Origin: Nymphon striatum
Taxonomy: Eukaryota
DNA: 15,734 bases
Reading direction: 5' to 3'
Assembly: GCA_016618385.1 (NCBI GenBank)
Contig: JABFOP010000225.1
Coordinates: 1-15,734, forward strand
Part shown: one piece after another, positions 1 to 15,734 of the stretch
Numbering within the stretch: the first letter of the stretch is position 1
Layout of the letters: each line of letters starts with the position of its first letter
Program-made: the position numbers and the translations under genes
Notes under the pieces: model-generated
What the model was told of the DNA's origin: nothing
The model's input: the letters and a program-made list of their open reading frames with translations, nothing else
Database searches by the model: none

Positions 1-584
1 ATCCCGTAAAAAATATCATGATTAAGAGCTTAACCATAACCACGAATAACAAACCACTATATCAGGTGGATTAAGGAATTATGGGTCTTGGCTTAGAAGA
101 TTTGCGGGCCTAGCTAAACATTAAAAAAGAAGTATTGCTTAGAGCAACAGTTATGAATTTATAGATTACATTTTTTTTTAGAATTAACACATTTTGTATT
201 TTAGTAACTGATAATTCTATTAACAGGACTTTTTTCAGTTTTTTTTAAATTGCACTTTTAAGCTCGACACATTTTTGAAAGCATTTAACAACAAAATTAA
301 ACAGCAGCAAATATATTACCGATCACAATTTTTGTTTCAGTTTTTTTTATTATTACGCTTCCTATCTACAAGTTTGGATATCTGCGCGTAATTAAATTTA
401 AAATGTTTTGAAAATCATCAACAAAATTGTTTTGCTATTTAAAATTGCGAGCCTCTCGTAGCTACGGGCCTTAGGCTACAGCCTATCAAGCCTATACTCT
501 ATCCGCCACTGGATATAAATAATATTCTGTTCTGAAAATGGAAAGGCTCATTTGGAATCGTCCTCCATTTCTTATTAACGTCTA

Positions 585-672
585 CAGCTTAGACGAGAGG
601 CATGTGCCACTACTTTTGGAATCGGTGCATTAATTAGCAATGAATAGCTGTAAGGCAGTTTGAGGGTTCATC
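585..672 (+). repeat. Copy of an uncharacterised dispersed repeat. Its inverted partner is at about 8800-8912.
   Basis: Seen in sequence: 'cgtctacagcttagacgagagg' and 'aatcggtgcattaattagcaatgaatagctgtaaggcag' recur as reverse complement at 8818-8912 ('ctgtaacgg...ctgtaaggtaag...aatcggtgcattaattagca'). Boundaries are approximate. Confidence 0.4.
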
Positions 673-1565
673 TCTCGACTGAACCTTTCCTATCACTTTT
701 TTTTTTATATATACACAACTCGTCCCAAGACGATCGTTCTTTAATCAGTAAAATTGTTACATAGTGTCTAGGAATTTGAATAGTTGAGTACATGTACATA
801 ATAATACAATTGTACAAAACATAGAACATTTACAATGAAAACAGTGTATATTTGACCAACTGACCAATAAAAATCTATCGTGGACCTTTACTCTTGAGCT
901 AAAACTTCATGCTAACGTGGTTCATCACAAACCAGACATCATAGCTTCACACACAAATTCTGACTCCACTATTATATTCGACTCAACTATTAGAAACGAA
1001 CTGTTGAATCAATGTAGGCACATGGAAATTTTTTTCAAGTTGTCCTAATGAGGTTTAAAATGTCATGAGGGGATAGAGCTTGGAATTACCTTTAAAATGA
1101 TACCTCATATGTCAAAATCCCTCCACCACAACCTGATTTACATCATTTTAAAGGGCGTAATTAAGGACTAATTAAACAATACATTTTACATAGAAACAGA
1201 CGAAAGAATTGTGATGGTAAAATAGTCAGAAAATAGAAGGGAAACTTTCTAACATCAATATCTTAATCCCAGAGCAATCCGATCCATCCTACCTCTAAAT
1301 CATAGTAAAATCTTCATCTAACATCATACTTCATAAATATGATGTTTATTCTTCATAATATGGCACTTAGTTTGGCCAAATAATACGTATTTTTTGTTAT
1401 TATTGATGTTGAATCAAGATGAAATTTCCAGAAAATCGGGTCAATTGAACTGGTGGAAGCAAGATGGCGGCCCCCATAACAAGATATGCGGCACAGATTT
1501 CAAAAATGGTCATTTTTGAGTTGAATAAAGCCTAAACTAAGTGTGCCTATCTTATCAATGATGTG

Positions 1566-1607
1566 CATTACTTCTTAGGTAAATCTTAGGTAAATTCTTA
1601 GGTAAAT
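1566..1607. repeat. Short tandem repeat, an 11-bp unit 'cttaggtaaat' present three times
   Basis: Seen in sequence: 'cttcttaggtaaatcttaggtaaattcttaggtaaatctgg'. Confidence 0.6.
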
Positions 1608-1740
1608 CTGGTGACTTTTATTCGACAAAATTCGAAATTTTTATCAAAAATCGGAGATCTTCCGTCAATTGTTCATTGATTTGCATCCATAGATATATAT
1701 AGAGAACTAGATAGCAGATCTATTGGTCAGACGTGAAGTA

Positions 1741-2170
1741 AATTGAAGGCGATCAACTCGGCCTAATTTTTCAATTTCACAGCATTGTTTTCAAGTGAAA
1801 GTGGAAGTTTTCAAGTTTTCAAGTGGATCGGGGACCGTATCGGGGTTTCCTAAGCTTTTGTGATGGCTTACAACTTATCAAATATCAATTTAACCTGCCT
1901 CGTTTGATTTACAGAGGGAAAACAGAGAGTCGTCCCAGTCGATTTTGATTCAAACTTGAAGGTTAAATCGAAATCGACTGGGACGACTCTCTGTTTTCCC
2001 AAATCAAACGAGGCAGGTTAAATTGATATTTGATAAGTTGTAAGCCATCACAAAAGCTCAGGAAACCCCGATACGGTCCCCGATCCACTTGAAAACTTGA
2101 AAACTTCCACTTTCACTTGAAAACAATGCTGTGAAATTGAAAAATTGGGCCGAGTTGATCGCCTCCAATT
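1741..2170. repeat. Large near-perfect palindrome (foldback-type inverted repeat). Arms are about 205 bp (1741-1946 and 1971-2170) with a central spacer of about 22 bp. Weaker inverted-repeat similarity extends to about 1723-2188.
   Basis: Seen in sequence: left arm 'aattgaaggcgatcaactcggcctaatttttcaatttcacagcattgttttcaagtgaaagtggaagttttcaagttttcaagtgg...cagagagtcgtcccagtcgattt'. The reverse complement of the right arm is 'aattggaggcgatcaactcggcccaattttt...cagagagtcgtcccagtcgattt'. There are only about 3 mismatches and one small indel across about 200 bp. Each arm carries internal 'ttttcaagt' sub-repeats. Confidence 0.9.
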
Positions 2171-2284
2171 TACTTCATCTCACCGTCAGATTTAACATGG
2201 TGGACACGCCCATTCGTCAGTCCAGTTCTCTATACAGGTCAGTGTTTGCATCAGATAAGAACTAAAATGTAGGGCAGCCTATGG

Positions 2285-2395
2285 CGTATGTAACAAGCCT
2301 TCTGATTGGTTGAAATAATGCAGAGTACAGCTCCAGCGCGATTCGGCAGCCACCGGTGCAAAAATGAGGAAATTTAAAATTTAACGTCGCTCACA
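2285..2395 (+). promoter_or_regulatory. Speculative promoter-like segment: an inverted CCAAT box ('ctgattggtt') and an A/T-rich TATA-like 'tttaaaattt' upstream of the ATG at 2455
   Basis: Seen in sequence: 'ccttctgattggttgaaataatg' at about 2298-2320 and 'aatttaaaatttaacg' at about 2368-2385. This GC-richer block lies immediately after the palindrome and upstream of a 66-aa ORF (2455-2655). No homology is recognised for that ORF. Confidence 0.15.
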
Positions 2396-3010
2396 CAGTT
2401 CTCAGGCACAGATACACATGAACAGATATGCGGTGATTTCCAAGTGCCTACTCAATGTCTAAAGCGAAGGAAGAGAAAATAAATAATTACGAAGCACTCC
2501 TGCCAATATGGTTCGGTGCACGTGGAGCTGTAGGTCCAGAAGCTATTTCTATTCTATATAATAAATTCAATTTGAAGAATGACTTTTTAAATGAAATCTC
2601 CATAAAAATACTTAAAACATGCTTACAGCTATATTTTCATGTAATTCACGCTTGATTTTTAATGTTCATTTTTATAATGTTCATTTATTAAAATTTCTAT
2701 AATATGTTTTATCATTTTATTCATATTATCTCGCCATTGTTATCATTTTTCTTTTTTGTCCTTTCTTTTCTTTTCATTGATTTGTGTTATTTTCATGACA
2801 ATCTATTTTTTTGTATGGCTTTGTAAGCTGCTTTTTATATAAATAAAAAGATTTTTCTTCTCTCTAGTCTGAGACAGCTGATGTATAACGTTTAAGATTG
2901 AATTTGTGGATCAAAACGCCAAACAATAATATCCTTCTTCCTCAATCTTTCTGAAAGTCTGAATAGGAAGATAGAGGACGACTGAAAATGAGAATTTAAG
3001 CTTAAACCCA

Positions 3011-3042
3011 GCAAAACAAACAAACAAACAAACAAAATCCAT
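3011..3042. repeat. Microsatellite (CAAA)n, about 6 units
   Basis: Seen in sequence: 'gcaaaacaaacaaacaaacaaacaaaatcc'. Confidence 0.85.
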
Positions 3043-3469
3043 CTTCTTAGACACTAAGAAGAAGAGATTATCGAAAAGAAAAATCACATGAAGAAAGGTC
3101 CCTCAACCTACACTCCGGCAAACCAGTGTGAAAGCCACTTGTCTAAGCTATAGATATTTTATACACACGTATAACACTTCAGTTTGCAAAAGTGCTGTAC
3201 TGTGTGCATTATTTTGTGATAGAATAAGTTTGGTTTCTAGCTTTTGCCAAACCTATGCTATTCTCCAACCATTCTGAAAGTTCATGTAAGAGGATGGAAA
3301 AATACTCCAACACTAAAGAAAGCCCAGATTGTTGAGTGGTATAAGATCTTTCTGGGCCAGATTGACCCAGGCCCGAATTTCATTCCACCCTTTCATCCTT
3401 TACGTTGTGTATTTATCATACGTTCCTCTCTGAAACTTGATGCATGTTGGCTTAGGATATAGAGGATAT

Positions 3470-3598
3470 GGAATGAGTGCCCGTTGGATACATCAATATC
3501 ATATCCAACGGGAACGAATTTCGTATTCTGTTTATCACATAACTGGCAGATAGCTTTGAAAGTAATTAAAAATATTTATATAAAATAGATTCAGTTGC
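3470..3598. mobile_element. Right-end fragment of a MITE-like element. It comprises the terminal inverted repeat of the 'ataaacagaata' family plus the internal 'gaatgagtgcccgttgg' hairpin module.
   Basis: Seen in sequence: 'gaatttcgtattctgtttatcacataactggcagatagctttgaaagtaattaaaaatatttatataaaatagattcag' is the reverse complement of the left-TIR sequence found at 10440-10520 and 10965-11055. It is preceded by the perfect 11-bp-stem hairpin 'cccgttggata catcaatatcat atccaacggg'. Confidence 0.5.
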
Positions 3599-4397
3599 TC
3601 TTTTTTTTTTCAACACAGCGATTTCAAATTTACGTGATTTTAAAGGAAGAAAGAAAACATGCATTAATACAGTGTAAGCTACTGAAAAAAAAAAAAGAAA
3701 AAGTTGAGTTTCAAGTTGCACAAAAGAAAATTGTTAATTTACACTAGGATATTTTGAAGTTTATTGAACTTAGAGAAGGAGGATCTATATTGGATATAGC
3801 TCCTTCTTCTCCAAGGTTATTAAACATGTGACAAAATTAATTCTTATCGATAATTGGTTATGCTTACTAAACCCATGTGTGTGGAGTGCTTTTAGTCGAT
3901 GATTGGTGAAACTTTCAAGAAACGTCAAATGTATTGCATACCACTGAATATCGCCTCTTTTATGTGATAAAAAAATGTACACAGATATCCAAGTTAACAT
4001 ACATTACCTTATTACCTCTGAACGTTAAAGAACTAACTTAGTTGTTCAAAGAAGAATAGAGCGGAGGACCCTGTGAATTTTCCTTCATGTAACGCGATCT
4101 ATGACATTAAATAGCTATAGATCGTTTCATCACACAACTTCTATAAATATTGTAAATATCGTAAACACGTCCTATAATGTAATAATAATAATAGCCTTTA
4201 CCACACGTTAAATTGTCTTTTACAGTAGAGTCGAATCTCATTTCCCCAATTTCATTCATCTTCAGTTTAGATAACAAAAAAAAAATTCATTTTGTCAGAT
4301 ATGTCTAGTCAACATTGAACCGAACACTCAATTTTTTACTTTTGAAACTTAATAGCCCAGGGGCCTACACTACTTCCCTCCCCTCCACAATGTTATC

Positions 4398-4600
4398 GTG
4401 TGAATGCTTCCCTGTATCAAATTGAATCAATTTTAAAATCTACTTTAATTAATAAATTCATTTTGTTGTATGATAAACCGAATATAAAATTCGTGACTGT
4501 TGCTTATGGGATATATGAAACTCGCCAACTTTGTTTTAATTTCAGCTCGTTCCATATATCTCATAAACAACGGGCACTCATTCTATGTCCTCTATTTATT
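4398..4600. mobile_element. Left-end fragment of the same MITE-like family. The inner TIR is diverged and the internal 'caacgggcactcattctatgtcctctat' module is present.
   Basis: Seen in sequence: 'aattgaatcaattttaaaatctactttaattaataaattcatttt' matches the TIR outer part at 10440 and 10965. 'caacgggcactcattctatgtcctctat' (4569-4596) matches 'tgcccgttgctcattctatatcctctatg' (11063-11090) and the reverse complement of 'gaatgagtgcccgttgg' (3476-3492). Confidence 0.45.
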
Positions 4601-5444
4601 GTAATATCGATCAATCTTCCTGTTTCCTTTCAATCAAAATGCCAGTGTCTAGCGTATGAAGAATGGAGCTTTTTAAATAGTAGCTGCTCTTTCAAAAGTT
4701 CACAAACTGTATAATTTTCTTGGACTCAATGTCGCCACTACACTTGAAGGTTATTTATAGAGCTCAGGAAAAGCGGCAATTCCATATAGATTTTATTGTT
4801 TCGGATCAAACAATCGCTTATATTTTCAATTTATCCCTGTTACATCCATGCTTCATCTCACATTTTAAAATACAATTTTTATTTCTTAACTTATCTGTAA
4901 ATATTTTAATGATAAAATCGATAAGATTTCTTGAGGACGGAGTATTGAACATTTTCGACGCTTAAACTGCCAAACTTTTGATATATGATTGAAGAATAAG
5001 ATGGTAAATATTGTCAACATCTGCCAGAAATATTACCAGCAAAACTTTTAGAGCGAAGACTTATCGGATCGTGTCTGCAAAAGAAGACTGACATTAAGGA
5101 AACCGTTTTCATAGCTGAGTCATATGGCAGCTATGGTTGGTCATGAATAAGAATATCTAAAGCGTTTAGCATCAAAGGCAAACTCGTGGACGATATCCAA
5201 GAAAGGACAATAAGCCATTAAGGTACACAGCAACATATTGCAAAACAACTTGTAATGGTCGTTTAAGACATTTGAATCACTCTATAAAGTATCTTCTGAA
5301 CAAATCCCAATAGCTATGAATTACAGCTCATTGTCATTTTTAGCAACTGATATCCATAGCTATCTGTGACCGCTGAGACTAGAATAGAGAACATATTTCT
5401 GGGCAGCAAAAGTGAACTAAAAATTATGAGTCAATATTAACACC

Positions 5445-6110
5445 CCCCCCCACTCAAGTACATTTAGGGGCCGCATGCGCGTTCCGATTTTTTCGGGAAA
5501 GGCTGGGGTATTTCCAAGGAAAAACTCGGGTGAAAAATCCCAGAAAAATCAAAAATAGGGGGTTAATTTTATGATCGAACCCCGAGAAATTAAAAAAAAG
5601 GGGGATTTATTTCAAAGATGCATGCCCGAGTTAATTAGTTAGTTAGTTCCTACATAGTTGCCAAGTTTTTGCTCCCAATTTCACCTATCCTTTAAATTGA
5701 AACTTAACTCATGCTTATATGAAGGGGGTAAAGGGGGTGCCAAATGGCATAAATCGCATATAAAATCGAAATTATAATGAATTACCATGCACCATCATTA
5801 GGCAGAAAATAGAACCGAAGGCTCATAACTGTGCTTTTGTACAGGTGTGGCTTGCACACATATTCTTGGGTCTTATAAATTCTTGATATTTTTGATACCC
5901 TAGAAAGGGGGTTAAAATATTTGAATCCCTTAGGAAAGGGGTACCTGGATCCCTGAAACCCCTTAGAAAGGGAGTGGAAAATGTGATAAAAGCCCGTGAT
6001 AGGGGATAGAAAAATTGGAAAATTCCTTAGATAGGGGGTGCTTTGAAATATTGGGTACACGCTGTGGCCCCCTCCTGTTTGCTGGGACTGGGAGAGCCGG
6101 GTATTAAAAG
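5445..6110. repeat. G-run-rich degenerate tandem and interspersed repeat block. Units are about 25-35 bp of the form 'cc(c)ttagRaaggggg...', and a C9 run at 5445-5453 marks the left edge.
   Basis: Seen in sequence: 5880-6045 'ccctagaaagggggttaaaatatttgaatccc ttaggaaaggggtacctggatccctgaaacccc ttagaaagggagtggaaaatgtgataaaagcccgtga taggggatagaaaaattggaaaattcc ttagatagggggtgc'. Similar G4-5 / C3-5 punctuated units occur at 5470-5620 ('ttaggggccgc...ggctggggta...aatagggggtt...aaagggggat') and 5715-5740 ('gaagggggtaaagggggtgcc'). Confidence 0.5.
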
Positions 6111-6384
6111 CACCCAGTGGCAGGTGTAATTATTGAATTCCTGTGATAACCTGCACTTAATAAGTTGATATCTTCTTTCATAAACGTCAAGAACAACAAT
6201 GGGGTAGATCGATTAACATGAAAATTGCCGTGCAAAACCCTGCTTTCTGTTGCCTAACAACATCTAAAAGGTGCCATCAATTAATCACTAGAGAAAAACT
6301 GCCAGTTATTATTATTTTCTTTTATTTCCAAGGAATTACCTACGGGAACAAGTTCCCTTTACAGGGTCCGTAATAATCTGTATA

Positions 6385-6680
6385 TAATGTAAGTGTACCA
6401 CTTCACCGGGAAGTTGTCACCCTACTCTTGTTCGAATAGTGAAGTGGGTTCTATAACGTGCAGAAGGAATGGCTATCCTTTACACGGAACCTCCATTTAA
6501 CGTCCTATCTGAGGGACAGAGTATTTTCTTTCTAAAACCAACCTGCATCCAGTATCAGAGAGGAGAGCACGATAATACACAACGTAAAGGGAGAACAAGT
6601 GGTGGGGTTCGAATGAGGTTCGAACCTGGGTAATTAAAGCCGAGAATACAGATGTTAACCGCTCAGCCACTGCGCTCTTA
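6385..6680 (-). mobile_element. tRNA-derived SINE, copy 1, near full length. The Pol III A-box and B-box are in the 5' head.
   Basis: Seen in sequence: the reverse complement gives 'gagcgcagtggctgagcggttaac...cccaggttcgaacctcattcgaacc' (A-box-like TGGCTGAGCGG, B-box GGTTCGAACC). The body that follows, '...ctgatactggatgcaggttggttttagaaagaaaatactctgtccctcagataggacg...cactattcgaacaag', is shared with copies at 12250-12512 and 14333-14607. Boundaries are approximate to within 15 bp. Confidence 0.7.
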
Positions 6681-7618
6681 CAGCTCTCACTAATGCAATT
6701 CTACAATTCTCAAAGCCTGAAAACTTCAAGCCAAAAATGTCACTTTCGTGATCTAAAATCAATTATTTGTGAGATGATACAGTTGTGTATTCTTAATATT
6801 TCCTGCTCTCAGTAGTGATGTTGGTGAAAAATGCACTGCAAACTTAACTATATAAATTCATAACATTATACTATGTTCGAGTGAATCTTACATTTAAACA
6901 GTATAGTAATCGCAAATACGTTTAAAAGAAAGAGATGGAATATTGAGAAATATAGTGAGCAGCGTAAGTTTCAAAACGTTTCTGGAAATTTTCAAAATAA
7001 TTCGGAGCAACAGCAATTTTTTTCCTTGGTTTATATTTTGTTTGGTTTACATTTGAAAACTGAATAGTACTGCAGATGAATAATCTATACAGGGTTGATA
7101 TATCATCCTGAAAAGGTTTTCGATTTCATCATTTTGATGATACCAAAAAGTGTCGTCTATCAATAAATTCGTTTTCTTGAAGATATCATTCCACGCAGTG
7201 AAGAGATTAGATTATTCGCGTCAATGCCGTCAAATTCCCTTTCGTCTCTTTTCAGATATCTTATATACTCTAAAGAAACTCAAAGAGCTCAATATGTCGA
7301 AGTGATACGGCGGTGATGACTTATGGTGCCAACAATGGTTAAATGTGGATCGCGTTTGCAGCCTTACTCTGAAGTACCTACATTTTATGAATCTATCTAC
7401 GTACGTATAAAAGCATCTAGAACGATCAATTTCTATGAAAAAACATAAAAAACGTGGCACAGCATCGTTATATGTTATATGATTAATCAAGGAATATAAA
7501 TTTTCAGGAAGAGCAAACTTATATGGACTGCGAAGGCTTTTATGAAAATACCGTTCCTCTTATAACGAAGTGAATTGATGACAAAGAATAAAACAAACAT
7601 TTCATAAGCTAGGGAACC

Positions 7619-8385
7619 ATATGTGACCCGCCATAGCAAAATGAGTCGTAATTCGCACATTTACGAACTGAGCTATAGCCGATTAAAGCAAAGAAAACTT
7701 AAAATTTTCGATTTTTACGTATCTATATAAAATAAAACCCGATAATTAATTTAATGTAAAGGTTCAGTTGATTAAACCACGCTAACTTACTTAAATTTAT
7801 GTTTTTCCCGAGTTGATATTGAAACTATAATATAAAACAATGCATGAAATTAGTCAAATTACCTCATTTTCGATCATTAAACACTTTTCCGCGGAAACCC
7901 CATGAAAATTTAACATCTACAGAATCGTCTCTTTGTCTAGTTTCTAAATATATAAGGCATGTTCGGGTTTTTCCCAATATACACCAATTATCGCTCGGTA
8001 TTTCCACCGGTATTCCATAAAAAAAATGATGCTTGTTGCTAAGATCAAACCACTCCCATCGCTGATTGGCTCCCGTGGCCCACGTGACGAGAATCGCTTA
8101 CTATGTTCAGTGCTATTCATTTGATGACAGACGACAGTTCTCGTTTCACAACTTTTCACAACTTACAATTATGATGATGTTTAAGATCAATTATCTCAGA
8201 ATATTTTTCTTTTTAACTCCGATACACTGGCATCTTTAAAATGTCATAATTCGGTAACCGGTTGATGGATTGAAAAGCTGTTTGGATTTAATGAAAGCTG
8301 ACATTCTTATCTTTCTATTGGTATTTATAACTCCAAATCACAATTTTGCGAATTACGACTCATTTTGCTATGGTGGGTCACATAT
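7619..8385. mobile_element. Nonautonomous DNA-transposon-like element (767 bp) with 39-bp terminal inverted repeats and no transposase ORF
   Basis: Seen in sequence: left TIR 7619-7657 'atatgtgacccgccatagcaaaatgagtcgtaattcgca'. Right TIR 8347-8385 'tgcgaattacgactcattttgctatggtgggtcacatat', whose reverse complement is 'atatgtgacccaccatagcaaaatgagtcgtaattcgca'. That is 38 of 39 identical. The interior has only a 71-aa ORF with no recognisable domain. The interior also carries 'gctgattggctcccgtggcccacgtgac' (inverted CCAAT plus CACGTG E-box). Confidence 0.7.
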
Positions 8386-8799
8386 CATTATTATATAGGT
8401 TCACTTCAATGATGCTGCATGGTAACGCTCTAGGAAATGAGAACTACAATAGTTTTCATTAAGAGGTACTAAACTAAAATTAGATAGATACAGTACACAA
8501 CGTCACAGATCCTAAAACAAGAGTGAGCGTGTAAATTCACTCCGAATATCCCACCAAGAACTATTAAAACCGAAGGAGATTCTGTTAAAGACAATCTTCA
8601 GACTATATAAATGAATATGCATTTATTATTATTATTATTAGGTCAGTTTTACTATCAACTATTATTGTTAAACTTTGAAACATTTTGTTTTGTTAGGTTT
8701 AACAACCCACTGATGCCATGCTATAAAAGCTCATTCGGAGTTATCCTCATCTTCCTATTTAGACTTTTAAAAGGGTTGGAAAATAAAGGGATTATCTAT

Positions 8800-8912
8800 A
8801 GGAAAGATTCAGCTGAGGGAAGAACCTCCATCTTACCTTACAGCAAATCAGTGCTAATTAATGCACCGATTTCTCAAACAGAGGTGAAACCCTCTCGTCT
8901 AAGCTGTAACGG
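8800..8912 (-). repeat. Inverted copy of the uncharacterised dispersed repeat seen at 585-672
   Basis: Seen in sequence: the reverse complement of 8818-8912 contains 'aatcggtgcattaattagcactgatttgctgtaaggtaag' and 'cgttacagcttagacgagaggg', matching 586-672. It overlaps the poly-Leu ORF 8611-9015, so that ORF is not a credible gene. Confidence 0.4.
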
Positions 8913-9361
8913 TAGGAAACATTTTTGCGCATTGTTGTGTTGCAACATCCTGGTCCAACTCTCCAGAACCGAAATCCACAGTTCAAGTATACAGGTCTAC
9001 CATCGTGGAGCTTGAGATCAATAGGGCGGTTATTCTACCGATCTCAGTGGACATAAAAATGTGTTATAAAACGATTAACGGCGAGAGATGTTTTTAATGG
9101 GCAACAGATTTTAAGTGACAATAATCTTGAACAATGACAAATGGCTCTTAATAGTTTTCTTAATGGTTTTTCACTTTACTCAGATGTTTTTATTGCATTT
9201 GACTTGACCGGGGGCTTCAATAGTGTCATTTAATTTAATTACGAGCATTTTAAAGAGGCAACAGATCGGGAAATGCTTTTAATGATTTGGCCAGGGGAGG
9301 CTCTTTGATAAAACCTTACAATTTTCTTTATACATTTGTTCAAACTGAATCTATTTTAAAT

Positions 9362-9418
9362 TAATTTTAATTAATTTTCAAAGCTATCTATTGATTATGT
9401 GATAAACAGAACACCAAA
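9362..9418. mobile_element. Short degenerate fragment of the MITE-like TIR ('...ttttcaaagctatct...gtgataaacagaa')
   Basis: Seen in sequence: 'aattaattttcaaagctatctattgattatgtgataaacagaacacc' resembles the inner TIR 'ttcattttcaaagctacctgccggttgtgcgataaacagaata'. Confidence 0.3.
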
Positions 9419-10092
9419 CTCGACCACGTCGTATACAGAATATATGACGGGAACTCATCACGTATCCTCTATATACTTTTTTCTTGAAACCAGTCCCTGT
9501 ATTTGAAAGAGGCACCCCCCATAAAAAATCTTGGCTACGGGCATGACAACATTGTTTACCCATAGCGGACCTTGGATAAGCCGTTGGCCAAGTTTCATTA
9601 GTTACTAATTTGTTCCGGGTATAAACCAATTTTTACTGTAAACAATATATACGTAGTAACTAACGATCGAGAATAGAAAAGACCAACATTAACTAACATA
9701 GCCTTCATAGTTCTTCGTTCTATTTTACTTGCTATCAAGCATTTTATTAATTACTTCATTAGCTGCTTATTTGAACTGATTCTCTATCTCTTCATTGTCT
9801 TCTAAAATGTGGAGAATAGCTTCAAAATCATCTCCGAAGAAAAACAAATTGTTCATGTCAGCCATACTATAGTGTAAAATGATCTATGCTTATGAACGAT
9901 CAGTGTCACGTGATGGTGCAATTCAACCTCGAACTCCTGACAATAGGCAGTCTTTGAAGTTTGCAGGGTTTCATAACCAGTCTCCTCTATTAACTATGAT
10001 ATGATTAACGCTAGTTTTCCAACGGCAAGGTAGATTATTAGTAGAGATGGCGATGTTGAAAAGAGCTACTTAAAATTATGATATACAATACT

Positions 10093-11055
10093 TTATCGCA
10101 CAACCTTGACTTTATTGCATGCATACGGAGTTCTTATATTTCCTGTATAAGGACACGTCCCTATATTGGTGTTGATTACAGACACAGGGAGTCTGAGATT
10201 GTGAATGTTGCTTACCACAAATTTATTTTTCCTCTGTTTTTTTTTTTCCTTTCAAACACGTCGCTTCTGTATTCAGACATGAGTCATTTTTGTTTTTATC
10301 GTAACTTATCTCTCAATATATCACTCTTTCTGTTTCTCTTCTTTTCTCTATTTCATACTTTCTAACCGAGTTCTCGGAATTCATTGAAGTGTTGAAACTT
10401 TTCCCCCTCTCAACAATTTATTTTCTTTGTTTTAGCTTGACTGGCACAAAACGAATCAATTTTAAAATCTATTTTAATTAATAAATTCATTTTCAAAGCT
10501 ACCTGCCGGTTGTGCGATAAACAGAATATTTATCGCGCAACCTTGACTTTATTGCATGCATTTGGAGTTCGTATATTTCTTGTATAAGGACACGTCCCTA
10601 TATTGGTGTCGATTACAGACAGGGGAAGTCTGAGATGTTGAATGTTTATTTCTGTAAAAATGAGCTATTTTTTTTTCTACCATAAAATATTTTTCATAAC
10701 TTTCTATAATGTATAATCAAGCTATATATTTTAAAAAAAATAAAGTTATTATCTGTAAAAATGAGCTATTTTTCGTGTACTATGAATTTATTTAACAGCT
10801 GTTTTAGACCAAATTCTTTATTTCGTAACGTATTCTCTCCCAACACTCATCTTGAATTTCTTTTACATCGAGCTTCCAAACTTCACTGTCTCAAATTACA
10901 TCAAAATGTTGAAACTTTTCTTCTTTCCCTCTCAACAATTTATTAATTTTTTTTTAGCTTGACTGGCACAAAATGAATCAATTTTAAAATCTATTTTAAT
11001 TAATAAATTCATTTTCGAAGCTATCTGTCGGTTGTGCGATAAACAGAATATTAAA
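10093..11055 (+). repeat. Two-copy tandem segmental duplication, unit 1 about 10093-10520 and unit 2 about 10523-11055. Each unit is a 120-bp block ('cgcRcaaccttgactttattgcatgcat...gtctgagat') followed by a divergent spacer, then a 'gttgaaacttttc...ctctcaacaattta...agcttgactggcacaaaa' block, then the MITE left TIR.
   Basis: Seen in sequence: 10093-10213 and 10523-10640 are about 90% identical. 10380-10517 and 10905-11050 are about 90% identical. The junction 'ggttgtgcgataaa cagaata tttatcgcgcaacc' (10505-10540) is itself a 14-bp-stem palindrome. Confidence 0.65.
10440..10520 (+). mobile_element. Solo left TIR of the MITE-like family, truncated at the duplication junction
   Basis: Seen in sequence: 'gaatcaattttaaaatctattttaattaataaattcattttcaaagctacctgccggttgtgcgataaacagaata' is nearly identical to 10965-11052. 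Confidence 0.55.
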
Positions 11056-11210
11056 TTTGTGCCCGTTGCTCATTCTATATCCTCTATGTGCGTTTTTTTT
11101 TCATGTAAGATATTTTACAGTGGCTCATTGGATATTATGACTTAACTGTGAAGAATTTCGTATTCTGTTTATCACATAACCGACAGATAGCTTAGCAACT
11201 TAATTCAATT
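10965..11210 (+). mobile_element. The most complete MITE-like copy (about 245 bp). It has a left TIR, the internal 'tgcccgttgctcattctatatcctctatg' module, and a right TIR.
   Basis: Seen in sequence: left 'gaatcaattttaaaatctattttaattaataaattcattttcgaagctatctgtcggttgtgcgataaacagaata'. Right (11157-11210) 'gaatttcgtattctgtttatcacataaccgacagatagcttagcaacttaattcaatttgatac'. The reverse complement of the inner 33 bp matches the left TIR with about 2 mismatches. No coding capacity. TSD not resolved. Confidence 0.55.
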
Positions 11211-11777
11211 TGATACATGCAATGTAAGGTACCGGAGCGGAGAAAAAAGTATTTTACCATTTAGAAGTTGAATGAAGCCCCTGGGCAAAGCAGTTAATTA
11301 CTCTATTAGTTTAATTCTCTCTTTTTTTTTTCTTTCAGCCCTCTCCCATGTTGTTGTTTTGATAATGATAACTCTTGGAGGAGGAGAGAGAGGGGCCCTT
11401 CTACTTACACAATATTGTTAGGGTAAACAATTAATCTTCCCCTCTCAACTGAAAAAGAGAATTTAGCCTGAGTAGGAAAAATTCAAAGTAAACAAAAACA
11501 GCAGATTATTATGGAACGTGTCTCCATATTATATGTACGACATGCCCATAAGCACTGAATAAAGCCCAAGTACTGTGACAAATATATATGTATATATGTA
11601 TAAATATGTTGTTGTATCTCCAAGTTCCAATACGGGAGCTTCTTACAGATAATATCTATTGGAATTGCTAAGGAAAGGGGTTTGAGTTGAGGAAAGCAAC
11701 TTTCTTTTTGAAAGATTTTCTGTTCCAACTACATTTTTCCCAAGGTCCTCCACATCCGCAGTTCATACACCTTGGGT

Positions 11778-11860
11778 GGGAAGAGTAGTGAGGGTTTAAT
11801 TCGAACTCAAAACTCCAAGGTTGATGAGCGGGGAGCGAACACTCTAACCATCTGACTTCC
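11778..11860 (-). other. Degenerate tRNA-like segment with Pol III box-like motifs. It may be a tRNA pseudogene or the head of an unrelated SINE.
   Basis: Seen in sequence: the reverse complement 'ggaagtcagatggttagagtgttcgctccccgctcatcaaccttggagttttgagttcgaattaaaccctcactactcttccc' has an A-box-like 'tggttagagtg', a B-box-like 'agttcgaatt', and partial (5-bp) acceptor complementarity GGAAG/CTTCC. No convincing cloverleaf could be folded by hand. Confidence 0.2.
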
Positions 11861-12249
11861 TTATCGAGACATACATAATTTTTTTTTTTATAATGTAAAA
11901 ACCAATTTTTAATCAACCATCCAAACCAAGACCATTCAAATTTAACTTACATGACTCAAACTATTTTAAATATCAAACATTCAGTGTTTTTTGCCTTTCA
12001 TTTGAAAGAGTTGGTCTTTGTTTATAGTTAAATAAGCACATTCATATATGTGGTACGTGCCTGAAAAATTGTGCATTAAAAAATTTCATTCATCAAAGAC
12101 AAAATCACAAATATATTGCATTAAATTCGCATGGGTTTATGGCAAGCTGGAGGTCATATCAATGCGTCCGAATGCTGTGCTTCTCTGTTAGATTACAAGC
12201 CATGGTGGGAGAATCCTCTTTCTCACACCGCAGTCAAGAATTGGCACAA

Positions 12250-12512
12250 CTCACAGGTGCTACACAACACTGAGACCTTACACCCTAATGTTGTTCGAAT
12301 AGTGAAATGTGTTCTTTAACATGCAGAGGGTGTAACACTCCTCTACATGAGACCTCTGTTAATGTCCTATCCGAGGGACGGAGTATTTTCTCTCTAAAAC
12401 CAGCCTGCATTCAGTATCAGAGAGGAGAGCACAAGAATACACAACATAAAGGATGAAAGAGTGGAGGTGAACCTGGTCATTCAAGCTCAGAACAGATACC
12501 TTAACCATTCAG
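12250..12512 (-). mobile_element. tRNA-derived SINE, copy 2. The body is intact and the tRNA head is degenerate, with a deletion across the B-box.
   Basis: Seen in sequence: 'ttgttcgaatagtgaaatgtgttctttaacatgcagagggtg...cctatccgagggacggagtattttctctctaaaaccagcctgcattcagtatcagagaggagagcacaagaatacacaac' is collinear with 6421-6590 and 14360-14510. The head reads 'gagtggaggtgaacctggtcattc...' and lacks GGTTCGAA. Confidence 0.6.
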
Positions 12513-12965
12513 CCTGCTTTATTCATTCAACACTGAATTAAAGCCCCTTTTGGATTACTCTATTTTGAAATTAAGAAATGTTTACCTCACAAGGGGAGAC
12601 ATCTTCCTTTTTAATGACTATTTCGAAAGGAAATACTAAAGAAGATTTGTTAACTTTAATTAACTGTAAATATATTTTTCTATTAATTTACTTAATCAAT
12701 TTATTATAACCTTGCAATACATTACTTTAAAATTGCTTTTCTACTTTTTCCCTACGTTCTCTAATATAATTGGCGGCTATTAATCTACTTAGTAACAGAT
12801 TTTTACCTATAAATAAATTTCAGCAGTGACTTATACAATAACCTGACTGTGCGCGAAGTAAACACGGACCAACCTAGTAATGTATAATAATATAAATGGG
12901 TTGTTATACAATATTGTCTTTACATTTACAAAGTTTATGACAAGTATATTTTTTTATAATCTTAT

Positions 12966-13832
12966 TTATTTATTTTGCTCAGACATTTCTCTAGCACGCA
13001 GTACAGCAGCTTCAAAGGCATCCATCATGGCTGATTTTAGTCCTCCTCTTGTAAGAGCATGGAATCCATGAATTGTTGTTCCTCCGGGAGAAAATATGCA
13101 ATCTGCTAATTCTGCAGGGTGCTTCCCACTTTCTTGAATCACTTTAGAAGCACCTAGTGCTACTTGAGGAGTGAGTTTAGAAGCAATGTGTACAGGCAGT
13201 CCCATTTTCACGGCACCATATGTTAATCCTTGAATACATTCATACATAAAAGCAGTTCCACTCCCTAAGGCTGCCATCAACTCAATTTGAGAATCGGTCA
13301 TTTCTTCACAAATAGCAATACCTTCAAATAACCCAAACAACAGATTTTTGTAATTAGTATTAGTTGTAGAAGATAAACAAATGCCACATATGCCTGCACC
13401 CACCTCTATTGGCACAGTTGGCATGAGGCGGACAAAATTCAATTTCAAATTGGCCTTTCCTAGCCAATTTACATGAGAGTCCATTGAAACACCAGCAGCA
13501 ACACTAACTATTACCTTATCAGAAGTATTTCGAATATTCAACTTTGACAACACATCTTTCATCAAGTATGGCTTAACTGCTAAGAAGACAACATCGCTGT
13601 TGTCAAAAACTACTTGATTATCATGAATAAAATTAACACCAAGTTGGTCGTAAACATCGCGATTACGGTCCGTCGGAGCACTTACAGTTAACCGGTCTTT
13701 ACTGACCTGCTTTTTCAGAAGAATCCCTTTAATTAAAGATCTTGCCATGTTTCCTGCTCCAATAAAACCAATATTCATGTCATTTTGAATAAAGTTGGCG
13801 ATTGACTCTTTGTCTTTGATGATGTTTTCCAT
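12966..13832 (-). CDS. PYCR3: Pyrroline-5-carboxylate reductase, PYCR3/PYCRL-like, 288 aa. It is a single exon and the coordinates include the TAA stop.
   Basis: Seen in sequence: an uninterrupted ORF that begins 'MENIIKDKESIANFIQNDMNIGFIGAGNMARS...'. Motifs: the NAD(P)-binding GFIGAGNMA; 'SAPTDRN'; 'VVFLAVKP'; 'VSVAAGVS'; 'GAVKMGLP'; and the C-terminal 'SPGGTTIHGFHALTRGGLKSAMMDAFEAAVLRAREMS'. Established knowledge: these match the P5C reductase family, and 'SAPTDRN' plus the C-terminal block are closest to the animal PYCR3 pattern. The ATG at 13830-13832 has a Kozak-like context 'cagaATGg' and an in-frame TAA 8 codons upstream. The ORF-track start at 13856 is a GTG. AATAAA is formed by the final N-K codons and overlaps the stop codon. 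Confidence 0.85.
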   Translation of the reverse strand: MENIIKDKESIANFIQNDMNIGFIGAGNMARSLIKGILLKKQVSKDRLTVSAPTDRNRDVYDQLGVNFIHDNQVVFDNSDVVFLAVKPYLMKDVLSKLNIRNTSDKVIVSVAAGVSMDSHVNWLGKANLKLNFVRLMPTVPIEVGAGICGICLSSTTNTNYKNLLFGLFEGIAICEEMTDSQIELMAALGSGTAFMYECIQGLTYGAVKMGLPVHIASKLTPQVALGASKVIQESGKHPAELADCIFSPGGTTIHGFHALTRGGLKSAMMDAFEAAVLRAREMSEQNK

Positions 13833-13887
13833 TCTGACGATTGGGTAAATGAACACTTAGCTGCCACAGAATCACCAATACATATTA

Positions 13888-14134
13888 CAGGGTGTTTCAA
13901 AATAAACAGTGCACTTAATAATGCTGTAAAAAGAAACTTTTTACGACTAAGTTATTAAAATAGAACAATTAATTTGGTTTATATAGAGCGCAGTGGCTGA
14001 GTGGTTATAATAAATGGTTAAAATAACATCTTTATTCTGGGCGTGAATAATCCAGGTTCGAATCTCATTCGAACCCTACACTCTTTCACCCTTAACGTTG
14101 TATATTCTCGTGCTCGTTTCTCTGATATTAGATG
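13888..14134 (+). repeat. Plus arm of a large inverted duplication. It is a non-SINE leader of about 95 bp plus the SINE tRNA head (SINE 5' fragment, copy 4, 13986-14134).
   Basis: Seen in sequence: 'cagggtgtttcaaaataaacagtgcacttaataatg...aatttggtttatatagagcgcagtggctgagtggtt...ccaggttcgaatctcattcgaaccctacactctttcacccttaacgttgtatattctcgtgctcgtttctctgatattagatg'. Its reverse-complement counterpart is at 14471-14682. Confidence 0.8.
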
Positions 14135-14332
14135 TGAATTACATGTATTTAGTCCTTCCTATCTATAGTCTTCGTTTTTCTTTTCACCGTGACAGGTGTC
14201 AACTTTAAGTCAGAAATTTTTGCACTATTCCATTGACCACTCTGGAATAAGTAGTGGGCTCATGGCCTATTATCAAAGGTCAACAGAGTTCGAATAAGTC
14301 CTCTGCTAAGACTCAGACGGCTTTAATGAGTT

Positions 14333-14607
14333 ATGCAGGTGCTTTACGTCACAAGGACCTTCTACAATAGTGAAATGTGTTCTTTAACGTGCAGATAGTG
14401 TGACTCTTCCTACACAGGGCCTCCATGTCCTATCCGAAGGACCGCATATTTTCCCTCTAAAACCAGCATGCATCTAATATCAGAAAGGAGAGCACGAGAA
14501 TACACAAAGTTAAGGGCGAAAGAGTGTAGGGTTCGAGTCAGATTCGAACATGGGTCATTCAAATCCAGAATAAAGATCGTATAACCAACCACTCAGCCAC
14601 CACGCTC
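14333..14607 (-). mobile_element. tRNA-derived SINE, copy 3, near full length. Its head is the minus arm of the inverted duplication.
   Basis: Seen in sequence: the reverse complement of 14520-14607 is 'gagcgtggtggctgagtggttggttatacgatctttattctggatttgaatgacccatgttcgaatctgactcgaaccctacactc' (A- and B-boxes). The body 14360-14515 is collinear with copies 1 and 2. Confidence 0.7.
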
Positions 14608-14682
14608 TATATAAACCAAATTATTTGTTCATTTTTTTTTAAACATCATTATTAAGTGCACTGTTTATTTTGAAACACCCTG
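14471..14682 (-). repeat. Minus arm of the inverted duplication (partner of 13888-14134). The spacer between the arms is 14135-14470.
   Basis: Seen in sequence: the reverse complement of 14586-14682 is 'cagggtgtttcaaaataaacagtgcacttaataatgatgtttaaaaaaaaatgaacaaataatttggtttatatagagcg', matching 13888-13990 apart from one indel of about 35 bp. The similarity continues through the SINE head to 'gatattagatg'. Confidence 0.8.
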
Positions 14683-15091
14683 TAGCCCTACATTTAAAAA
14701 TGGGTCTGGCCATACCTTTTAACATATTATATCATGGACAAGACAAGAATATAACATAAAGGCAAAGTAGTCTTTTGATAATTGGTGTAGAAAATATTGG
14801 AAGATTCAAAGAAATAGTCAAATTTATTTCTTCAATTTATCAGAAATTTATTTGTAACATTAGTTTAATTTACACATTTTGAATTAATTAATTTTTCTGT
14901 ATTAAAATAAATTAATAATAAAAGAAGTAGAAAAGAAATAGGCTGCCTTATGACAGATGGCACTTTTCTACTACAAAAAACTTACTTCAGTTTTGGAATG
15001 ATGGCACATTTCACCTGCAATATGCCATACCTAGGAATTATCTGGTATCAGGAAATGTGTCTAGAAACAGTGAAAATGAAGCTCACTATCG

Positions 15092-15109
15092 GTAAAAAAA
15101 AAAAAAAAA
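15092..15109. repeat. Poly(A) homopolymer of about 18 nt
   Basis: Seen in sequence: 'ggtaaaaaaaaaaaaaaaaaagag'. Confidence 0.9.
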
Positions 15110-15653
15110 AAGAGAATACAGCAACTTTTCAAGTACTGGTACTATATTACTATGGCCTTAGTGAATTAAGGATTGCAGTAATATAATACACATTGACATC
15201 ATAATTTTTCTTAAAAATGCTTTGAAAAATTTGAATATAAATTTATATAACAAAATTATAAAATCAACATTCACTTTTGATGATAAATATGATTGATATT
15301 AATGACTAGTGATCAATTTTACTGGGTAAAATATAAAAAAAATATGATAAAATAAAATAAAAAGTAATAATAAATATTAAATCATTACAGATTCAAAAAT
15401 TGAAGCCAGTAAGGAATCCACTGCCTTCACGGACCAATGCACCTCATTTTTGTGAGGAAGGGCAAATACTGGAATAAAAGTAATCAGTTCTGATCAATCT
15501 AACTATTATTCTCCATTGTCAAGAAGAAAAAGCACACCATGGAACATTGGGGAAGACAGTGTCAACAACTGGCAAGAGTGTAGGAGACTTATATCATGTT
15601 AAACCCCATAAGTGGAAATACAGACTTTAATTGAAGATGATGGCAAACTATTT

Positions 15654-15717
15654 CAAACTAGAATTTGAAATTTCAATTACAAATTATAAATATTGAAATT
15701 TCAAATTCTGGTTTGAA
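15654..15717. repeat. Hairpin-forming inverted repeat. Stems are 24 bp with 1 mismatch and the loop is 14 nt. It sits at the window edge.
   Basis: Seen in sequence: 'caaactagaatttgaaatttcaat tacaaattataaat attgaaatttcaaattctggtttg'. Confidence 0.8.
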
Positions 15718-15734
15718 AAATGTGGCTATCATCT

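Follow-up and report, generated by a model that had tools for sequence, protein, structure and literature searches.

A stretch of 15,734 nucleotides from Nymphon striatum (contig JABFOP010000225.1, hereafter the window), which is repeat-rich, eukaryotic in character and has a G+C content of 34.5%, carries a long, near-perfect palindrome, and the question is where this palindrome came from and whether it serves the genome in any way. Five origins were weighed: insertion of a short mobile element, inverted duplication of local DNA in place, membership in the Foldback family of transposons, selection for a hairpin RNA, and an error of sequencing or assembly. We describe the structure itself, then the layers of DNA in which it is embedded, and then the alternatives for its origin.

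Structure of the palindrome

The palindrome covers 444 bp (1734-2177), and thus is wider by a small margin than the 430 bp given in the first-pass annotation, whose estimate of approximately 98% identity between the arms stands (Table 1). In the repeat search, the outer blocks of the two arms (1734-1910 and 2001-2177, 177 nt) pair with 98% identity, and the inner blocks (1916-1957 and 1959-2000, 42 nt) with 93%. In the alignment of the left arm with the reverse complement of the right arm there are 213 matches, six mismatches (five transitions and one transversion) and one 5-nt indel. The palindrome matches itself in a blastn comparison with E = 2e-166 and is far beyond chance.

Table 1. Features of the palindrome, of the element that holds it and of the split LINE remnant (positions in the window)
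Feature	Position	Strand	Length	Basis or remark
LINE ORF2 C-terminal region, left half, decayed	848-1013	+		tblastn; ends in TCAAT
Left TSD copy of the host element, TCAAT	1009-1013		5 bp	identical to 2452-2456; adjoins the TIR
Non-autonomous DNA transposon (host element)	1014-2451		1,438 bp	TIRs, TSD and split LINE
Left TIR, GTAGGCACATGGAAAT	1014-1029	+	16 nt	
Additional exact copy of TTTTCAAGT	1032-1040	+		3 nt past the end of the host left TIR
Candidate left TSD of the palindrome, GTCAGA	1726-1731			or TCAGA (1727-1731), followed by terminal CG (1732-1733)
Palindrome, left arm	1734-1957	+	224 nt	repeat search, arm alignment, folding
TTTTCAAGT, three copies in the left arm	starts 1788, 1808, 1816 (span 1788-1824)	+		54-82 nt from the outer end
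Arm indel, ACAGA	1911-1915	+	5 nt	left arm only; arm alignment
Centre of symmetry	1946-1970			three of the six arm mismatches, predicted loop of about 4 nt; folding, arm alignment
Palindrome, right arm	1959-2177	-	219 nt	repeat search, arm alignment, folding
TTTTCAAGT, mirror copies in the right arm	2087, 2095, 2115 (span 2087-2123)	-		
TCTCAC (6 nt, without a left partner), then CG	2178-2185			CG would mirror 1732-1733 if the unit is 1732-2185
Right interior of the host element ('GC-richer' block, contains GATTGG)	2178-2435			inside the TIR/TSD bounds
Candidate right TSD of the palindrome, GTCAGA	2185-2190			or TCAGA (2186-2190)
Right TIR (ATTTCCAAGTGCCTAC on the plus strand)	2436-2451	-	16 nt	
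Right TSD copy of the host element, TCAAT	2452-2456		5 bp	read from the sequence
LINE ORF2 remnant, right half: C-terminal tail to the stop codon	2452-2655	+		phmmer, tblastn

The arms had been described as separated by a spacer of about 22 bp, which is not what we observe: the central segment is itself self-complementary, bar three mismatches (1946/1970, 1951/1965 and 1954/1962), and only the short loop listed in Table 1 is predicted to stay unpaired. These three mismatches lie at most 12 nt from the axis, a clustering with a binomial p of 0.003, which is compatible with a short spacer in the ancestral state as well as with the survival of changes that disrupt the centre.

A free-energy estimate for the hairpin, as had been recommended, was obtained by predicted folding. 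The single-stranded DNA hairpin reaches -260.1 kcal/mol, compared with -50.9 +/- 3.6 kcal/mol in shuffled sequences (z = -59), and the corresponding RNA hairpin -390.5 kcal/mol (z = -51). The composition of the palindrome is approximately 60% AT. Its longest open frames starting with ATG, GTG or TTG encode 41-44 aa, the longest stop-to-stop frame encodes 49 aa, and there is no Pfam match to it.

Both outer boundaries of the palindrome are equally sharp. Mirror symmetry is absent across the 120 nt outside each arm (p = 0.63); hence a larger, older palindrome, of which the present arms would be the remainder, was rejected. The weaker inverted repeat reported to continue about 18 bp further out on each side is there in the letters, with p = 0.08, and is not significant.

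The arms are 97-98% identical, whereas for the other repeats of the window the identity is 65-85%, and this difference implies either a young event or homogenisation of the arms; the suggestion of a recent origin or of homogenisation made at first reading fits these values.

The short sub-repeat TTTTCAAGT, also noticed at first reading, is equally real. It has eight exact copies in the window compared with 0.66 expected; six of the eight are inside the palindrome, three per arm, two of these three being in tandem, and the remainder of each arm is unique sequence. Tandem Repeats Finder reports in each arm only an 8-nt unit repeated 2.5 times.

The layers around the palindrome

Downstream of the palindrome there is a short ORF (2437-2652, ending at 2655). 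In a phmmer search against 1.84 billion representative proteins it yielded one strong match, to the last 56 residues of P0121 (E = 4e-11), a Nymphon striatum protein of 1197 aa with a reverse-transcriptase domain (RVT_1), whose database name is R2DM-like Pol polyprotein. When the same protein was compared with the window by tblastn, its residues 1065-1115 matched positions 848-1000 (55% identity, E = 3e-12; 6e-14 on repeat) and its residues 1120-1197 matched positions 2452-2652 (45% identity, E = 2e-17). Both matches are on the same strand and collinear, being separated by 4 residues in the protein versus 1,451 bp in the window. The LINE tail, joined and used as a protein query, gave no match.

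The TIRs and the TSD of the host element are situated exactly at the edges of this break. The TIRs are complementary at 15 of the 16 positions (94%), and among 20,000 pairs of 45-nt segments drawn at random, a single pair had such a TIR with a 5-nt direct repeat next to it. The element has the TIRs, the perfect TSD and the interrupted sequence that are expected of a cut-and-paste TIR DNA transposon. Its open frames do not exceed about 58 aa, and a Pfam scan of four of its reading frames gave no significant match. We know of no superfamily signature that can be matched with confidence to a 5-bp TSD combined with a GTAGGCAC terminus. Like class II elements in nests generally, the host element has TIRs and a perfect TSD, lacks coding capacity and lies inside an older LINE copy.

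As the two halves of the protein match are collinear and the TIRs and TSD lie exactly at the break, the palindrome is inside a transposon that is nested in a LINE remnant. Thus, we are highly confident that the locus is a nest of three levels: a LINE ORF2 tail split by the 1,438-bp DNA transposon, which in turn holds the palindrome. The latter is off-centre in the element (the palindrome axis is at about 1958, the element midpoint at 1732.5). The initial picture of a free-standing foldback structure beside a promoter is thereby replaced by that of the innermost layer in a LINE / DNA transposon / palindrome nest.

The same bounds change the meaning of the GC-richer, promoter-like block that had been placed at 2180-2440. 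Its G+C content is indeed elevated (45% at 2178-2451, compared with the value for the whole window), and the GATTGG motif is present, but the block is the right part of the TIR element and not a promoter of the host; being transposon interior, it should not have a regulatory role read into it. Positions 2178-2435 have similarity neither to the left part of the host element nor to any other place in the window.

The nested arrangement also bears on the possibility that the palindrome was produced by a fold-back chimeric read or by the mis-joining of an inverted copy. Chimeric long reads and whole-genome amplification are known producers of long near-perfect palindromes. However, in a fold-back chimera all sequence beyond the turning point is a mirror image, and here the flanks are unmirrored; order and strand are correct on either side for the TIRs, for the two copies of the TSD and for the halves of the LINE protein; and the arms differ by six substitutions and a 5-nt indel, unlike copies of one molecule. 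We therefore consider an artefact of this kind extremely unlikely. In a blastn comparison with plasmids and phages the palindrome had no match, which excludes contamination by a vector or construct.

Insertion as a unit or duplication in place

It is very likely that the palindrome is associated with a transposon, and two main variants of this association were considered. If the palindrome was inserted as a unit, a direct repeat of the target would flank it on both sides. Vice versa, if it arose inside the host element by inverted duplication, its sequence would be native to the host family, and no matching termini or duplicated target would be predicted.

Our tentative preference, held with slightly less than even confidence, is for the first variant, in which the palindrome is a short, non-coding, hairpin-shaped, MITE-like derivative of a DNA transposon inserted into the larger element. 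The mobile unit would extend over approximately 1732-2185, the two long inverted repeats making up the whole of it. A transposase would have driven its insertion into the host element, duplicating 5-6 bp of the target, (G)TCAGA, so that the predicted empty site reads ...TTGGTCAGATTTAAC..., with 1014-1731 joined to 2191-2451. The copies of TTTTCAAGT(G) at 54-82 nt from the ends may be subterminal repeats, which by analogy with elements having long TIRs would provide additional binding sites for the transposase. The high identity of the arms would then follow from a palindromic family consensus and from the youth of this copy relative to the other repeats of the window.

Among flanking direct repeats, searched for over lengths of 4-10 nt, the longest was 6 nt. 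The search for TSDs at the edges of the palindrome, proposed in the first-pass annotation, did yield a candidate, (G)TCAGA at 1726-1731 and 2185-2190, although in 14-nt flanks its probability is 0.03 for a repeat of at least 6 nt and 0.12 for at least 5 nt, so that it is suggestive only. Between the candidate and the strict end of the inverted repeat there are 2 nt at the left side and 7 nt at the right. Candidates for TA, TTAA and 8-bp TSDs of the palindrome were also checked by eye and rejected.

We applied the usual description of a MITE, that is, an element of less than about 800 bp that is non-coding, has TIRs, is flanked by a TSD and has dispersed copies. The palindrome has the appropriate size (444-454 bp), is non-coding and has TIRs. 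No second copy of the arm is present in the 15.7-kb window. Outside the window, the collections searched were of DNA and proteins from sources other than this genome, and null results there say nothing on copy number: two exact words, a terminal 24-mer and a 21-mer of the inner arm, had zero matches in metagenome contigs and prokaryote genome contigs, the source genome not being among these; the terminal 24-mer also had zero matches in viral contigs; and a query that joined the three longest arm translations free of stops gave two word candidates among 5.8 billion proteins, neither of which scored.

Several observations argue for insertion of a MITE-like unit. The direct repeat GTCAGA/TCAGA lies outside both ends and is accompanied by symmetric CG termini; the boundaries of the palindrome are sharp; and when the TSD is read as 5 bp, it has the same length as that of the host element. 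No ORF of the palindrome exceeds 49 aa, and the palindrome matches no protein family. The 9-mer is enriched in a subterminal position, in analogy to the sites of Galileo (PMC3688188). The window contains several further MITE-like inverted-repeat elements, so such elements are common in the genome, and MITEs that are near-perfect palindromes are already known (Made1, PMC1784062). On the other hand, the candidate TSD is marginal and requires that 6 nucleotides, TCTCAC, be left unpaired on the right. The palindrome ends in sequence unlike the host TIR, and yet TTTTCAAGT is found 3 nt past the left one.

This last copy of the motif is the main argument for the second variant, according to which about 220 bp of the host element was copied in reverse beside itself, or the palindrome is an integral part of the host family. 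Such duplication could proceed by template switching, by snap-back synthesis in replication or by gap repair after transposon excision; there would have been no separate transposition, and the flanking (G)TCAGA would reflect chance or microhomology at the junction. We regard it as a realistic possibility, somewhat less probable than the first variant. The region of the extra TTTTCAAGT copy at 1032-1040 has 12 of 13 matches to the arm copies, and the right TIR of the host element includes TTTCCAAGTG, which differs from the arm motif at one position; together, the exact copy next to the left TIR and the one-mismatch version in the right TIR suggest that the arms consist of sequence proper to the host family. 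The probability of finding TTTTCAAGT beside the left TIR by chance is about 0.005, a rough estimate made post hoc, after the motif had been noticed. The weakness of the candidate TSD and the six unpaired nucleotides at the right end also speak for duplication in place, the low divergence of the arms (6/219) is as expected of a recent local event, and no further copy was seen in the window, nor in the translated-protein and DNA collections that lack the source genome.

Against duplication in place, both outer boundaries are equally sharp, the flanking direct repeat has p = 0.03, and neither the symmetric CG termini nor a TSD of the same length as in the host element is predicted by an inverted duplication. 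Moreover, the arm and the remainder of the host element, or of the window, have nothing in common that is longer than the 9-10-nt motif.

A broader proposal combines the two layers. The palindrome and the 1,438-bp host could belong to a single uncharacterised lineage of DNA transposons, with 5-bp TSDs starting with TCA (TCAAT and TCAGA) and TTTYCAAGTG as the transposase-binding motif, and the identity of 97-98% could at the same time be actively kept, by gene conversion between the arms or by selection on double-stranded RNA that silences the family, the only mutations tolerated being those that disrupt the centre and so stabilise the DNA. We consider this combination improbable.

Comparison with known palindromes and possible consequences

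The closest counterpart of the preferred reading, a nested MITE-like unit, is Made1, the source of human hsa-mir-548, which is an 80-bp, mariner-derived, high-copy element (2 x 37 bp + 6 bp) with a TA TSD. Both Made1 and the palindrome are short and non-coding, consist nearly completely of inverted repeats with a few unpaired central bases, and form a very stable RNA hairpin (PMC1784062). They differ in that the palindrome is 444-454 bp in size and has no TA TSD.

The Foldback-like elements are the second natural comparison, as the first-pass annotation had proposed a foldback transposon or a recent palindromic duplication; the association with a transposon stood, while FB-like membership did not, the arms being mostly unique and a 7-10-bp TSD being absent. 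Foldback elements are mobilised by a transposase of the Mutator or P superfamily, and known TSDs are 9 bp long in FB and 7 bp in Galileo. The TIRs of FB-like elements are tandem repeat arrays of variable length, and the TSD of Tetris is 8-10 bp (PMC4079207). The first transposase site of Galileo is located some 70 bp from the terminus, with additional ones in the repeats of the TIR (PMC3688188).

The palindrome shares with FB, Galileo and Tetris the long inverted repeats with little between them and the short subterminal motifs, whereas it has only three 9-mers per arm in otherwise unique sequence and a flanking repeat of at most 5-6 bp. Thus, an all-TIR architecture is present, and TIRs built of tandem arrays and a TSD of 7-10 bp are not. 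For a true Foldback-family element of the Drosophila FB, Galileo or Tetris type, one could cite that the two inverted repeats are essentially the whole unit and that the short repeats in the arms are subterminal, at a distance like that of the first transposase site of Galileo (PMC3688188). However, the arms are mostly unique and lack the modular tandem arrays of the FB-like kind (PMC4079207), the longest flanking direct repeat is 6 bp instead of 7-10 bp, there is no middle domain, and the window contains no transposase. We consider such membership highly unlikely: in the way it works the palindrome is somewhat similar to a foldback element, yet it should not be classified with this family.

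The third group for comparison comprises the human PATRRs, which are more than 90% AT, with PATRR11 being about 450 bp long (PMC7999016). The palindrome resembles them in size, in being near-perfect and almost spacer-less, and in its predicted physical behaviour; unlike them, it is only approximately 60% AT and lies inside a transposon. The human genome has only 718 near-perfect palindromes of more than 200 bp that lack a spacer, and the instability of a palindrome grows with the length and the identity of its arms and with a short spacer (PMC7999016). The central mismatches of the palindrome fit the principle that a longer spacer or lower similarity of the arms lowers the risk (PMC7999016).

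The stability of the predicted hairpin also raises the possibility of a selected gene for hairpin RNA (hpRNA or miRNA-like), which is compatible with a transposon origin. In that case the near-perfection would be kept since the diced transcript silences a target or the transposon family. The predicted RNA fold (-390 kcal/mol, z = -51), an arm identity well above that of the other repeats of the window, the documented role of MITE palindromes as sources of small RNAs (PMC1784062) and sub-threshold Rfam miRNA matches on the centre of the palindrome are in line with this. At gathering scores, however, Rfam has no match to the palindrome, and the sub-threshold ones, mir-964 with 42.5 of the 100 bits and mir-154 with 32.5 of the 52 bits, are generic hairpin matches, such as any perfect hairpin would yield. 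The mismatches have no strand bias towards G-U wobble, two being wobble-compatible on the plus strand and three on the minus strand, and there is no target-like coding similarity among the 5.8 billion proteins. None of this speaks positively for selection on an RNA gene, and we consider such a gene very unlikely.

Thus, ordinary hairpin DNA derived from a transposon is the most likely identity of the palindrome, rather than a special genomic device or promoter-linked element; the palindrome probably has no function for its host. Its consequences would be physical. The palindrome could form a hairpin in single-stranded DNA or extrude a cruciform, which would make the locus a potentially fragile, deletion-prone site. 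Users of the assembly should take note of the palindrome, since it is predicted to form a hairpin or cruciform, to stall polymerases and to be prone to deletion and mis-assembly. A read-through transcript would fold into about 220 bp of double-stranded RNA, which, by analogy with Made1 and mir-548, could be diced by the RNAi machinery (PMC1784062); the palindrome is in this respect a potential source of double-stranded RNA. If the genome holds many such units, they would represent a new MITE family, and possibly a transposon lineage with 5-bp TSDs, in an under-sampled group of animals.

Elsewhere in the window, the sole long ORF (12969-13856, minus strand) is intronless and encodes a PYCR3-like pyrroline-5-carboxylate reductase, for which no exact match is recorded. 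A contig of a related species aligns with the window only over this coding region. The nearest relatives of the encoded protein, found in Logan runs, have 84% and 62% identity, and the named matches, from vertebrates and insects, have at most 43%.

Host element and its LINE target

The non-LTR retrotransposon (LINE) remnant, which is split by the 1,438-bp non-autonomous DNA transposon hosting the palindrome, has as its closest relative P0121, an R2DM-like RT protein from the sea spider Nymphon striatum (45-55% identity). As the two halves of the remnant lie in different reading frames and 11 residues are missing, this copy has decayed. In P0121 itself, the matched part contains a CCHC motif and, after it, KPD...D, as is typical of restriction-like-endonuclease LINEs.

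The firm target-site duplication of the host element, TCAAT (1009-1013 / 2452-2456), and the candidate one of the palindrome, TCAGA (1727-1731 / 2186-2190), are both 5 bp long and start with TCA, which could reflect either a shared target preference or coincidence. Within the host transposon, CAAGATGGCGGCC, which is similar to the YY1-type core AAGATGGCGGC, and the tandem TCTTAGGTAAA units could be internal regulatory or binding motifs of this element (see the table for coordinates).

Coordinates of the features described in this part
Feature	Position	Strand	Details
Non-LTR retrotransposon ORF2 C-terminus, remnant	848-1013 and 2452-2655		
CAAGATGGCGGCC	1459-1471		within the 1,438-bp element
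TCTTAGGTAAA x3, tandem	1573-1606		within the 1,438-bp element
MITE-like unit	7619-8385		767 bp; 44-60-nt terminal inverted repeats, 85-93%, ATATGTGACCCGCCATAGCAAAATGAGTCG...
Inverted-repeat structure	13886-14684		~800 bp; 65% overall
Further palindrome	15635-15734		43-nt arms, 86% complementary; 14-nt spacer
SINE-like dispersed repeat	6399-6678, 12263-12514, 14366-14608	+	
SINE-like dispersed repeat	14024-14134, 3321-3453	-	
Short dispersed repeat	3454-3596, 4373-4514, 9343-9477, 10401-10530, 10920-11080, 11144-11208	both	
Tandem duplication	10080-10530 / 10516-11052		522 bp; 69%
Inverted pair of dispersed repeats	576-693 and 8798-8914		118 nt; 77% identical
PYCR3-like pyrroline-5-carboxylate reductase ORF	12969-13856	-	intronless, 296 aa; Pfam P5CR_dimer + F420_oxidored

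Other inverted-repeat units and dispersed families

The ~800-bp inverted-repeat structure has 51-nt termini that are 92% complementary (TACAGGGTGTTTCAAAATAAACAGTGCAC...), with TA present at each outer edge, and looks like a MITE of the Tc1/mariner type; inverted copies of a SINE-like repeat are also found within it. The 767-bp unit is another MITE-like element. The palindrome at 15635-15734 may be incomplete, because it reaches the end of the window.

The copies of the SINE-like repeat in the window are 68-82% identical to one another, and in this family neither a tRNA by ARAGORN nor an Rfam match was found. The copies of the short dispersed repeat share the core TATTCTGTTTATCACATAAC..CAGATAGCTTTGAAA, and this repeat probably represents the terminus of a further family of MITEs or DNA transposons. 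One tandem duplication and one inverted pair of dispersed repeats were also observed.

Reductase reading frame

For the PYCR3-like frame, the closest relatives (84% and 62% identity) both come from Logan runs, and matches from named organisms are at most 43% identical. This intronless frame may be a retrogene.

Follow-up and report, generated by a model that had tools for sequence, protein, structure and literature searches.

Few metabolic enzymes are conserved as uniformly as the pyrroline-5-carboxylate (P5C) reductases. The family, which we take to be that of EC 1.5.1.2, NCBIfam model TIGR00112 (proC), and the Pfam pair PF03807 and PF14748, includes in animals PYCR1, PYCR2, and a third enzyme, PYCR3 (PYCRL), reported to be cytosolic in humans. 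The three human enzymes have been studied as disease and cancer genes. In PYCR1, the ring of the ligand touches the kink between helices H and I of the other protomer, while the ligand's carboxylate binds a loop containing Ser233 and Thr238 (PMC7939384); that paper and PMC4626632 describe what the Ser and Thr of this loop do. The decamer of the human enzyme has inter-unit salt bridges D190-K228 and R199-D229 (PMC4522605).

The window analyzed here is a 15,734-nucleotide stretch of Nymphon striatum contig JABFOP010000225.1. Its minus strand carries a complete PYCR3-like coding sequence of 288 codons plus TAA in a single exon (12966..13832), recognized through its open reading frame, Pfam, TIGR00112, an AF2 model, and dN/dS. 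The frame runs from ATG (13832-13830) to TAA (12968-12966) over 867 nt with no break, just as the initial annotation described it, and in its longest form begins at GTG 13856. The motifs which that annotation quoted, namely SAPTDRN, RLMPTVP, GSGTAF, GLTYGAVKMGLP, SPGGTTIHGFHAL, and AAVLRAREMS, each occur in the translation. The gene is an intact, selectively maintained P5C reductase homolog of the PYCR3 branch, and it represents a variant within a known family rather than a new kind of system.

Both domains of the family are recognized, the N-terminal Rossmann NAD(P)-binding domain by PF03807 (E = 2.7e-18) and the C-terminal all-helical dimerization domain by PF14748 (E = 2.5e-27). The score of 208.5 bits to TIGR00112 narrowly exceeds the equivalog cut-off of 196.75. 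Solved P5C reductases match by sequence with E-values from 4e-47 to 1e-41, a plant enzyme being the top match in PDB, and PYCR1 structures show 31-33% identity. The assignment to a PYCR3-like type, also proposed initially, is borne out by the top named matches, which are animal PYCR3 proteins, 37-43% identical across 92-100% of the length; among the best 120 matches listed, all those with names are from animals and nearly all are annotated PYCR3. In neighbor-joining (NJ) trees the protein sits among metazoan PYCR3-like sequences. It shares with animal PYCR3 the two-domain architecture and fold, the SAPTDRN-type motif (a PYCR3-type motif following strand 2), GxGxxA, AVKP, Arg135, and the SPGGTT loop, and like animal PYCR3 it is short, missing the long C-terminal tail of PYCR1 and PYCR2. 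Apart from the clade-specific changes described below, it is an ordinary and recognizable member of its family.

Close relatives were found in only two other species, represented by P0001 (84% identity) and P0002 (62% identity). Their contigs derive from SRA runs SRR24188319/20 and SRR30938155/6, carry leaders of 194-301 nt ahead of the gene, and may be either cDNA or genomic. Beyond these two, a search of 5.8 billion clusters and another run exhaustively over 1.84 billion representatives gave nothing above 43% identity. All of 200 NJ bootstrap replicates over 43 taxa recover the trio as monophyletic; the branch leading to it is long, and constraint inside the clade is strong. One further candidate for membership, the 676-residue P0125 (363 bits), was rejected as a triple tandem repeat of the canonical domain. 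A canonical PYCR3 was also sought in the SRA runs of the relatives; of the canonical candidates known only from Logan, the two that were checked came from other runs. In 96 of 200 replicates, a weak placement that may reflect long-branch attraction, the clade is sister to echinoderm PYCR3-like proteins (Acanthaster XP_022104500, Amphiura XP_072041818, and Diadema XP_072175678). These are also divergent and have altered kink motifs, and KPY and AVL.ARE-like stretches are common to them and the Nymphon protein, but identity to the latter is only about 39-41% and the Acanthaster gene is multi-exon.

A multi-exon structure had been put forward as the norm for PYCR genes, and this is true of both PYCR3-type genes we inspected. 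That of the cricket Gryllus has seven coding exons over 8.6 kb and the PYCR3-like gene of the starfish Acanthaster has six over 5.1 kb, with at least two boundaries roughly coinciding between them, near residues 33-36 and 115-118. The single coding exon in Nymphon is therefore a derived state. In its intronless coding sequence from a multi-exon family, its purifying selection, and its changes at sites conserved in parental genes, the locus resembles functional retrogenes. It differs from them in that neither of the marks proposed for checking, a poly(A) tract or target-site duplications, is left: a run of seven A residues lies 15 nt past the stop codon and is not conserved in the relatives, and no direct repeats were found flanking the gene. 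Loss of such marks is expected, because the insertion would be older than saturated dS. Membership among the retrogenes is therefore inferred rather than observed, and a retrogene origin is plausible. Literature searches turned up no relevant account of a retrogene in the PYCR family or of PYCR3 without introns.

The best explanation, in our judgment somewhat likelier to be right than wrong, is that the gene is functional and maintained, a single-exon member of the PYCR3 branch that was copied from mRNA and has a remodeled pocket and interface. Before the three species diverged, retroposition or cDNA-mediated replacement would have produced it from the spliced message of a PYCR3-type gene with several exons. 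Binding of NAD(P)H and of the imino-acid carboxylate would have been retained, the ring side of the substrate pocket may have been remodeled, and residues that make inter-dimer salt bridges in the human decamer appear to have been given up.

The residue changes behind this explanation were judged against 144 diverse P5C reductases. The initial annotation had reported deviations from the family consensus, and the column counts show these to be real and stronger than was then apparent. At the MPN motif, all three clade members have Thr139 where the family has a nearly invariant Asn (MPT of RLMPTVP, codons 137-139, 13416..13424, minus strand), in a column with Asn in 139 of 144 sequences, Ser in three, Gln in two, and Thr in none; Acanthaster has Ser here. 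A second altered site is the helix H/I kink (AALGSGTAFM, codons 187-196, 13245..13274, minus strand), where column counts and the AF2 model both point to a change. The ring-pocket motif SGSGPA(Y/F) departs from its family form to read -GSGTAF, with the Ser deleted and the Pro, present in 128 of 144 sequences, replaced by Thr (P193T); around the kink, each of the equivalents of human T171, G172, S174, and P178 has been changed or deleted. The clade also has G173A (Gly in 140 of 144) and Val or Leu for R214 (Arg or Lys in 128 of 144).

A third set of changes affects the interface between dimers. Tyr replaces the Asp equivalent to human D190 (codon 205, 13218..13220, minus strand), in a column with Asp or Glu in 136 of 144 sequences, and Ala replaces its partner, the Lys or Arg equivalent to human K228 (codon 243, 13104..13106, minus strand; Lys or Arg in 139 of 144). 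These two columns hold an acid/base pair in 132 of 144 sequences, whereas the trio has Tyr and Ala (D205Y and K243A), a combination absent from the ten commonest residue pairs there. The Arg199 equivalent of the human R199-D229 bridge is lost in the clade as well. Acanthaster (P0126), the only echinoderm sequence examined in these columns, keeps the Asp and Lys.

Other functional sites are conserved. The Rossmann GxGxxA motif is kept (GFIGAGNMA, with G25 and G27 invariant), as are the KP of AVKP and the Arg135 position, and the substrate-carboxylate loop SPGGTT (codons 248-253, 13074..13091, minus strand) retains, by column counts, the equivalents of human Ser233 and Thr238. As to the NADPH- and P5C-binding residues, a point raised by the initial annotation, the Rossmann motif and SPGGTT stand and the ring-side kink is altered. 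Over the columns at least 90% conserved, all three clade members keep 22 of 28, against 27-28 in canonical controls. Taken as predictions from sequence and model, these patterns make it most likely that the protein is still a P5C-type imine reductase, with changes in oligomeric state, in kinetics, or in the substrate it prefers. Some alteration of function is plausible, and neofunctionalization, as the initial annotation had suggested, can reasonably be inferred from the residue changes.

The AF2 model (pLDDT 89.4, pTM 0.84) has the same fold as human PYCR1 and PYCR2 (5UAU, 2IZZ, and 6LHM; Foldseek TM 0.79-0.86, with values of 0.81-0.85 against PYCR1). Its C-terminal helices span residues 180-286. 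They include an unbroken helix at 180-209, where a canonical PYCR3 control is broken at residue 179; this difference at the kink was judged by DSSP on AlphaFold models in a region of lower local pLDDT, about 83. The trio is also set apart from animal PYCR3 by an N-terminal extension of about 20 residues (residues 1-20, 13770..13832, minus strand), which the alignment shows only in the Nymphon protein, P0001, and P0002. The model predicts a helix at residues 8-17, ahead of the Rossmann strand, with pLDDT above 90, and this helix is missing in the canonical PYCR3 control.

A simpler view is that the gene is the lineage's ordinary PYCR3 ortholog, its introns lost in place or in an intron-poor lineage, which makes proline and whose odd residues are tolerated drift. 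Identity to PYCR3-type proteins of other phyla (34-42%) lies barely under the usual between-phylum range of 39-51%; the gene is only about five points past normal divergence and could therefore be such an ortholog. Passage of the curated proC equivalog threshold and the intact cofactor- and carboxylate-binding motifs agree with this view, and the echinoderm PYCR3-like proteins too lose four of 28-29 near-invariant columns. Against it, loss of all six or seven introns would be needed, Thr in place of the MPN Asn is without precedent in the family set, the Tyr/Ala pair stands where an acid/base pair is the rule, and a long stem followed by strong constraint is the usual pattern for a paralog that changed and later became stable. 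We regard ordinary orthology as possible, while leaning away from it. A bolder reading, which we hold to be unlikely, is that of a lineage-restricted PYCR3 retrogene re-tooled into a different NAD(P)H-dependent reductase, with a straightened ring-binding helix, for another cyclic imino acid, for example one with a six-membered or substituted ring, or for a regulatory role. Since the salt bridges of the decamer are absent, the protein would in this case probably be a free dimer. If true, this would be a functional subfamily of the P5C-reductase fold that has so far gone undescribed.

The clade is under purifying selection. By the Nei-Gojobori method, dN/dS is 0.135 between the Nymphon gene and that of the 84% relative (L001), with dS of 0.63, and 0.11-0.15 against the 62% relative (L002/L003). 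The motifs flagged as odd by the initial annotation are identical in the Nymphon protein, P0001, and P0002. These two results overturn the earlier suggestion of a decaying paralog. The reading as a processed pseudogene or decaying retrocopy, with a frame open by chance, would suit the single exon, the repeat-rich surroundings, and the deviations at conserved sites, but it is effectively refuted, and we give it almost no weight, in view of the intact 288-codon frame, this low dN/dS at dS of at least 0.63, the identical deviant residues in three species, the conserved start context and N-terminus, and the high-confidence fold of the model. The clade has exchanged together the MPN Asn, the kink that touches the ligand ring, and the two residues forming a decamer salt bridge, yet selection to preserve the result is clear. 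It offers a natural experiment on which "invariant" residues serve catalysis and which serve assembly, and it may exemplify a metabolic retrogene with a shifted role.

As far as an ORF screen, Pfam, and tblastn reach, they bear out the claim that the window has no other credible gene. The window has no further coding-like stop-free stretch of at least 55 aa, the ten longest other stop-free stretches gave no significant match to Pfam, and tblastn found no further PYCR fragments. A peptide at 2437-2652 is possibly derived from a transposon; a search with it gave no match. The description of the gene as flanked by SINEs was essentially right, with copies on both sides. Four copies of a tRNA-derived SINE family lie in the window, one of them about 455-685 nt downstream of the PYCR stop codon (12281..~12510, minus strand), identified from direct-repeat families D1, D6, and D8. 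On the other side, starting 54 nt upstream of the ATG, is a foldback or MITE-like insertion of the form TA|CAGGGTG...CACCCTG|TA (13886..14684, no strand assigned; inverted repeats I2, I8, and I10, 85-92% complementary), whose long inverted arms carry one tRNA-derived SINE copy each. ARAGORN and Rfam did not call the SINE copies as tRNAs, and the Rfam scan of the window yielded only sub-threshold miRNA-like matches on hairpin repeats. Resumed homology to L001 beyond the foldback was considered and rejected, the local alignment score being 32, with shuffles averaging 28 and reaching 49. In blastn comparisons, the relatives' flanks gave only chance matches to the window.

Horizontal transfer or contamination by a bacterial proC would explain the absence of introns, and it could draw on the 40% identity to P0016 (an unnamed 271-aa JGI protein, assumed microbial), about the same as to animal PYCR3, and on the plant enzyme at the head of the PDB matches, but it is scarcely credible for a gene whose listed named matches are all animal, which nests in metazoan PYCR3-like sequences, which has the SAPTDRN absent from P0016 and a Kozak-like start conserved in the relatives (A at -3, G at +4), and which is surrounded, on the same contig, by AT-rich repeats of eukaryotic type that include SINEs and MITE-like elements to either side. 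A scan of the window for bacterial promoters and terminators matched shuffle expectation and is irrelevant to this DNA.

Between the start codon and the foldback lies a conserved 5' proximal non-coding stretch (13833..13885, minus strand), into which the blastn match to L001 extends 33 nt past the ATG. A splice acceptor immediately at the ATG, raised as a possibility by the initial annotation, is not supported by the closest relative, which has no AG there and in which similarity continues for at least 33 nt upstream. Within the stretch, GCAGCTA (13864-13858) is followed by TCAT. The motif also occurs in L002, where a TATATAG precedes it by about 33 nt, and it may act as an initiator or as a splice acceptor in the 5' UTR. 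At the other end of the gene, the last two codons before the stop (Asn-Lys) read AATAAA (12969..12974, minus strand), a hexamer conserved in all three species that could serve as a poly(A) signal.

The longest open reading frame in the window by far lies on the minus strand (12966-13832) and runs 288 codons from an ATG at 13832 to a TAA at 12968-12966, in sequence that is AT-rich (GC 0.27-0.42) and rich in repeats; upstream of the ATG, the open frame reaches only a GTG at 13856. Its product matches Pfam domains F420_oxidored (PF03807, 2.7e-18) and P5CR_dimer (PF14748, 2.5e-27), scores 208.5 bits against the curated NCBIfam equivalog TIGR00112 (proC; cut-off 196.75), and matches the solved P5C reductases of Medicago (5BSE, 3.6e-47) and human (PYCR1/2, ~1e-42). 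Domains, fold and curated score place it in the P5C-reductase family. The motifs quoted in the initial annotation were all found in this frame, which also stands as the sole credible gene of the window: no other stop-free stretch of at least 55 amino acids is coding-like, a Pfam scan of the ten longest other stretches gave no significant match, and tblastn across the window found no further PYCR fragments. The gene is a real, intact, constrained, single-exon member of the PYCR3 family.

Of 5.8 billion protein clusters searched, just two yielded a close relative, in each case from Logan assemblies of SRA runs. P0001 (84% identity, 285 aa) is encoded on contig L001 from SRR24188319, to which contig L007 from SRR24188320 is nearly identical, and P0002 (62% identity, 289 aa) on contigs L002 and L003, from SRR30938156 and SRR30938155. 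All remaining matches are at most 43% identical to the window protein, the top ones being nearly all animal PYCR3. Scanning 1.84 billion cluster representatives exhaustively with HMMER collected 17,416 P5C-reductase family members and no additional member of the clade. The second-ranking match, P0125 (676 aa, from the representative library), was rejected as a clade member when it turned out to be a triple repeat of the canonical domain, with one complete and two truncated tandem copies. Unrelated to this clade, it probably reflects a tandem duplication or else an error of assembly or annotation. The 302-residue P0121, from L007, is a spurious product of an automatic gene call that began at an upstream TTG. 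In neighbor-joining trees the trio is monophyletic in 200 of 200 bootstrap replicates, on a long stem within metazoan PYCR3-like sequences. Echinoderm "PYCR3-like" proteins (Acanthaster, Amphiura, Diadema) are its sister in 96 of 200, a poorly supported grouping that would fit long-branch attraction. The clade is 34-42% identical to PYCR3-type proteins of other phyla, against 39-51% among those proteins themselves; its divergence is therefore above the usual, not dramatically so.

The expectation that PYCR genes of other animals are multi-exon was borne out for the two PYCR3-type genes inspected, in Gryllus longicercus (seven coding exons spanning 8.6 kb) and Acanthaster planci (six coding exons, 5.1 kb). 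Their exon boundaries roughly coincide near residues 33-36 and 115-118, which marks introns as the ancestral condition and the lone exon in the window as derived. A cDNA-derived origin is the most economical account of total intron loss; the product may be either an additional copy (a retrogene) or the ortholog itself in replaced form. A retrogene origin is plausible, with the chances close to evenly balanced. The sole A-run 3' of the gene is an A7, 15 nt past the stop and missing in the relatives, and no direct repeats that could be target-site duplications were found flanking the gene; such marks of retroposition would be expected to be gone if the event predates the split from P0002, for which dS is saturated. 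The main rival, an ordinary ortholog that has lost its introns, is possible but less likely than not.

For counts by column, the trio was aligned with 144 diverse family members, namely 50%-identity cluster representatives (animal, and unnamed metagenome- or SRA-derived) plus selected PYCR3 sequences. The trio keeps Rossmann-motif residues G22, G25 and G27, as well as K87-P88, R135, H238 and the loop S248-P-G-G-T-T253. The window protein fails two sequence hallmarks of P5C reductases, the MPN Asn and the SGSGPA kink. At the former, position 139, the trio has Thr, found in none of the 144, of which 139 have Asn. Ala replaces Gly at position 173 (Gly in 140 of 144), Thr replaces Pro at 193 (128), and Ile replaces Val at 246 (141); the residue before G190, Ser in 109 and another residue in most of the remainder, is deleted. 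Position 205 is Tyr (Asp or Glu in 136 others) and position 243 Ala (Lys or Arg in 139), an acid/base pair occupying the two in 132 of the 144, and position 214 is Val in the window protein and Leu in the other two (Arg or Lys in 128). Over the 28 columns conserved at 90% or more, the trio keeps 22, canonical controls 27-28 and the echinoderm PYCR3-like proteins 24-25. The changes fixed across the clade include some on the side of the active site that faces the ligand ring and some at the interface of the decamer.

In PYCR1, the carboxylate of the proline-site ligand is held by the helix K-L loop through Thr238 and Ser233, and a kink between helices H and I of the other protomer contacts the ligand ring (PMC7939384); in the Medicago enzyme proline is bound by the corresponding Ser and Thr, and the MPNT Thr reaches the nicotinamide via one water molecule (PMC4626632). 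The clade's deletion and Pro-to-Thr change map exactly onto the kink (human S174 and P178), and the adjoining equivalents of human T171 and G172 are Ala. Where the human decamer has the D190-K228 and R199-D229 salt bridges (PMC4522605), the clade instead has Tyr and Ala for the first pair (window 205 and 243) and Val or Leu for R199. An AlphaFold model of the window protein (pLDDT 89.4, pTM 0.84) superposes on PYCR1 structures with TM 0.81-0.85 and has an additional N-terminal helix at residues 8-17. By DSSP its helix 180-209 is uninterrupted, whereas the equivalent helix in a mammalian PYCR3 control model from the same alignment breaks at 179 (H167-178, H180-197); with pLDDT of ~83 around the kink, these modeled helices are suggestive only. 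The most likely role of the protein is NAD(P)H-dependent reduction of imino acids, with predicted alterations in assembly or specificity, and neofunctionalisation is plausible, though on the unlikely side. Kink motifs are also strongly altered in echinoderm P0126, P0153 and P0164 (GGAACAW in Acanthaster, GGAIAYM in Amphiura, AGAGPAW in Diadema), and Ser replaces the MPN Asn in the Acanthaster protein; the clade may therefore not be alone in having looser constraint in this region of the pocket.

The suggestion of a decaying paralog is rejected, since the gene is under purifying selection: Nei-Gojobori estimates on codon alignments give dN/dS of 0.135 between the window and L001 (dN 0.085, dS 0.63) and 0.11-0.15 between either of these and L002/L003 (dN ~0.31, dS saturated), and conservation extends to the N-terminus, ME[NS][IV]IKD, and to the Kozak-like context of the start codon.

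Similarity to L001 extends upstream of the ATG for 33 nt by blastn and ~55 nt by eye. The shared stretch includes GCAGCTA...TCAT (window 13864-13858), a motif found also in L002, ~33 nt downstream of TATATAG. It could serve as an initiator; alternatively, since pyrimidine-rich runs precede it in L001 and L002, it could be the 3' splice site of an intron in the 5' UTR. The acceptor proposed right at the start codon shows no conservation. L001 and L007, from one species, differ by a 6-bp indel (TTGCCC) ~40 nt upstream of the ATG, and the window has the short form. At the other end, an AATAAA (12969-12974, minus strand) forms the final codons AAT AAA (Asn-Lys) just before the stop, as in L001 and L002, and may be a poly(A) signal within the coding end or may reflect mere conservation of a QNK C-terminus. 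Contigs of the relatives from paired runs begin within 2-4 nt of one another; canonical PYCR3 transcript contigs from other run pairs likewise have near-identical starts, and the relatives' contigs are therefore probably cDNA, hence expressed.

As the initial annotation described, the gene is situated between SINE-bearing repeats (12281-~12510 and 13886-14684). The latter is a foldback or MITE-like element of ~795 bp with long inverted arms, 85-92% complementary, each containing one tRNA-derived SINE copy; its ends, TA|CAGGGTG...CACCCTG|TA, represent a Tc1/mariner-style TA duplication. With its near end 54 nt upstream of the ATG, it may sit in the promoter or 5' UTR. The four SINE copies (6418-6680, minus; 12281-~12510, minus; 13985-~14250, plus; 14366-14612, minus) share a head of GAGCGCAGTGGCTGAGYGGTTAA...GGTTCGAAYC that leads into a ~190-nt body, and drew no calls from ARAGORN or Rfam. 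A near-perfect hairpin at 1734-2177 (177-nt arms, 98% complementary, 90-nt spacer holding a 42-nt palindrome, 1916-2000), with miRNA-like Rfam matches that are all sub-threshold, looks like a young foldback repeat. A further apparent MITE-like element, at 7619-8385, has terminal inverted repeats of 44 nt with 93% complementarity, separated by 679 nt. The stretch 10092-11066 contains local duplications (118-133 nt, 91-92% identity, spacing 437 and 522 nt), and related pieces lie at 3506-3586, 4406-4464, 9360-9435 and 11144-11223.

Follow-up and report, generated by a model that had tools for sequence, protein, structure and literature searches.

The 5' flank of a pyrroline-5-carboxylate reductase gene (P5CR) of Nymphon striatum carries a 795-bp unit with very long inverted arms (13888-14682). 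Judged from its sequence, this unit is probably one non-autonomous cut-and-paste DNA transposon that entered a TA dinucleotide, 55 bp ahead of the P5CR start codon. It is most likely of the Tc1/mariner type, an assignment that is made with lower confidence than the transposon model itself. Each end would consist of a transposon terminus of ~97 nt, referred to below as the leader, joined to ~140 nt of a tRNA-like SINE head. The inverted duplication that the arms represent probably arose as the mobile element formed and not at the P5CR locus. The boundaries of the unit, the TA dinucleotides that flank it, a gradient of conservation towards its tips, the single origin of its SINE parts and its lack of coding capacity are seen directly in the sequence. 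All positions given here refer to the window, that is the whole stretch of DNA analysed (15,734 nt of contig JABFOP010000225.1).

Results

Structure of the inverted repeat

The features of the unit, of the neighbouring gene and of the related SINE copies are the following (position, strand where there is one, description, basis in brackets):

3320..3456 (approximate), + strand: SINE fragment missed by the first-pass annotation, without the leader (repeats and alignment)
6418..6681, - strand: free SINE copy used as reference, without the leader (repeats and alignment)
12281..12512, - strand: free SINE copy with a degraded head, without the leader (repeats and alignment)
12966..13832, - strand: P5CR, intronless, 288 aa (single ORF; Pfam PF03807 and PF14748; PYCR3-like homologues)
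13886..13887: TA of the left flank, candidate target-site duplication (read from the sequence)
13888..13923, + strand: outermost 36 nt of the left arm, CAGGGTGTTTCAAAATAAACAGTGCACTTAATAATG, candidate transposase-binding terminus (36/36 against 14682-14647)
13888..13984, + strand: left leader, the non-SINE part of the arm, ~97 nt, AT-rich (arm alignment)
13978-13985, + strand: TTTATATA in the left leader, which is TATATAAA on the minus strand and points to P5CR
13985..14134, + strand: SINE head of the left arm (alignment to free SINE copies, TRF)
13994-14004, + strand: A-box-like TGGCTGAGTGG of the left arm (motif)
14055-14065, + strand: B-box-like GGTTCGAATCT of the left arm (motif)
14135..14335: unique interior, without SINE similarity or coding signal (local alignment, Pfam)
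14336..14470, - strand: right-hand SINE body, beyond the arm and on one side only (direct repeats shared with 6435-6605 and 12298-12467)
14471..14608, - strand: SINE head of the right arm (alignment to free copies and to the left arm)
14540-14550, - strand: B-box-like TGTTCGAATCT of the right arm (motif)
14589-14599, - strand: A box TGGCTGAGTGG of the right arm (motif)
14608-14615, + strand: outward-facing TATATAAA in the right leader (motif)
14609..14682, - strand: right leader, terminating in ...GAAACACCCTG (arm alignment)
14683..14684: TA of the right flank, candidate target-site duplication (read from the sequence)

The first-pass annotation of this DNA had described two arms, about 90% identical in inverse orientation, and had proposed self-alignment as a check. 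Self-comparison of the window confirmed the inverted repeat at 13888-14134 (+) and 14471-14682 (-) and resolved it, at just the positions claimed, into three collinear inverted blocks (13886-13936/14634-14684, 92%; 13957-14006/14587-14636, 90%; 14023-14134/14471-14582, 85%). When 13888-14134 was aligned globally with the reverse-complemented 14471-14682, 189 positions matched, 23 were mismatched and 35 columns were gaps; at 89.2% of aligned bases (189/212), the identity agrees with the earlier estimate. The arms differ by three indels. The gap columns fall in the leader (23 nt) and in the SINE head (12 nt), in the latter case between the A and B boxes, where the left-arm version holds a 13-nt tandem duplication identified by TRF (14002-14026, TGGTTAAAATAAA, 1.9 copies). 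The right arm carries a different small duplication (TGGTTGGTT) at the matching point of its SINE head, and this spot between the two boxes appears to be prone to slippage.

Arm lengths are thus 212-247 nt, and the arms are separated by a spacer of 336 nt, ~200 nt of which is unique. The two halves are asymmetric: on the right the SINE runs inward past the arm to ~14336, and on the left the similarity ends abruptly at 14134. When folded as RNA, the 795-nt unit forms one long stem with a predicted energy of -364.8 kcal/mol, against -177.9 for shuffled sequences (z = -27.7); as DNA, the value is -197.6 kcal/mol (z = -26.5). The predicted stem of ~210-250 bp, with z of about -27, matches the potential stem of ~250 bp that had been put forward before.

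The unit is small and without transposase coding capacity. Only two ORFs of at least 40 aa occur in it, of 41 and 60 aa, both inside the SINE heads, and a Pfam search of the stop-free segments detected no coding remnants in the interior. In local alignments the interior (14135-14365) scored no higher than shuffled sequences as a degraded SINE body, in either orientation; no second copy of 14135-14335 occurs within the window, and the element has no Rfam match.

Common origin of the two arms

Each arm is composed of a leader and a SINE head, and the two parts have diverged to different extents: the leaders are identical at 70/74 positions apart from the one 23-nt indel, the SINE parts at 119/138. 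The common leader had been reported earlier as ~95 bp, which is corrected here to ~97 nt (13888-13984). Within the window its motifs are confined to the two arms, with 0 chance matches expected. It had also been stated that the leader is absent upstream of the SINE copies at 6680 and 12512, and this is so, the same being true of the fragment at ~3320-3456. The SINE is present in four copies in the 15.7-kb window; the fragment at ~3320-3456 (+) breaks off at 3456, where it adjoins another inverted-repeat sequence.

Comparison with the majority of the free copies reveals five derived substitutions common to both arms, in addition to 8 private to the left arm and 12 private to the right. Both arms also have an identical leader-SINE junction, and in each an insertion follows GGTT at the same position. 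Because the junction, the insertion point and the five derived substitutions are common to both, the sequences indicate that a single leader-linked SINE copy gave rise to both arms. The same three observations speak, as the first-pass annotation had argued, against an independent SINE insertion for each arm. No target-site duplication of a SINE was found inside the element, and neither copy is flanked by direct repeats.

The Pol III A and B boxes that the first-pass annotation had noticed are likewise present as A- and B-box-like motifs in both arms. Set against the generally known consensus motifs, TGGCTGAGTGG fits TRGCNNAGTGG and GGTTCGAATCT fits 10/11 positions of GGTTCGANNCC; these matches are shared by the two arms and the copy at 6681. 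ARAGORN predicted no tRNA gene in the SINE head and Rfam gave no tRNA match at E <= 1, so that the head is tRNA-like by its promoter boxes only.

Element ends and conservation gradient

The arms end sharply at 13888 and 14682, as inverted repeats with defined ends. The boundaries read ACATAT-TA/CAGGGTGTTTC...GAAACACCCTG/TA-GCCCTA, with termini TA/CAGGGTG...CACCCTG/TA (ends of the CAGGGTGTTTCAAAATAAAC... type). Beyond the TA there is no complementarity (left flank ...ACATAT against ...GTAGGGC for the reverse complement of the right flank). A TA duplication together with 5'-CAG termini is a hallmark of Tc1/mariner/pogo elements. TA is itself palindromic, and TA...TA could therefore also form the outermost 2 bp of the inverted repeat; the frequency of TA in the window is 0.086, that of TACAG ~0.002.

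Conservation between the arms is strongest at the tips. The outermost 36 nt are identical at 36/36 positions, compared with 153/176 of the remaining aligned positions (~87%; Fisher p 0.017), and the probability that all 26 differences miss the first 36 columns is 0.006. Identity drops inward from 100% at the tips to 94.6% in the leader and 86.2% in the SINE part. CpG decay does not account for the gradient, since only 2/12 transitions are at CpG sites. Perfect tips would be expected if they are transposase-binding sites that have been kept in a lineage of transposing copies.

Several other classes of element were considered. PIF/Harbinger and piggyBac were rejected for lack of a 3-bp TWA or a TTAA duplication. 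A Foldback (FB) element was rejected on the structure of the arms, which are free of tandem subrepeats: TRF detected only the 13-nt duplication described above, and direct repeats within the unit amount to three short two-copy matches.

Alternative explanations

The first-pass annotation had interpreted the arms as an inverted duplication of a locus that already bore a SINE. The part of that claim that concerns a single origin of the arms is retained; a duplication specific to this locus is less likely in view of the TA/CAGGGTG ends and the intact 36-nt tips. In its strict form, such a duplication would be a one-off, immobile event in which the right half (14135-14682, leader and SINE) was partly copied inversely beside itself, by replication template switching or by hairpin-mediated break repair. 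An original and a partial copy would be expected to differ as the halves do, with a full SINE on the right and a head only on the left; within the window only the two arms carry the leader, which has no match in metagenome, viral or prokaryotic contigs, and TA...TA may simply have been copied with the rest of the segment. However, this scenario predicts neither that the copied segment should start at TA followed by CAG, in view of the rarity of TACAG, nor that 36-nt tips should be perfect when the rest has diverged by ~13%. Moreover, with ~11% divergence and three indels the event would have to be old, yet it would have kept precise transposon-like termini. A purely local origin is consequently judged unlikely, although it is the strongest of the competing explanations. 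It can also be reconciled with the preferred transposon reading: an inverted duplication probably created the element, and this need not have taken place at the present locus.

There is very little chance that the arms arose by separate tail-to-tail insertion of two members of a SINE subfamily in which the leader is a 5' extension. The identical leader-SINE junction in both arms would be accounted for, and SINEs are abundant here, with four in 15.7 kb. Type 2 Pol III promoters, however, direct transcription from just upstream of the A box, and a 97-nt leader lying upstream of the internal A/B-box promoter would not enter the SINE RNA. In the left copy it is the 3' side that is missing, the opposite of the outcome of retroposition; neither copy has direct target-site repeats at its borders; and the leader is missing from 3/3 free copies, while derived changes are common to the arms. 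It is also very unlikely that the unit belongs to another superfamily, of hAT-like type, or that it results from an assembly or fold-back artefact. The CAGGG terminus is typical of hAT elements too (Ac, Charlie), but a hAT-type MITE should be bordered by an 8-bp target-site duplication, and of the 8 positions that border the unit on either side only 2 agree (ACATATTA against TAGCCCTA). As to an artefact, palindromic artefacts do occur in some assemblies, but fold-backs give near-identical arms and those described here differ at 23 positions and by three indels.

The P5CR locus

The A of the P5CR start codon is at 13832, 55 nt from the left arm, as the earlier estimate of ~55 bp had it. The closest named homologues of the protein are only ~40% identical (vertebrate PYCR3), and the host lineage is therefore poorly represented in databases. 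Exact look-ups of the protein, as 288 and as 296 aa, returned no entry. The closest relative compared is a 1327-nt Logan contig (L001) with 84% amino acid identity; two further loci (L002 and L003) are at 62%. With dN/dS of 0.14 against L001 (dS ~0.62), P5CR is by its sequence intact and under purifying selection, which suggests that the insertion is tolerated.

The window and L001 are collinear over P5CR. The alignment extends from 12937 to ~13866, and weakly by eye to ~13880, which leaves 8 nt to the insertion point. No element-like sequence was detected within 300 nt upstream of the L001 ATG, an absence that is counted in favour of the transposon reading; the flank there is unalignable and so does not constitute a clean empty site. 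The distal flank aligned with the upstream region of L001 no better than shuffled sequences (104/300 shuffles score as high), and the further-upstream 268 nt of L001 show no resemblance to the element or to the distal flank. None of the L001, L002 and L003 loci resembles the element.

Each leader carries one outward TATATAAA, and the proximal one (minus strand, 13985-13978) lies 146 nt upstream of the P5CR ATG. The SINE heads are oriented towards one another. The first run of at least four T after the SINE start is at ~14175 on the plus strand of the left arm, and a TTTT occurs at ~14460 on the minus strand of the right arm. As a speculation, the element might supply the core promoter of P5CR. 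Alternatively, it could place a hairpin in a long P5CR 5' UTR, or could yield convergent Pol III transcripts. Possible roles named by the first-pass annotation are those of a promoter or insulator, of a source of hairpin or small RNAs and of a fragile site. These suggestions on promoter, hairpin and Pol III activity derive from motifs in AT-rich DNA.

Other repeats in the window

The window contains a variety of other repeats. A near-perfect palindrome with a foldback- or MITE-like appearance is located at 1734-2177; its 177-nt arms are 98% complementary and enclose an inner 42-nt arm pair and a 1-nt centre, and it has weak, sub-threshold Rfam matches to miRNA families. The 767-bp unit at 7619-8385 has 44-nt inverted ends that are 93% complementary (ATATGTGACCCGCC...GGTGGGTCACATAT) and is, from its structure, a candidate non-autonomous DNA transposon of a different family. 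The presence of these two inverted-repeat elements in the same 15.7 kb is counted in favour of the transposon reading of 13888-14682.

Direct repeats spaced by ~437 and ~522 bp, with 91-92% identity, make up a partly tandem repeat family at 10092-11068. Fragments related to it occur in both orientations at 3506-3586, 4406-4464, 9364-9435 and 11144-11223. At 15635-15734 there is a 43-nt inverted repeat, 86% complementary with a 14-nt loop and weak miRNA-like Rfam matches, which may be cut by the window edge. An inverted match of 111 nt (77%) between 583-693 and 8798-8908 probably represents two copies of another dispersed repeat. Finally, a 66-aa ORF at 2455-2655 (+) (…LLPIWFGARGAVGPEAISILYNKFNL…) is reminiscent of the C-terminal tail of retrotransposon reverse-transcriptase ORFs.

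Discussion

From the structure of the unit we infer its mobility, its superfamily and the order of the events that produced it. The first step would have been retrotransposition of a SINE into a DNA transposon, ~97 bp inward of one of its ends. This end and the adjoining SINE head could then have been copied inversely by a fold-back or template switch, for example during gap repair. The outcome would be a two-ended element that a transposase could mobilise in trans via the terminal ~36 bp.

Searches for relatives gave the following results. The window contains no second copy of the leader or of the terminus, and no autonomous element with matching TIRs and a DD(E/D) transposase. The 24-nt terminus and the leader-SINE junction have no exact match in metagenome, viral and prokaryotic contigs, collections that are not expected to hold this eukaryote. 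A SINE-derived peptide profile had no match among 5.8 billion proteins, and nothing relevant was found in the literature on the terminus or the SINE motifs.

Long-TIR MITEs of the Tc1/mariner superfamily, including CeleTc1/Tc7, Tc6 and Cele1/2, are known from C. elegans (PMC3814204). The unit is like the Tc7-type MITEs in being a sub-kb non-coding unit with very long arms, a unique spacer and a putative TA target, and in that only the outer few tens of bp need be transposon-derived. It differs from Tc7, whose structure is taken here as general background, in that the inner part of its arm is a recognisable tRNA-like SINE head, and in that the present element is known from one copy, without a cognate autonomous element.

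A precedent as regards SINE capture is MER6/MER6A, a mammalian MITE with mariner ends and a V-SINE body whose insertions lie in or near genes (PMC6887750). As proposed for the present case, Tc1/mariner-type termini are combined with a captured SINE, and SINE DNA could be spread by a cut-and-paste process. The SINE part of MER6, however, is a body and tail without a tRNA head and forms a single internal segment, whereas in the element described here the A/B-box head is present in both arms and the body on one side. A mariner-derived MITE with SINE sequence has thus already been documented.

MADE1, from which mir-548 derives, is a palindromic MITE that forms a hairpin RNA locus. A read-through transcript of the present element would similarly form a near-perfect hairpin of considerable length (z about -27). 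With more than 200 bp, its stem greatly exceeds a miRNA precursor in length. The inner part of the arms may be compared with invertebrate tRNA-derived SINEs that have conserved central domains (PMC4824008, PMC4758252, PMC11481361), on account of the A/B boxes, the conserved body and the four copies in the window. In this element, however, the head is not recognised as a tRNA by ARAGORN or Rfam.

It is very unlikely, though conceivable from the motifs present, that the element acts as a hybrid mobile unit, with ends that combine an intact, inward Pol III SINE promoter and an outward TATA box. In that case the SINE promoter would spread by cut-and-paste transposition, its transcripts (convergent or hairpin) would feed small-RNA pathways, and the element would serve as the P5CR core promoter or regulate the gene through its 5' UTR. 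The finding would be of wider interest only if the element drives or modulates P5CR expression or gives rise to small RNAs, and caution is called for before regulatory design is seen in this 5' flank. If the transposon reading is correct, the unit would be one more DNA transposon that has captured SINE sequence and carried a SINE next to a gene. In repeat annotation of this genome, the leader should then be masked as the terminus of a DNA transposon and not be treated as unique promoter DNA.
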